Shown in pieces: positions 1-64,000 of a stretch of 64,000 nucleotides of DNA. The position numbers and the translations under genes were made by a program. The notes under the pieces are model-generated. The model made no database searches. It was not told the origin of the DNA and saw only the letters and a list, made by a program, of their open reading frames with translations. Position 1 is the stretch's first letter. Each line of letters begins with the position of its first letter. The stretch comes from an uncultured candidatus Porisulfidus sp. (GTDB lineage: Bacteria > Pseudomonadota > Gammaproteobacteria > Poriferisulfidales > Oxydemutatoraceae), in contig OZ244052.1 in NCBI GenBank assembly GCA_965215125.1, positions 1,600,001 to 1,664,000 of the forward strand, in the 5' to 3' direction.

Positions 1-496
1 TTAGTCCCCATCCGGTCGCATCCTTATTTTCGATATTTTCCATGTTGATAAACAGGTTGGAGATGGTATAGCCGTTGCCTTCAAATATGCCTCTGAATCC
101 ATTTTGTACCTCTTTTCCCGAACCGCTAATATTAATGCTACCTATCGGTTGCCATCCTCCGTTGTTCCATTTTATTTTGTTTTCAACATTATTTCTGTAA
201 TCGGATTCTTTTTTGAAGTCTAGGTTTCTTGTCAACTCGTAACCTATACAAACATTTCCTGGGCAACCTCTTGTTATTTTTCTTCTTCCCTCCCCCCTTC
301 TATATGCCGTGCCATCCAACTGATAACGGATTCCATTTAATTGATTTAAGTTACAGATTTCAATCAAGCCGTCGTCATCTTGATCAATATCACTTAACTT
401 ACATTGTGTCGTCTGTTCGGTCTGTGCTACTGCAGGCGCGCATAACACGGTTGCGAGCAAAAAGAACTTTATTAGGTAGAAAGGGTTAGTTCTCAT
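1..496 (-). CDS. N-terminal part of a secreted GLUG-family protein related to the giant proteins at 33-64 kb (runs off the left edge)
   Basis: Manual translation from ATG at 496 stays open to base 1: MRTNPFYLIKFFLLATVLCAPAVAQ (signal peptide)...DIDQDDDGLIEIC...GCPGNVCIGYELTRNLDF...WQPIG...GIFEGNGYTISNLFIN. These are the same motifs as in the giant ORFs. Not in the supplied ORF track. Confidence 0.9.
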   Translation of the reverse strand, partial: MRTNPFYLIKFFLLATVLCAPAVAQTEQTTQCKLSDIDQDDDGLIEICNLNQLNGIRYQLDGTAYRRGEGRRKITRGCPGNVCIGYELTRNLDFKKESDYRNNVENKIKWNNGGWQPIGSINISGSGKEVQNGFRGIFEGNGYTISNLFINMENIENKDATGWGL

Positions 497-661
497 ACTT
501 TTAGCGTTTTTTACGATCTCTTCAAATATAGGACTTAATATATATCTTTAGCAAATTTCTATACTTATTATACTTGAAATCTGATTTATATACATGAATT
601 TATGGCTCCCTAATTCCTGCTATATATTAAAAATTTTTGGTATAACAAAGTCAATATATGG

Positions 662-1020
662 GGTTGTCGCTCTTTTGAAAAGGCTGTAAATTACCCGGTC
701 ATGGTTTATGTAAAGTATCGGATTCGCACGCCCCCAAGGTTTTGCACTTGTGAGGACAAGCCCTAGCTTGTCCGCCCCATATGCCCATATTAAGGTTCTT
801 GCACAGCGTCACGCCGATTGACCTACCGGTTCAATCGGCGGTTGTCGCTTTTGTGAAAGGACTGTAAATTACCTGATCATGGTTTATGTAAAGTATTGGA
901 TTTGCACACCCCCGAGGTTTTGCACTTGTGAGGACAAGCCTTAGCTTGTCCGCCCCACATACCCATGTTAAGGTTCTGCATAGCGTCACGCCGGTTGACC
1001 TACCGGTTCAATCGGCGGTT
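662..1020. repeat. Tandem ~178-bp composite repeat (2 units), each carrying REP-B and REP-A hairpins (BIME-like)
   Basis: Units start at 662 and 840. REP-B GGACAAGC-CYTA-GCTTGTCC at 754-773 and 932-951; REP-A CGCCGATTG-N11-CAATCGGCG at 812-840 and 989-1017 (one mismatch in the second). Confidence 0.9.
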
Positions 1021-1122
1021 TTTATGGATGCCATGTTAAAATCGCATACAGGATATCATTAAATAACAGACGATTTGTTTCGTAGTAAACCATAGATTTT
1101 CAATCATTCATTATAAAAACCA

Positions 1123-2625
1123 ATGTCACAGTCTAATAGCGGTTCAGAGATTGATAGAGTAATACACCGCATGGGTTTGGCAAACGATTGGAACAACGAA
1201 GTGGATGTGGAGTTAAATCAATGTATGAAGCAGGCTACCGACATTGGTGCCGAGACGGATAGAACGGATCTAAGGAAATTACCTTTTGTTACCATAGACG
1301 GTTCGGATGCCAAAGATTTTGACGACGCAATTTGTTGCGAAGAGAGCGATGAAGGCGTAATCTTATGGGTTGCGATTGCCGATGTTGCAAGTTATGTACG
1401 GGTTGGTTCTATGCTTGATCAAGAAGCATTCAAACGAGGCAATTCAACCTACTTGCCGGATCGTGTGTTGCCGATGTTGCCGCCGCTGTTGTCAAATGAT
1501 TTGTGTTCTTTGCTGCCTAAGCAAGATCGTCCGGTGATAGCTTGTCGTATGGTTTTTGACGCACAAATGCAAATAGCGGATTATCGTTTTAGCAAGGCTG
1601 TGATCCATTCACACTGTCGACTGACTTATCAACAGGTACAAACTTTTTTTGAGGATGACTCGCCTATAGTGTGTTGTCCTAACGAGGTACCGGCAATGTT
1701 ACGAGTAGCCGAAAAGCTCTATAAATTACTTAGGAAGTCGCGTGAAACACGGGGGGCATTGGATTTGGATATTCCGAAAAGGTATTTATGTTTTGACAAA
1801 GATCGGCGGATTAGGTCGGTAATGCTAATAAAAAGAAACGATGCGCACCGTATGATAGAGGAATTCATGATTTGTGCGAATGTTTCCGCAGCGCGTTATT
1901 TGTCGTCGCAAAACCTATGTTTCTTGAGCCGAGTGCACGAAGGCATCAAGCGCGAAGCCTTGCCTGCGTTGGATGATTTTTTGCGCGCTTCGGGCCTCTA
2001 TTTGAAAGGCACAAAAGTAGCCGACTTTGCGCGTTTAATCGAACAAACTACTGGACACCAAAACAAACAAATTATACATACGATGATTTTATCTTCGTTG
2101 CAACGCGCGATCTATGCACCTTCAAAGCAAGGACACTTCGGACTGGCTTTGAAGTATTACACGCATTTCACATCACCGATACGACGTTACCCGGATTTAT
2201 CGGTACACCGCGCAATACACACGACACTAGGGTCAACGAGCGGTCATTGTTACGATAAAGGCGAACTCAGGTCTCAAGGGCAGCATTGCTCGATGACCGA
2301 ACGACGCTCGGATGAGGTGGTGTGGGATATAGAGCAGTATTTTTTATGCAAACTGGCGCAAACTAAAGTGGGTCAAGTATGTCGCGGTGTTGTTACAACG
2401 GTTACGGCTTTCGGCTTATTTATTGAATTAACCGATTTACAAACCAGCGGTTTGTTACATGTAAAATATTTGGGAGGCGATTATTATCGATTCAACGACA
2501 TACGTCGCTATCTAAAAGGTGTGCGCAGCGGCAATACCTATAAAATAGGGGATGTGCTAGATGTTTCAATTAAATCCGTTCGGGCGGATGAACGCAAAAT
2601 AGATTTGGTTCCTGCCAATTCCTGA
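1123..2625 (+). CDS. rnr: RNase R/RNase II family exoribonuclease (RNB + S1), lacking N-terminal HTH/cold-shock domains
   Basis: Catalytic motif TIDGSDAKDFDDA, RMIEEFMI, GHFGLA..YTHFTSPIRRYPDL, C-terminal S1 domain. Confidence 0.85.
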   Translation: MSQSNSGSEIDRVIHRMGLANDWNNEVDVELNQCMKQATDIGAETDRTDLRKLPFVTIDGSDAKDFDDAICCEESDEGVILWVAIADVASYVRVGSMLDQEAFKRGNSTYLPDRVLPMLPPLLSNDLCSLLPKQDRPVIACRMVFDAQMQIADYRFSKAVIHSHCRLTYQQVQTFFEDDSPIVCCPNEVPAMLRVAEKLYKLLRKSRETRGALDLDIPKRYLCFDKDRRIRSVMLIKRNDAHRMIEEFMICANVSAARYLSSQNLCFLSRVHEGIKREALPALDDFLRASGLYLKGTKVADFARLIEQTTGHQNKQIIHTMILSSLQRAIYAPSKQGHFGLALKYYTHFTSPIRRYPDLSVHRAIHTTLGSTSGHCYDKGELRSQGQHCSMTERRSDEVVWDIEQYFLCKLAQTKVGQVCRGVVTTVTAFGLFIELTDLQTSGLLHVKYLGGDYYRFNDIRRYLKGVRSGNTYKIGDVLDVSIKSVRADERKIDLVPANS

Positions 2626-2653
2626 ACTCGTAGTCTAAAGGCGAGCGTATAAA

Positions 2654-3142
2654 ATGTCCGCATGCGATGAAGTTGATATTGCTTTTATGGAGCTTGCTTT
2701 AGAACAAGCCGGTATTGCGCAAAGCAAAGGCGAAGTTCCCGTCGGTGCGGTGTTGATTCGAGGCGGCGAAGTACTAGCGAGATGCCACAACAGTCCGATT
2801 GCAATGAACGACCCGTCGGCGCATGCGGAAATGCTCGCATTGCGTGCAGCTGCCTTGCATTTATCGAATTATCGCCTGCCCAATACGACACTTTATGTGA
2901 CGCTGGAACCCTGTGCGATGTGTTTTACGGCAATGGTTCATGCTCGCATAGAACGATTGGTGTTCGGTGCGAGCGACCCTAAACAAGGTTCTGTAGGCGG
3001 TGCCGTAGACCTTAGAAAAATCTTTACTTTTAATCATTGCTTTGGAGTTACAAGCGGCGTGCTGGAGGATCGTTGCAGTGTATTATTGGTTGACTTCTTT
3101 AAGCGTAGACGTGGTACTGAAACTGATCATCGGAATGCATGA
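2654..3142 (+). CDS. tadA: tRNA adenosine(34) deaminase
   Basis: GEVPVGAV, HAE, TLYVTLEPCAMC motifs. Confidence 0.95.
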   Translation: MSACDEVDIAFMELALEQAGIAQSKGEVPVGAVLIRGGEVLARCHNSPIAMNDPSAHAEMLALRAAALHLSNYRLPNTTLYVTLEPCAMCFTAMVHARIERLVFGASDPKQGSVGGAVDLRKIFTFNHCFGVTSGVLEDRCSVLLVDFFKRRRGTETDHRNA

Positions 3143-3149
3143 TATTGGT

Positions 3150-3222
3150 CCATTCCCCTCCTTTGGAGGGGTGGCAGGCGTAGCCTGACGGGGTGGTCTT
3201 CCCCTCCTTCGAAGGGGAATGG
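3150..3222. repeat. REP-C palindromic element between convergent tadA and mltF; probable bidirectional terminator
   Basis: CCCCTCCTTTGGAGGGG hairpin, outer inverted repeat CCATTCCCCT...AGGGGAATGG; related copy at 9730-9860. Confidence 0.7.
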
Positions 3223-3229
3223 CTTGTTT

Positions 3230-4744
3230 CTACGATGGTTCGCGTATTACCATAGGCGTTATGTTTTCGGGTTGGTAGGTAGGGGGTATTTCGGTGGAAA
3301 TCGCATCTTCTAATAGGCTTAGCAAAAATTGGTAATTACGAATGTTGTTGATATAAATTACGACATTATCGTTTGGTTTGCCATACCTTGAGTTTTGGTA
3401 CCACTCCGGTTTTTGCAGGAGCTTCAACGAGTGGCTTACTTCTATCCACGAGTTTATAGTGGTTCCTCTTTTAAGTGTTAATCTAAAAGCGTCTTCCAAG
3501 TGACCGTAGCCTGCGAGGTAAGCAACCAGTGCCATCCATACGCGATCCGGGGTGGGTATCTCGGAGGGTATTCTGTTTATTAATTGGTTTAGGTGTTTGC
3601 TCCCTCCCATGATGCTTTGATAAGCATCCGAGCGATCGTGCACTTCGTACTGTTTCGCAATTTCTTGGGTTAGCATCATAAGACCTTTTACTCCGGTAGG
3701 AGATACTGCCAGTGGATTCCAATGCGATTCCTGATATGCGACAGCGGCTAGAAGTTTCCAATCTAAATAATATCTATCGGCAGCCATTTGAAAATATCTC
3801 TTATGTTTGGAGAGTTTTCTGTAAGCCGATTCTATGAATGTCAATTTATCGGCATAAGGGAGTAGTTCTAAATGTCCCGGGTGAGCCTTCGTAATACGAT
3901 CGAGTTCTCCGCTTTCTTGCATCTCCGAAAACAAGTCATCGGCGAGATGGACTAGATGTAGTGAGCTTGCCTGTGTGGGTTTGCGATTGAATAGCCAGAC
4001 AATAGGGACTTCTTCGGATATCCTAAAAGCAATTTTGACATAAGGATATAAAAATTGGGTCGACGAGAGTTCGTGTGCATCGGCTAGGGTGTAGCGTATC
4101 AAACCGTGGTTAACCATTTCTATTAATTTATAAGAAGGTGTGTCGGGATGTAAGTACCAAGGGTTATTTTTGATGTCATTCGGCTTAACGCTTAAGTTCG
4201 TATGTATAGGTTCTTCGCTATGTCCACCGGACAGTTTTTCCAGTAACGCTATATGGTTAGGATTCGCACTAATATCTATATCGGACAATGATATCTCTTC
4301 GAAACGGCGAGGCTTAGTGTCGGGATAACGATAAATCATATATTGCTTGCTTCGGTAATAGGGTTTTGATACTTCAAAGTGCTCCTCGTACATCTGTGTT
4401 GTGCCTAAAGCACCCGCAGCCATGTCTACTTTTCCCTCTTTTAGTAAGTCAATCGCTTTTGCAGCGGTTGAAACGGAGGTGATTTCAATTTTTGTTTGTA
4501 TGCGGTTTGCAAAAGATTGCAAAAGTTTATAATCAAAGCCGGTTGCTTGGTTGTCCTGCCAGTAGTAACTTGTAGGATTTACTCTAAGCGCGACTTGGAT
4601 AGTAGCGGCAGAATTTTCTACGACATCGGGATGCCAAGGCGGCATATCGGTTTTATTGGCATCCTCGCAAGCTACCAACGTGAATAAAAGAGCAATATAT
4701 GCTAAAAGTCTAATTGAGGGCATAGCTATTACTATCAACGACAA
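3230..4744 (-). CDS. mltF: Membrane-bound lytic murein transglycosylase F
   Basis: N-terminal solute-binding-like domain (GFDYKL) plus SLT domain LLAAVAYQESHWNPLAVSPTGVKGLMMLT. Confidence 0.9.
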   Translation of the reverse strand: MSLIVIAMPSIRLLAYIALLFTLVACEDANKTDMPPWHPDVVENSAATIQVALRVNPTSYYWQDNQATGFDYKLLQSFANRIQTKIEITSVSTAAKAIDLLKEGKVDMAAGALGTTQMYEEHFEVSKPYYRSKQYMIYRYPDTKPRRFEEISLSDIDISANPNHIALLEKLSGGHSEEPIHTNLSVKPNDIKNNPWYLHPDTPSYKLIEMVNHGLIRYTLADAHELSSTQFLYPYVKIAFRISEEVPIVWLFNRKPTQASSLHLVHLADDLFSEMQESGELDRITKAHPGHLELLPYADKLTFIESAYRKLSKHKRYFQMAADRYYLDWKLLAAVAYQESHWNPLAVSPTGVKGLMMLTQEIAKQYEVHDRSDAYQSIMGGSKHLNQLINRIPSEIPTPDRVWMALVAYLAGYGHLEDAFRLTLKRGTTINSWIEVSHSLKLLQKPEWYQNSRYGKPNDNVVIYINNIRNYQFLLSLLEDAISTEIPPTYQPENITPMVIREPS

Positions 4745-4862
4745 ATTTTAGGTATTATTATATGATATAGATAGAACCTAAATATATAAGAAATACCATA
4801 GGCAGTGTCAATTTATTCTAGGAATTTTAGAACTAAAACTTGCTTTAGTTTCAATTTTTTGT

Positions 4863-6725
4863 ATGATAAGCAGTTTATCGGATAATAATTTTAACGCTTT
4901 ACGAGATATGGAAACTTTCCCCCAATTACTAATGCACCGAGCCGATATGCATGCAAGTTTGCCGGCACTACGCGTCAAACGGCTTGGTTTGTGGAATACT
5001 TACACATGGAGTGATTTTGCACGACATGTGCAAAGTATTGCAAGCGGTTTGTCAGCTATGGGTGTGCGGAAGGGAGACAAAGTTATCGTAGTCAGCGACA
5101 ACACGCCCGAAGTTATGTTCATGACTTCCGCTCTTCAAGTGTGCGGAGCTATTCCGGTACCGCTCAATGCAAACGCATCGGTGAGACTTTTGGTGCATGT
5201 AATCACAAACCTAAATATCCAATATGCTTATGCGCACGATCAGCAACAAGTCGACACCTTGCTTGACGCTCAAGAACAATCACTCAAATTAAAGTATATT
5301 TTCTATATTCATCCTCGTGGTTTGGCATCTTACGACCAAAACTTATTGCAAGATATAGAAAAAGTTCGGGCGCACGGTGACGAATATGCGGCTTCGCATC
5401 CGGATGCGTTCAAGGCTGCGGTCAATGCCACTGCGCCAAACGGCACTGCCTTTATTTTCTTGTCTTCCGGGACCGGCACCAAGCCTAAATTGGTGCCGCT
5501 GAGTTATGCCAATATGCTACACATCGCCCGCTATATTGCCGAGGTAGAACAAATCACCGAACACGACGAATTGTTGTCGTTTATGCCGATTGCAATGCCG
5601 GCTAGTTTTATATACGGACAGGCGGTTTCTTTTCTACGTGGTTTTTGTGTGAGTTATCCCGAAAGTAGCGAGACGGTTTTAGAGAACCTGCGCGAAATCG
5701 GTCCTACATTATTTTTTGCTTCCGCACATGTCTACAAATATATAGCGACTTTAATTCATAACAGAGTTACATTCGCCGGCAAACTAACATACAAGCTATA
5801 CGATCGCTATTATGAAAGTGCACGAGTAGGGGAGTCTTCTATAATCGGTAATTTGTTAATCACCGCACCGATTAAAAATGTCTACGGTTTTAGTCATCTG
5901 AGAATAGCGGCAACGAGCGGCGATGCAATTAGTGAGAAAACTTTCAACTCATTTCGTAAATTGGGGATCGATATAAAACAAATCTACGGTTGTGCAGAAA
6001 CCGGCGGTGTTATTGCGATGCAGACCGCAGAGGAGAAAGAGGCACATTCGGTAGGACATTCTATAGGCGGAAGCCAAATTAAAATGAGTGCCGACGGCGA
6101 GATTTTGTGTAAGGGACCTAATGTTTTCAACTCGTATACCGATGGAACATCCGCGACCCTAGACGAGGACGGTTGGTTTCATACCGGCGACTTAGGAGTG
6201 ATGGAAGACAAGGAATTGTATGTGAAGGATAGAAAAGAACTGGTTGTAGATTTAGGAGACGGCAAAAAATTAATGCCTAAGATTTTGGAAAATGCAGTTA
6301 AATCGTCTCCGTATATTCAAGACGCTTATGTGTGGGCTACCGGCGACGCAACTGTCTGTGCATTGATTGTTGCCGATGAGCACACGGTCGGGTATTGGGC
6401 CGAGTACCACGATGTACGTTATACGGGCTATCAGGATTTGGTATCTAAAAAAGAAGTAGAGGAATTAATTGCCTCGCAAATTAAAGAGGCCAATGCATCT
6501 TTCACCACCGATAAGAAAAAGGTTAAATTACAATGTTTCGTATTACTAGCGAGGGAATTTTCGAGTGGTCTGGGCGAATTGACATGGACGAACAAATTAT
6601 GCAGACACGTCATAAAGGAAAATTTTTCAACGATATTGAATAGCTTGGAAAGTGGAGAATCTATGGTCAAATATGATGACCCGACGATGGGTACCGAAGT
6701 TGAATACAAAGTCTGTAGCCTATAA
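4863..6725 (+). CDS. Long-chain acyl-CoA synthetase-like AMP-binding protein
   Basis: SSGTGTKPK (degenerate A3 motif), YGCAE, GWFHTGDLG; typical first gene of this ABC operon type. Confidence 0.85.
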   Translation: MISSLSDNNFNALRDMETFPQLLMHRADMHASLPALRVKRLGLWNTYTWSDFARHVQSIASGLSAMGVRKGDKVIVVSDNTPEVMFMTSALQVCGAIPVPLNANASVRLLVHVITNLNIQYAYAHDQQQVDTLLDAQEQSLKLKYIFYIHPRGLASYDQNLLQDIEKVRAHGDEYAASHPDAFKAAVNATAPNGTAFIFLSSGTGTKPKLVPLSYANMLHIARYIAEVEQITEHDELLSFMPIAMPASFIYGQAVSFLRGFCVSYPESSETVLENLREIGPTLFFASAHVYKYIATLIHNRVTFAGKLTYKLYDRYYESARVGESSIIGNLLITAPIKNVYGFSHLRIAATSGDAISEKTFNSFRKLGIDIKQIYGCAETGGVIAMQTAEEKEAHSVGHSIGGSQIKMSADGEILCKGPNVFNSYTDGTSATLDEDGWFHTGDLGVMEDKELYVKDRKELVVDLGDGKKLMPKILENAVKSSPYIQDAYVWATGDATVCALIVADEHTVGYWAEYHDVRYTGYQDLVSKKEVEELIASQIKEANASFTTDKKKVKLQCFVLLAREFSSGLGELTWTNKLCRHVIKENFSTILNSLESGESMVKYDDPTMGTEVEYKVCSL

Positions 6726-6752
6726 AACTTTTTGCGGCCCAGAGATATTATT

Positions 6753-7544
6753 ATGGTGAACACAATGAATAAAGAAGTTTTTATGAGCGTTGAGAACGTA
6801 GACTTGTCCTTTAAGGGCGTTCAAGCAATCGCCGATATTAGTTTCAATGTATATAAAGGAGAGGTATGCGCACTTATAGGTCCTAACGGTGCCGGTAAAA
6901 GTTCTATGCTCAACATTATCAACGGGGTATATACACCTCAGAAAGGACGCATTGTGTTTGACAACAAAGTCTATATGCGCATGAAACCTCGTCAAATGGC
7001 AATAGACGGCATAGCGAGAACCTTTCAGAACATTGCGTTGTTTCAAGGCATGACGGTACTCGACAATATCATGACCGGGCGCAACCTCAAAATGAAATCG
7101 ACTTTTTGGGAGCAGGCTATATTCTACGGTCGCTCGAGACGAGAAGAAATTGAACACCGCCACAGAGTGGAGGAGATTATTACTTTCTTACAAATAGAAG
7201 CGATACGCAACACGCCGGTTAACAAACTCGCATACGGATTACAAAAGCGTGTGGAATTAGGACGCGCGCTGGCAATGGAACCCAAACTACTGTTGCTTGA
7301 CGAGCCTATGGCAGGCATGAATCTCGAAGAAAAGAAAGACATGTCCTGTTTTATCGGTGAAATTAATCGTGAACTCGGTACGACTATTGTTTTAATAGAA
7401 CACGATATGAGCGTTGTAATGGATATATCGGATCATGTAGTCGTCATGGATTACGGCAAAAAAATCGGCGATGGCACGCCCGAGGAAGTACGCAATAACA
7501 AAGCAGTCATTGAAGCCTATTTAGGAGTAAGCCACAATGGCTAG
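6753..7544 (+). CDS. ABC transporter ATP-binding protein (LivG-like)
   Basis: Walker A GPNGAGKS, GIARTFQN, LAYGLQKRVELGRAL, LLLLDEP; exact start uncertain (6753 or 6765). Confidence 0.92.
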   Translation: MVNTMNKEVFMSVENVDLSFKGVQAIADISFNVYKGEVCALIGPNGAGKSSMLNIINGVYTPQKGRIVFDNKVYMRMKPRQMAIDGIARTFQNIALFQGMTVLDNIMTGRNLKMKSTFWEQAIFYGRSRREEIEHRHRVEEIITFLQIEAIRNTPVNKLAYGLQKRVELGRALAMEPKLLLLDEPMAGMNLEEKKDMSCFIGEINRELGTTIVLIEHDMSVVMDISDHVVVMDYGKKIGDGTPEEVRNNKAVIEAYLGVSHNG

Positions 7545-7575
7545 AGCGGTGTGAGATGACATAGAGGATAGAGAG

Positions 7576-8574
7576 ATGCTGTATTTTACCGAAGTAGTTA
7601 TTAGCGGCTTGTTGACCGGCGTGATGTATTCTTTAGTCGCTATCGGCTTTGTCTTGATCTATAAATCTTCCGGGGTGTTCAACTTTGCGCAAGGCACGAT
7701 GTTGTTGTTCGCCGGTTTGACTTTCGTTAAATTGACCCAACAGGGAGTATCCTTTTGGTATGCTTTTGTGCTGACTATGGGTGCGATGATAATGATGGGC
7801 ATACTGATAGAAAGATTTATTATGCGACCTTTGGCGAATCAGTCTTTGCTTTCCTTGTTTATGGCAACCGTAGGCTTGAGTATATTTTTAGAAGGTGCAT
7901 CGCAAGGTATTTGGGATTCCGCAGTTCACGGTCTTAAACTCGGCGAGTTTCTCGGTGAAGAAATAGATGCCGAACTTGCGTGCCAGAGCGGTTTTTTTGC
8001 ATGCACTTATGCCAAGTTTATCAATCTATTGGCATTGTTGTTATCGCCTAACCCTATCTTTTTGAGCGATTATATAGAAGGCTTTGATGTTCTCATCGGT
8101 GCATTCGATATCTTCGCTGCGATTGTTGCCGGCACGATGATTATAGGTTTATCTATTTTCTTCCAAAAAACCAAAACCGGCATGTCGTTGCGAGCGGTTT
8201 CCGACGATCACTTGGCGGCGATGGCGGTTGGTGTGCCTTTGTCTCGTATTTGGGCGGTGGTTTGGGCGGTGACCGGCGTGATCGGTTTGATCGCAGGCTT
8301 GTTGTGGGCCGATCGTATCAGTGTATCGTTCACCTTGACGCAAGTCGTGTTAAAAGGTTTGCCGGTGATATTGGTCGGTGGTCTGACATCTATTCCCGGT
8401 GCGATTATAGGCGGCTTTATTATCGGGGTTTCGGAGAAGTTGGGCGAGGTCTATGTTGCCGATTGGTTCGGCGGTCAAGGTATAGAGAACTGGTTCGGTT
8501 ATACGATTGCGATGTTGTTTATCTTGATGCGTCCGGCGGGTCTGTTCGGCGAAAAAGAAATTGAAAGAGTTTAA
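7576..8574 (+). CDS. Branched-chain amino acid-type ABC permease (LivH-like)
   Basis: GVMYSLVAIGFVLIYKSSGVFNFAQG and C-terminal RPAGLFG. Confidence 0.92.
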   Translation: MLYFTEVVISGLLTGVMYSLVAIGFVLIYKSSGVFNFAQGTMLLFAGLTFVKLTQQGVSFWYAFVLTMGAMIMMGILIERFIMRPLANQSLLSLFMATVGLSIFLEGASQGIWDSAVHGLKLGEFLGEEIDAELACQSGFFACTYAKFINLLALLLSPNPIFLSDYIEGFDVLIGAFDIFAAIVAGTMIIGLSIFFQKTKTGMSLRAVSDDHLAAMAVGVPLSRIWAVVWAVTGVIGLIAGLLWADRISVSFTLTQVVLKGLPVILVGGLTSIPGAIIGGFIIGVSEKLGEVYVADWFGGQGIENWFGYTIAMLFILMRPAGLFGEKEIERV

Positions 8575-8589
8575 TAACTAGATATCGCA

Positions 8590-9726
8590 ATGTTTTATAG
8601 AGAAACAAGTCATATAGTATCCAATTATATGCAAGATCGTAGCATGATACCGCTACGCCAGGATCGTTGGTTTTTGTACGCATTTTTGTTGTTCATACTG
8701 TTTGTAGTGCCTTATATCGCCGACGATTATTGGATGGGGGCTATTCTAATTCCGTTGCTGGTTTTCTCTCTTGCGTCGTTGGGTTTGAATCTATTAACAG
8801 GGTATACCGGGCAGCTGTCTCTGGGTACGGGTGGTTTTATGCTACTCGGCGCGGTCGCAACTTTCAACTTTCTATATCGCTTTGACGGAGAGATTATTCC
8901 TTTCAACATGCCGTTACCTATGGCACTATTCTTTGCCGGTGTCGTAACCGGTCTCGTCGGTGTCGTATTCGGTTTACCCAGCATCAGAATCAAAGGTTTT
9001 TATTTGCTTGTGTCTACCCTGGCAGCGCACTTTTTCATATTATGGTTTTTTAATTCTTATCGCTACTTCGTTAATTACGATCACGCCGGTGTTGTGTTGT
9101 TATCCTCCAGATATTACGAGATTACTTGGCTTCATTTTAATCCGAATAATTTTTATTTACCTGAATTGACAACACTCAATCTAAATACCTATGTAGGGAA
9201 ATACTATTTGGTGTTGGTTACCGTAATCATTCTTACGATCGCTGCCAAAAATATAGTCCGAAGTTCATTGGGACGTAACATGATGGCGGTCAGAGACATG
9301 GATATCGCTGCGAGTGTGATAGGTATCCGTGTCGGAGTGACTAAACTCATTGCGTTTTTTATCAGCACCTTTTATATCGGGGTTTCGGGTGCTTTGTTTT
9401 CTTTTTCGTACACGACCGACATCAATTTGAGGACGCACGAACTAGATCGAGCGTTTCAGGTATTATTTATGATTATTATCGGTGGCTTGGGGTCTATAGC
9501 AGGATCGTTTATGGGTGCCGCTTTTGTTTATTTGTTTGATATAGTCATCAGTCTTGTAGGCGATAAGATGCTGGGAGGCGCATTTAATTCGGCATTCGTA
9601 GAGAATTTAGGCAAGGTGATAACCGGGGTTGTGATTATCATATTGCTGATTAAAGAACCGGGTGGTTTCGCTGCGCTGTGGGGGCGTTATAAAGAAAAAC
9701 TGCGCACCTGGCCTTTTCCACATTAA
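8590..9726 (+). CDS. Branched-chain amino acid-type ABC permease (LivM-like)
   Basis: LGLNLLTGYTGQLSLG, GRNMMAVRD, MIIIGGLGSI. Confidence 0.92.
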   Translation: MFYRETSHIVSNYMQDRSMIPLRQDRWFLYAFLLFILFVVPYIADDYWMGAILIPLLVFSLASLGLNLLTGYTGQLSLGTGGFMLLGAVATFNFLYRFDGEIIPFNMPLPMALFFAGVVTGLVGVVFGLPSIRIKGFYLLVSTLAAHFFILWFFNSYRYFVNYDHAGVVLLSSRYYEITWLHFNPNNFYLPELTTLNLNTYVGKYYLVLVTVIILTIAAKNIVRSSLGRNMMAVRDMDIAASVIGIRVGVTKLIAFFISTFYIGVSGALFSFSYTTDINLRTHELDRAFQVLFMIIIGGLGSIAGSFMGAAFVYLFDIVISLVGDKMLGGAFNSAFVENLGKVITGVVIIILLIKEPGGFAALWGRYKEKLRTWPFPH

Positions 9727-9729
9727 TAC

Positions 9730-9860
9730 CATTTCCCTCCTGTGGAGGGGTGGCAGGCGCAATAGAACCGCCGATTGAGCCAGTAGGTCAATCGGCGTAA
9801 CATTGTGCAAAATCTTAGTACATAGTACAAAATGTAAAGCCTTTCCATGGGGTGGTCGTT
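9730..9860. repeat. REP-C element interrupted by a REP-A-containing segment
   Basis: TTCCCTCCTGTGGAGGGGTGGCAGGCG, then REP-A hairpin 9769-9797, then GGGGTGGTC; compare the uninterrupted REP-C at 3151-3200. Confidence 0.75.
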
Positions 9861-9959
9861 TTCATGTCCGAACAAACCCGAAAGTTCCCCCCCCCTCCCA
9901 CTTAGCTGTATAGAAATCTCCGATTTATATGTATAATAGGCTGGAACATAGGAGGACTT

Positions 9960-10901
9960 ATGCTAATTAAATCTAAACTTTATTCCACCCCTCGGTCGTC
10001 CGAAATTACCGCCGAGTCGGTTTATCTAAATCGCCGCAACTTTATCAAACGCAGCGGTACCGTCGCCGTCGGCTTGTCGCTAGGGACTTATGCGCATGCC
10101 ATATTAGGTCCGCTTGACAATCTTCCCGATAGTCTGTACAGCACCGACGAAGAACTTACCAGCGAGGTCTCGATTACCACCTATAATAATTTCTACGAAC
10201 TGGGCTACGGTAAATCCGATCCACATAAAAATGCAAAATATCTGAAAACGCAGCCATGGAGTATTACGGTCGGCGGCGAATGTGAAAACCCGGGCACTTA
10301 CATGCTCGAGGATTTTGTCAAACCGCATCAACTGGAAGATAGAATTTATCGTCTGCGCTGTGTAGAAGCCTGGTCTATGGTGATACCGTGGATAGGCTTC
10401 GAGGTCAACCGTATCATCGAAAAAAGCAAGCCGACTTCAAATGCCAAATATGTTGCTTTTCGTTCTATCTTGGATCGTGAGAATCTGCCCGGTCAGCGTC
10501 GTAATGTATTGGATTGGCCCTATAAAGAAGGCTTGCGTATAGACGAGGCAATGCATCCGTTGACCATCTTCTCGGTAGGTCTTTACGGCAAGGTATTACC
10601 CAATCAAAACGGTGCGCCTTTGCGGTTGGTCGTGCCGTGGAAATACGGTTTCAAAAGCATTAAGTCCATCGTCGCAATGGATTTCACCGAACAAGAACCG
10701 CCTACCGCATGGAACCGATCCGCACCTCACGAATACGGGTTTTATTCAAATGTTAATCCCGAGGTCAGTCACCCTAGATGGTCGCAGCGGCGCGAACGAC
10801 GTATCGGCGAGTTCGGCAAACGAGACACTTTGAAATTCAACGGTTATGAAGAGGAAGTTGCAAGTTTATACAGTGGAATGGATTTGAGTAAATACTTCTA
10901 A
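9960..10901 (+). CDS. msrP: Protein-methionine-sulfoxide reductase catalytic subunit (Mo-dependent, Tat-exported)
   Basis: Twin-arginine [49 protein letters not shown]. Confidence 0.96.
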
Positions 10902-10911
10902 AATAGTAGAA

Positions 10912-11517
10912 ATGACCTTGCCTGCGCCACCTTTATTGCCGAGCAGGATAACCGTACACGGCGCGTGTTTGTTGCCCTTTTTATATTTGCTCTATGCGGG
11001 TTTCAATAACGACCTCGGTGCCAACCCTATTGAATATATCACCAGATTCACCGGCGATTGGACCTTGCGCATGTTACTGATAGTGCTTGCGTTCAGACCT
11101 TGGGTGCATTTAACGAATATGCGTTGGCTGTTGCGTCATCGTCGCGCAGTAGGCTTGTATAGCTTTTTTTACGCATCCTGCCATTTCACGACCTATATAT
11201 GGCTGGATCAGTTTTTTGATTGGCAGTCCATCGTTATTGATATTCTGGATCGTCCTTTTATTTTTGCAGGGTTTGCCGCTTTCGTACTACTCGTTCCATT
11301 GGCAATAACCTCCAATAATCGCGCAGTCCGCTATTTGCAACATCGCTGGACTATATTACATCGCTTGGTTTATGTTATCGCCGCCGTCGGTTTGGTTCAC
11401 TACTGGTGGTTGATACGAGCCGATTACTTAAAGGCGTGGATTTATCTGAGTATACTGACTTTATTGCTGGGTTATCGCTTCGCACTCTATCTGCGACAAG
11501 TACACCAATATCGCTAA
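10912..11517 (+). CDS. msrQ: Methionine sulfoxide reductase heme-binding subunit
   Basis: LGANPIE, RRAVGLY..FY...H, LHRLVY..H; adjacent to msrP. Confidence 0.93.
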   Translation: MTLPAPPLLPSRITVHGACLLPFLYLLYAGFNNDLGANPIEYITRFTGDWTLRMLLIVLAFRPWVHLTNMRWLLRHRRAVGLYSFFYASCHFTTYIWLDQFFDWQSIVIDILDRPFIFAGFAAFVLLVPLAITSNNRAVRYLQHRWTILHRLVYVIAAVGLVHYWWLIRADYLKAWIYLSILTLLLGYRFALYLRQVHQYR

Positions 11518-11587
11518 CATTCCTCACGGGGACATGTGGCACCAGTCGGCTATAATGAACTTTTGCAATTCAAATAGACGAAGGAAA

Positions 11588-12457
11588 ATGAAGGTATACA
11601 TTTCAAAGAAAATTATGCAGTTAAATAGCAAGCGGGCAGTGACCGGCATTGCTGCCGTGTTGTTTTTATTATTGTTATCCGCGCTAACATCTGCCAGCGC
11701 GTATCAGGTGGGAGAAACTTTTCGCGATTGTGCGACATGTCCGGAGATGGTCGTGTTGCCGGCAGGAGAGTTCACGATGGGTTTTCCCGCAGGGGAGAGA
11801 GGAATAGGCGATAAAGAAGCACCACAACGTCGGGTCACTATTCCCAAACCTTTTGCGGTGGGCAAATACGAAGTGACCGTAGGGCAATATGAAGAGTTTG
11901 TTCAGGAGACAAAACATAACACCGAAAATTGTAATTTTCTGAGAGGTAAATCTTGGGATGATCCGGGTTTTAATCAAACCAGTGATCATCCGATAGTATG
12001 TGTTTCTTGGTATGATGTTTCAGCATACGCCTCTTGGTTATCAACGAAAACCGGACATAAATACAGGTTACTGACCGAGGCGGAATGGGAATATGCGGCT
12101 CGTGCCGGAACAACGACGGCGTATCATTTCGGCAGAATGATTTCTTCTAATCAGGCCCGGTATGATAGCAACGGACCTGTAGCAGTAGGCGGTTTTTCCG
12201 CAAATGCATTCGGGTTACACGACATGCACGGCAATGTATGGGAATGGGTAGAGGATTGCTGGCACATTAAACACAAAGATGCACCAACCGACGGTAGTGC
12301 GTGGCTTAACAGATGTGAAGGAAAAAGAATGGTACGCGGCGGTGCTTGGGACACTATAAACCCGGACTTAGTGAAATCCGCATATCGCTATAGGGAAAGC
12401 GAGAATTATCGCAGATTCAGCCTCGGGTTTCGAATTGCCCGCGACCTTACTTCATAA
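11588..12457 (+). CDS. Formylglycine-generating enzyme (SUMF1/FGE-sulfatase, C-type lectin fold) domain protein with signal peptide
   Basis: FRDCATCPEMVVLPAGEFTMG, YRLLTEAEWEYAARAGT, NAFGLHDMHGNVWEW, GFRIAR; start placed after AAGGA at 11581. Confidence 0.88.
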   Translation: MKVYISKKIMQLNSKRAVTGIAAVLFLLLLSALTSASAYQVGETFRDCATCPEMVVLPAGEFTMGFPAGERGIGDKEAPQRRVTIPKPFAVGKYEVTVGQYEEFVQETKHNTENCNFLRGKSWDDPGFNQTSDHPIVCVSWYDVSAYASWLSTKTGHKYRLLTEAEWEYAARAGTTTAYHFGRMISSNQARYDSNGPVAVGGFSANAFGLHDMHGNVWEWVEDCWHIKHKDAPTDGSAWLNRCEGKRMVRGGAWDTINPDLVKSAYRYRESENYRRFSLGFRIARDLTS

Positions 12458-12593
12458 GTCCTTAAATCTTCACCTCTTCAAAAGCCCTACTTGAGTTTTG
12501 GGCTTATGCACGATTATCGCCTATAATAGGAACCTTATCCATTAAAGCAAGTGTGCTTTTATCAATTATTCATAAACAATATAGGAATGACCG

Positions 12594-13844
12594 ATGTTCA
12601 AAAAAGATATGACCATAGCTTCGTTTGACCCCGAGTTGGCCGAAGCACTCGCCGCCGAGCGTGAGCGGCAAGAAGATCATGTAGAATTGATTGCTTCCGA
12701 GAATTATGCAAGTCCTCGCGTATTGGAAGCGCAAGGTTCTATCATGACCAACAAATATGCCGAGGGCTATCCCAATAAGCGATATTACGGTGGGTGTGAG
12801 CATGTAGATGTCGCCGAGCAGCTTGCAATAGATCGTTTGAAGGAACTGTACGGTGCGGATTATGCGAATGTGCAGCCCCATTCCGGTTCGCAAGCCAACG
12901 CTGCAGTTTATTTGGCACTGTGCGACCCCGGCGACACTATACTCGGTATGAGCTTGGCTCACGGTGGTCATTTGACGCACGGGGCTAAAGTAAATTTTTC
13001 GGGTCAAGTTTTTAATGCGGTACAGTACGGCATAGACGATAACGGCTTGCTCGATTACGACGAGATAGAGAGCCTAGCCTTGGAACATAAACCGAAAATG
13101 GTGATTGCCGGCTTTTCCGCTTATTCGCAGATTGTGGATTGGGCGCGGATGAGGCAAATAGCCGATCAAGTCGGGGCTTACCTGGTGGTTGATATGGCGC
13201 ATGTATCGGGTTTGGTGGCAGCGGATGCATACCCCAATCCGGTACCTCATGCCGATGTGGTTACTTCAACCACTCATAAGACTTTAAGAGGTCCGCGTAG
13301 CGGCTTTATTATCTGCAGACACAACGAGGAGATCGAGAAAAAAATAAATTCTATGGTCTTTCCGGGTATGCAAGGCGGTCCCTTGATGCATGTAATCGCC
13401 GCCAAAGCCGTTGCCTTTAAGGAAGCGTTGCAGCCCGACTTCAAAGAGTATATCGCCGAAGTTAAAAGTAATGCCAAGCTGATGGCGAACACTTTGATTG
13501 ACAGAGGCTACGAAGTCGTATCGGGCGGTACCGAGAACCATCTGATGTTGGTCAGTTTGATCTCTAAAGAGATAACCGGTAAGGATGCCGATGCCGCGCT
13601 CGGAAGAGCCAATATCACCGTCAATAAGAATAGCGTGCCTAAAGACCCTAAGTCGCCTTTTGTTACCAGCGGTTTGCGCTTCGGCACCCCGGCGATCACC
13701 ACGCGTGGCTTTGACGGCGAGGCTGTGGAGCAGTTGACCCATCTAGTCTGCGATGTATTGGACGATATCGGAGATGAGGATAAAATCAAAGCGGTCAAGG
13801 AGCAAGCCTTGAGTTTATGCAGACGTCATCCGGTCTATAACTGA
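12594..13844 (+). CDS. glyA: Serine hydroxymethyltransferase
   Basis: [25 protein letters not shown]. Confidence 0.98.
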
Positions 13845-13923
13845 TCGGAACAGTCCGACAACGGTTTGAGTGAAAACCGCAATGTGTCGTACATATATAG
13901 GGGAGGTTGTCGGATAAGCGAAG

Positions 13924-15057
13924 ATGCAGCAATTCAGTGAGCGCGACCAATACTACATGTCCAAGGCATTGGCTTTGGCGGAACTCGGACGGTATACGGT
14001 CGGTATCAATCCTATGGTTGCTTGCATCATTGTCCGAGACGATAAGGTTATCGCCGAAGCCTATCATCGCCGCACCGGTGAGGCACACGCCGAACCTTTG
14101 GCACTTGCACAAGCGGGAGATAATGCCGGAGATGCCACGGTCTATGTGACTCTGGAACCGTGTGTACATCAAGGGCGCACCCCGCCGTGCGTACCGGCAC
14201 TGATAGCGGCGAAAGTCAAACGCGTTGTGATTGCAATGCAAGACCCTAACCCCCGAGTGCACGGGCAAGGCATCTCCGAATTAAAAACCGCCGGCATACA
14301 AGTTGAATATGGTTTATTTTCCGACCGAGCGCGAGAATTGAATCGTGGTTTTGTGTCGCGTATCGAACGAAGACGACCTTGGCTGCGGCTTAAATCGGCA
14401 ATCAGCCTAGACGGACATATAGCATTGGGCTCCGGTAAAAGTGCATGGATTAGCGGCGAGGAAGCAAGACGCGATGTGCAATTCTGGCGCGCCCGAAGCA
14501 GTGCGCTATTGACCAGCAGTCGTACGGTGCAGGCGGATGATCCGCAGTTGACCGTACGCATTGCCGCCGAAGATTTAGGTATAGAAGGTACCGTCAGACA
14601 ACCGCTACGCATCGTATTGGATAGCCGGTTGCTCACTTCGCCCGAAGCGAAAATCTATAATCCCGATGCCGAAACCGTTGTTGTTTGTTGCGATGATGTT
14701 GCGACCGAAGCGCGGCAAAGTGAATTTGAGCGATGTGGTGTCAAGATATTATCGATGCCGACCACAAAACCGCGTATCCCCTTATTAGAGCTACTGGAAA
14801 CCTTAGCCGACCGATACGAGCTCAACGAAATACAAGTGGAGGCCGGTGGCGTGTTATTCGGTGCTATCATAGAAGCCGGCTTGTGCGACGAATTGCTGTT
14901 GTATATAGCACCTTGTTTGTTGGGCGCAGAGAGTAAAAAGCTGGCGGAGTTCGACGATATTATACAAACGATGGAAGAGCGTATTAATTTTAGTTACAAA
15001 GAAGTGATGAATATCGGCAAAGATATTCGCGTATTGTTGGAACCGTGTCCACGATAG
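13924..15057 (+). CDS. ribD: Riboflavin biosynthesis deaminase/reductase
   Basis: HAE, VTLEPCVHQGRTPPC, SLDG, DDPQLTVR, VEAGG. Confidence 0.95.
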   Translation: MQQFSERDQYYMSKALALAELGRYTVGINPMVACIIVRDDKVIAEAYHRRTGEAHAEPLALAQAGDNAGDATVYVTLEPCVHQGRTPPCVPALIAAKVKRVVIAMQDPNPRVHGQGISELKTAGIQVEYGLFSDRARELNRGFVSRIERRRPWLRLKSAISLDGHIALGSGKSAWISGEEARRDVQFWRARSSALLTSSRTVQADDPQLTVRIAAEDLGIEGTVRQPLRIVLDSRLLTSPEAKIYNPDAETVVVCCDDVATEARQSEFERCGVKILSMPTTKPRIPLLELLETLADRYELNEIQVEAGGVLFGAIIEAGLCDELLLYIAPCLLGAESKKLAEFDDIIQTMEERINFSYKEVMNIGKDIRVLLEPCPR

Positions 15058-15632
15058 TCGTAGTACGCAAGCACGATCGGGCGTGTATCGCTGCCGACAC
15101 ATTGGCTACGATGGGTGATCTAAAGCAAAGTAGTAGCTATGATTTGGCGCATGAAAAAATTTTGTGTTATCAATCGAATTATATAGGCATCACCGGTAGC
15201 AGTGCGCACGATGTAGTACTCAGAAGCCTGCTCGCGGAAGACAATGCCCGATACGATTTCAGTTCGCGGATGGCGATTTTTGAATCCTTCCGCACGATAC
15301 ACGAGATATTAAAAGAACGTTATTATCTGAACACCAAAGAAGAGGGCGACGGAGAACCGCAAGCACCGTACGAATCTAGCCGTATTGATGCGTTGATTGT
15401 CAACCCTTACGGCATCTTCGGTGTATTTGCGCTTAGAGAGGTCTGCGTTTATTCAAAATACTGGGCTATAGGTTCCGGTGCCGAGATTGCACTCGGTGCC
15501 ATGTATGCCTGTTATGACGAACAGCAAGATGTAGAGACTATTGCGCGCATTGCCATCGAAGCAAGTGCCGAGTTCAATACTGCCACCGCTTTGCCGATAA
15601 CGAGCTATACACTACCTCTAGAAACACCATAA
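15045..15632 (+). CDS. Ntn-hydrolase, proteasome/HslV-like subunit (BPH-like)
   Basis: N-terminus STIVVVRK..ACIAADT and WAIGSG..ALGAM resemble HslV/proteasome beta subunits; GTG start overlaps the ribD end. Confidence 0.75.
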   Translation: MSTIVVVRKHDRACIAADTLATMGDLKQSSSYDLAHEKILCYQSNYIGITGSSAHDVVLRSLLAEDNARYDFSSRMAIFESFRTIHEILKERYYLNTKEEGDGEPQAPYESSRIDALIVNPYGIFGVFALREVCVYSKYWAIGSGAEIALGAMYACYDEQQDVETIARIAIEASAEFNTATALPITSYTLPLETP

Positions 15633-15829
15633 ACGACAACCCAAGTGGTGGTTATGCCGTTCGTCGGAAAGATAGGTCGGTTTATCGGGATGCCAAAAAT
15701 TCGGGTTTTTGTGGGTTGTAAAATGGCAATTTTCATATAATATACGGAGGTGAATTGATTATGGTTCATAAAGCGATTATACATAAAACACCGGCAAAAA
15801 TTCCCGGTGTAAGTAAAGAGGAAGCACAT

Positions 15830-16126
15830 ATGACAACAGATAGTTTGGTTTATGCCAACGATATAACTATCAAGGAAGCCATCAAGGATATGGCAACTAA
15901 AGCCGATATCAAGGATATGGCAACTAAAGCCGATATCAAAGATATGGCAACCAAAGCCGATATCAAAGACATAGAATCGCGCATGGCTACTAAAAGGGAT
16001 ATTGATGGCCTTAGAGTAGAAATTGCAAAACTGGAAACTCGAATGACGAGACAGCAAATAGTTCATACAGGGGTTGTCATCGCCTCGATTAGTTTCATAA
16101 TGCTGCTGATGGAATTCTTTACATAG
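15830..16126 (+). CDS. DUF1640/CCDC90-like coiled-coil membrane protein with MATKADIKD nonad repeats
   Basis: ATKAD repeats followed by a coiled coil and a C-terminal TM helix; ATG at 15830 preceded by GAGGA. Confidence 0.75.
   Translation: MTTDSLVYANDITIKEAIKDMATKADIKDMATKADIKDMATKADIKDIESRMATKRDIDGLRVEIAKLETRMTRQQIVHTGVVIASISFIMLLMEFFT
15881..15970 (+). repeat. 27-bp intragenic tandem repeat, ~3.3 copies
   Basis: ATCAAGGATATGGCAACTAAAGCCGAT at 15881, 15908, 15935 (2 substitutions) and a partial copy at 15962. Confidence 0.95.
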
Positions 16127-16194
16127 ATTCTAATCTCATCCACATGATAGACTCCTGCCGAATCAAGAAAATGTATATTTCTATATTTATGGGT

Positions 16195-16310
16195 TATAAT
16201 GCCCGCATGAATTATTCAATCACAAATTCTAATAACCGATACGGGCAACATAAGGCATTGCTGCGATGCCTACTTCCGCGATTGCCGCACTGACGCGGCA
16301 GAACAATAGC
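16195..16310 (+). promoter_or_regulatory. Putative leuA leader: TATAAT then a Leu-rich 28-aa uORF (16207-16293) and a hairpin
   Basis: TATAAT 16195-16200; uORF MNYSITNSNNRYGQHKALLRCLLPRLPH*; hairpin TGCCGC-ACTGAC-GCGGCA spans the uORF stop. Confidence 0.45.
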
Positions 16311-16369
16311 TGGCGAGCTTAGAGACGCACAATCACTTTATATTCTGATTTTTAACAACGGAGAGACTT

Positions 16370-17917
16370 ATGTCGGCTAAAGAAAAGCTAATTATATTTG
16401 ATACTACTTTAAGAGACGGCGAACAAAGCCCGGGAGCATCTATGACCCGAGATGAAAAGTTAAGGATTGCAAAAGCCCTCGAGAAGTTGCGAGTAGATGT
16501 CATAGAAGCAGGCTTCCCGATTGCCAGCCCGGGAGATTTTCAAGCGGTGCAAGAAATTGCCCGAACGATCAAACAGAGCACGGTTTGCGGGCTTGCGCGT
16601 GCATTGGAGAAAGACATAAAAAAGGCTGCCGAAGCATTGAAAGGTGCTGCCTCCGGGCGTATACACACCTTCATTGCATCGTCGCCCATACATATAAAAA
16701 ACAAGCTGCGTATGACACCCGATCAGGTACTGGAGCAGGCGGTAGCGGCTGTCCGGCTTGCGCGACAATACACCGATGATGTGGAGTTTTCTCCCGAAGA
16801 TGCCGGGCGTTCCGAAATTGATTTTTTATGCCGTCTGGTCGAAAGCACGATCGCAGCAGGTGCCAAAACCATCAATATCCCGGACACGGTAGGCTACAGC
16901 ATGCCCGAGCAATTCGGCAATCTAATCGGCACCCTATTGGATAAAGTGCCGAACGCCGACAAAGCGGTTTTCTCTACCCATTGCCATAACGACTTGGGTT
17001 TGGCGGTCGCGAATTCATTGAGTGCGGTCAGACAAGGTGCAAGGCAAGTAGAATGTACCATCAACGGTTTGGGTGAGCGCGCCGGCAATGCAGCACTTGA
17101 GGAGATTGTGATGACAGTCCATACTCGTTCCGATATATTTGATTGCACCACAAATATAGATACGCATCAAATCGTGCCGATATCACGGCTGGTTGCCGGC
17201 ATCACCGGTTTTCCGGTTCAACCTAATAAAGCGATCGTCGGTGCGAACGCCTTTGCTCACGAATCCGGCATACACCAAGACGGTGTGCTCAAGTATAGAG
17301 AGACCTACGAAATCATGCGCTCCGAAGATGTGGGTTGGAGCTCCAACCGTATCGTATTGGGCAAACATTCCGGGCGTAATGCATTCAAGACGCGTTTGCA
17401 AGAATTGGGTGTTACATTTTCTAACACCAATGATTTGAACGATGCGTTTGAACGTTTCAAATTATTGGCGGATAAAAAGGAAGAGATTTACGATGAAGAC
17501 CTGCAGGCGTTGGTATCCGATAGTGCGTCGGTAAATGCAGAAGAGTACTACCGCTTGGATTGGCTCAGTGTTACTTCCGAAAGCGGCACGCGACCTTGCG
17601 CAAAGATCACCCTACGCGTGGAAGATACCGAGCACCGAGCCGAGGCACAGGGTAGTGGTCCGGTTGATGCCGCGTTCAAGGCGATAGAGTCCGTAGCTCA
17701 AAGTGGCGGTGAGTTAATGTTATATTCGGTGAATAATATCACCACCGGCACCGACTCTCAGGGCGAGGTTACCGTGCGTCTGTCCAAAGGCGGGCGCGTG
17801 GTCAACGGTCTGGGCGTGGATACCGACATCGTCATTGCGTCGGCTAAAGCTTATGTGAACGCGCTGAATAAATTATCCGTCGGAGGCAAGGCGCATCCTC
17901 AACTCGGACATATCTGA
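16370..17917 (+). CDS. leuA: 2-isopropylmalate synthase
   Basis: [33 protein letters not shown]. Confidence 0.98.
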
Positions 17918-17926
17918 AGTTATTGA

Positions 17927-18673
17927 ATGTCGGTCCAAAAGTCACTTTATCTGCAATACATGGGTATAGAACCCTGTGTGCTTCGTTCGTCCTTACAAGC
18001 CCCTGAACAAGCTTTGCCCTCGACCGAAGGCCAAGCCGAGGTAACGGTGCAAGCGAACCCCGATATCGGGCAACCTGCTACTCAACCGTCCCAACCGGAC
18101 GATGGACTTACAACGCCGCAATGGCAGAGTTTGGAACTAGAAGTTGTGAACTGCAAAAAATGTATTTTGTATCAAACCCGCACGCAAACCGTATTCGGTG
18201 TAGGCGACAAAAAAGCTCAATGGATGTTTATCGGCGAGGCACCGGGATTCGAAGAAGATAAAAAAGGTGAACCTTTTGTCGGTCGTGCCGGACAGTTATT
18301 GACCAAAATGCTCAAAGCGATCGGTTTTGATCGGCACGAAGTTTATATCGCCAATATCATTAAATGCAGACCGCCCGATAATCGCAACCCGCGTCTCGAA
18401 GAGATAGTGCAATGCCTCTCCTATTTGTATAGTCAAATTGCACTGGTGCAACCCGAGATTATCGTCTTATTAGGCGGGGTTGCGGCAAACGCTTTATTAA
18501 AAGGGCAAACACCGGTGTCGCGTTTGCGCGGCCGGATACACCGTATAGAAAATACCCGAGCACCGGTTATCGTAACCTACCATCCCGCTTATTTGCTTAG
18601 GTCTCCGAACCAAAAAGCGGCAGCATGGGAAGATTTACAGTTTGCCTGTAAAACAATAGGACGGAAGTTATAA
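17927..18673 (+). CDS. Uracil-DNA glycosylase family 4 (4Fe-4S)
   Basis: CKKC, IGEAPG, PFVGRAG, KCRPPDNR, TYHPAYLLR. Confidence 0.93.
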   Translation: MSVQKSLYLQYMGIEPCVLRSSLQAPEQALPSTEGQAEVTVQANPDIGQPATQPSQPDDGLTTPQWQSLELEVVNCKKCILYQTRTQTVFGVGDKKAQWMFIGEAPGFEEDKKGEPFVGRAGQLLTKMLKAIGFDRHEVYIANIIKCRPPDNRNPRLEEIVQCLSYLYSQIALVQPEIIVLLGGVAANALLKGQTPVSRLRGRIHRIENTRAPVIVTYHPAYLLRSPNQKAAAWEDLQFACKTIGRKL

Positions 18674-18674
18674 G

Positions 18675-19205
18675 ATGAGCGCACTGGTCAAAGAAGCTCT
18701 ACCGGAGGCGTACGGTACCGACACCTTAGATAAAGAGGGTAAGCATGATTATATCGGACCGACTAAAATTTTAATGTCCAGAATGAGCGATGCAGATATC
18801 GCAGAGGTTCATGCCTTGGAAAGCCGCTCGTATTCGTTCCCATGGTCGCAACTGATATTTTCGGACTGCATCAATTCCCAATACGAGTGCTGGATGATGA
18901 GGAAATCGGGCAAAGTAATTGCATACGGCATTATGGCAGTCGCTATAGACGAAAGTCATTTATTGAATCTTTGTGTAGATTCCGACTTTAGAAGACAAGG
19001 CTATGCTTACTATATGGTTCGATTTTTATCCGATATTTCTATAGTTCGAAATGCCAAGCGCATGTTGCTTGAGGTTAGAGCAAGCAATTATCAAGCATTC
19101 AATCTTTATCGTAAATTAGGTTTTCAACAAATCGGTTTACGGAACAACTATTATCCTGCCGAGACCGATAGGGAAGACGCGCGAGTACTTGCTAAATTAC
19201 TCTAA
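18675..19205 (+). CDS. rimI: Ribosomal protein S18 alanine N-acetyltransferase
   Basis: FPWS, HLLNLCV..RRQGYA, LEVRASN..A..LY..LGF...RNNYY. Confidence 0.9.
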   Translation: MSALVKEALPEAYGTDTLDKEGKHDYIGPTKILMSRMSDADIAEVHALESRSYSFPWSQLIFSDCINSQYECWMMRKSGKVIAYGIMAVAIDESHLLNLCVDSDFRRQGYAYYMVRFLSDISIVRNAKRMLLEVRASNYQAFNLYRKLGFQQIGLRNNYYPAETDREDARVLAKLL

Positions 19206-19212
19206 ACAGACC

Positions 19213-20598
19213 ATGCGATATGTGCCGTTTTTCCTGGAACTGAGAGGGAAGCAAGGTTTAGTAGTCGGCGGTGGTGAAATCGCAGCGCGTAAGGCGCACA
19301 GATTGCTTGAGGGAGGTATGAAACTAAAAATAGTCGCTCCTGAAATTTCCGAAGCGATGCGTAAACTAGGATCGCAGTCATCGTGTGAGATAGAGAAGCG
19401 CCCCTTTGACGATGACGATGTCAAAGGAGCATACATAGTTGTCTCGGCAACCGACCGTAGAGTAGTCAATCATCGCGTCGCCGAATTGGCTAAGGCACAG
19501 GGCAGCTTGGTGAATGTCGCCGACGATGCCGATGAGGCGAATCTGTTATTTCCGTCTTTGGTAGACCGTAGCCCCATACAAATTGCAATTTCGGCAGGCG
19601 GGGCTTCGCCCTCGTTGTCGCGTCTACTACGATCTTATTTAGAAGGTTTCATACCTTCTGGTTATGCCGAACTTGCCGAGCTGTTGGAACGATACCGAAA
19701 CCGCGTCAAAGAGAAATATCAAACATTGGATCAACGTCGTTCTTTTTGGGATATTGTTTTGAGAGGGAGAGTTGCCGATGCGATTTTTGCCGGACGATAC
19801 AAGGAAGCCGAAGCGAGCCTGCTTGCATTGCTAAACGACGAGCAGAAAATTGAGGATCACACCGGAGAGATTTATCTGGTCGGTGCCGGCCCCGGCGACC
19901 CCGATTTATTGACGATAAAAGCCTTGCGTTTGATGCAGCAAGCCGATGTGGTTGTCTACGACCGATTGGTTTCGGACAGCATACATCAATTGTTAAAACC
20001 CGGCATCGAGAAAATCTATGCCGGCAAGCAACCTTCGCAGCATGTAATGTCGCAAGAAGAAATTAATCGGTTGTTGGTTAAATTGGCAAGACAAGGGAAA
20101 AAAGTGTTACGCCTTAAAGGCGGCGATCCCTTCATCTTCGGTAGAGGTGGTGAAGAGATAGAAACCCTATTGGAAGAAGGCATTCCTTTTCAGATTGTAC
20201 CCGGTATCACTGCGGCACTAGGTTGCGCCGCCTATAGTGGCATTCCTCTGACACACAGAGACTATGCTCAATCGTGTGTTTTTGTAACCGGGCACCGTCG
20301 AGACGGAACCGTTAATCTAAACTGGGATTTCTTGACACAAGAAAATCAAACCTTGATTTTCTATATGGGTTTGCTCGGATTGGAACACATTTGTGCATCC
20401 TTAATCGAACATAGCATGCCACCCGAAACTCCTATCGCATTAATAATGCACGGCACTTTGGCAGACCAAAAAGTTATAGTTTCCGATCTGAGAAATATCA
20501 TAACAAAGGTGCGTAGTGAAGAGATCAAACCACCCACTTTAGTTATCGTCGGCAAGGTTGTAGAATTGTATAACAAACTGCAATGGTATCGATTGTAG
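19213..20598 (+). CDS. cysG: Siroheme synthase
   Basis: VVGGGEIA dehydrogenase domain plus LVGAGPGDPDLLT and RLKGGDPFIFGRGGEE methyltransferase domain. Confidence 0.96.
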   Translation: MRYVPFFLELRGKQGLVVGGGEIAARKAHRLLEGGMKLKIVAPEISEAMRKLGSQSSCEIEKRPFDDDDVKGAYIVVSATDRRVVNHRVAELAKAQGSLVNVADDADEANLLFPSLVDRSPIQIAISAGGASPSLSRLLRSYLEGFIPSGYAELAELLERYRNRVKEKYQTLDQRRSFWDIVLRGRVADAIFAGRYKEAEASLLALLNDEQKIEDHTGEIYLVGAGPGDPDLLTIKALRLMQQADVVVYDRLVSDSIHQLLKPGIEKIYAGKQPSQHVMSQEEINRLLVKLARQGKKVLRLKGGDPFIFGRGGEEIETLLEEGIPFQIVPGITAALGCAAYSGIPLTHRDYAQSCVFVTGHRRDGTVNLNWDFLTQENQTLIFYMGLLGLEHICASLIEHSMPPETPIALIMHGTLADQKVIVSDLRNIITKVRSEEIKPPTLVIVGKVVELYNKLQWYRL

Positions 20599-20628
20599 TT
20601 TGGTATAATAGACATTGGAGGAACAATT

Positions 20629-21189
20629 ATGAATATTTCTTATTTGATCAAAATCCCGGCTCTATGTTTGTACGCAGCGATTATTTTTGTCGGCACGATG
20701 CCGCCTTCCCTATCAATCTCGCCGTTCAACCCACCCGATGTATTGCCGCAATTCCATACTCAAGCGGCGGAAGATTGGATTAATTCTTCTCCGTTGCGAG
20801 TGGAGGACTTAAAAGGCAAAGTTGTATTGGTTGATTTTTGGACTTACGGTTGTTGGAATTGTTATCGTTCTTTTCCGTGGTTGAATGCTATGGAGGCTCG
20901 CTTGAAGGATGAAGATTTTATCGTAATCGGTGTTCACACACCGGAGTTTGATCACGAACGAGACCGACGTAAAGTAGCGGAGAAAGTCGAGGAATTCGAT
21001 CTGCACCACCCCGTTGTTATAGATAACGATAGTCTTTACTGGCGGGCTATGCGTAATCGCTATTGGCCGGCATTTTATGTGGTGGATAAGCAAGGGCGCA
21101 TACGGCATCGGTTTGTCGGCGAAACACACGAAGGTACCCGGCGCGCTGCAACTATAGAACAAGCAATAGTTAAACTGCTAGCAGAGTGA
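20629..21189 (+). CDS. Thioredoxin-like redoxin (TlpA/DipZ-type)
   Basis: VVLVDFWTYGCWNC, GVHTPEF, NRYWPAFY. Confidence 0.9.
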   Translation: MNISYLIKIPALCLYAAIIFVGTMPPSLSISPFNPPDVLPQFHTQAAEDWINSSPLRVEDLKGKVVLVDFWTYGCWNCYRSFPWLNAMEARLKDEDFIVIGVHTPEFDHERDRRKVAEKVEEFDLHHPVVIDNDSLYWRAMRNRYWPAFYVVDKQGRIRHRFVGETHEGTRRAATIEQAIVKLLAE

Positions 21190-21285
21190 ACCACCACTTG
21201 TTGCAGTGGCACAAGTGGTGTAACGTTGTGCAGAAATAGAATCGCCGATTGAGCCGGTAGTTCAATCGGCGTGACGTTGTGCAGA
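21187..21285 (+). repeat. Two tandem REP-A units, one a compensatory-change variant
   Basis: Variant hairpin CACCACTTG-N11-CAAGTGGTG (21192-21220) and canonical hairpin (21243-21271), each followed by the TRACGTTGTGCAGA tail. Confidence 0.85.
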
Positions 21286-21457
21286 TACTGAGCATAGGTA
21301 TGTAGGTCGGATAAACTAAGGTTTATCCTCATAAGTGGTTCTGCACGAACTCAACCGCTACGCGCCATTTGGTTTTGGTTTCTATGATATTAATCGGATC
21401 GATACATTGCGAGGCTATGTATAATAATCGTGTTTAGAATATCCAATACTATAAACC

Positions 21458-22540
21458 ATGTCTAAATCCAAGCGTATTTTGTTGTTAGCCGGCGACGGTA
21501 TAGGTCCCGAGGTCATTGCCGAGGCGGTCAAGCTAATTAAGTGTATGCAAGCCGAAGGCCATGCGATTGAATATCGGGAGGCTTTAATAGGTGGAGCTGC
21601 ATACGATGTTCACGGCAGACCGTTGCCCGACGAGACACTAGAGGCTGCCGAGGAATGCGATGCGTTGTTGATGGGCGCGGTGGGGGGGGGGCAATACGAA
21701 AGGCTTGATCGGGAATTGCGTCCGGAGAGAGGATTGTTAGCCATCCGTAAAAAGCTGGGCTTGTTTGCCAATTTGCGACCGGCGTTATTATTCAAACCGT
21801 TGGCTACTCGTTCCAGTTTGCGTGCCGAGTTGATAGAAGGGCTTGATGTTTTGATAGTCAGAGAGTTGACAAGTGGGATTTATTTCGGTGAGCCGCGAGG
21901 TTTGCGGGTTGGTTCCGAAGGGCATCGCGAGGCCTACAATACGATGGTATATAGCGAGGATGAGATAGCGCGTATTGCGCGCATTGCGTATGAGGTGGCA
22001 CAGTTGCGCAGCGGTCGCCTATGCTCGGTTGACAAGGCGAATGTATTGGAGGTATCCGAGTTGTGGCGCGATGTTGTGGAGGGTTTGGCATCCGACTATC
22101 CCGATGTAACACTTAGCCATCTTTATGTGGACAATGCGGCGATGCAGTTGGTGCGTGCACCCAAGCAGTTTGATGTGATAGTTACTTCTAATTTGTTCGG
22201 TGACATATTGTCGGATTTAGCGGCGATGTTGACCGGATCTATCGGCATGTTGCCATCGGCATCTTTGAATCAATCGGGCAAGGGGTTGTATGAACCGGTG
22301 CACGGTTCCGCACCCGATATAGCAGGGCAGGGACGTGCTAATCCGCTGGCTGCAATGCTATCGTTGGCAATGCTACTGCGCTATTCTTTGGACATGCCAC
22401 AGTTGGCGAAGCGCACTGAACAGGCGGTCGCACATGCCGTAGAGACCTATCGTACACCCGATATCGCCGGTGCGGATAAAGCCGTATCAACTGCCGAGTT
22501 GGGTGATGCCGTAGTGCGATATTACGATGAACTCGGATAA
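21458..22540 (+). CDS. leuB: 3-isopropylmalate dehydrogenase
   Basis: [45 protein letters not shown]. Confidence 0.98.
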
Positions 22541-22596
22541 AATGATACGCTCGGTTAATACACAAAACGTACCGGTAGAATTAAAAGAGATATAAG

Positions 22597-23625
22597 ATGG
22601 AAAAGATAAATATAGCGGTGGTAGGTGCAACCGGAGCGGTCGGGGAGATGATGCTTAAGGTTTTAGAGCAGCGTAGTTTTCCGGTGAATTGTTTATATCC
22701 TCTTGCGAGCAAACGTTCCGCAGGTAGTGTAATTCAATTCGGAGGTCAAGCCTGCGAGGTCGGTCTACTGGATGATTTTGATTTCACGCGTACGACGCTC
22801 GCGCTATTTTCGGCAGGTGCTTCGGTCTCGGATATCTATGCGCCGCGTGCAGCAAAAGCCGGTAATATCGTAATAGATAATACTTCTCGTTTTCGTAACG
22901 AGGCGGATATTCCGCTCGTGGTGCCGGAGGTCAACCCGCATGCCGCTGCACACTATAAAAAGCATCGCATCATAGCCAACCCTAATTGCTCTACGATACA
23001 AATGGTTATGGTCCTAAAACCGTTGCATGATTTGTTTCAAATAAGCCGCGTCAATGTTGCAACGTATCAGGCTGTATCGGGTGCCGGCAGACGCGCCGTG
23101 GAAGAGATGTTGTTACAAACCCGAACGAAGCTTAATAACGAGACGGTACAACCCGAGATTTATCCTAAGCAGATTGCGTTTAATGCCTTACCGCAGATAG
23201 ATTGCTTCATGGAGAACGGCTATACTAGAGAAGAAATGAAAATGGTATGGGAAACACAAAAGATTTTGGAAGACAAACACATTAAGGTTAACCCAACGGC
23301 GGTGCGCATACCGGTTGTCAATGGACATTCGGAGGCTATACACATAGAGTTCAAGCAGGAAATTGACGAAAGTGCCGCCCGCAAGGTACTGGAGAAAGCA
23401 CCCGGCGTTATCGTATTGGACGAACGCGTGGAAGGTGCTTATCCGACGGCTGTAACCGAAGCCGATAATCAAGACGCAGTTTGGGTTGGGCGCATACGCA
23501 AGGATATTTCATATCCTTGCGGGCTCAATGTGTGGGTGGTTGCCGACAATTTGCGCAAGGGGGCTGCCACCAATAGCGTACAGATAGCAGAATTGATGAT
23601 GCGCGAATACCTGAACGATGTCTAA
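22597..23625 (+). CDS. asd: Aspartate-semialdehyde dehydrogenase
   Basis: VVGATGAVG, IANPNCSTIQ, DNLRKGAATN. Confidence 0.97.
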   Translation: MEKINIAVVGATGAVGEMMLKVLEQRSFPVNCLYPLASKRSAGSVIQFGGQACEVGLLDDFDFTRTTLALFSAGASVSDIYAPRAAKAGNIVIDNTSRFRNEADIPLVVPEVNPHAAAHYKKHRIIANPNCSTIQMVMVLKPLHDLFQISRVNVATYQAVSGAGRRAVEEMLLQTRTKLNNETVQPEIYPKQIAFNALPQIDCFMENGYTREEMKMVWETQKILEDKHIKVNPTAVRIPVVNGHSEAIHIEFKQEIDESAARKVLEKAPGVIVLDERVEGAYPTAVTEADNQDAVWVGRIRKDISYPCGLNVWVVADNLRKGAATNSVQIAELMMREYLNDV

Positions 23626-24991
23626 ATATCGGTTATTTTTATGTTTTGTGTTCGGATGTTCGTTGCTCAGTCCGGCAACGGCACTGGAATTGGGTGAAAT
23701 TAAGGTCGGTAGCGAGGAGAAACAAATACTCGATGCCGAGGTTGCGTTGAGCGACATAGGTTCGGATAACTTAAGCGATTGGTATATAATCTCGGTCGAT
23801 CAAGACGAATATCAAGCACAAGGTATTCAATATATTAATGGCTTGCACGATCGCCTCGTAATGGAAATCGTAGCATCCGCACCCGCACCTTATATTGCCG
23901 TCAGTAGTATTGTATCGGTCAACCAGCGTAACTTTGATTTGATTATTCGTATCGGCAACGGCGAGAAAAATCTGCAAAAGATTTATCAAGTCGTATTGAA
24001 AGAACCGCCTGCCCCGATTGTGGAGGTGATCAGGGCGATGACACCTGCCGAAATACTAAATTATTTAACGAATACACTTGCTACCTCGCAAAAGATATCG
24101 GGGGCAGAGGCGTGGAGTCAATTACGATCTTTGGTCACCGAGACAACCCAAGGTGGTGAACAAAAATTAATTGCGAGTATTAACTCTGCCGAACTCAGTC
24201 TAAGTTTTATCATAGGTATCGGCGCGTTGTTCAACGAACGGCAAAAGGCATTCTTCAACCGCATCAAGGCAGAGTCCGGCACTGCGCGTGCAGTTGCCGC
24301 TGCGTTATTCGGTCAGCGGGATTTTTTGATATTAAAAGCACTATTTAAGCAGGCAACCGAACATACTTTGGAGGAAGGAACCACTAAAAGCAGCCAACTG
24401 GATTTTGAGAAAGAACGTGCGGCGATACTCGAGAATAAACTCTACGACCTTGAATATGCAAAGATGCAAGAGGATTTGGCAGCACGACAGCGTGCCGAAG
24501 AATCACGGATAGAATCCGAACAGGTCGAAACAATACAGTTCGAAACAATAGATTGGTTGGATTATCGGAGTTGGCTTATTTATCTGGAGTGGGGCAAGAA
24601 ACCGTTATTGTCTAATGCTAAAGTTTGGGTTGCGGTCTCGATATTGTTAGGCATTTTGCTATTGCTGTTGAGCATACGACTATTTCTAGGACAAAAAACA
24701 CAAGCTGTAGGACGACCTGCCGAAGCAAGTCGCGTTAAGATGTCTTTACCGGGACAAAACGAATTAGAAAAATTACGCGCCCCACAAGTGTATATCAATC
24801 CTGCGGATAAAGAGGATAAAGGTCAAAAAAGCGATAAAGATCGTATCATCGCCAAGCTCAATCGCGCCGAGGCTTATATAGAAATGGGAGAACACGAGGC
24901 GGCGCGTCGTTTGCTCGAAGAGATAGAGCAACAAAGCCAAAATCCGCAACAACTAGCGCATATACGCGATTTGCGAGATAAGATGAGGTAA
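23618..24991 (+). CDS. FimV/HubP-like polar landmark protein (reduced)
   Basis: ALELGEIKVGS N-terminus, single TM, C-terminal KLNRAEAYIEMGEHEAARRLLEEI; located between asd and truA. Confidence 0.75.
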   Translation: MSKYRLFLCFVFGCSLLSPATALELGEIKVGSEEKQILDAEVALSDIGSDNLSDWYIISVDQDEYQAQGIQYINGLHDRLVMEIVASAPAPYIAVSSIVSVNQRNFDLIIRIGNGEKNLQKIYQVVLKEPPAPIVEVIRAMTPAEILNYLTNTLATSQKISGAEAWSQLRSLVTETTQGGEQKLIASINSAELSLSFIIGIGALFNERQKAFFNRIKAESGTARAVAAALFGQRDFLILKALFKQATEHTLEEGTTKSSQLDFEKERAAILENKLYDLEYAKMQEDLAARQRAEESRIESEQVETIQFETIDWLDYRSWLIYLEWGKKPLLSNAKVWVAVSILLGILLLLLSIRLFLGQKTQAVGRPAEASRVKMSLPGQNELEKLRAPQVYINPADKEDKGQKSDKDRIIAKLNRAEAYIEMGEHEAARRLLEEIEQQSQNPQQLAHIRDLRDKMR

Positions 24992-25767
24992 TGAAGTTTG
25001 CCGCCGGCATTGAATATAAAGGTACTGCTTTTGACGGTTGGCAAAGCCAATCGCATGCACCCAATGTACAAGATTGCCTAGAGCGAGCATTAACAAAAGT
25101 CGCGGACAGTCCGGTGCGTACCGTTTGTGCGGGGCGTACCGATAGCGGCGTTCATGCTACCGGTCAAGTCGTTCATTTTGAGACCGCCGCAGTGCGTCTG
25201 GAAAACGAATGGTTGCGCGGTTGCAATGCAAACATGAGTAAAGATATCCGTATGCAGTGGATACAATCGGTGAATTCCGACTTTGACGCACGTAAAAGTG
25301 CGATCAAACGTTGCTACCGATATATTATTTTGAATACACCCCAATCTTCGGCTTTGTTGAACGATCTGACCGCACATATATATAGGCCTTTGGATGCAAA
25401 AGCTATGCACCGGGCGGCGCAAACTTTAGTCGGCGAACATGATTTTAGTAGCTTTCGCAGTGCCGGCTGTCAGTCTAAAACACCGATCAGACGCGTCTAC
25501 ACGATTGATGTGTGTCGAGACCGGCGCTTGATCTATATAGACATTTGTGCAAATGCATTTGTGCAATATATGGTGCGTAATATCGTAGGTGTTTTGATTG
25601 AGGTCGGTGACGGTACTCGCCACGTACAATGGGTTGCCGAGGTATTGACAAAACGGGATCGCACACAAGGCGGGGTGACTGCACCGAGTGATGGTTTATA
25701 CCTAGTTGGGGTAGAATACGACACTTGTTATAGTTTGCCCGATGAGGTGGTGTATCCGAGCTTTTAA
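24991..25767 (+). CDS. truA: tRNA pseudouridine(38-40) synthase
   Basis: AGRTDSGVHA, GEHDFSSFR, MVRNIVG. Confidence 0.97.
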   Translation: MKFAAGIEYKGTAFDGWQSQSHAPNVQDCLERALTKVADSPVRTVCAGRTDSGVHATGQVVHFETAAVRLENEWLRGCNANMSKDIRMQWIQSVNSDFDARKSAIKRCYRYIILNTPQSSALLNDLTAHIYRPLDAKAMHRAAQTLVGEHDFSSFRSAGCQSKTPIRRVYTIDVCRDRRLIYIDICANAFVQYMVRNIVGVLIEVGDGTRHVQWVAEVLTKRDRTQGGVTAPSDGLYLVGVEYDTCYSLPDEVVYPSF

Positions 25768-25792
25768 TGAATAATTATCAAAACCTAGTTTA

Positions 25793-27022
25793 ATGTCCGT
25801 AATAGTCCAGAAATTCGGCGGTACATCGGTTGCCTCCGTTGAATTGATAGAGCATGTTGCGACGATAGTCCATAATACCCAACGGCAGGGGCATCAAATC
25901 ATCGTTGTCGTGTCGGCAATGAGTGGCGAGACCGACCGCTTGATAGGATTGGCTCAAAAAGTGGATGCACATTATAGCGGTAGAGAACTCGATGCACTAT
26001 TGGCAACCGGCGAGCAAAGCAGTGCCGCGTTATTGGCAATCGCTTTGAACAAGCGGGGCGTTGAGGCAATATCCATGACCGGCTGGCAAGCCGGCATGAT
26101 GACCGATCAAAGCTGTAATAAGGCGCGTATTCGATCTATAGAGGAGGATAAGATCAAACATCGCTTGGAACAAGGAAAAGTTGTGGTCATCGCCGGCTTT
26201 CAAGGTATAGACGAACACGGCAATATTACTACGCTGGGGCGAGGCGGCTCGGATACCACTGCGGTCGCGGTTGCGGCAAAACTCAAGTGTGAAGAGTGTA
26301 GGATCTATACCGATGTAGACGGTATTTATACCACCGACCCGCGTATAGAACCTAAAGCTCGTCGCCTTGTCTCCATTACCTTTGAAGAAATGTTGGAAAT
26401 GGCAAGTTTAGGTTCAAAGATACTACAAATCCGCTCGGTAGAATTGGCAGGCAAGTATAATGTACCGGTTAGGGTGCTGTCTACTTTCAAAGAAGGTCAA
26501 GGCACGCTGATTAGCTATGAGGAAAATTCAATGGAAGAACTAAGAATTTCGGGTGTCGCTTGCAATCAAGACGAAGCACAGCTCACCGTGCGCGGTGTGC
26601 CGGATAGACCCGGCATTGCCGCGAGTATATTGGAGCCTATCGCAGAGACAAACATAGAAATAGATATGATTGTCCAAAATGTAGGCTCGCGCGACGGTAT
26701 TGCCGATTTCACGTTCACCGTACACCGTAGAGATTATCGCAAAGCAATGAAAATTCTCGAAACAACGGTTGAAAAGTTAGGTTCGGGACGAGTTATAGGT
26801 ACCGACAACATCGTCAAAGTTTCTCTAGTCGGTGTCGGCATGCGCTCACATGCCGGTATCGCCTCTAAAATGTTTAGTGCACTTGCCGAATCCGGCATAG
26901 ATATACGCATGATATCCACCTCGGAGATAAAAATCTCCATTGTTATAAAAGAAGAAATGATGCAAAAAGCCGTGCAGACCCTACATCGCGCTTTTGAGCT
27001 TGCTAACGCTAAGCACCCGTAA
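25793..27022 (+). CDS. lysC: Aspartate kinase
   Basis: VQKFGGTSV, TLGRGGSDTTAV, two ACT domains. Confidence 0.97.
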   Translation: MSVIVQKFGGTSVASVELIEHVATIVHNTQRQGHQIIVVVSAMSGETDRLIGLAQKVDAHYSGRELDALLATGEQSSAALLAIALNKRGVEAISMTGWQAGMMTDQSCNKARIRSIEEDKIKHRLEQGKVVVIAGFQGIDEHGNITTLGRGGSDTTAVAVAAKLKCEECRIYTDVDGIYTTDPRIEPKARRLVSITFEEMLEMASLGSKILQIRSVELAGKYNVPVRVLSTFKEGQGTLISYEENSMEELRISGVACNQDEAQLTVRGVPDRPGIAASILEPIAETNIEIDMIVQNVGSRDGIADFTFTVHRRDYRKAMKILETTVEKLGSGRVIGTDNIVKVSLVGVGMRSHAGIASKMFSALAESGIDIRMISTSEIKISIVIKEEMMQKAVQTLHRAFELANAKHP

Positions 27023-27103
27023 AAGCGGTAATTCCTCTTAAGGGAAGGCATGTCGGCCCTCCTTTACAGAGCGCGTGGTAGGCGTAAAAGAAATAAACTA
27101 ATA

Positions 27104-27691
27104 GGAAATTATATAGTTAACTTGACAAAGAAATGTTAAATTATATCAATGCAAACCCATAGAACAATTAGATACCATTTATATCCGGCGACACAGAAAA
27201 AACACCGGCAATTACATGGCACAGCAGGCGCATGCCGCTATGTCTGGAATCACTTTGTAGCTAAGTTGAAGGACGAATACGAGTATTACGGCGAAAGCCG
27301 GTTTAAATTCTTCACCCTAGGCAAGCAATTTACGACATTAAGAAAGTATTGCGACAAGTGGTTGCAAGTTTATTCCGCTTATATCGTCAAATCATCATTA
27401 CAACCGATAGAGATAGCATACAAAGGATTTTTCAAGGGCAACAACGTATTGCCGAAGTTTCACGGCAAATATACGCATAGCCCGTCATTCCCGATCAATT
27501 TTCAAGTGTCGGCATTGCGGACACGAGGACAATGCGGATGTAAATGCTGCATTAAACATTTTGGCGGCCGGGAGTACCGCAACCGGATGTGGAGACGGCG
27601 ACAGTGGCAACACAAGTCGGTCAATGAAGCGTCAAAAAGATAGGGTGGCAAGGCAGGCTAAAAAGTCTGCCAAGTTAACTATATAATTCCC
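27104..27691 (+). mobile_element. 588-bp non-autonomous element with 24-bp TIRs and 8-bp TSD, carrying a deleted tnpB
   Basis: Left TIR GGAAATTATATAGTTAACTTGACA (27104-27127); right TIR reverse complement GGGAATTATATAGTTAACTTGGCA (27668-27691), 22/24 identical; flanking direct repeat AACTAATA at 27096-27103 and 27692-27699. Confidence 0.88.
27149..27686 (+). pseudogene. tnpB: TnpB (RNA-guided endonuclease family) with a large internal deletion and frameshift
   Basis: N-terminus RYHLYP...AGACRYVWN (OrfB HTH) and LPKFH; shifted frame from 27501 reads FKCRHCGHEDNADVNAALNILAAG (Zn-ribbon half plus RuvC-III) to TAA at 27684-27686; the RuvC-I/II region is missing. Confidence 0.88.
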
Positions 27692-27748
27692 AACTAATAT
27701 CAACACTTTAGTAGTGTTATATAATATGCCGACAGGAGGAATATTATT

Positions 27749-27967
27749 ATGTTAATTTTGACGAGAAGGATAGGAGAAACATTCAAAGTAGGAGATGACG
27801 TTAGTGTTACCGTTTTGGGAGTAAGAGGAAGTCAAATAAGAATTGGCATTTCCGCGCCTAGGGGTATAGATGTTTATCGTGAGGAGATTTACGATAAAAG
27901 GAAAAATGCCGTTAAGCAATCTGCCGAGAACGAAAAGAAAGCATCTGATGTTGTCGCCTCGCATTGA
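27749..27967 (+). CDS. csrA: Carbon storage regulator
   Basis: [10 protein letters not shown]...IRIGISAP...REEIY; AGGAGG RBS; lysC-csrA-tRNA-Ser context. Confidence 0.96.
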
Positions 27968-27988
27968 AAAGGTTTATTTCCCGATTAC

Positions 27989-28081
27989 GGAGAGATGGCC
28001 GAGCGGCTGAAGGCGCTCCCCTGCTAAGGGAGTATGGGGTTTGTAGCTCCATCGAGGGTTCGAATCCCTCTCTCTCCGCCA
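27989..28081 (+). tRNA. tRNA-Ser(GCT)
   Basis: Acceptor stem GGAGAGA/TCTCTCC, anticodon arm CTCCC-CTGCTAA-GGGAG, long variable arm, GGTTCGAATCC, 3' CCA. Confidence 0.97.
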
Positions 28082-28199
28082 CAGACTTTTGATGGCTAAG
28101 CGCAAGTTGTAGCAATCCCTGTGGCATGATCAAGCAGATAAAGCAGGTCAACATTTTTGTTCGTTGCATACGTCTTAAAATAAAACGATTTTAAGTGAA

Positions 28200-28631
28200 A
28201 TGAAAAAACTTTATCTCTACCTGACGTATGCCGGCGCGTTGCCGTTTATTATTTGTGCTTTTTGTCTAGCATTCGAAATAAGATTCATACCACTACTAGG
28301 CGCAACAGAACAAGTCTTGAGTGTGTATACGCTTATCATTGCAACCTTTATAGCCGGCAACCACTGGGGACAGCATCTTTATATGAAAAATAAATGGCAA
28401 TATTATTTGCCGATATCGAGTAATGTCATTGTTATTACGCTTTGGTTTGGTTTCTTGGTATTGTCCCTCAAACCGTTAATTACAGCCTTCGTAGTAGCGT
28501 TCCTAGTTTTGTTGGTCATAGATCAAAGACTTTGCCGACTTAATCTCATTACCCGTCAATATTTTCAAATGCGTTGTTTTGCAACGGCAATTGTTATTTC
28601 AACACTTGTCATTTCAAGAATTGTTACATGA
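28200..28631 (+). CDS. DUF3429-like membrane protein
   Basis: LTYAGALPF, TFIAGNHWG, multiple TM segments. Confidence 0.75.
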   Translation: MKKLYLYLTYAGALPFIICAFCLAFEIRFIPLLGATEQVLSVYTLIIATFIAGNHWGQHLYMKNKWQYYLPISSNVIVITLWFGFLVLSLKPLITAFVVAFLVLLVIDQRLCRLNLITRQYFQMRCFATAIVISTLVISRIVT

Positions 28632-28685
28632 CAGGTATTGTCTTTGAAGCCACTGCGGATAACCTACAGACCACAAAAGCACTCC

Positions 28686-30209
28686 ATGACGACACTTCGT
28701 TTGATATTGGGTGATCAGCTTTCGCACTCAATTACAAGTCTTGAAGGCTACGACTCGGCTAAGGACATCGTTCTGATGTGTGAAGTATGGGACGAGGCGA
28801 GCTATGTCAGGCATCACAAAAAGAAAATTGCTTTTCTTTTTTCCGCCATGCGTCATTTTGCAAAGTCGTTGGAAGCAAATGGGTACACGATTGAATATAC
28901 AAAACTTGATGATCCGAATAATGGGGGATCATTCGGCAATGAAGTTAAGCGTGCGCTCAAGCGGCATGATATTGAACGTATCGTAGTAACGCATCCGGGC
29001 GAATACCGTGTTCTGTCCGATATCAAACAGTGGGAGAACCGCTTTTCCGTTCCCGTTGAAATCAGGTCCGATTACCGATTTCTTTGCACTCCGGAAGATT
29101 TTTCCGAATGGGCAACGGGTCGTAATCAACTACGGATGGAGTATTTTTATCGGGAGATGAGAAAAAAATATCTTATTTTGATGGATAGCGATGAACCCAT
29201 CGGTGGAAAGTGGAATTATGATGCAGAAAACAGAAAACCTCCGAGAGAAGGACTGGATATTCCCCAGCCCTATACCGAAGATATAGACGACATAACCCGT
29301 GATGTGATGGCACTCATTGCAGAACGATTTTCCGACCATTTCGGTGATATTGAGCCTTTTTATCACGCCGTTACGCGTGATCAAGCTCTGCAAGCACTTG
29401 ACTTGTTTATTGAACAAAGGCTCGGTTATTTCGGTGATTATCAAGACGCAATGCTTGAAGGCGAACCGTGGATGTATCATTCGCATATCAGCTTCTATCT
29501 GAATTGTGGTTTGCTTTTAGCTCTTGAGTGTGTCAGAGCTGCGGAGGATGCTTACCATCAAGGAAAAGCACCACTCAATGCAGTAGAAGGGTTTATTCGC
29601 CAAATAGTCGGCTGGCGAGAATATGTACGCGGGGTTTATTGGCTGAAAATGCCCGATTATGCATTGCAAAACTTTTTTGAAGCCGAGCGTAATCTTCCCG
29701 ATTTTTACTGGACAGCCGACACTAAAATGAACTGTTTGGCTCAGTGTGTTTCGGGAACCAAAAAAAATGCTTATGCCCACCATATTCAGCGTTTAATGGT
29801 ATTGGGCAATTTTGCGCTACTTGCAGGGGTTGATCCTAAACAGGTCAATGAATGGTTCTTGATTGTCTACGCCGATGCCTATGAATGGGTTGAGCTACCT
29901 AATGTTTCAGGCATGATATTATTTGCCGACGGAGGTTACTTGGCCAGCAAGCCTTATGCTGCCGGCGGTTCTTACATAAATAAAATGTCCGATTACTGTA
30001 AAAATTGCAACTACAAAGTCACAAAGAAAAACGGACCCGATGCGTGTCCGTTTAATTATCTTTATTGGGATTTCTTGGCTCGTAATCGTGACAAACTTCA
30101 ATTTAATCATCGCATAGCCATGATGTACAAAACCTACGACCGAATGAATGAAGAGAAGAAAAAAGCCATCACCGATGAGAGCAGACAATTTCTGGATAGT
30201 CTTACATGA
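28686..30209 (+). CDS. Cryptochrome/photolyase, FeS-BCP class ((6-4) photolyase-like)
   Basis: LRLILGDQL, HHKKKI...SAMRHFA, EGFIRQIVGWREY, YAHHIQRLMV, and Fe-S cysteines (MNCL, YCKNC, ACPF). Confidence 0.92.
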   Translation: MTTLRLILGDQLSHSITSLEGYDSAKDIVLMCEVWDEASYVRHHKKKIAFLFSAMRHFAKSLEANGYTIEYTKLDDPNNGGSFGNEVKRALKRHDIERIVVTHPGEYRVLSDIKQWENRFSVPVEIRSDYRFLCTPEDFSEWATGRNQLRMEYFYREMRKKYLILMDSDEPIGGKWNYDAENRKPPREGLDIPQPYTEDIDDITRDVMALIAERFSDHFGDIEPFYHAVTRDQALQALDLFIEQRLGYFGDYQDAMLEGEPWMYHSHISFYLNCGLLLALECVRAAEDAYHQGKAPLNAVEGFIRQIVGWREYVRGVYWLKMPDYALQNFFEAERNLPDFYWTADTKMNCLAQCVSGTKKNAYAHHIQRLMVLGNFALLAGVDPKQVNEWFLIVYADAYEWVELPNVSGMILFADGGYLASKPYAAGGSYINKMSDYCKNCNYKVTKKNGPDACPFNYLYWDFLARNRDKLQFNHRIAMMYKTYDRMNEEKKKAITDESRQFLDSLT

Positions 30210-30379
30210 AAAAAAAGTTTGATCTACCGACAAAAACATGCCCGGTATGTCGTCAACCTTTTAGATGGCGTAAGAAGTGGGAGAGGGTATGGCATGAAGT
30301 TAAGTATTGTTCAAAATCATGCGCTTCCCAAGCAAAAACACGGGACTATCGTGGTTCTGCACAACGTCACGCCGATTGA
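30206..30379 (+). CDS. DUF2256-like small Zn-finger protein (57 aa, below the ORF-track cut-off)
   Basis: Manual translation: MKKKFDLPTKTCPVCRQPFRWRKKWERVWHEVKYCSKSCASQAKTRDYRGSAQRHAD*; ATG overlaps the photolyase stop (ATGA). Confidence 0.85.
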   Translation: MKKKFDLPTKTCPVCRQPFRWRKKWERVWHEVKYCSKSCASQAKTRDYRGSAQRHAD

Positions 30380-30757
30380 CCTACCGGCTCAATCGGCGGT
30401 TTTAGTGATATGAAAAGATTGGAGGTTATACTCATTCTGTTATAAAAAAATATCGGGTTTGCACGGCTCAATCGCTTTATACTTGTAAGGACAAGCCCTA
30501 GCTTGTCCGCCCTACACACTCATGTTAAGGTTCTGCACAACGTCACGCCGATTGACCTACCGGCTCAATCGGCGGTTTTACTGATATGAAAAGATTGGAG
30601 GTTATACTCATTCTGTTATAAAAAAATATCGGGTTTGCACGGCTCAATCGCTTTATACTTGTAAGGACAAGCCCTAGCTTGTCCGCCCTACACACTCATG
30701 TTAAGGTTCTGCACAACGTCACGCCGATTGACCTACCGGCTCAATCGGCGGTTTTAC
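30353..30757. repeat. Tandem 176-bp composite repeat (2.3 units) with 3 REP-A and 2 REP-B hairpins (BIME-like)
   Basis: Units at 30353, 30529, 30705, nearly identical; REP-A at 30370, 30546, 30722; REP-B at 30489, 30665. Confidence 0.93.
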
Positions 30758-32045
30758 TATGTACTACACTACTGATTGCACGAGTGAGTTGCGATAATTC
30801 ATCGGCGGTAATGATATAAGGTGGCATGATATAGACCAGATTTCTGAACGGTCTAATCCATACACCTTGTGCCACGAATGCCTTGCATAACATGGCTACA
30901 TCAACAGGCTTATGCAATTCAACGATACCGATTGCACCCATGACGCGCACCTCGTGTACCGAATCGTATTGCTTACAAGCATCAAGTTCGGATAAAAGTT
31001 GTTGCTCTATTGCCGAGATTTGTTGTTGCCATCTATTTTGCTTCAATAACTCTATATTAGCCGATGCAACCGCGCACGCAAGCGGGTTTGCCATATAAGT
31101 GGGTCCGTGCATAAAAGCTCCGGCTTCTCCCGAGTCTATGGTGTGGCTGATTGTTTCGGTTGTTATTGTGGATGCAATAGTAAGATAACCGGCACCTAGG
31201 GCTTTGCCGACGCAGATAATGTCCGGCACCACATCGGCATGTTGCAAAGCGAACATAGCCCCCGTTCTGCCGAACCCCGTCGCGATTTCATCAAAAATCA
31301 GCAGTACATCGTATTGACTGCAGAGTTCTCGGGCATGGCGCAAATAACTCGGATGGTATATATGCATTCCACCGGCACCTTGTACTATGGGCTCCAGTAT
31401 CATTGCAGCGATACTATCTGCGTGTTTTTCTAAAGTTTGTTCAAGTTCATCAACGGCATCTTTATCTTCGTATTCCCTATAGCGCGGTGCGGATACAAAA
31501 AATTGTCTGGGCAGGATATCCGAAAACAATCGGTGCATTCCGTTTTCCGGATCGCAAACCGACATTGCTGCAAAAGTGTCGCCGTGATAACCACCGCGAA
31601 TAGTCAACAATCGGGTTTTATTTTTCACTCCTTTGGCTTGCTGATATTGAAGAGCCATTTTAATCGCAGCTTCCACGGAGACCGAGCCTGAATCACAAAA
31701 AAAAATGCAGTCCAGAGATGAGGGCAGTAGTTCACACAGAACCTGTCCTAATTCGACCGCCACCGGATGCGTTAGACCACCGAACATCACATGCGCCATC
31801 TTGTCTAGCTGTGTTTGCAATGCCGTATTCAATCGGGGATGATTATAACCGTGGATTGCAGCCCACCATGACGACATGCCGTCTATGATTTGCCGCCCGT
31901 CGGCGAGCTTCAAATAAACACCATGTGCTTCTACCACCGGCCAAACTTCTGCTTCGCTGTGCAAAGCACTATACGGATGGCGTAGATGACGGCGATCAAA
32001 CGCAAGCATTGTGTTATCCCACAAAGCCGAGTTTAACCCGCTCAT
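30741..32045 (-). CDS. bioA: Adenosylmethionine-8-amino-7-oxononanoate transaminase
   Basis: DGMSSWW, DSGSVSVE, YHGDTF, DEIATGFGRTG, HGPTYMANPLA. Confidence 0.97.
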   Translation of the reverse strand: MSGLNSALWDNTMLAFDRRHLRHPYSALHSEAEVWPVVEAHGVYLKLADGRQIIDGMSSWWAAIHGYNHPRLNTALQTQLDKMAHVMFGGLTHPVAVELGQVLCELLPSSLDCIFFCDSGSVSVEAAIKMALQYQQAKGVKNKTRLLTIRGGYHGDTFAAMSVCDPENGMHRLFSDILPRQFFVSAPRYREYEDKDAVDELEQTLEKHADSIAAMILEPIVQGAGGMHIYHPSYLRHARELCSQYDVLLIFDEIATGFGRTGAMFALQHADVVPDIICVGKALGAGYLTIASTITTETISHTIDSGEAGAFMHGPTYMANPLACAVASANIELLKQNRWQQQISAIEQQLLSELDACKQYDSVHEVRVMGAIGIVELHKPVDVAMLCKAFVAQGVWIRPFRNLVYIMPPYIITADELSQLTRAISSVVHSKTAD

Positions 32046-32428
32046 ATATCTGAGATAGGTGGATGATAAATTATTTGTACACGGTTGCCTTCGGGGTCAA
32101 AGCAATAAAAACTGCGTGCATTGTCGCGATGGGTTTTGGGCGGCTTATCTATTTTTACATTATGTTGCGACAGGAACTCGTGCCAGAGGTCTACATCTTT
32201 GGCTTGTTTCAATACGATACCGATATGGTCTAAAGCCCCCGTGCCTTCAATATCTTCCACCCGGTGCAATGCCAAATTATCCTGTCCTGAACTCAGATAT
32301 AAATTATCCGAATCGGGTTGCCATTCAACCGTGTAGCCAAGCAGATCCACATAAAAGCGTTCGCAAATTTCTATATTCTGCACCTTGAGTGCGACATGAC
32401 ATAAACCTATAGCCTTCGGTAGTTTCAT
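32042..32428 (-). CDS. VOC/glyoxalase family protein
   Basis: HVAL.V...ERFY..LLG, LDHIG, SFYCFDPEGN. Confidence 0.9.
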   Translation of the reverse strand: MKLPKAIGLCHVALKVQNIEICERFYVDLLGYTVEWQPDSDNLYLSSGQDNLALHRVEDIEGTGALDHIGIVLKQAKDVDLWHEFLSQHNVKIDKPPKTHRDNARSFYCFDPEGNRVQIIYHPPISDI

Positions 32429-32841
32429 TCTTCTATAACTTCGTAGCTGTAATTAATCTCGGCGGTGCGTTCCAACATTTTGGAAACCGACGAATGTTTT
32501 TCGGCAGAGTCCTTAACCGCCTGTGCAACGATATTCTCATCGAGTTGGCGACCGCGTACCGTGAAATGTCCGTCTATACGTGTGAAAACAGCAGGCTCGC
32601 TATCCGCTCGTTCGGCATTCAATGCTATTTCCACACTGTGTATTGTTTGTCCGGAATCTTTTAATAGCTTGACAATATCAAAACTGCTACATCCACCTAA
32701 TCCTACCAGTACCATCTCCATAGGTCTTGCAGCTAGATTGCGTCCGCCTGCTTCGGGTGCACCGTCCATCACTACGCTATGCCCCGAGCCGGTTTCTGCG
32801 ACAAAAGACATAGGGTTCATCCATTTAACACATACTTTCAT
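32425..32841 (-). CDS. OsmC/YhfA family protein
   Basis: GSGHSVVMDG, RPMEMVLVGLGGCSSFD. Confidence 0.9.
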   Translation of the reverse strand: MKVCVKWMNPMSFVAETGSGHSVVMDGAPEAGGRNLAARPMEMVLVGLGGCSSFDIVKLLKDSGQTIHSVEIALNAERADSEPAVFTRIDGHFTVRGRQLDENIVAQAVKDSAEKHSSVSKMLERTAEINYSYEVIEE

Positions 32842-32955
32842 TGCATTTCTTAAAAAGTGATCTAAAATTGGTTTTAAGTGTCCCGGCTATAGTCGTTAAA
32901 GAATTCGTATTTTCCATTCCAGTTTAATGTGTCCCTAAAAAGATATTCGGGTGTT

Positions 32956-33177
32956 TTAGCAATGCCCAGAAAGTTGCATATATCCGCAAGTATCTTTATT
33001 ATTCTGAGCGTGTTTATCACCCACTACTTCTATATTGCAATCGTGTTGATGTTGATATCGTCCGCTTCTATTAAAGCCTACAGTGAAAACAGCGTCGCGT
33101 ACATTGTCGATATATTCTTGATATTGAGATAATTCCGTTTCGGATTGTTGCGATGTTTGTGGTTTTTTCGATGCCAT
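32956..33177 (-). CDS. Hypothetical 73-aa protein
   Basis: ATG-initiated ORF downstream of a minus-strand TATAAT (33224-33229); no recognisable motif. Confidence 0.3.
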   Translation of the reverse strand: MASKKPQTSQQSETELSQYQEYIDNVRDAVFTVGFNRSGRYQHQHDCNIEVVGDKHAQNNKDTCGYMQLSGHC

Positions 33178-33368
33178 TTTGTTGAACGGTAGTGTCTAGT
33201 TTAGAACTTTAAATTATGTCCTACATTATAGCACCTGACTAAAATATAACCTACAAACTATAGGAACGAACCATTCCCCCTGAGAGAGGGCAGGTATATT
33301 AAAACCCGGCTTATTTGATATATTTAATGTTTCTAATGGACACAATATTTAGATTTTGTATAAAGTTA

Positions 33369-33401
33369 CGCCGATTGATCTACTGGTTCAATCGGCGGTT
33401 A
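33369..33401 (-). repeat. REP-A hairpin fused to the stop codon of giant gene 1
   Basis: Minus strand reads TAA-CCGCCGATTGAACCAGTAGATCAATCGGCG. Confidence 0.85.
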
Positions 33402-36400
33402 TTGAATAGGACCCTCTAAAAATACTCTGGCGCGTATTCTAATCTCGGTGCTACGAGAAACACCGCGGCTACCGGAATACACAGTCCTCTCATAACCCTG
33501 CATGTCGGTATATGTTACACCGATGCGAAATAAATCTCCTTCCGCTATCGTATGCCCTGATAGGCTGGCCGGGATCGTATAGGAGTTGCCGGTCGCACCG
33601 GAAATGTTCACCCAATTATTTGCATCCGAACAATCGGTTCCGTCGCTACCCCAGCATCGTTGCCATTGATATGCCACAGTACTGCTTAACCCGCCTCCGT
33701 CCGGATCATCCGTTAAGGTCAAACCCGTCAAGGTTAATATCCGTTCGTTATCGTTATCTCTGCTAAGTGTCCCTATATTTGCTTGGCCGTTATCTTTCTT
33801 ATTCACCACCACCGATACCATTGTAGATACGGCTTCGGCGGCGGTGTCGCGCACGACCAACTGCAATGCTAGGGTCTGTTGCGTAAGGGTGCTACTCTTT
33901 ATCAAATAGTCGGGTAGGGTAAAACTGACTTGCCGAGCATTTATGGATGATACGTTTATTCCGTCATGCCCACTGGTCACGCGCCAGCTATAAGTCAAGC
34001 TATCGTTATTTTCATCGGTCGCATCGGCAGTTATGGTGACTTCATCACCCTCTTCCAGCGGTGGTGAGGGCGGGTCAACGGTAATTGTAATGCCACGAAT
34101 GATCGGTGCGATGTTGTCGATCGTAATCGCATCGGATTGAACGGTCGCCGATTGTCCTATGTTGTCCACAATCGTCACATCTAATCTATAGCGTGTGCCT
34201 GCAGTTCGTCCGTTGCCGGGTATTGTATAGCTATTGCCGGTTGCGCCACCTATTATGCTATTGTTTCTATACCACCGATATGTTCTCCGTGCGATGCCGT
34301 TGGCATCCGAAATCCCTGTTGGGTCTCCTTCCAGTTGCCATTGATTAGTGCTGTTTCGGCTTATCATCACGCTACCGGTCGGCTGTGCATCTATCAAAAG
34401 TGCAAAGACTGCCTGTGCCGTGCCACCGGTGTCGTCGGCTGCCGATACGGTCACGGTAAAACCTGTGGTGTTGGTGCTTGCCTCTGCGTTTGTGGGTGTG
34501 AATGTCAATGTGCCGGTGGTACTGAAGTTATAACTTAAGTTATCCGGGTCTACTACGATACTGTATGTCAGTGCATCGTTGTCGGCATCGCTAAAGAAGC
34601 TGCCGGTCTCTAATCTAAATGCTTCTCCTACCGTTGCCACGACCGATGTCGGCACAGACGACACTTGCGGTGGTGTATTGGTTCGCACCACAATTTTCGT
34701 ATTAGTACTGTTATTCTTACTATCGGTTGCGGTAAATGTAATCACCGCTGCTCCGCTTTGCTCGGCAGTTAGCGTGAAGGTGATATTCGTATCGGTCGTT
34801 ATATTGTCGATTTGTTTCGGTGTCACCGACACGATCGTTCGGCTCGATGATTCCGCCGTCAATGTTACTCGATCATCCAAATCAAAATTATTATCCGCTA
34901 CCGAGACCACCACTCGTGCAGTACTTTCCGGTTCTATCGCTTGTCCCGGTGAGGTGATAATCCCAAGCGTTGGGGCTTCGTTTGCTTCCACTTCCACCAT
35001 CAGCCGTTCCGGAACCACAGAGTTCGTCGCACCTCTGTCGTCATCTACTGTCATAGTAATCGTCGCCATACCTACCCTTTTGCCGGCAATTTTAATCGTG
35101 CGAGTTGTATTGTTTCCTTCTGTAGTCACACTTGCGACATCGGTATCATCGGATCGAACGCTTAGCCTTAAACCGGTAGGGAGGTCGTCGGTGTCCGTAT
35201 CGTCTATTGTGATGTCTAACATGGTCTCTGCTCCTTCCAACAATCCGATGGGTTTTGTAGGAACACCGGTAATCGTCGGAGCGGTGTTCCGCTCTACCGT
35301 CACCGAGACCGAAACCGAAGCCGATTCGGTATGTTCGTCGCTAATGGTGATATTGAGCGTTGCCATGCCTGCTTTCAATCCTTTAATTCTTAGAGTTTGT
35401 GCGTCTCTTGTAACACTGCCGTTGGTCATTACTGCTACACTGGTGGTCACCAATTCCACAATATCTTGGTTCTCATTCATTGCGGTTAGCGATAGAGTTA
35501 AGCTATCGTCGGTGTCGGCATCGGATACCGACACTGCAATAGTCTGCTCTCTGCCTTCCTTGACCGAGACTGTGTCGTCAAAAGATGTAATCGTTGGTGG
35601 CACATTGACTCGCACCGGCACGGTTTCACTATTTTTCAACCCGTTGCTATCGGTTGCGGTGAATGTAATCACCGCCTCTCCGCTTTGCTCGGCAGTTAGC
35701 GTGAAGGTGATGCTCGTATCGGTCGTTATATTGTCGGTTTGTTCCGGTGCCACCGACACGATCGTTCGGCTCGATGATTCCGCCGTCAATGTGACACTAT
35801 CGCCTTCATCAAAATCATTATCCGCTACCGAGACGACGATATCGGTCATGTCATTCAATTGCATCGTTGGAACGGTTGGTGGTGTAATCGTAATTATCGG
35901 TTCGCTGCTTTCTTCCAAACCGACATTCAGCAAAACTTCGTCGGATTTTGCGTTATTAAAACCGCTATTGTCTTCTGCTACCAATCTAAAGTTTTTCACC
36001 AACATGGCATCTGGCGTTGGGACTCTGATCGTCAGGTCAAGCATCCTTTGAACATTGCCGGTCGGAGTCCCACTGATAGTAAACGATGCCACGATATTTC
36101 CCTCTCCGTCGAGCGCATCCAGTTTCACGGTCAACTCGTCATTTATATTGCCATCGGACACTACCACACTCAGTGTTGTATTTGTGTCTGCTGCGAGTAA
36201 AATTTCATCGCCATCTCTCGGAGATATAATTTCAGGTTTGGCATTATTTTGACCGGGCAACAAGCTACCACAGCGAGGCAACGGTGTTGCCGCATCGTCA
36301 TCGCAGGCATCGACACCGGCAATCTCGTTATACAGCAATGCCGGATATTGCTCGGTGGTGCCGAAATCCCAATCGTCAGTACTCCAGTTGGCATAGATTC

Positions 36401-39400
36401 CGGTTGCAGCATTGTCATTCGTCGGTGTTTGCAATCCAACGGTCGTTTGAGCGGTACCACCTCCCGGAGAAGCCGTTTGATTACTCGTATTGATATCCCA
36501 ATAGCTATCGGTTACCGGTGGGTTGGATTCGTGTCTATTGCCGATTAGACCGCCAATATTATTATTACTTGAATCGGCTGTCACTCTGACGGTTGAATAG
36601 TTGTTTGTAACGCTTGGATTATTGCCTGTCCATAATACAGCGAGCAGACCACCTACGGCTCGGGAAGGGCTATTGCTAGCAGTGATATGCACAGAACCCC
36701 TTGCATAACTATTGCTAATAGACCCTTGATTCTCGCCGACTAAACCACCGGCTTCCCTTAATCCTGTGCCCCTAGCATTTGCATAGCTATTGATAATTCT
36801 CCCACCGTTGACGCCACAGATACCACCGACCCAACGAAAACCCACCACAGTGCCACGCACATAACTGTTGATAATTAACCCATTTGACCCGCTTACGCCG
36901 ACTAAAAGACCGGCATTGTTCGCTTTTCCCTCAACACGGCTCTCAATCACATGGGTATTGATTAGATTACCCTCGTTGCGACCGACCAGCCCACCGACCC
37001 TATTATTGCCCTCTACTTCTATTTCTCGTAAACCGAGATTGCGAATGGTGCCGGTATTGCTATTGCCGGCAAACATGCCGATCTCGTTAGTACCGTCTCT
37101 ATTGATCTGCAAATTAAAAATGCCATATCCGTTGCCCTCAAAAATACCGGCGAAACATCTGCTACTCGGATCGCTACAATTATTGCCGGCAACAGAACCT
37201 ATAGGATTCCAACCGGTATCGCCGTCGGTATCGAAATTATCCACCGTCCACATTGCCCTATTCGTCATCGCATTTATATAGTTCTCGGCAATCGTGAAAT
37301 CCAAGTCTCTACGCAGTTCATAACCCATACAGGTCTCCATGCCTCCGACTAGCATGCAACCTGCGGCACTTTTAGTCGGGCCTCCGCTTGCTCTATAGCC
37401 GCTACCGTCGGTTTGATAACGCACCGCATGCAAATCTTCTAAATAGTAGATGTCTATCAAGCCGTCGTCATCGTCATCTATATCGGTTCTATTTCTATAC
37501 GGACCTACTACACTAGTAAAACGATTCCCTTGTCCGTCAATAGAAACCACCTGTGCGCGATAGAGAGAGTCACTCGTATCTTGTGTCGGTATGATATATG
37601 TTGCCGAGGTCTCACCGGGAATCGTTGTCCAATCGGTATCACCTGCGCCACGTCGCTGCCAAGCATAACTATCAATCGTGCCGTCGCCGTCGGGATCGCT
37701 TCCTTCTACTATTGCCTCAATGCTTATCATTGATATGGTCACTGTCGTCGTAAAGCCTGGTCCACCATTATCAACCTTTCTGATGGTCAAAGTCTTGGTT
37801 GCACTAGTTTCCACAAAGCCGTCTCCGACGATCAGTTTGATTACGACATCGCGATCTGTGTCATCACGAGGTACAAATCTGATAGGTGCATTAAAACTTA
37901 AATTAGCATTGGTAACGGTTTCCCCGGCCAGCAAAGTCTCCGGCTCCGAAGTCCACCGATAACGATAAATATCACTGTCGCCACCTGTGATCGTTGCAGT
38001 TAGATTAACGGGATCGCCCTCATCCACCGTGTCGGCACCGATTATACTTGTTATTTCTATTGCACTTATAGGATTGTTGACGGTGACGCTATAGGTGACC
38101 GGGTTGGTATCGGTAGGGTCATTGCCGACGACGATTGTCAGAATCGACACCCCTTCTGAGAGAGGAATAGGCATGCTCAACTCGCCACTGCGCTTGCCCG
38201 TAAAATAGTCGGTGCTATCTCCTGTTTTGAGAATTGAAATAGAAGCACCTTGAGGATTGATGCTGTACGGCAATAACTCAATCATGGTTTTATTTACTAC
38301 ATTTATCGTATAGTCGGAAAATATCGAAAGAGAGAAAGGTTTATTCGCTGTTTCAGGCCTACTATCGACAAAGAATAGTAGGTTGCTCAGTCCTTTCTCT
38401 CCCTGATCTAGCAATACACCGCCGCACGGCGGTAGAGCGGTATCGAGGTCGTCATCACACACCGGTGCTATAGAAATGTCGGTCGGCGAAGTATATCTTA
38501 GTATTGGGTATTGCGTTGAGCTACCGAAATCCCAATCGGCAATACGCCAATTTGTATAGATGCCGGTTGCAGCATTTTCATTAGTCGGTGTTTGCAATTC
38601 AGTGCGGGTTTTGGCTTCAATATTGGTAGTAATACCACTATTAACCGTGCTGTCCCAATAGCTAGACTCGATCATCCCGGTTGTCCCGGTAGCGACCAAA
38701 CCCCCGACTGTGCCACCGCCACCGTCAATAAGCCCGTATGCATAACTATTCCTTATCAAGCCTGCGTTATCGGCTACTAAACCGCCGGCACGATTCCGTG
38801 TGCTGTCCTCCGTACAGCCTCCGGATCTGTTTACGCTACCCGCCGCATAGCTATTGACGATGTCACTCCCACTGCCGTTCTCGGCAACCAAACCGCCTAC
38901 ATCGCAAGCCCCGCTGACATTACCCGCCGCATAGCTGTTTCTAATCTTGCCGTGGTTGTTGCCGACCAAACCAGCCGATAATAACGCGCCAGTGGACATT
39001 ACCATTACATCTGCATAGCTGTTGACAATCACGCTGGTCGCAAAACTATGATTAAACGCAACCAATCCACCGACGCTGTGTTGTGATCCCTTAACTTCTC
39101 CTTGCGCATAGCTATTGGTAATAACACCTTCGTTTTGCGCAACCAAGCTACCTACAGAGCCTCTGCCTTCAATATCAACATCCAATATGCCGATGTTTTC
39201 TATCCTCGCCTCCACCGACGATGCTGCAAATAATCCGATATATGCATCATCAACCGTATCTCTATTGATATGTAAATTAGAAATACTATGTCCGTTGCCC
39301 TCAAAAATACCGGCAAAACATCTGCTACTCGAGTCGCTACAACCATTGTTAGTAATAGACCCTATAGGTTGCCAACCGGTATCGCCGGCGGTATCGAAAT

Positions 39401-42400
39401 TATCCACCGTCCACATCGCTCTATTCGTCATCGCATTTATATAGTTCTCGGCAATCGTGAAATCCAAGTCTCTACGCAGTTCATAACCCGAACAGGTCTC
39501 CGTGCCTCCGACTAGCATGCAACCTGCAGTGCTTTTAGTCGCACCTTCGCTTGCTCTATAGCCGCTACCGTCGGTTTGATAACGCACCGCATGCAAATCT
39601 TCTAAATAGTAGATGTCTATCAAGCCGTCGTCATCGTCGTCTATATCGGTTCTATTTCTATACGGACCTACTACACTAGTAAAATGGTTCCCTTGTCCGT
39701 CAATAGAAACCACCTGTGCGCGATAGAGAGAGTCACTCGTATCTTGTGTCGGTATGATATATGTTGCCGAAGTCTCACCGGGAATCGTTATCCAATCGGT
39801 ATCACCCGCACCACGTCGCTGCCAAGCATAACTATCAATCATACCGTCGCCGTCGGGATCGCTTCCTTCTACTATTGCCTCAATGCTTATCATTGATACG
39901 GTCACTGTCACCGTAAAGCTTGGTTCACCACTATCAACCTTCCTGATGGTCAAAGTCTTGGTCGCACTAGTTTCCACAAAGCCGTCTCCGACGATCAGTT
40001 TGATTACGACATCGCGATCTGTGTCATCACGAGGTACAAATCTGATAGGTGCATTAAAACTTAAATTAGCATTGGTAACGGTTTCCCCGGCTAGTAAAGT
40101 CTCCGGCTCCGAAGTCCACCGATAACTATAAATATCACTGTCGCCACCTGTGATCGTTGCAGTTAGATTAACGGGATCGCCCTCATCCACCGTGTCGGCA
40201 CCGATTATACTTGTTATTTCTATTGCACTTATAGGATTGTTGACGGTGACGCTATAGGTGACCGGGTTGGTATCGGTAGGGTCATTGCCGACGACGATTG
40301 TCAGAATCGACACCCCTTCTGAGAGAGGAATAGGCATGCTCAACTCGCCACTGCGCTTGCCCATAAAATAGTCGGTGCTATCTCCTGTTTTGAGAATTGA
40401 AATAGAAGCACCTTGAGGATTGATGCTGTACGGCAATAACTCAATCATGGTTTTATTTACTACATTTATCGTATAGTCGGAAAATATCGAAAGAGAGAAA
40501 GGTTTATTCGCTGTTTCAGGCCTACTATCGACAAAGAATAGTAGGTTGCTCAGTCCTTTCTCTGCCTGATCTAGCAATACACCGCCGCACGGCGGTAGAG
40601 CGGTATCGAGGTCGTCATCACACACCGGTGCTATAGAAATGTCGGTCGGCGAAGTATATCTTAGTATTGGGTATTGCGTTGAGCTACCGAAATCCCAATC
40701 GGCAACACGCCAATTTGTATAGATGCCGGTTGCAGCATTTTCATTAGTCGGTGTTTGCAATTCAGTGCGGGTTTTGGCTTCAATATTGGTAGTAATACCA
40801 CTATTAACCGTGCTGTCCCAATAGCTAGACTCGATCATCCCGGTTGTCCCGGTAGCGACCAAACCCCCGACTGTGCCACCGCCACCGTCAATAAGCCCGT
40901 ATGCATAACTATTCCTTATCAAACCTGCGTTATCGGCTACTAAACCGCCGGCACGATTTCGTGTAATGTCCTCCGTACAGTCCCCGGATCTGTTTACGCT
41001 ACCCGCCGCATAGCTATTGACGATGTCACTCCCACTGCCGTTCTCGGCAACCAAGCCACCTACATCGCAAGCCCCGCTGACATTACCCGCCGCATAGCTG
41101 TTTCTAATCTTGCCGTGGTTGTTGCCGACCAAACCAGCCGATAATAACGCACCAGTGGACATTACCGTCACATCTGCATAGCTGTTGACAATCACGCTGG
41201 TCGCAGAACTATGATTAAACGCAACCAATCCACCGACGCTGTGTTGTGATCCTTTAACTTCTCCTTGCGCATAGCTATTGGTAATAACACCTTCGTTTTG
41301 CGCAACCAAGCTACCTACAGAGCCTCTGCCTTCAATCTCAACATCCAATATGCCGATGTTTTCTATCCTCGCCTCCAACGACGATGCCGCAAATAATCCG
41401 ATATATGCATCATCAACCATATCTCTATTGATCTGTAAATTAAAAATGTTGTTATTGTTGCCGTTGAATGTGCCGGCAAACGGGGCAGCTACGGTTGCTA
41501 TAGGCAACCAGCCGGTATCCGTATCATCGGTAGAATCATCTACCGTCCACTCGCTTTTATTTGATGTCGCATCCGCATAGCTATCGTCCGCATTAAAATC
41601 CAAGTCTCTTAATAGTTCGTAGCCGGTGCATGTATCGGCAGGACAACCCAAGACGATTTTATCTACGGTGATATTGTCCGACCCGGGATTTATTCTATAA
41701 CCGCTACCGTCCGCTTGATAGCGTAGCACATCTAAATCTTCCAAATAACGAATGTCTATCAAGCCGTCGTCGTCGCCGTCCACGTCTATAGGAAACGGAC
41801 CTAGCGTATATTCTTTGTTATATCCTTGTCCGTCGGTATGATTCACCACCACGCGGTAGCGGATGGTACTAGGAGGAGTGCCCGACACCGTGTAGCGATT
41901 GGTAGCGGAAAGATCTGTCCAGCTATTATGACCTTCGTCTCGGCTTTGCCATTGATATGTAAATGTCCCTATACCGTCCGGATCGTCTGCGTTAGAAGTG
42001 ATGCTTAATAAAGTAGGACTGACGGTCAATTCCAGTTGTGGTTCGCCGTTGTCGACTTTGTTAACGGTTAGCACAAGTTCGGCGGAGGCTATATCGAAAC
42101 CGTCGTCAACCGTTATCGTGTAGACGATGCTTTGCATCGTTTCACCGACATCTAAAAAGGTATCGGGTACCGTGAAAGTGACAATTGCATTTGTGCCTTG
42201 TCCTTGATCCAGCACCGTGTCTCCCTGTTGCAGCGAATATTCATAGTTCCCGCTACCGTTGTCGAACACGGCTCTAAACATAATATCGTCCCCCTCGCTA
42301 ACGGTAGCAGTAGGGGGTATAGTGCCGAAGAAGGCAATTCCAACAGGATTCTGAGGTCCTTTTATCAAATTAAAATTATATGTCACCCCCTCTGCCATAA

Positions 42401-44027
42401 CTCTCAATGTCTCGTTTATGCCCGCTTGCAATGGGATAAGATTACTTAAATCGCCGCTATTCTTTTCGGAGAAATAGTCGGTGTTTTCTCCTGATTTGAC
42501 AATTGAAATCGTTGCGGTGTTGTGGATAGAATAGGGTCTTAGTTGAATCCGAGTGATGGCACGCGAAATGTTTATATCGTAGTCAAACACCACCGGTGAA
42601 AAAGGCCGATTGCGAAATATTTCGGTATTATCCTGCTGTTCGCCGTCCACCACCAAAAATAAAATGCTCAAACCCTTATTGCGAATAGCTTGACCGGATA
42701 ACAGCGCACCGCAAGGCGGCAGTGGTGTATCGGGATTTACATCGCAGGCGGGGTTGTTGCTGTCGTCGCCTTCGGCATAGCGCAGTGCAGCATAAGTTTG
42801 CGTGCTACCGAAATCCCAATCGGTGATACTCCAATTTGCATAGATACCGGTTGCGGCATCTGCATTGGTCGGCGTTTGCAATTCAACGGTCGTCTGAGCG
42901 GTGCCGCCTCCCGGAGAATTCACTTGCCCACTCGTATCGGTATCCCAGTAGCTATCGGTTACCGGTAGGTTAGATAATCGTCTATTGCCTATTAGACCGC
43001 CAATGTTATTAGCACTTGAATCGGCTGTCACTGCGACGGTTGAATAGCTGTTTGTAATGCTTGGATTAACGTTTGGATCATTGTTTGTCCATAATACAGC
43101 GAGCAGACCACCTACGCTTCGGCGATTTTCATCATCAATAGAAGTGATATGCGCAGAACCCATGGTATAACTATTACTAATAGTCCCTTGACTCTCGCCG
43201 ACTAAACCACCGGCTTCCCTTAATCCTGTAACCTTAGCATTCGCATAGCTATTGATAATTGTGCCACGGTTGATGCCACAGATGCCACCGACCCAACGAG
43301 AACCTAACACAGTGCCACGCACATAACTGTTGATAATTAACCCATTCGACCCGCTTACGCCGGCTAAAAGACCGGCATTGTTCGCTTCTCCCTCAACACC
43401 GCCTTGGTCTACGTAGACATTGATTAGATTACCCTCGTTGCGACCGACCAGCCCACCGACCCGAGTATTACCTTCTACTTCTATTTCTCGCAAACCGAGA
43501 TTGCGAATGGTGCCGGTATTGCCGGCAAACATGCCGATGTCGTTAGTGCCGTCTCTATTGATTTGCAGACTGGAGATGCTATATCCGTTGCCTTCAAAAA
43601 TGCCGCTGAAAGTTCCTCCTATAGGATCCCAGCCTTGTTTCGTAGTATCTAAAAAATCAACATTGCTAAGTACCCAGCCACTGTTGACCACACCCGACAC
43701 ATAACTTTGTGCGTTTGAGAAGTCTAAATCTCTTACCAACTCATAACCGTTGCAACCGGTATTAGGGCAACCTGTGGTATTAGTCGTAGCCACTGCACTG
43801 TTTTGATAACCCGAGCCATCCAACACAAAGCGGATCGCATTCAAGTCCTCTAGGTAGCATATTTCTATCAAGCCGTCATTATCGTCGTCTATATCTACGG
43901 GGGTGTCGGGATCGTTATCAATTTCGGCAGCACAATCATCGATACTTTCGTTTTGCGCGAACACCGGTTGAGCAATCAACAAACCTAAAAATATTAGAAA
44001 ACTGTATTTACTAAAATCTATATTCAT
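33399..44027 (-). CDS. Giant secreted modular surface protein 1 (~3542 aa; 4 GLUG beta-helix modules plus cadherin-like/Ig-like domains)
   Basis: Sec signal MNIDFSKYSFLIFLGLLIAQPVFA|Q; repeated DIDDDDDGLI, GC..C.GYEL.RDLDF, VGGLVG.N.G.I.NSYA rungs, CD....TPLPPCG linkers; ends EIRIRARVFLEGPIQ. Confidence 0.9.
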   Translation of the reverse strand: MNIDFSKYSFLIFLGLLIAQPVFAQNESIDDCAAEIDNDPDTPVDIDDDNDGLIEICYLEDLNAIRFVLDGSGYQNSAVATTNTTGCPNTGCNGYELVRDLDFSNAQSYVSGVVNSGWVLSNVDFLDTTKQGWDPIGGTFSGIFEGNGYSISSLQINRDGTNDIGMFAGNTGTIRNLGLREIEVEGNTRVGGLVGRNEGNLINVYVDQGGVEGEANNAGLLAGVSGSNGLIINSYVRGTVLGSRWVGGICGINRGTIINSYANAKVTGLREAGGLVGESQGTISNSYTMGSAHITSIDDENRRSVGGLLAVLWTNNDPNVNPSITNSYSTVAVTADSSANNIGGLIGNRRLSNLPVTDSYWDTDTSGQVNSPGGGTAQTTVELQTPTNADAATGIYANWSITDWDFGSTQTYAALRYAEGDDSNNPACDVNPDTPLPPCGALLSGQAIRNKGLSILFLVVDGEQQDNTEIFRNRPFSPVVFDYDINISRAITRIQLRPYSIHNTATISIVKSGENTDYFSEKNSGDLSNLIPLQAGINETLRVMAEGVTYNFNLIKGPQNPVGIAFFGTIPPTATVSEGDDIMFRAVFDNGSGNYEYSLQQGDTVLDQGQGTNAIVTFTVPDTFLDVGETMQSIVYTITVDDGFDIASAELVLTVNKVDNGEPQLELTVSPTLLSITSNADDPDGIGTFTYQWQSRDEGHNSWTDLSATNRYTVSGTPPSTIRYRVVVNHTDGQGYNKEYTLGPFPIDVDGDDDGLIDIRYLEDLDVLRYQADGSGYRINPGSDNITVDKIVLGCPADTCTGYELLRDLDFNADDSYADATSNKSEWTVDDSTDDTDTGWLPIATVAAPFAGTFNGNNNNIFNLQINRDMVDDAYIGLFAASSLEARIENIGILDVEIEGRGSVGSLVAQNEGVITNSYAQGEVKGSQHSVGGLVAFNHSSATSVIVNSYADVTVMSTGALLSAGLVGNNHGKIRNSYAAGNVSGACDVGGLVAENGSGSDIVNSYAAGSVNRSGDCTEDITRNRAGGLVADNAGLIRNSYAYGLIDGGGGTVGGLVATGTTGMIESSYWDSTVNSGITTNIEAKTRTELQTPTNENAATGIYTNWRVADWDFGSSTQYPILRYTSPTDISIAPVCDDDLDTALPPCGGVLLDQAEKGLSNLLFFVDSRPETANKPFSLSIFSDYTINVVNKTMIELLPYSINPQGASISILKTGDSTDYFMGKRSGELSMPIPLSEGVSILTIVVGNDPTDTNPVTYSVTVNNPISAIEITSIIGADTVDEGDPVNLTATITGGDSDIYSYRWTSEPETLLAGETVTNANLSFNAPIRFVPRDDTDRDVVIKLIVGDGFVETSATKTLTIRKVDSGEPSFTVTVTVSMISIEAIVEGSDPDGDGMIDSYAWQRRGAGDTDWITIPGETSATYIIPTQDTSDSLYRAQVVSIDGQGNHFTSVVGPYRNRTDIDDDDDGLIDIYYLEDLHAVRYQTDGSGYRASEGATKSTAGCMLVGGTETCSGYELRRDLDFTIAENYINAMTNRAMWTVDNFDTAGDTGWQPIGSITNNGCSDSSSRCFAGIFEGNGHSISNLHINRDTVDDAYIGLFAASSVEARIENIGILDVDIEGRGSVGSLVAQNEGVITNSYAQGEVKGSQHSVGGLVAFNHSFATSVIVNSYADVMVMSTGALLSAGLVGNNHGKIRNSYAAGNVSGACDVGGLVAENGSGSDIVNSYAAGSVNRSGGCTEDSTRNRAGGLVADNAGLIRNSYAYGLIDGGGGTVGGLVATGTTGMIESSYWDSTVNSGITTNIEAKTRTELQTPTNENAATGIYTNWRIADWDFGSSTQYPILRYTSPTDISIAPVCDDDLDTALPPCGGVLLDQGEKGLSNLLFFVDSRPETANKPFSLSIFSDYTINVVNKTMIELLPYSINPQGASISILKTGDSTDYFTGKRSGELSMPIPLSEGVSILTIVVGNDPTDTNPVTYSVTVNNPISAIEITSIIGADTVDEGDPVNLTATITGGDSDIYRYRWTSEPETLLAGETVTNANLSFNAPIRFVPRDDTDRDVVIKLIVGDGFVETSATKTLTIRKVDNGGPGFTTTVTISMISIEAIVEGSDPDGDGTIDSYAWQRRGAGDTDWTTIPGETSATYIIPTQDTSDSLYRAQVVSIDGQGNRFTSVVGPYRNRTDIDDDDDGLIDIYYLEDLHAVRYQTDGSGYRASGGPTKSAAGCMLVGGMETCMGYELRRDLDFTIAENYINAMTNRAMWTVDNFDTDGDTGWNPIGSVAGNNCSDPSSRCFAGIFEGNGYGIFNLQINRDGTNEIGMFAGNSNTGTIRNLGLREIEVEGNNRVGGLVGRNEGNLINTHVIESRVEGKANNAGLLVGVSGSNGLIINSYVRGTVVGFRWVGGICGVNGGRIINSYANARGTGLREAGGLVGENQGSISNSYARGSVHITASNSPSRAVGGLLAVLWTGNNPSVTNNYSTVRVTADSSNNNIGGLIGNRHESNPPVTDSYWDINTSNQTASPGGGTAQTTVGLQTPTNDNAATGIYANWSTDDWDFGTTEQYPALLYNEIAGVDACDDDAATPLPRCGSLLPGQNNAKPEIISPRDGDEILLAADTNTTLSVVVSDGNINDELTVKLDALDGEGNIVASFTISGTPTGNVQRMLDLTIRVPTPDAMLVKNFRLVAEDNSGFNNAKSDEVLLNVGLEESSEPIITITPPTVPTMQLNDMTDIVVSVADNDFDEGDSVTLTAESSSRTIVSVAPEQTDNITTDTSITFTLTAEQSGEAVITFTATDSNGLKNSETVPVRVNVPPTITSFDDTVSVKEGREQTIAVSVSDADTDDSLTLSLTAMNENQDIVELVTTSVAVMTNGSVTRDAQTLRIKGLKAGMATLNITISDEHTESASVSVSVTVERNTAPTITGVPTKPIGLLEGAETMLDITIDDTDTDDLPTGLRLSVRSDDTDVASVTTEGNNTTRTIKIAGKRVGMATITMTVDDDRGATNSVVPERLMVEVEANEAPTLGIITSPGQAIEPESTARVVVSVADNNFDLDDRVTLTAESSSRTIVSVTPKQIDNITTDTNITFTLTAEQSGAAVITFTATDSKNNSTNTKIVVRTNTPPQVSSVPTSVVATVGEAFRLETGSFFSDADNDALTYSIVVDPDNLSYNFSTTGTLTFTPTNAEASTNTTGFTVTVSAADDTGGTAQAVFALLIDAQPTGSVMISRNSTNQWQLEGDPTGISDANGIARRTYRWYRNNSIIGGATGNSYTIPGNGRTAGTRYRLDVTIVDNIGQSATVQSDAITIDNIAPIIRGITITVDPPSPPLEEGDEVTITADATDENNDSLTYSWRVTSGHDGINVSSINARQVSFTLPDYLIKSSTLTQQTLALQLVVRDTAAEAVSTMVSVVVNKKDNGQANIGTLSRDNDNERILTLTGLTLTDDPDGGGLSSTVAYQWQRCWGSDGTDCSDANNWVNISGATGNSYTIPASLSGHTIAEGDLFRIGVTYTDMQGYERTVYSGSRGVSRSTEIRIRARVFLEGPIQ
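37120..41446. repeat. Intragenic tandem duplication, 2 x 2163 bp (721 aa)
   Basis: Matching sequence at constant offset 2163 (e.g. 38592/40755, 39115/41278); boundaries approximate. Confidence 0.9.
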
Positions 44028-44265
44028 TACATTTTCACAAAGGGAAAAATGCAATCGTAAGCAATCTTATTAAGTTGCTAGAGGGAGAAAGTGCAATCGT
44101 AAGTAATTTTGCTACGTTGCTAGAGGGGTAAATAGGGGATTATGTATATACCCGATAGTTCGGATAAATTTATAGTTATATTTTCTGATTATATACAATC
44201 TGATTATTTATGCAATAGCTTATACGGCCCTGTAAGCCCCAAGTAATAATGTGAGCTGTCGGCGG
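44028..44265 (-). promoter_or_regulatory. Conserved upstream region of giant gene 1 with a sigma70-like promoter
   Basis: Minus strand TTGCAT (44215-44210)-N16-TATAAT (44193-44188); homologous region at 53620-53777 has TTGTAT-N16-TATAAT. Confidence 0.6.
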
Positions 44266-47200
44266 TTATTGGAGAGGACCCTCTAAAAATACTCTGGTGC
44301 GTATTCTAATCTCGGTGCTACGAGAAATATCTCGGCTACCGGAATACACAGTCCTCTCATAACCCTGCATGTCGGTATATGTTACACCGATGCGAAATAA
44401 ATCTCCTTCCGCTATCGTATGCCCTGATAGGCTGGCCGGGATCGTATAGGAGTTGCCAATCGCACCGGAAATGTTCACCCAATTATTTGCATCCGAACAA
44501 TCGGTTCCGTCGCTACCCCAGCATCGTTGCCATTGATATGCCACAGTACTGCTTAACCCGCCTCCGTCCGGATCACCCGTCAAGACCAAACCCGTCAAGG
44601 TTAATACCCGTTCGTTATCGTTATCTCTACGGAGTGTCCCTATATTTGCTTGGCCGTTATCTTTCTTATTCACCACCACCGATACCATTGTAGATACGGC
44701 TTCGGCGGCGGTGTCGCGCACGACCAACTGCAATGCTAGGGTCTGTTGCGTAAGGGTACTACTCTTTATCAAATAGTCGGGTAGGGTAAAACTGACTTGC
44801 CGAGCATTTATGGATGATACGTTTATTCCGTCATGCCCACTGGTCACGCGCCAGCTATAAGTCAAGCTATCGTTATTTTCATCGGTCGCATCGGCAGTTA
44901 TGGTGACTTCATCACCCTCTTCCAGCGGTGGTGAGGGTGGGTCAACGGTAATTGTAATGCCACGAATGATCGGTGCGATGTTGTCGATCGTAATCGCATC
45001 GGATTGAACGGTCGCCGATTGTCCTATGTTGTCCACAATCGTCACATCTAATCTATAGCGTGTGCCTGCAGTTCGTCCGTTGCCGGGTATTGTATAGCTA
45101 TTGCCGGTTGCGCCACCTATTATGCTATTGTTTCTATACCACCGATATGTTCTCCGTGCGATGCCGTTGGCATCCGAAATCCCTGTTGGGTCTCCTTCCA
45201 GTTGCCATTGATTAGTGCTGTTTCGGCTTATCATCACGCTACCGGTCGGCTGCGCATCTATCAAAAGTGCGAAGATTGCCTGTGCCGTGCCACCGGTGTC
45301 GTCGGCTGCCGATACGGTCACGGTAAAACCTGTGGTGTTGGTGCTTGCCTCTGCGTTTGTGGGTGTGAATGTCAATGTGCCGGTGGTACTGAAGTTATAA
45401 CTTAAGTTATCCGGGTCTACTACGATACTGTATGTCAGTGCATCGTTGTCGGCATCGCTAAAGAAGCTGCCGGTCTCTAATCTAAATGCTTCTCCTACCG
45501 TTGCCACGACCGATGTCGGCACAGACGACACTTGCGGTGGTGTATTGGTTCGCACCACAATTTTCGTATTAGTGCTGATATTCTTACTATCGGTTGCGGT
45601 AAATGTAATCACCGCCTCTCCGCTTTGCTCGGCGGTTAGCGTGAAGGTGATACTCGTATCGGTCGTTATATTGTCGATTTGTTTCGGTGTCACCGACACG
45701 ATCGTTCGGCTCGATGATTCCGCCGTCAATGTGACACTATCACCTCCCTCAAAATCATTATCCGTTACCAAGACGACGATACGCGCCGTGCTATTGAGCG
45801 GTAGCGTCTGCGCTACTGAGGGTGTTAGTATAATCGTCGGTGTGGTGTTGTCTCCGACCGGCATCTCCCGCTGACCGGGCAACAAGCTACCACAACGCGG
45901 CAACGGTGTTGCCACATCGGCATCGCAGGCATCGACACCGTCAACCTCGTTATACAGCAGTGCCGGATATTGCTTGGTGTTGCCGAAATTCCAATCATCA
46001 GTACTCCAACTGGCGTAGATGCCGGTTGCAGCATTGTCATTCGTCGGCATTTGCAATGCAGCGGTCATCTGAGCGATGCCGCCTTCCGGAGAAGCCATCT
46101 GCTCACTCGTATCGGTATCCCAATAGCTCGCGGTTAAGTTAGCAGGTACCGGTCGATTGTTTGGGTCTATACCGCCGATCAGACCGCCGATGTTATTAGC
46201 ACTTGAATCGGCTGTCACTGTGACGGTCGAATAGCTGTTTGCAATGATTGCATTAGTGCCTGCCCATACAGCGAGCAACCCTCCTACGCTTCGGCGATTT
46301 TCATCATCAATAGAGGTGATATGAGCAGAACCCATCGCATAACTATTGCGAATAGTCCCTAGATTCTCAGCCGCCAAACCACCGACTTCCCTTAATCCTC
46401 TAGCCCTAGTATTCGCATAGCTATTGATAATTGTGCCACGGTTGACGCCACAGATGCCACCAACCCAACGAGAACCTAACACAGTGCCATGCACATAACC
46501 GTTGATAATTAACCCATTTGACACGCTTACGCCGGCTAAAAGACCGGCATTGTTCGCTTCTCCCTCAACACTGCCTTGGTCTACGTAGACATTGATTAGA
46601 TTACCCTCGTTGCGACCGACCAGCCCACCGACCCTATTATTGCCTTCTACTTCTATTTCACGCAAACCGAGATTGCGAATGGTGCCGGTATTGCTATTGC
46701 CGGCAAACATGCCGATCTCGTTAGTGCCGTCTCTATTGATATGTAAATTAGAAATATTATGGCCGTTGCCTTCAAAAACACCGGCGAAACATCTGCTACT
46801 CGGATCGCTACAATTATTGCCGGCAACAGAACCGATAGGATTCCAACCGGTATCGCCGGCGATACCAAAATTATCCACCGTCCACATCGCTCTATTCGTT
46901 GCCATATTGACATAGCTCGGGGTGCTTGTGAAATCCAAGTCTCTACGCAGTTCATAACCACCACATCCTTCGCTCGGGCAACCTCGGGTAATATCGGTTG
47001 GCCCATAGCCACTGCCGTCGGTTTGATGACGCACCGCATCCAAGTCTTCCAAGTAGTAGATATCTATCAAACCGTCGTCGTCATCGTCTATATCGATTCT
47101 ATTTCTATACGGACCTAATAGACTAGTAAAATCGTTCCTTTGTGCATCGGTAGACATCACCTGCACACGATACAGGGTGTCACCGTTGTCTTGTGTCGGG

Positions 47201-50200
47201 ATGCTAAACATCGCCGATGTCTGACCGGCTATCGTTGTCCATTCGGTATCACCTGCCCCACGTCGTTGCCAAGTATAACTATCGATCGTACCGTCGCCGT
47301 CGGCATCGCTTCCCGGCACGACGGCAATGCTTATTGACGACGAGGTCACCGTCTCGGTAAAGCTCGGTTGACCGTTGTCGGCTTTAGCGACGGTTAGCAT
47401 AAGTTCGGCGGAGGCTATATCAAAACCATCGTCAACCGTTATCGTGTAGACGATGTTTTGCGTCGTCTCCCCGGCTTCTACAAAAGTATCGGGCACGGTG
47501 GCAGTGACAGTTGCAGTTGTGCCTTGTCCTTGATCCAGTACCGTGTTTCCCTGTTGCAACGAATATTCATAGTCCCCGCTACCGTTGCCGAACACGGCTT
47601 CAAGCATAATATCGTCACCCTCGCTAACGGTAGCAGTAGGGGGTATTGTGCCGAAGGAGACAACCTCAACCAGAGTCCGTGGTACTCTCAGATTAAAATT
47701 ATAAGTCACTCCATCCGCGATGATTCTCAACTTCTCGTTTATGCCTGTTTGTAATGGGATAGGATTACTTAAATCGCCGCTATTTTTTTCGGAGAAATAG
47801 TCGGTGTTTTCTCCTGATTTAACAATTGAAATCGTTGCGGTGTTGTGGATAGAGTATGGTCTTAGTTGAATCCGGGCGGTGCCATGCGGAATGTTTATAT
47901 CGTAGTCAAGCACCACCGATGAAAAAAACTGATCAAAAAATACTCTGGCATTATCCTGCTGTTCGCCGTTTATCACCAAAAATAAAATGCTCAAACCCTG
48001 ATTGCGAATAGCTTGACCGGATAACAGCGCACCGCAAGGCGGTAGTGGTGTTTCGGGATCTAAGTCGCAGGCAGGGTTGTTGCTGTCGTCGCCTTCGGCA
48101 TGGCGCAGTGCAGCATAAGTTTGCGTGCTACCGAAATCCCAATCGGCGTTGCTCCAATTCGTATAGATGCCCATTGTCGCATTGTCATTCGTCGGTGTTT
48201 GCAATTCAGCCTTAGTCTGAGCGATGCCGCCTCCTGGAGAATTCACTTGTCCGCTCGTATCGGTGTCCCAGTAACTATAGTCTACCGGTAAGTCTTCAAA
48301 TTTTCTAGCGATTAAACCACCCAGGTTATTTCCGGTTGGATTAGTAGCCGTCACCTCCACGGTTGAATAGCTGTTTGTAATACTTGGGTTTCTGCCACCA
48401 ACCCATAATGCACTAGCAAGACCACCTACGTTTCGGTTATTGCCCGCATTTGCAGTTAAATTCGCAGAACCCATTGCATAACTATTGACAACAGACCCTT
48501 GAATATCGCCCACTAACCCCCCTGCGTTCCCTGCTCCTGAAACCTCGGAGATTGCATAGCTATTGATAATTCTGCCGAGGGTTACACCACCGATACCTCC
48601 TACAAAACGACCTCCCGACGAAACAGTGCCACGCACATAACTGTTGATAATTAAGCCACTTGACTCGTTGCGGCCGACTAAAAGACCTATTGCGTTATTT
48701 TCCCCTACAATGTTGCCCTCGTGAACATGAACATTTATTAGATTTCCCCAGTCTCTGCCGACTAAACCACCAACTCTTTGATAACCCTCTATTTTTATTA
48801 GCAATAACCCGAGATTGCGAATAGTTCCGGTATTGCCGGTAAACAAGCCTATATCTTGGCTCTCGGCATTAGTCGTACTGTCCCTATTAATCTGCAAATT
48901 GGAAATGCTATGTCCGTTGCCCTCAAAAATACCGGCGAAACATCTGCTACTCGGATCGCTACAATCATTGTTAGTAATAGACCCTATAGGTTGCCAACCG
49001 TTATCGCCATCGGTATCGAAATTATCCACCGTCCACATTGCCCTATTCGTTATCGCATTTATATAGTTCTCGGCAATCGTGAAATCCAAGTCTCTACGCA
49101 GTTCATAACCCGAACAGGTCTCCGTGCCTTCGACTAGCATGCAACCTGCAGTGCTTTTAGTCGCACCGCCGCTTGCTCTATAGCCACTACCGTCGGGTTG
49201 ATAACGCACCGCATGCAAATCTTCTAAATAGTAGATGTCTATCAAGCCGTCGTCATCGTCGTCTATATCGGTTCTATTTCTATACGGACCTACTACACTA
49301 GTAAAACGGTTCTTTCGTCCGTCAATAGAAACCACCTGTGCGCGATAGAGAGAGTCACTCGTATCTTGTGTCGGTATGATATATGTCGCCGAAGTCTCAC
49401 CGGGAATCGTTGTCCAATCGGTATCACCTGCACCACGTCGCTGCCAAGCATAACTATCAATCGTGCCGTCGCCGTCGGGATCGCTTCCTTCTACTATTGC
49501 CTCAATGCTTATCATTGATACGGTCACTGTCACCGTAAAGCTTGGTTCACCACTATCAACCTTCCTGATGGTCAGCGTCTTGCGCGCACTAGTTTCCACA
49601 GAGCCGTCTCCGACGATCAGTTTGATTACGACATCGCGATCTGTGTCATCACGGGGTACAAATCTGATAGGTGCATTAAAACTTAAATTAGCATTAGTGA
49701 CGGTTTCCCCGGCTAGTAAAGTCTCCGGATCCGAAGTCCACCGATAACGATAAGTGTTAATGTCGCCACCTGTGATCGTTGCAGTTAGATTAACGGGATC
49801 GCCCTCATCCACCGTGTCGGCACCGATTATACTTGTTATTTCTATTGCACTTATAGGATTGTTGACGGTGACGCTATAGGTGACCGGGTTGGTATCGGTA
49901 GGGTCATTGCCGACGACGATTGTCAAAGTCGACACGCCTTCTGCGATAGGAATCGGCATGCTCAACTCGCCACTGCGCTTGCCCATAAAATAGTCGGTGC
50001 TATCTCCTATTTTGAGAATTGAAATAGAAGCACCTTGAGGATTAATGCTGTAAGGTAATAACTCAATCATGGTTTTATTTACTACATTTATCGTATAGCC
50101 GGAAAATATCGAGGGAGAGAAGGGTTTATTCGCTGTTTCAGGATTACTATTGACAAAGAATAATAGGTTGCTCAGTCCTTTCTCTGCCTGAGCTAACAAT

Positions 50201-53200
50201 ACACCGCCGCACGGCGGTAGTGCGGTATTGAGGTTGTCATCACACACCGGTGCTATAGAAATGTCGGTCGGCGAAGTATATCTTAGTATTGGGTATTGCG
50301 TTGAGCTACCGAAATCCCAATCGGCAATACGCCAATTTGTATAGATGCCGGTTGCAGCATTTTCATTAGTCGGGCTTTGTAATTCAGTGCGGGTTTTGGC
50401 TTCAATATTGGTAGTAATACCACTATTAACCGTGCTGTCCCAATAGCTAGACTCGATCATGTCGGTTGTCCCGGTAGCGACCAACCCCCCGACTGTGCCA
50501 TCGCCCCCGTCAATAAGCCCGTATGCATAACTATTCCTTATCAAGCCTGCGTTATCGGCTACTAAACCGCCGGCACGATTCCGTATGCTGTCCTCCGTAC
50601 AGTCCCCGGATCTGTTTACGCTACCCGCCGCATAGCTATTGACGATGTCACTCCCACTGCCGTTCTCGGCAACCAAGCCACCTACATCGCAAGCCCCGCT
50701 GACATTACCTGCCGCATAGCTGTTTCTAATCTTGCCGTGGTTGTTGCCGACCAAACCAGCCGATAATAACGCACCAGTGGACATTACCATTACATCTGCA
50801 TAGCTGTTGACAATCACGCTGGTCGCAGAACTATGATTAAACGCAACCAATCCACCGACGCTGTGTTGTGATCCCTTAACTTCTCCTTGCGCATAGCTAT
50901 TGGTAATAACACCTTCGTTTTGCGCAACCAAGCTACCTACAGAGCCTCTGCCTTCAATCTCAACATCCAATATGCCGATGTTTTCTATCCTCGCCTCCAC
51001 CGACGATGCTGCAAATAATCCGATATATGCATCATCAACCGTATCTCTATTGATCTGCAAATTAAAAATGTTGTTATTGTTGCCGTTGAATGTGCCGGCA
51101 AACGGGGCAGCTACGGTTGCTATAGGCAACCAGCCGGTATCCGTATCATCATCTACCGTCCACTCGCTTTTATTTGATGTCGCATCCACATAGCTATCGT
51201 CAGCATTAAAATCCAAGTCTCTTAATAATTCGTAGCCGGTGCATGTATCGGCAGGACAACCCAAGACGATTTTATCTACGGTGATATTGTCCGACCCGGG
51301 ATTTATTCTATAACCGCTACCGTCCGCTTGATAGCGTAGCACATCTAAATCTTCCAAATAACGAATGTCTATCAAGCCGTCGTCGTCGCCGTCCACGTCT
51401 ATAGGAAACGGACCTAGCGTATATTCTTTGTTATATCCTTGTCCGTCGGTATGATTCACCACCACGCGGTAGCGGATGGTACTAGGAGGAGTGCCCGACA
51501 CCGTGTAGCGATTGGTAGCGGAAAGATCTGTCCAGCTATTATGACCTTCGTCTCGGCTTTGCCATTGATATGTAAATGTCCCTATACCGTCCGGATCGTC
51601 TGCGTTAGAAGTGATGCTTAATAAAGTAGGACTGACGGTCAATTCCAGTTGTGGTTCGCCGTTGTCGACTTTGTTAACGGTTAGCACAAGTTCGGCGGAG
51701 GCTATATCGAAACCGTCGTCAACCGTTATCGTGTAGACGATGCTTTGCATCGTCTCACCGACATCTACAAAAGTATCGGGTACCGTGGCAGAGGCAGTTG
51801 CATTTGTGCCTTGTCCTTGATCCAGCACCGTGTCTCCCTGTTGCAGCGAATATTCATAGTTCCCGCTACCGTTGTCGAACATGGCTCTAAACATAATATC
51901 GTCCCCCTCGCTAACGGTAGCAGTAGCGGGTATAGTGCCGAAGGATACAACCTCGACCGGAGTCTGAGGTCCTCTTATCAGATTAAAATTATATGTCACC
52001 CCCTCTGCCATAACTCTCAATGTCTCGTTTATACCCGCTTGCAATGGGATAAGATTACTTAAATCGCCGCTATTCTTTTCGGAGAAATAGTCGGTGTTTT
52101 CTCCTGATTTGACAATTGAAATCGTTGCGGTGTTGTGGATAGAATAGGGTCTTAGTTGAATCCGGGTGGTGGCATGCGAAATGTTTATATCGTAGTCAAA
52201 TACCAACGGCGAAAAAGGCCGGTTTCGGAATACTCTGGTGTTATCTTGCTGTTCGCCGCCCCATACGAAAAATAAAATGCTCAAACCCTGATTGCGAATA
52301 GCTTGACCGGATAACAGCGCACCGCAAGGCGGTAGTGGTGTTTCGGGATTTACATCACAGGCAGGGTTGTTGCTGTCGTTGCCTTCGGCATAGCGCAGTG
52401 CAGCATAAGTTCGCGTGCTACCGAAATCCCAATCGGTGGTACTCCAATTTGCATAGATGCCGGTTGCGGCATCTGCATTGGTCGGCGTTTGCAATTCAAC
52501 GGTCGTCTGAGCGGTGCCGCCTCCCGGAGAATTCACTTGCCCACTCGTATCGGTATCCCAGTAGTTAGCGGTTATCGGTGGCGGGTCATCGACTCTATCG
52601 CCGATTAGGCCGCCGATGTTATTATCATCTGAATCGGCTGTTACCTCGACGATTGAATAGCTGTTTGTAACGCTCGAATTCTCGCCTACCAATACAGCGA
52701 GCAGCCCCCCTACGCTTCGGCGATTTTCATCATCGTCGGCAGTGATATGCACAGAACCCATCGCATAACTACTGCTAATAGTCCCTTGATTATTCTCGCC
52801 CGCTAATCCACCGGCTTCCCTTAATCCTCTAACCCTAGCATTCGCATAGCTATTGATAATTCTACCACCGTTGATGCCACAGATACCACCGACCCAACGA
52901 GAACCTAACACAGTGCCACGCGCATAACTGTTGATGATTAACCCATTTGACTCGTTGCGGCCGACTAAAAGACCGGCATTATTTGCTGCTCCCTCGACAC
53001 GGCTCTCAATCACATGGGCATTGATTAGATTACCTTCGTTGCGACCGACTAGCCCGCCGACCCTGGTATTACCTTCTACTTCTATTTCTCGCAAACCGAG
53101 ATTGCGAATGGTTCCGGTATTGCCGGCAAACATGCCGATATCGTTAGTACCGTCTCTATTGATTTGCAGATTGGAAATGCTATATCCGTTGCCTTCCAAA

Positions 53201-53619
53201 ACGGCAGTAAAGTTTCCTAGCGGTAACCAACCTGGTTTCGTAGTATCGGTAAAATCATCGTCGCTAAGCACCCAGTCATTGTCGACTACACCCGATACAT
53301 AACTTTGTGCGTTTGAGAAGTCTAAATCTCTTACCAATTCATAGCCGTTGCAACCGTCCGTAGGACAGCCTGTGCTCAGTGTTGCAGTCTCACGCTGTAG
53401 ACTCGTGCCGTCAAGACTATGCCGTATCGCATCCACATCTTCCAAATAACACAGCTCTATCAAACCGTCGTCATCGTCGTCTATGTCTACGGGGGTGTCG
53501 GGATCGTTATCGATTTCGGCGGCACAATCATCGATACTTTCGTTTTGTGCGAAGACCGGTTGCACAATAAACAAACCTAAAAATATTAAAAAACTGTATT
53601 TACTAAAATCTATATTCAT
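44266..53619 (-). CDS. Giant secreted modular surface protein 2 (3117 aa; 4 GLUG modules plus beta-sandwich domains)
   Basis: Near-identical signal peptide and the same module grammar as protein 1; ends EIRIRTRVFLEGPLQ. Confidence 0.9.
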   Translation of the reverse strand: MNIDFSKYSFLIFLGLFIVQPVFAQNESIDDCAAEIDNDPDTPVDIDDDDDGLIELCYLEDVDAIRHSLDGTSLQRETATLSTGCPTDGCNGYELVRDLDFSNAQSYVSGVVDNDWVLSDDDFTDTTKPGWLPLGNFTAVLEGNGYSISNLQINRDGTNDIGMFAGNTGTIRNLGLREIEVEGNTRVGGLVGRNEGNLINAHVIESRVEGAANNAGLLVGRNESNGLIINSYARGTVLGSRWVGGICGINGGRIINSYANARVRGLREAGGLAGENNQGTISSSYAMGSVHITADDDENRRSVGGLLAVLVGENSSVTNSYSIVEVTADSDDNNIGGLIGDRVDDPPPITANYWDTDTSGQVNSPGGGTAQTTVELQTPTNADAATGIYANWSTTDWDFGSTRTYAALRYAEGNDSNNPACDVNPETPLPPCGALLSGQAIRNQGLSILFFVWGGEQQDNTRVFRNRPFSPLVFDYDINISHATTRIQLRPYSIHNTATISIVKSGENTDYFSEKNSGDLSNLIPLQAGINETLRVMAEGVTYNFNLIRGPQTPVEVVSFGTIPATATVSEGDDIMFRAMFDNGSGNYEYSLQQGDTVLDQGQGTNATASATVPDTFVDVGETMQSIVYTITVDDGFDIASAELVLTVNKVDNGEPQLELTVSPTLLSITSNADDPDGIGTFTYQWQSRDEGHNSWTDLSATNRYTVSGTPPSTIRYRVVVNHTDGQGYNKEYTLGPFPIDVDGDDDGLIDIRYLEDLDVLRYQADGSGYRINPGSDNITVDKIVLGCPADTCTGYELLRDLDFNADDSYVDATSNKSEWTVDDDTDTGWLPIATVAAPFAGTFNGNNNNIFNLQINRDTVDDAYIGLFAASSVEARIENIGILDVEIEGRGSVGSLVAQNEGVITNSYAQGEVKGSQHSVGGLVAFNHSSATSVIVNSYADVMVMSTGALLSAGLVGNNHGKIRNSYAAGNVSGACDVGGLVAENGSGSDIVNSYAAGSVNRSGDCTEDSIRNRAGGLVADNAGLIRNSYAYGLIDGGDGTVGGLVATGTTDMIESSYWDSTVNSGITTNIEAKTRTELQSPTNENAATGIYTNWRIADWDFGSSTQYPILRYTSPTDISIAPVCDDNLNTALPPCGGVLLAQAEKGLSNLLFFVNSNPETANKPFSPSIFSGYTINVVNKTMIELLPYSINPQGASISILKIGDSTDYFMGKRSGELSMPIPIAEGVSTLTIVVGNDPTDTNPVTYSVTVNNPISAIEITSIIGADTVDEGDPVNLTATITGGDINTYRYRWTSDPETLLAGETVTNANLSFNAPIRFVPRDDTDRDVVIKLIVGDGSVETSARKTLTIRKVDSGEPSFTVTVTVSMISIEAIVEGSDPDGDGTIDSYAWQRRGAGDTDWTTIPGETSATYIIPTQDTSDSLYRAQVVSIDGRKNRFTSVVGPYRNRTDIDDDDDGLIDIYYLEDLHAVRYQPDGSGYRASGGATKSTAGCMLVEGTETCSGYELRRDLDFTIAENYINAITNRAMWTVDNFDTDGDNGWQPIGSITNNDCSDPSSRCFAGIFEGNGHSISNLQINRDSTTNAESQDIGLFTGNTGTIRNLGLLLIKIEGYQRVGGLVGRDWGNLINVHVHEGNIVGENNAIGLLVGRNESSGLIINSYVRGTVSSGGRFVGGIGGVTLGRIINSYAISEVSGAGNAGGLVGDIQGSVVNSYAMGSANLTANAGNNRNVGGLASALWVGGRNPSITNSYSTVEVTATNPTGNNLGGLIARKFEDLPVDYSYWDTDTSGQVNSPGGGIAQTKAELQTPTNDNATMGIYTNWSNADWDFGSTQTYAALRHAEGDDSNNPACDLDPETPLPPCGALLSGQAIRNQGLSILFLVINGEQQDNARVFFDQFFSSVVLDYDINIPHGTARIQLRPYSIHNTATISIVKSGENTDYFSEKNSGDLSNPIPLQTGINEKLRIIADGVTYNFNLRVPRTLVEVVSFGTIPPTATVSEGDDIMLEAVFGNGSGDYEYSLQQGNTVLDQGQGTTATVTATVPDTFVEAGETTQNIVYTITVDDGFDIASAELMLTVAKADNGQPSFTETVTSSSISIAVVPGSDADGDGTIDSYTWQRRGAGDTEWTTIAGQTSAMFSIPTQDNGDTLYRVQVMSTDAQRNDFTSLLGPYRNRIDIDDDDDGLIDIYYLEDLDAVRHQTDGSGYGPTDITRGCPSEGCGGYELRRDLDFTSTPSYVNMATNRAMWTVDNFGIAGDTGWNPIGSVAGNNCSDPSSRCFAGVFEGNGHNISNLHINRDGTNEIGMFAGNSNTGTIRNLGLREIEVEGNNRVGGLVGRNEGNLINVYVDQGSVEGEANNAGLLAGVSVSNGLIINGYVHGTVLGSRWVGGICGVNRGTIINSYANTRARGLREVGGLAAENLGTIRNSYAMGSAHITSIDDENRRSVGGLLAVWAGTNAIIANSYSTVTVTADSSANNIGGLIGGIDPNNRPVPANLTASYWDTDTSEQMASPEGGIAQMTAALQMPTNDNAATGIYASWSTDDWNFGNTKQYPALLYNEVDGVDACDADVATPLPRCGSLLPGQREMPVGDNTTPTIILTPSVAQTLPLNSTARIVVLVTDNDFEGGDSVTLTAESSSRTIVSVTPKQIDNITTDTSITFTLTAEQSGEAVITFTATDSKNISTNTKIVVRTNTPPQVSSVPTSVVATVGEAFRLETGSFFSDADNDALTYSIVVDPDNLSYNFSTTGTLTFTPTNAEASTNTTGFTVTVSAADDTGGTAQAIFALLIDAQPTGSVMISRNSTNQWQLEGDPTGISDANGIARRTYRWYRNNSIIGGATGNSYTIPGNGRTAGTRYRLDVTIVDNIGQSATVQSDAITIDNIAPIIRGITITVDPPSPPLEEGDEVTITADATDENNDSLTYSWRVTSGHDGINVSSINARQVSFTLPDYLIKSSTLTQQTLALQLVVRDTAAEAVSTMVSVVVNKKDNGQANIGTLRRDNDNERVLTLTGLVLTGDPDGGGLSSTVAYQWQRCWGSDGTDCSDANNWVNISGAIGNSYTIPASLSGHTIAEGDLFRIGVTYTDMQGYERTVYSGSRDISRSTEIRIRTRVFLEGPLQ

Positions 53620-53777
53620 ACATTTTCACAAAGGGGAAAATGCAAACCGTAAGTAATCTTGCTACGTTGCATAGTTTGGACAAATTCATAGTTATATCTT
53701 TTGATTATATATAATCTGACTATTTATACAATAACTTATACGGCCCTGTAAGCCCCAAATAGTAATGTGAGCTGTCG
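53620..53777 (-). promoter_or_regulatory. Conserved upstream region of giant gene 2
   Basis: Homologous to 44028-44260; minus-strand TATAAT at 53709-53704 and TTGTAT at 53731-53726. Confidence 0.6.
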
Positions 53778-53780
53778 ATA

Positions 53781-53907
53781 GTAGAACCGCCGATTGAGCT
53801 AGTAGGTCAATCGGCGTAACGTTGTGCAGAACTTTAACATATTGGTGACGCATATATTACAAAATGTAAAAGCCATCGTTTGTTGCAACGGCAACAAACG
53901 GCGGTTA
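53781..53907. repeat. Inverted doublet of REP-A hairpins (REPIN-like)
   Basis: GTAG-AAC-CGCCGATTG...CAATCGGCG (53781-53816) on +; variant CGCCGTTTG...CAAACGATG on - (53903-53874) abutting the gene 3 stop. Confidence 0.8.
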
Positions 53908-56900
53908 TTGAAGAGGACCCTCTAAAAATACTCTGGTGCGTATTCTAACCTCGGTGCTACGAGAAACACCGCGGCTATCGGAATACACAGTCCTCTCATA
54001 ACCCTGCATGTCGGTATATGTTACACCGATGCGAAATAAATCTCCTTCCGTTATCGTATGCCCTGATAGGCTGGCCGGGATCGTATAGGAGTTGCCAATC
54101 GCACCGGAAATGTTCACCCAATTATTTGCATCCGAACAATCGGTTCCGTCGCTACCCCAGCATCGTTGCCATTGATATGCCACAGTACTGCTTAACCCGC
54201 CTCCGTCCGGATCATCCGTTAAGGTCAAACCCGTCAGGGTTAATATCCGTTCGTTATCGTTATCTCTGCGAAGTGTCCCTATATTTGCTTGGCCGTTATC
54301 TTTCTTATTCACCACCACCGATACCATTGTAGATACGGCTTCGGCGGCGGTGTCGCGCACGACCAACTGCAATGCTAGGGTCTGTTGCGTAAGGGTGCTA
54401 CTCTTTATCAAATAGTCGGGTAGGGTAAAACTGACTTGCCGAGCATTTATGGATGATACGTTTATTCCGTCATGCCCACTGGTCACGCGCCAGCTATAAG
54501 TCAAGCTATCGTTATTTTCATCGGTCGCATCGGCAGTTATGGTGACTTCATCACCCTCTTCCAGCGGTGGTGGGGGTGGGTCAACGGTAATTGTAATGCC
54601 ACGAATGATCGGTGCGATGTTGTCGATCGTAATCGCATCGGATTGAACGGTCGCCGATTGTCCTATGTTGTCCACAATCGTCACATCTAATCTATAGCGT
54701 GTGCCTGCAGTTCGTCCGTTGCCGGGTATTGTATAGCTATTGCCGGTTGCGCCACCTATTATGCTATTGTTTCTATACCACCGATATGTTCTCCGTGCGA
54801 TGCCGTTGTCATCCGAAATCCCTGTTGGGTCTCCTTCCAGTTGCCATTGATTAGTGCTGTTTCGGCTTATCATCACGCTACCGGTCGGCTGCGCATCTAT
54901 CAAAAGTGCGAAGATTGCCTGTGCCGTGCCACCGGTGTCGTCGGCTGCCGATACGGTCACGGTAAAACCTGTGGTGTTGGTGCTTGCCTCTGCGTTTGTG
55001 GGTGTGAATGTCAATGTGCCGGTGGTACTGAAGTTATAACTTAAGCTATCCGGGTCTACTACGATACTGTATGTCAGTGCATCGTTGTCGGCATCGCTAA
55101 AGAAGCTGCCGGTCTCTAATCTAAATGCTTCTCCTACCGTTGCCACGACCGATGTCGGCACAGACGACACTTGCGGTGGTGTATTGGTTCGCACCACAAT
55201 TTTCGTATTAGTGCTGATATTCTTACTATCGGTTGCGGTAAATGTAATCACCGCCTCTCCGCTTTGCTCGGCGGTTAGCGTGAAGGTGATACTCGTATCG
55301 GTCGTTATATTGTCGATTTGTTTCGGTGTCACCGACACGATCGTTCGGCTCGATGATTCCGCCGTCAATGTGACACTATCACCCCCATCAAAACCATTAT
55401 CAGCTATCGAGACGACGATACGCGCCGTGCTATTGAGCGGTAGCGTCTGCGCTACTGAGGGTGTTAGTGTAATCGTCGGCGTGGTGTTTTCCCCGACCGG
55501 TGTCGCCCGCTGACCGGGCAACAAGCTACCGCAACGCGGCAACGGTGTTGCCGCATCGGCATCGCAGGCATCAATACCGTCAACTTCGTTATATAGCAGT
55601 GCCGGATATTGCTCGGTGGTGCCGAAATCCCAATCGGCACTATTCCATTGGTAATACACATCAATCGGTGCGGTTCCGGGTGCAGTCGGCGTTTGCAATT
55701 CAAGCATCGTTTGAGGTGTGCCACCTCCCGGAGAAGCCGTTCGCCCACTCGTATCGGTGTCCCAGTAGCTCTCGGTTATCAGTGGGTCGGATATGTTCGT
55801 ATTGCCGATTAGACCGCCGACATTATTTCGAGTTAAGTTGCCTGTCACTGCGACGGTCGAATAGCTGTTTGTAACCCTCGGATTAGGGCTTGAGTCACTG
55901 GCTCTCCATAATACAGCGAGCAGGCCCCCTACGCTGCGGCGATTGGCACTGTCGTTAGCGGTTATATGCGCAGAACCCATCGCATAACTATTGCGAATAG
56001 TCCCGTGTTGATTCTCAGCTGCCAAACCACTGACTTCCCTTTCGCCACTAGCCATGACCTCGGCATAGCTATTGATAATTCTGCCGAAGTTTAGACCACA
56101 GATGCCACCAACCCAACGAGAACCCACCACAGTGCCACGCACATAACTGTTGATAATTAACGCACTCGGCCGGCTTACACCGACTAAAAGACCGGCATTG
56201 TTCGCTGCGCCTTCAACACGGCTTTCAATCACATGGGCATTGATTAGATTACCCTCGTTGCGACCGACCAGCCCACCGACCCTAGTATTACCTTCTACTT
56301 CTATGTCTCGCAACCCGAGATTGCGAATGGTGCCGGTATTGCTATTGCCGGCAAACATGCCGATCTCGTTAGTGCCGTCTCTATTGATTTGCAGATTGGA
56401 AATGCGATAGCCGTTGCCTTCAAAAACACCGGCGAAGCAATCACTACCCGAAGTGCCACAATTACTGTTAGGAGTATTAGCAACAGAACCGATAGGCTCC
56501 CAACCGCTATCGCCGGCGGTGGCAAAATTATCCACTGTCCACGCCGCTCTATTCATTGCTACATTGACATAGCTCGGGGTGCTTGCAAAATCCAAGTCTC
56601 TACGCAGCTCATAACCCATACAGGTCTCGCTACCGCCGACCAACCGGCAACCTCGGGTGATATCGGTTGTCCCATAGCCACTACCGTCGGTTTGATGACG
56701 CACCGCATCCAAGTCTTCCAAGTAGTAGATATCTATCAAACCGTCGTCGTCATCGTCTATATCGGTTCTATTTCTATACGGACCTAATAGACTATTAAAA
56801 CCGTTCCCTTGCGCATCGGTAGACATCACCCGCACACGATACAGGGTGTCACTGTTGTCTTGTGGCGAGATTCTAAACGTCGCCGATGTCTGATCGTCTA

Positions 56901-59465
56901 TCGTCGTCCATTCGGTATCATCGGCACTGCGGCGTTGCCAAGTATAACTATCGATCGTGCCGTCGCCGTCGGCATCGCTTCCCGGCACGACGGCAATGCT
57001 TATTGACGACGAGGTCACCGTCTCGGTAAAGCTCGGTTGACCGTTGTCGGCTTTGGCAATGGTCACTGTCCGGGTCGCACTACTACTCGTAAAACCATCT
57101 CCGACGGTCAGTGTGATTTCCACATCCCGACCGGCATCGGCACGAGATACAAAATTGGTAGGCACTTCAAAACTTAAAGTTTCAGCGGTTCGGTTTTGCT
57201 CAGCTAGAAAAGCTGCCGGATCCGAAGTCCACTGATGCATATAACCTGCAATTGCCCCTCCCACAACCGTTGCACTTAGATTAATGGTATCCCCTTCGGA
57301 CACCCGGTCGGGCGAAATGAGTATCCCTTCTACTACGACCCGATTTACAGTGTTAGTGACGGTAATGCTATAAGTGACCGAACCGGTATCGTCGGGGTCG
57401 GTCCCGACGACGATTTCTAGAGTAGATACTCCCTCCGGAAGCGGGATCGGCAGGCTACGCTCACCACTACGCTTGCCCATAAAATAAGGAGTTGGATCTC
57501 CTACTCTGCCGATTGCAATAGACTCGCCTAGCGGATTGATGCCATACGGCAATAACTCAATCGTGTTTATATTCTCTACATTGACCGCATAGCTTAAGAC
57601 CGAAAGCGAAAAAGGCGGATCCGGTGCCACCGCAGCATCGCCGACAAAAAAGAGTAGGTTGCTCAATCCGCTCTGTGCCTGAGCCAGCAATACACTGCCA
57701 CACGGCGGTAGTGCGGTATCAAGGTCGTCATCGCATACCGCTGCGATAGCAATGTCGGTCGGCGAGGTGTATCTTAACAGCGGATATTGCATTGCGGTGC
57801 CGAAATCCCAATCGTCGCTACTCCAGCCGGCATAGATGTCCCTTGCCGACTGTGGTGCCCGCAATTCATCGGTCGTCATCGCCCTAGAATCGTTAGTAAT
57901 AGCATTATTCACCGTACTATCCCAATAGCTCAAATCAATCGTGCCGCTTGCCCCCACAGCAACCAAACCACCTGCCGTGCCACCACCTGCCGAGATAAGT
58001 CCGCGCACATAACTATTCCTTATCAAGCCTGCGTTATCGGCAACTAAACCGCCGGCACGGGTGCGGGTGCCGGCATCGCGACAGCTTCCCGACCTGCTTA
58101 CCATACCCGCAGCATAGCTGTTGACGATTTCACCTCCGCTGCCGTTCTCGGCAACCAAACCACCTACATCGCAAGCACCGCCGACATCACCTGCCGCATA
58201 GCTGTTTCTTATCGTGCCGGCGTTGTTGCCGACCAAACCACCCGATAATAACGCAGCGGCGGACATTACCCTCACATTCGCATAGCTGTTGATAATCACG
58301 CCGGTCGCATCATTAAATGCAACCAAACCACCGACGTGGTGTTGTGATCCTTCAACTTCCCCTTGTGCATAGCTATTGGCGATAGTGCCCTTATTTTGTG
58401 CAACCAAACTACCTACAGAACCTCTGCCTTCAATAGCAACATCCAATATGCCGACATTCTCCAGCCTCGCCTCCGACGACAGTGCCGCAAACAATCCGAT
58501 AAATGCATCATCAACCGTATCTCTATTGATCTGCAAATTAGAAATGTTGTTATTGTTGCCGTTGAATAGACTCGTGAACGGGGTAGCGGTAGTCGCTATA
58601 GGCAACCAACCGGTATCGGTAGTAACCGCCGGATCATCCACCATCCAGTTATCTCTGTTTGACATCACATCCACATAGCTTTGGGTGGTCGTGAAATCCA
58701 AATCTCTCCGCAACTCGTAGCCTTTACATCCGCTATCAGGGCAACCCAGAGTGATTTTGCTGTCTATGGCTGCCAAACCATAACCGCTACCGTCCGGTTG
58801 GTTGCGGATCGCATCCAAGTCCTCCAGATAATAAACATCTATCAAGCCGTCGTCGTCGCCATCTACATCTATAGGAAACGGACCTATCCGATAGGTATTG
58901 CGGTATCCCTGCCCGTCGGTATGATTTACGATGACACGATAGCGGATCGTACTTGCAGAATTGCTCGGTGGCATATAGGGATTACTGTCGGAAACATTTG
59001 TCCAATCACTATCATTTTCGTTACGGCTTTGCCATTGATATCTGAATGTTCCGACACCGTCCGGGTCGTCCGCAACGAAAGTGATGCGCAATTCGGTCGG
59101 GCTGACATTGAGTTCTAGTTGCTGCGCACCGTTGTCCTCTTTGCTAACGGTCAGCGTAAGTGCTGTAGATGTTGTGTCAAAGCCATCGTTAACCGTTATC
59201 GTATAGACGATACTTTGTGTCGTCCGATCGGTTGCCACAAAGTTGTCGGGTGCGGTGACATCGATAGTCGCAGCCGTGCCTTGCCCTTGCGCAAGCACCG
59301 TGCCTTGTTGTTGTAGCGAGTATCGGTAGTCTCCGCTACCGTTGCGAAATACCGCTTGAAACCTAATATCGTCGCCCTCGTTAACAGTGGCAATAGAAGG
59401 TGTCGTGCTGAGGGAGACAATCTCAACCGGAGATTGTGATCCTCTGATGAGATTAAAATTATATG

Positions 59466-60512
59466 TCAATCCATTGTACGATGCCATGACATATTGGACA
59501 AATGGGGACAAAAGGAAGCAAGCTGTTGTGCCGGTGTTTTATAGGCTAGACTTTGGTGCGGTCTCCTGAAGTTATACCGCCCGAGATACTCAAATAATAC
59601 GTCGTTAAATTGTGCTAAATCGGTCACTAAAATATCCTCATGATGTGCTACAAACTCCTCCTGAATGGTACGGTTAAATCTCTCGTCTATGGCATTCATT
59701 TTCGGGCAACGAGGATAAGTATAACAGTGTTTAATGTTGTGTCGTTGTAGATAAGCCTCGAAGTCGCCGGCAAACTCGCTCCCGTTGTCGGTCAGTACTT
59801 GAGAGAGGTTGCCGGGGAATACCGTGTCCACCAATCTTGCGAATGTCGCAGCATTTTTACTGTGGGCGCGTCGGCAGGTAATGGCAACGGCAAAACGGCT
59901 GTAGTGGTCAATCGCAGTGAACAGATAATAGCGTGTTCGATTAACGAAATAATGGATAGTATCCATAGCCACGCAGTGTCCGGGAAATTGCGCTTTGGCA
60001 TCTTTGCTGAGACGGTTGCGTGGTTGAGAAGTCTTGCATTTGTGTTTTCTTTTAGAGAGTTTAGGGGGCGAACAGCGCATGTTGTCGGATGCATCGGCAA
60101 TCAACCGTGCAATGGTGCGCGGCTTCGGACACTGCAGTTCGCGTGCATCACACCACGGCTTTAAGAAGTAATAAATCTTCGGCGCACCCATATTCGGATA
60201 GCTGTGTCGCAGTCGCCTAATCTCATCGCTGATGTGAGTAGACCAATTACGGCGACGATGCTGCCGAGGTGCTTTACTTGCGTCTCGCAAAGCGGATACA
60301 CCGCCCTCGTCAAAGCACTTTTTCCAGCGGTATAGGGTGGAACGGCTCACCCCGACAAAGTCTTGGGTTGCGTTTAAGCCGTGTTTGTTCCAAAATTCTA
60401 ATGCATTAAGTTTTTGTTTGGCATCTGTTGCCATCATAGCCTCCGTTTTGTTGGAAAAAGAGGCTATTTTATAAAAACCTGTAATGCGGTAGCCGATGTG
60501 CTGGTTTTGCAT
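59466..60512 (-). CDS. DDE transposase (rve/integrase core, IS481-like)
   Basis: HTH GVSRSTLYRW; DDE motifs VAMDT, LTDNGSEF, NAIDERFNRT, YNFRRPHQSL; stop codon lies in flanking host DNA. Confidence 0.92.
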   Translation of the reverse strand: MQNQHIGYRITGFYKIASFSNKTEAMMATDAKQKLNALEFWNKHGLNATQDFVGVSRSTLYRWKKCFDEGGVSALRDASKAPRQHRRRNWSTHISDEIRRLRHSYPNMGAPKIYYFLKPWCDARELQCPKPRTIARLIADASDNMRCSPPKLSKRKHKCKTSQPRNRLSKDAKAQFPGHCVAMDTIHYFVNRTRYYLFTAIDHYSRFAVAITCRRAHSKNAATFARLVDTVFPGNLSQVLTDNGSEFAGDFEAYLQRHNIKHCYTYPRCPKMNAIDERFNRTIQEEFVAHHEDILVTDLAQFNDVLFEYLGRYNFRRPHQSLAYKTPAQQLASFCPHLSNMSWHRTMD

Positions 60513-60615
60513 GTCGGCTACTTTGATTTAAGAGGTATTTTTCCACTAGGAAAAGTACTTTTCCTAGTGGAAAGATTAGGTTCTAAAGAGTCCAATATGT
60601 ATCTGGCATTGTACA
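59475..60615 (-). mobile_element. IS481-family insertion sequence (1141 bp)
   Basis: TGT...ACA termini; TIRs TGTACGATGCCATGACATATTGGAC and (reverse complement) TGTACAATGCCAGATACATATTGGAC; 5-bp TSD TCCAT (59470-59474, 60616-60620). Confidence 0.92.
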
Positions 60616-63600
60616 TCCATCTACCCTAAGCCGCAATGTCTCTGGCGTGCCTGCTTCTAAAACGATGAGGTCGCTTAAATCACCACTGTCCTTGTCCATG
60701 AAAAGGTCGGTGTTATCCGATGTTCTCGAAACCGAAATCTTCGCAGTGTCGTTGATAGCGTAGGGTCTTAGTGCAATCTTAGTGGGACGACCGGGGGTTG
60801 TTATATCGTAGTTAAACACCAACGGTGAAAAAGGCTGATCTTGAAATACTCTGGCATTATCAAGCTGTACATCGTCTACTACAAAAAACAGGACACTCAA
60901 ACCCCGATCGCGAATAGTTTGACCGGATAACACCGCACCGCAAGGTGGTAGTGGCGTGTCGGGATTTACATCGCAGGCCGGGTTATCGCTGTCGTCGCCT
61001 CTGGCATAGCGCAATGCAGCGTAAGTCCGCGAGGTGCCGAAATCCCAATCGTCGCTACTCCAATTCGCATAAATATCGGTGGCACCGGTCGGCATCTGCA
61101 ACTGGGCGGTCATCAGACCGGTGCCACCACCTAGACTCTCTGTTCTTCGGCTCGTTTCGGTATCCCAATAGCTATCAAGCACTAATCCTCTATTATTAGT
61201 ATCACTGGAACCGCTTAACCCTCCTGCCTGAGTACTTCTGACCTCGGCGATGGAATAACTGTTGATAACTCTTGCAGTTGGAGTAAGAAAGTCACCGATA
61301 AGACCTCCCGAGTCAACAAGATTGCCAGCATCAGAGACACTACCTGCCGCATAACTATTAACGACAGACCCAAAGTCTTCAAGTTGCCCCACCAGACCAC
61401 CCAAATCGCCGTTGCTTCCTGAAACATCGGTATCGGCATAGCTATTGATAATTCTGCCTTCGCTGAGGCCACAGATGCCACCGGCAAAAAAACCGGCAGA
61501 ACCGGTTAATTCGACAGTGCCATGGGCATAACTGTTGATGATTAACCCGTCACTTTCGTTTTCACCGGCTAAAGCACCTGCCCACCTGTCTGTTGCCTTA
61601 ACCGAACTATCCCCATCTACATAGACATTCATCAGCCTACCTTCATTACGACCGAACAGCCCACCGACCCGAGCATTACCCTCTACTCGTATTTCCGACA
61701 ACCCGAAATTACGAATAGTGCCGAGATTGCCGGCAAATAAGCCTATCCGGTCAGTGCCGTCTCTATTGATGTGCAAATTGGAAATGCGATATCCGTTGCC
61801 TTCAAAAACACTGTTAAAACAACGACTATTTGAATTCGTGCAGAAAACACTAATAAAACCTATAGGCGACCAACCTAGTTTCGTAGTATCGGCAAAATCA
61901 TTGTCGCTCAGCACCCAGTTGTCGTTGACCATAGCCGATATATAACTTTGCGTCGTCGTAAAATCTAAATCCCCGACCAACTCATAACCGTTGCATCCGG
62001 TGTCGGGACAACCGGTGGTGATTATTAGACCACCAGACCTTTCTCTATAACCGCTACCGTCCAACCGGTGGCGAATGGCATCCAGATTATCCAAATAATA
62101 TATTTCTATCAAACCGTCGTCGTCGCGATCCACATCTATAACCGACGGACCTAGCGTATAGCTTGACATATCCCCTTGCCCGTCGGTATGGTTCACGATT
62201 ACACGATAACGGATTGTGCTGGTCGTATTGCTTGATAATGCATAGCGCGCGGTGTTGGCATCGGGAATATCGGTCCAATTATCACCGCTGGTGATTTGCT
62301 GTTGCCACCGATAGGTAAATGTGCCGACACCGTCCGGGTCATCCGTAATATGGGCTACGACCAACGAGCCGGTACCTCTATTCAATCTCAGTTGTGGGGT
62401 GCCGTTAGGGACTCTCTCGGCAATGAACGCAAGGTCGGCGCGTACTGTCTCAAATTCATCGGCAACCGTTATCGTATAGACGATAGTTTGCGTCGTCCGC
62501 TCGGCTGCCACAAAGTCGGGCGGTATAACGACATTAAAGGTTTCGGTGACAGTCGTGCTTTGCCTCTGCTCAAGCACCGTGTCGCCCTGTTGTAACGAAT
62601 ACGGATAGTTCCCGCTACCACCGGCAATCCCAACCGTTAACGAGACCGGTTGCCCCTCATCAATGATATTATCCGCTCCGGGCATACTATCGAAGCGCAC
62701 AATCCTCAACCTATTCGCGGGACCCACTTCTATGTTCAACCTATAAGTGACATTTCCTGCCGTAATCGTCACAACCTCGGTGGTACCCGCTTGCAACATG
62801 ATGTCGTTGCTTAACTCACCGTTGTTCTTGTCGGCAAAATAGTTGCTTTCGGTATCGCTTTGTTTGGTAATTGAAATCGTCTCGGTACTGTTGATAGCGT
62901 AGGGTCTTAATTGAAACATCGTCGTAGACGGCATTTTTATATCGTAATTAAACACCACCGGTGAAAAGGGTTGGTCTCGTAATACTCTGGTGTTATCTTG
63001 TTGTACATCATCTACTACAAAAAACAAAGTACTCAAACCCCGATCGCGGATAGTTTGACCGGATAACACCGCACCGCAAGGCGGTAGTGGTGTGTCGGGA
63101 TCTACATCGCATGCCGGGTTGTCGCTGTCGTCGCCTCTGGCATAGCGCAATGCCGGATAACTATCCTCATCGCCGAAATCCCAATCGTCGCTACTCCATC
63201 TGGCATAGATGCCCATCGTAGCATTTTGATTGGTCGGCATCCACAACTGAGCGGTAGTCCGACCGCTGCCACCCCTAGAAGTGCTTCTTCCGCTCGTTAT
63301 GGTGTCCCAGTAGCTATCACGCACTGTTCCAGGAATAATGTTTCCAGATAATAAACCCTGTGCATTGTCACTTGCTGCGACTGTGGCGATTGAATAACTG
63401 TTTCTAATCTCTCGTACATCAAGGACTCTACCAATAAGACCGGCCGACATCGATGAACCACCGGAAACAGAGCCTGTAGCATAACTATTGATAACAAATC
63501 CGCCGTCAATATTCCCCACTAGACCACCCGTACCAACTCCTGTTCCTGAAACCTCGGCATCGGCATAACTATTGATAATTGCGCCGTTGTTTTCGCCACA

Positions 63601-64000
63601 GATACCACCAACAAATGAAGTACCCGAGACAGTACCACGCACATAACTGTTGATAATTAACCCGCTACTTTCGTTTTTACCGGCTAGAAGACCTATGTTG
63701 TCACTTCTCCCTGTAACCGAACTATCCCCATCTACATAGACATTCATGAGCCTACCTTCATTACGACCGACTAGACCACCAACACTTATACGACCTTCTA
63801 CTCGTATTTCCGACAGCCCGAAATTACGAATGGTGCCGGTATTGCCGGCAAACATGCCTAAATCTTGAGAGTTGTCTCTATTGATATGCAAATTGGAGAT
63901 GCGATATCCGTTACCTTCAAAAACACTGTTAAAACAACTACTAATTGGATTCATGCAATTAATAAAAAAAGAACCTATGAATGGCCAACCGAATTTATTA

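Follow-up and report, generated by a model that had tools for sequence, protein, structure and literature searches.

Dozens of independent insertions in sponge-symbiont genomes belong to a family of single-gene cassettes in which tnpB lies between IS1595-type inverted repeats and is flanked by 8-bp duplications. One copy, a 588-bp deletion derivative of the 1.26-kb element, stands in the window, i.e. the whole stretch of 64,000 nucleotides that was analysed. The window itself holds a modest finding, a dead and old copy between lysC and csrA; the relatives of this copy carry a one-sided flank motif that hints at how a nuclease and a borrowed transposase may cooperate.

TnpB is the ancestor of Cas12 and serves as a small nuclease for genome editing. 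How it works is understood in IS200/IS605 and IS607 elements, whose transposase has a fixed target motif that doubles as the target-adjacent motif (TAM). The benefit of TnpB to DDE transposons that insert at variable sites is treated as an unsettled obstacle for prokaryotic DDE-OMEGA pairings in a 2026 review (PMC13565253). The cassette family offers a concrete, testable case of such a pairing, with a partner transposase that has the same ends, a predicted guide that begins with the duplication and an orientation-specific flank motif absent from tnpB-less relatives (a control of 18 sites).

The window copy and its insertion site

A search with the inverted-repeat pattern, allowing up to three mismatches, returned two sites in the window and none in 100 shuffles. 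These are the 24-nt repeats that a first, sequence-only reading of this DNA had reported, identical at 22 of 24 positions, and the exact 8-bp duplication that it had described is present as well (Table 1). Its assignment of the interior to a tnpB remnant between lysC and csrA was borne out by domain matches: the N-terminal ORF (from 27149) matches Pfam HTH_OrfB_IS605 (5e-9), the 3' remnant has a partial match to PF07282 with which the family alignment agrees, and the neighbours were likewise identified as lysC (AA_kinase and ACT) and csrA. The reported hairpin was found, and the stop of the C-terminal TnpB frame, TAA at 27684-27686, does lie within the right inverted repeat.

Compared with a 96%-identical full-length copy, the window copy has lost 680 bp, including RuvC-I and RuvC-II, and the frame is shifted. 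The missing segment lay between the copies of a directly repeated 16-nt sequence, CCCGATCAATT(A/T)TCAA. Only the first and last parts of the TnpB profile domains remain, and the first two residues of the RuvC D-E-D triad are missing; therefore, no nuclease can be made from the window copy, as had been stated from its internal deletion.

The empty lysC-csrA site that had been anticipated in relatives was found in two of them. In G003, a genome of the same genus, lysC-csrA is uninterrupted and one ACCTAATA lies between the homologous flanks. In contigs of a strain about 90% identical (runs X1-X3), position 27055 is joined to 27694 with 28 other letters between them, again an empty site. The 8-bp duplication at the window copy is a real insertion scar.

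Table 1. Features of the window copy and its flanks (positions in the window)
Feature	Position	Strand	Basis or remark
Left flank AAATA	27091..27095	+	Adjoins the duplication on its 5' side; fits the family's R-R-R-D-R TAM-like motif
Left-hand AACTAATA (8-bp target-site duplication)	27096..27103	.	Single copy in the empty site of G003
Left terminal inverted repeat, GGAAATTATATAGTTAACTTGACA, IS1595 type	27104..27127	+	Pattern search
tnpB 5' remnant: start codon and about 114 codons, HTH/WED-REC part	27149..27489	+	Pfam; 96% DNA identity to full-length copy
Deletion junction: one direct-repeat copy left, CCCGATCAATTTTCAA	27490..27505	+	Comparison with full-length copy
tnpB 3' remnant in its own frame: second half of zinc ribbon, RuvC-III motif, C-terminal tail	27501..27686	+	
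Candidate omega-RNA (reRNA) scaffold, retained whole	27534..27691	+	Covariation and synonymous drop; coordinates mapped by eye
Terminal hairpin GGCAGGC-TAAAAA-GTCTGCC	27652..27671	+	3' arm overlaps inner end of right inverted repeat
Right-hand terminal inverted repeat, minus-strand reading GGGAATTATATAGTTAACTTGGCA	27668..27691	-	Plus-strand end of the element is CCC
Right-hand AACTAATA (8-bp target-site duplication)	27692..27699	.	
Predicted guide segment: duplication and next 8 nt (16-nt length assumed)	27692..27707	+	TnpB guide geometry and flank-motif position

The cassette family and its partner insertion sequences

This genome holds seven copies of the element, five of them full length (1259-1269 bp) with intact ORFs. 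All seven are bounded by inverted repeats of 24-27 nt, and the same is true of relatives in many sponge-symbiont genomes (80 of 305 genome matches were extracted), nearly all of which have GGGAATTAT... ends and 8-bp duplications. Both features recur in relatives from other genera and families whose protein identity falls to about 42%, and duplications that match at 8 of 8 positions were counted at 46 distinct sites. At a minority of loci the ends were overlooked by the automatic detection or set at wrong positions, and such loci were not scored as end-less. Among the seven copies of this genome the duplication matches at 8/8 positions in two, 7/8 in three, 5/8 in one and none in one; the five that match at 7 or 8 positions each have a different duplication, and the full-length copies c880 and c1725 have no matching duplications. 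The sequence-only reading had named both the retention of the repeats in other copies and the variation of the duplication as points to check. A search for additional insertions in five copy-rich relatives gave almost no new full-length copies, and tblastn of plasmids returned only TnpBs of at most about 36% identity; the two examined lack such ends and are uninformative on the reach of the IS1595-type design beyond sponge symbionts.

The full-length gene starts 46 nt inside the left end and its stop lies 5 nt from the right end, which argues against a one-off nested insertion. TnpB is 397-405 aa long in the family, with intact members such as G000 1725149-1726363 (405 aa) and 1278990-1280195 (402 aa); a full-length copy matches Cas12f1-like_TNB, OrfB_IS605 and HTH_OrfB_IS605 (PF07282, PF01385, PF12323) and scores 198.9 bits with NF040570 guided_TnpB, for a cut-off of 100. 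An alignment of eight diverse members shows no variation at D184, E266, D357 or the cysteines of the zinc ribbon, and dN/dS among the copies of this genome is 0.14-0.19 in nine of ten pairs and 0.41 for the closest pair. Judged from these ratios and the alignment, purifying selection acts on TnpB in the cassettes, and its D-E-D triad is intact.

A transposase with the same ends, of the IS1595 type that had been foreseen, exists in this genome and in relatives. Two 99.8%-identical IS1595-family ISs of 1294 bp, one with an exact 8-bp duplication, are present here; their transposase scores 134 bits with PF12762 and 186 bits with NF033547. IS1595-family ISs of this genome have GGGAAYTAT... inverted repeats and 8-bp duplications, and their ends are identical to those of the cassette at 21 of 27 positions; this is the best match in the genome, in which no transposase IS has closely matching ends. 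In relatives, transposase-bearing ISs of 1246-1410 bp have the same end types as the cassettes: the end of L207, from a genome of the same genus (G004), equals the left repeat of the window copy at 24 of 24 positions, and that of L215, from G001, agrees with the family's GGGAATTATATAGTTAACTTGACA repeat at 23 of 24. These two ISs have no intact duplications (2/8 and 3/8), and the L215 ORF is short. PF12762 was found in all 18 tnpB-positive genomes and in 26 of all 41 genomes searched.

No transposase was found inside any cassette among the 150 loci examined, and a transposase fragment lay near tnpB at one of them; since the IS1595-type transposase is never within the tnpB element, the cassettes are non-autonomous riders. 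The Y1 transposase profile PF01797 had no match in this 99%-complete genome (6 of 14 known genomes in a control search), and all six PF07282 matches in the genome belong to the cassette family. The ISNwi1 group of the IS1595 family (ISfinder) presumably has 8-bp duplications and ends of the cassette kind. The cassette resembles IS1595-family ISs in its end-sequence type and 8-bp duplication and differs from them in carrying tnpB and a structured RNA where they encode the DDE_Tnp_IS1595 transposase; it is a rider on this family, not a member in the autonomous sense. In conclusion, the claim that a DDE-mobilised lineage captured tnpB is supported: copies without the inverted repeats, a one-off nested insertion and the want of a same-ended transposase had been named beforehand as grounds against it, and each of these points came out in its favour.

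The candidate omega-RNA and the one-sided flank motif

By covariation and codon divergence, the last ~160 nt of tnpB together with the right repeat form a conserved RNA structure. Its 23 pairs in five helices are 94.8% paired, compared with 84.1% in shuffles (0 of 500 reach the observed value); pairing with slid partners is 33-46%, and double changes occur in 12 pairs. Synonymous divergence is 0.29 in codons 361-400 versus 0.52-0.67 elsewhere, and non-synonymous divergence is highest in these same codons. Equivalents of the terminal hairpin, formed from the inner right repeat and differing in sequence, were recognized by eye in about 24 of 29 diverse relatives. We take this RNA to be the omega-RNA scaffold, with a predicted 3' end and a guide of predicted length. 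A scan of six full-length loci with Rfam (E up to 1) returned no guide-RNA family, and two tRNAs beside one copy; a simple promoter scan of 27000-27800 returned no sigma-70-like site, so that no promoter is proposed for the TTGACA of the left repeat.

Among 60 distinct insertions, 59 have a purine at position 0, the last base before the duplication when the flank is read in the sense of tnpB (over all 60: G 35, A 24, T 1, C 0). Genome loci with a duplication matching at 7/8 or better account for 44 of these insertions, 43 with a purine, and a hold-out set from metagenomes for the others (16/16). At position -2 a purine was observed in 49 of the 60, and the motif is not mirrored, the corresponding right-flank position being a pyrimidine in 27/60. 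When the duplication filter was omitted, 90 of 100 distinct sites had a purine at position 0. In the subclade to which the window copy belongs, TA precedes the duplication at 7 of 8 sites (by eye). Two trivial sources of the motif were rejected: it is not a -35 box, because C, which the consensus requires at -1, is the rarest base there, and it is not a bias of end anchoring, as it stands 9-13 nt outside the repeat and persists with anchoring on the repeat only and no duplication filter.

Transposase-only ISs with the same ends have a purine at this position in 10 of 18 sites (Fisher p = 1.5e-5), a small control in which 8 of the sites come from one IS in one genome; these copies are also younger, and age, or survival through some cause unconnected with TnpB, could account for the contrast. 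The cassette ends in CCC, and C is the base least often observed at the three motif positions. Such a one-sided purine motif is a TAM-like signature and fits guides that start with the duplication. From the position of the motif and the guide geometry of TnpB described in PMC13565253, the guide is predicted to lie as given in Table 1. The target motifs quoted there for IS200/IS605 elements are T-rich (TTAC, TTGAT), whereas the flank motif of the cassettes is degenerate and purine-rich. Were it a TAM, it would be unusual for TnpB and of practical interest.

It is also conceivable, though in our judgement rather unlikely, that the cassette has the anatomy described above and the motif is no TAM, being the trace of an orientation-dependent insertion preference or of selection unrelated to TnpB, for example on expression context. 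The degeneracy of the motif and the 18-site control leave room for this explanation; its weight is reduced by the ISs themselves, which share the end types and show no purine bias at position 0 or at the mirrored position, and by the replication of the motif in the hold-out set. Two further features speak for a TAM: the motif stands immediately before the predicted target, the place expected of one, and the terminal CCC of the element combines the bases least seen in it.

Proposed mechanism and relation to known systems

We assign a probability of about 0.6 to the following explanation as a whole. An IS1595-type transposase would move the tnpB cassette in trans. The guide of the omega-RNA would be read off the right flank and would therefore begin with the 8-bp duplication. 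TnpB would cut the matching empty site, in which the purine-rich TAM-like motif, a single 8-mer and the right flank follow each other, and such cutting would help the element to be retained or acquired anew. Occupied sites would be spared at the right junction, where the target is preceded by CCC, and at the left junction, where only 8 nt match the guide. Homing with self-avoidance, as the sequence-only reading had it, stays a proposal that gains support from the one-sided TAM-like motif. The window copy keeps both ends and the whole RNA scaffold; it may therefore still be moved, and guarded, in trans by its 96%-identical intact copies. Against any such scheme, the benefit of a guarding nuclease is described as not obvious for elements whose cut-and-paste excision already leaves a break (PMC13565253).

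More tentatively, this explanation may be widened to a parasitic system of three tiers, namely movement by the transposase, TnpB with a duplication-led guide and a left-flank purine TAM, and satellites that provide only a guide RNA. Only insertions in the right orientation beside the motif could then be guarded, and those would persist; deletion derivatives such as the window copy would depend on one foreign protein for their movement and on a second one for protection. Such a system, if real, would show how TnpB can work alongside a transposase whose target sequence is not fixed.

We regard as improbable a recruitment of TnpB away from homing, for example into RNA-guided regulation or into assisting DDE transposition, with the RNA structure serving the new role. 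Relatives exapted as RNA-guided transcription factors are cited in PMC13565253, where the benefit of homing for cut-and-paste elements is also questioned, but the catalytic D-E-D triad and zinc ribbon of the cassette TnpBs are invariant, the gene stays in a mobile element with many copies and variable flanks, and the flank motif fits the geometry of a nuclease or of target recognition. Finally, an ordinary IS200/IS605 (IS1341-type) element with coincidental repeats, or a one-off insertion into an unrelated miniature inverted-repeat element, is refuted in spite of the ordinary ~400-aa type of TnpB and the IS200/IS605-related names of its best family matches, since the ends and 8-bp duplications recur at at least 60 distinct sites in many genomes, the ORF fills the element end to end, empty sites have a single 8-mer, the genome has no Y1 transposase, the NCBIfam scores are below cut-off (IS200_TnpB 162 vs 425, IS607_TnpB 76.5 vs 350) and IS1595-type ends are absent from the two plasmid TnpBs examined, the nearest ones at 33-36% identity.

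The design of the cassettes is known in outline from published systems. In 2023, Altae-Tran et al. (PNAS, PMC10691335) described DDE-associated TnpB branches, numbered DDE-1 to DDE-6, and solo TnpBs that are mobilised in trans; as DDE-associated TnpBs with inverted repeats were thus already published, the concept is not new. The cassettes resemble these systems in having tnpB between inverted repeats and its 3' end less than 250 bp from the element end (here 5 nt). As here, the solo cassettes of that study have almost the same ends as elements with a transposase, from which movement in trans follows by implication. Unlike its branches, the cassettes never have the transposase in the same element (one adjacent fragment in 150 loci). 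Its text names IS630, and the 2026 review reads ISL2, IS630 and IS1031 from the same study (PMC13565253); IS1595 is not named in the main text (the supplementary tables may list the family), in which no variable 8-bp duplication with a one-sided purine motif was seen either. A literature search on TnpB with IS1595 or ISNwi1 gave, by title and abstract, no paper on such cassettes. What may be new is confined to the partner of IS1595 type and to the one-sided purine-rich signature in the flank.

Like elements of the IS1341 group, the cassette is non-autonomous and has a single ~400-aa tnpB whose 3' end is overlapped by the candidate scaffold. The IS1341 group is described as having asymmetric hairpin ends, no inverted terminal repeats and no duplication, and as inserting 3' of a fixed 4-5-nt motif with the help of a Y1 HUH transposase (PMC13565253). 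The cassettes, by contrast, have 24-27-nt inverted repeats and 8-bp duplications in a genome devoid of Y1 transposase matches.

Bao and Jurka reportedly placed Fanzor elements in eukaryotic inverted-repeat transposons in 2013. The cassettes are like Fanzor in that a TnpB-type nuclease, often alone, lies between DDE-type inverted repeats with duplications made on insertion, and in that the inverted repeat is part of the guide-RNA scaffold, here a candidate one (Yoon et al., 2023, PMC10711439). In Fanzor the duplication forms part of the scaffold fold, and the guide RNA continues for about 15 nt past the duplication (PMC10711439). The duplication of the cassettes varies by site and would therefore belong to the guide only, unlike in Fanzor; cassette hosts are bacterial, and Fanzor hosts eukaryotic.

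The best natural relative of solved structure is the TnpB of ISDra2 (8bf8, E 4.7e-28 over the full length). ISDra2 differs from the cassette as an IS200/IS605 element with a TTGAT target motif (PMC13565253) and with other ends and mobilisation. The two proteins have the same size and domain order, residues 9-376 of the cassette TnpB aligning to 9-380 of ISDra2 TnpB (8bf8, 8exa).

The window element, its empty site and its full-length relatives

As the sequence-only reading had described, the tnpB remnant in the window is bounded by two inverted repeats, identical at 22 of 24 positions, and by an exact 8-bp duplication, and it is inserted between lysC and csrA. A repeat-pattern search tolerating up to three mismatches gave no window site besides these two, and 0 of 100 shuffles contained a match. 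The second frame of tnpB does end within the right repeat, and the hairpin named in that reading is present.

Features of the window element and its neighbours (window coordinates)
Feature	Position	Sequence or remark
lysC	25793-27022	upstream of the element
Flanking 8-mer, left	27096-27103	AACTAATA
tnpB element	27104-27691	bounded by inverted repeats
Left inverted repeat, 24 nt		GGAAATTATATAGTTAACTTGACA
tnpB N-terminal ORF	from 27149	helix-turn-helix domain of the TnpB N-terminus
Second tnpB frame	from 27501	zinc ribbon end, RuvC-III motif, tail; stop 27684-27686, within right repeat
Hairpin	27652-27671	named in the sequence-only reading
Right inverted repeat, 24 nt		GGGAATTATATAGTTAACTTGGCA (minus strand)
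Flanking 8-mer, right	27692-27699	AACTAATA
csrA	27749-27967	downstream of the element
tRNA-Ser(GCT)	27989-28081	downstream of the element

The empty site looked for in relatives was seen twice. Genome G003, from the same genus, has an uninterrupted lysC-csrA stretch, with one ACCTAATA where the window has two 8-mers around the element; runs X1-X3 of the metagenomes include a contig of low depth, from a strain with about 90% identity, that links 27055 to 27694 via 28 other letters. The insertion in the window is real. Over and around tRNA-Ser(GCT), at 27919-28120, each of the four metagenome runs has a 10- to 130-fold rise in summed contig depth, as expected for sequence common to numerous other organisms sampled.

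Seven copies of this cassette, a small mobile element with tnpB as its only gene, are present in the window's genome, a single contig of 2.22 Mb. In the five full-length copies (1259-1269 bp), a single ORF (397-405 aa) occupies all but the outermost 46 nt on the left and 5 nt on the right. The window copy, the seventh, is internally deleted, as had been proposed: 680 bp present in a 96%-identical full-length copy are missing between two copies of CCCGATCAATT(A/T)TCAA, RuvC-I and RuvC-II are gone and the frame is shifted. It is a deletion derivative of the 1.26-kb element, and a dead, old insertion. A broken copy outside the window (G000:C1:965778-967676; loci L006, L010, L015) is interrupted by an IS3-like element with two ORFs on the opposite strand (87 and 272 aa) and carries an independent internal deletion; like the window copy, it retains its two ends along with the final ~140 nt. 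A 146-nt skip (27407 to 27554) matching this second deletion was found in contigs of runs X2, X3 and X5.

Duplications match at 8/8 in two of the seven copies, at 7/8 in three and at 5/8 in one, with no match in one. The flanking 8-mers vary between copies. Outside the window, matching duplications are lacking at one full-length cassette (G000:C1:1725104-1726371) and at an IS1595-family IS (769526-770819); in both, the left end is preceded by TTT and the right end followed by AAA (AAAGGTTT/AAAGTATA and AAAACTTT/AAAATATA), which suggests a rearrangement or a 3-nt longer repeat. Two tRNA genes lie on the opposite strand, ~85 nt from the full-length copy at G000 1725104 (L018 1179-1369).

IS1595-family ends and the candidate transposase

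The same genome carries two 1294-bp ISs, 99.8% identical, each coding for a 308-aa transposase (PF12762, 134 bits; NF033547, 186 bits for a cut-off of 75), and one of them is surrounded by an exact 8-bp duplication. Aligned without gaps, their ends (GGGAACTATAGCGATTAGTTGACAAAG) agree with those of the cassette at 21 of 27 positions. Relatives have transposase ISs 1246-1410 bp long, flanked by exact duplications of 8 bp, whose end types are shared with the local tnpB cassettes. Two further transposase ISs, whose duplications are not intact (2/8 and 3/8), match more closely: L207, from the same-genus genome G004, starts with the window's left repeat (24/24), and L215, from G001, matches the GGGAATTATATAGTTAACTTGACA repeat of the tnpB family at 23/24. 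The inner repeat halves vary among subfamilies, yet agree between tnpB cassettes and transposase ISs. The cassette ends are those of IS1595-family insertion sequences, and the transposase with the same ends that the sequence-only reading had envisaged does exist. A repeat of ~130 nt adjoins one IS1595-family IS (L016 2421-2562, G000 about 287231-287372); it has at least 35 BLAST matches across the genome, at 85-100% identity, and a partial copy in the window (53782-53843).

PF12762 matches were found in all 18 tnpB-positive genomes (in four by fragments only) and in 8 of 23 genomes without this tnpB, a co-occurrence that is no statistical test because all the genomes are kin. A tblastn search of nine transposases against 150 tnpB loci (417 kb with flanks) gave only one adjacent fragment. 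No Y1 transposase was found in the window's genome, and all six TnpB-type matches there belong to this family. Since the ends are of IS1595 type, the transposase lies outside the cassettes and Y1 is absent, the cassettes are non-autonomous riders on IS1595-type ends, which an IS1595-type transposase would move. The earlier observation was right, and the idea that a DDE-mobilised lineage captured tnpB is supported in its anatomy (ends, 8-bp duplications, cognate ISs); the mobilisation mechanism is what we infer from it.

The TnpB protein, its candidate RNA and a one-sided flank motif

The full-length product has Cas12f1-like_TNB, OrfB_IS605 and HTH_OrfB_IS605 domains and scores 199 bits against NF040570 (cut-off 100); for the models specific to IS200 and IS607 it falls short of the cut-off. 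Among natural proteins with a solved structure, ISDra2 TnpB is nearest, with an alignment along the entire length. The D-E-D residues and zinc-ribbon cysteines are invariant in eight members, down to 56% identity, and dN/dS among the five intact genome copies is 0.14-0.19 in nine pairs and 0.41 in the closest pair. By sequence, this is an ordinary, functional-looking TnpB.

RNAalifold predicted 26 pairs in 29 diverse 3' ends, 13 with compensatory changes. In five helices (23 pairs), 94.8% of cells pair, compared with 84.1% in shuffles (0/500 reach the observed value) and 33-46% with slid partners, and double changes affect 12 pairs (65 cells); this support is somewhat overstated, because one alignment of related sequences served both to draw the structure and to test it. 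Independently of the pairing test, synonymous divergence among 13 copies is 0.29 in codons 361-400, compared with 0.52-0.67 in every earlier window, and non-synonymous divergence peaks in the same codons (0.20). Shortly before the element end lies a hairpin whose 3' arm is the inner part of the right repeat; judged by eye, ~24 of the 29 representatives have such a hairpin, in varying sequence. This structured 3' region looks like an omega-RNA scaffold, and the candidate region is kept whole in the window copy (about 27534-27691).

A guide copied from right-flank DNA would begin with the duplication; in the empty site, the TAM would then directly precede the single 8-mer on its 5' side, in tnpB-sense orientation. 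Only sites that combined IS1595-like ends with a duplication matching at 7/8 or better were retained, and rows with poorer duplications dropped, so that 143 genome locus entries, many of them redundant, gave 65 qualifying entries and 44 distinct sites. The base adjoining the duplication (position 0) is a purine at 43 of these 44 sites and at 16/16 sites of a hold-out metagenome set, in all 59/60 (G 35, A 24, T 1, C 0). Further outward, purines occupy position -2 in 49/60, -4 in 43/60 and -3 in 40/60; C is rare at -1 (3/60), and the duplication starts with G in 1/60. The mirrored right-flank positions have no bias (27/60 pyrimidines). With repeat-anchored ends and the duplication filter off, a purine was found at 90 of 100 distinct sites, and at 46/46 with an exact duplication. 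In the control, ISs that share these end types but carry only a transposase, 10 of 18 distinct insertions have the purine (Fisher p = 1.5e-5 versus tnpB insertions); 8 of the 18 sites come from one IS, and the copies are younger than the tnpB copies. The element itself ends in CCC, the bases that the motif disfavours most at its three positions, so a guide-matching right junction would be without the motif. The window copy fits, with AAATA directly before its duplication.

We read this one-sided purine-rich flank as a TAM-like signature: insertions beside a usable TAM may be better retained, or re-acquired. Against this reading, the motif is degenerate and differs from the T-rich ones reported for IS200/IS605, and the tnpB-less control is small. 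With this flank motif, the homing mechanism proposed earlier would have a specific, testable signature.

Known relatives and spread of the family

DDE transposases accompany TnpBs in six branches, all with inverted terminal repeats, and solo TnpBs with ends nearly matching those of transposase-bearing elements led to a proposal of mobilisation in trans (Altae-Tran et al. 2023, main text, PMC10691335). The cassettes resemble these in both respects; the design of tnpB between DDE ends is already known, and the cassette is a further variant. The section of that paper on DDE-associated TnpBs names IS630 as sole family, and IS1595 is absent from its main text. Passages of a 2026 review list ISL2, IS630 and IS1031 as DDE partners, and describe prokaryotic DDE-OMEGA pairings as rare, with inflexible target recognition suggested as the cause (PMC13565253). 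In Fanzor elements, as outlined in part of Yoon et al. 2023 (PMC10711439), inverted repeat and duplication are folded into the RNA scaffold, whereas the duplication of the tnpB cassettes differs from site to site and must therefore be guide. Compared with the main text of PMC10691335, the IS1595 partner family, the strict separation of tnpB and transposase and the flank motif are apparently undescribed.

Of 41 related genomes, 18 carry the tnpB family. Scanning by pattern, with each species represented by one genome, confirmed 305 stretches, and a metagenome scan gave 42 more; record titles for 80 of the 305 are nearly all sponge-associated Gammaproteobacteria MAGs, plus one Opitutales MAG. 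Ends of the GGGAATTAT type and 8-bp duplications occur in members down to ~42% identity. They were not found at the two nearest plasmid-borne TnpBs examined (33-36% identity), and more distant paralogues, at 29-41% identity, are mostly without them. Those at L080-L086 (G030, G032 and G034; ORFs of ~470 aa) lack ends of the GGGAATTAT type and probably form a different element family; in several, both ends have a sequence resembling TTTGTGTGGAAA nearby. In the Opitutales (Verrucomicrobia-type) sponge MAG, a family TnpB with 53% identity occurs twice on one contig (L131 and L134, whose ends the automatic end-finder did not resolve), which points to cross-phylum transfer within sponge microbiomes.
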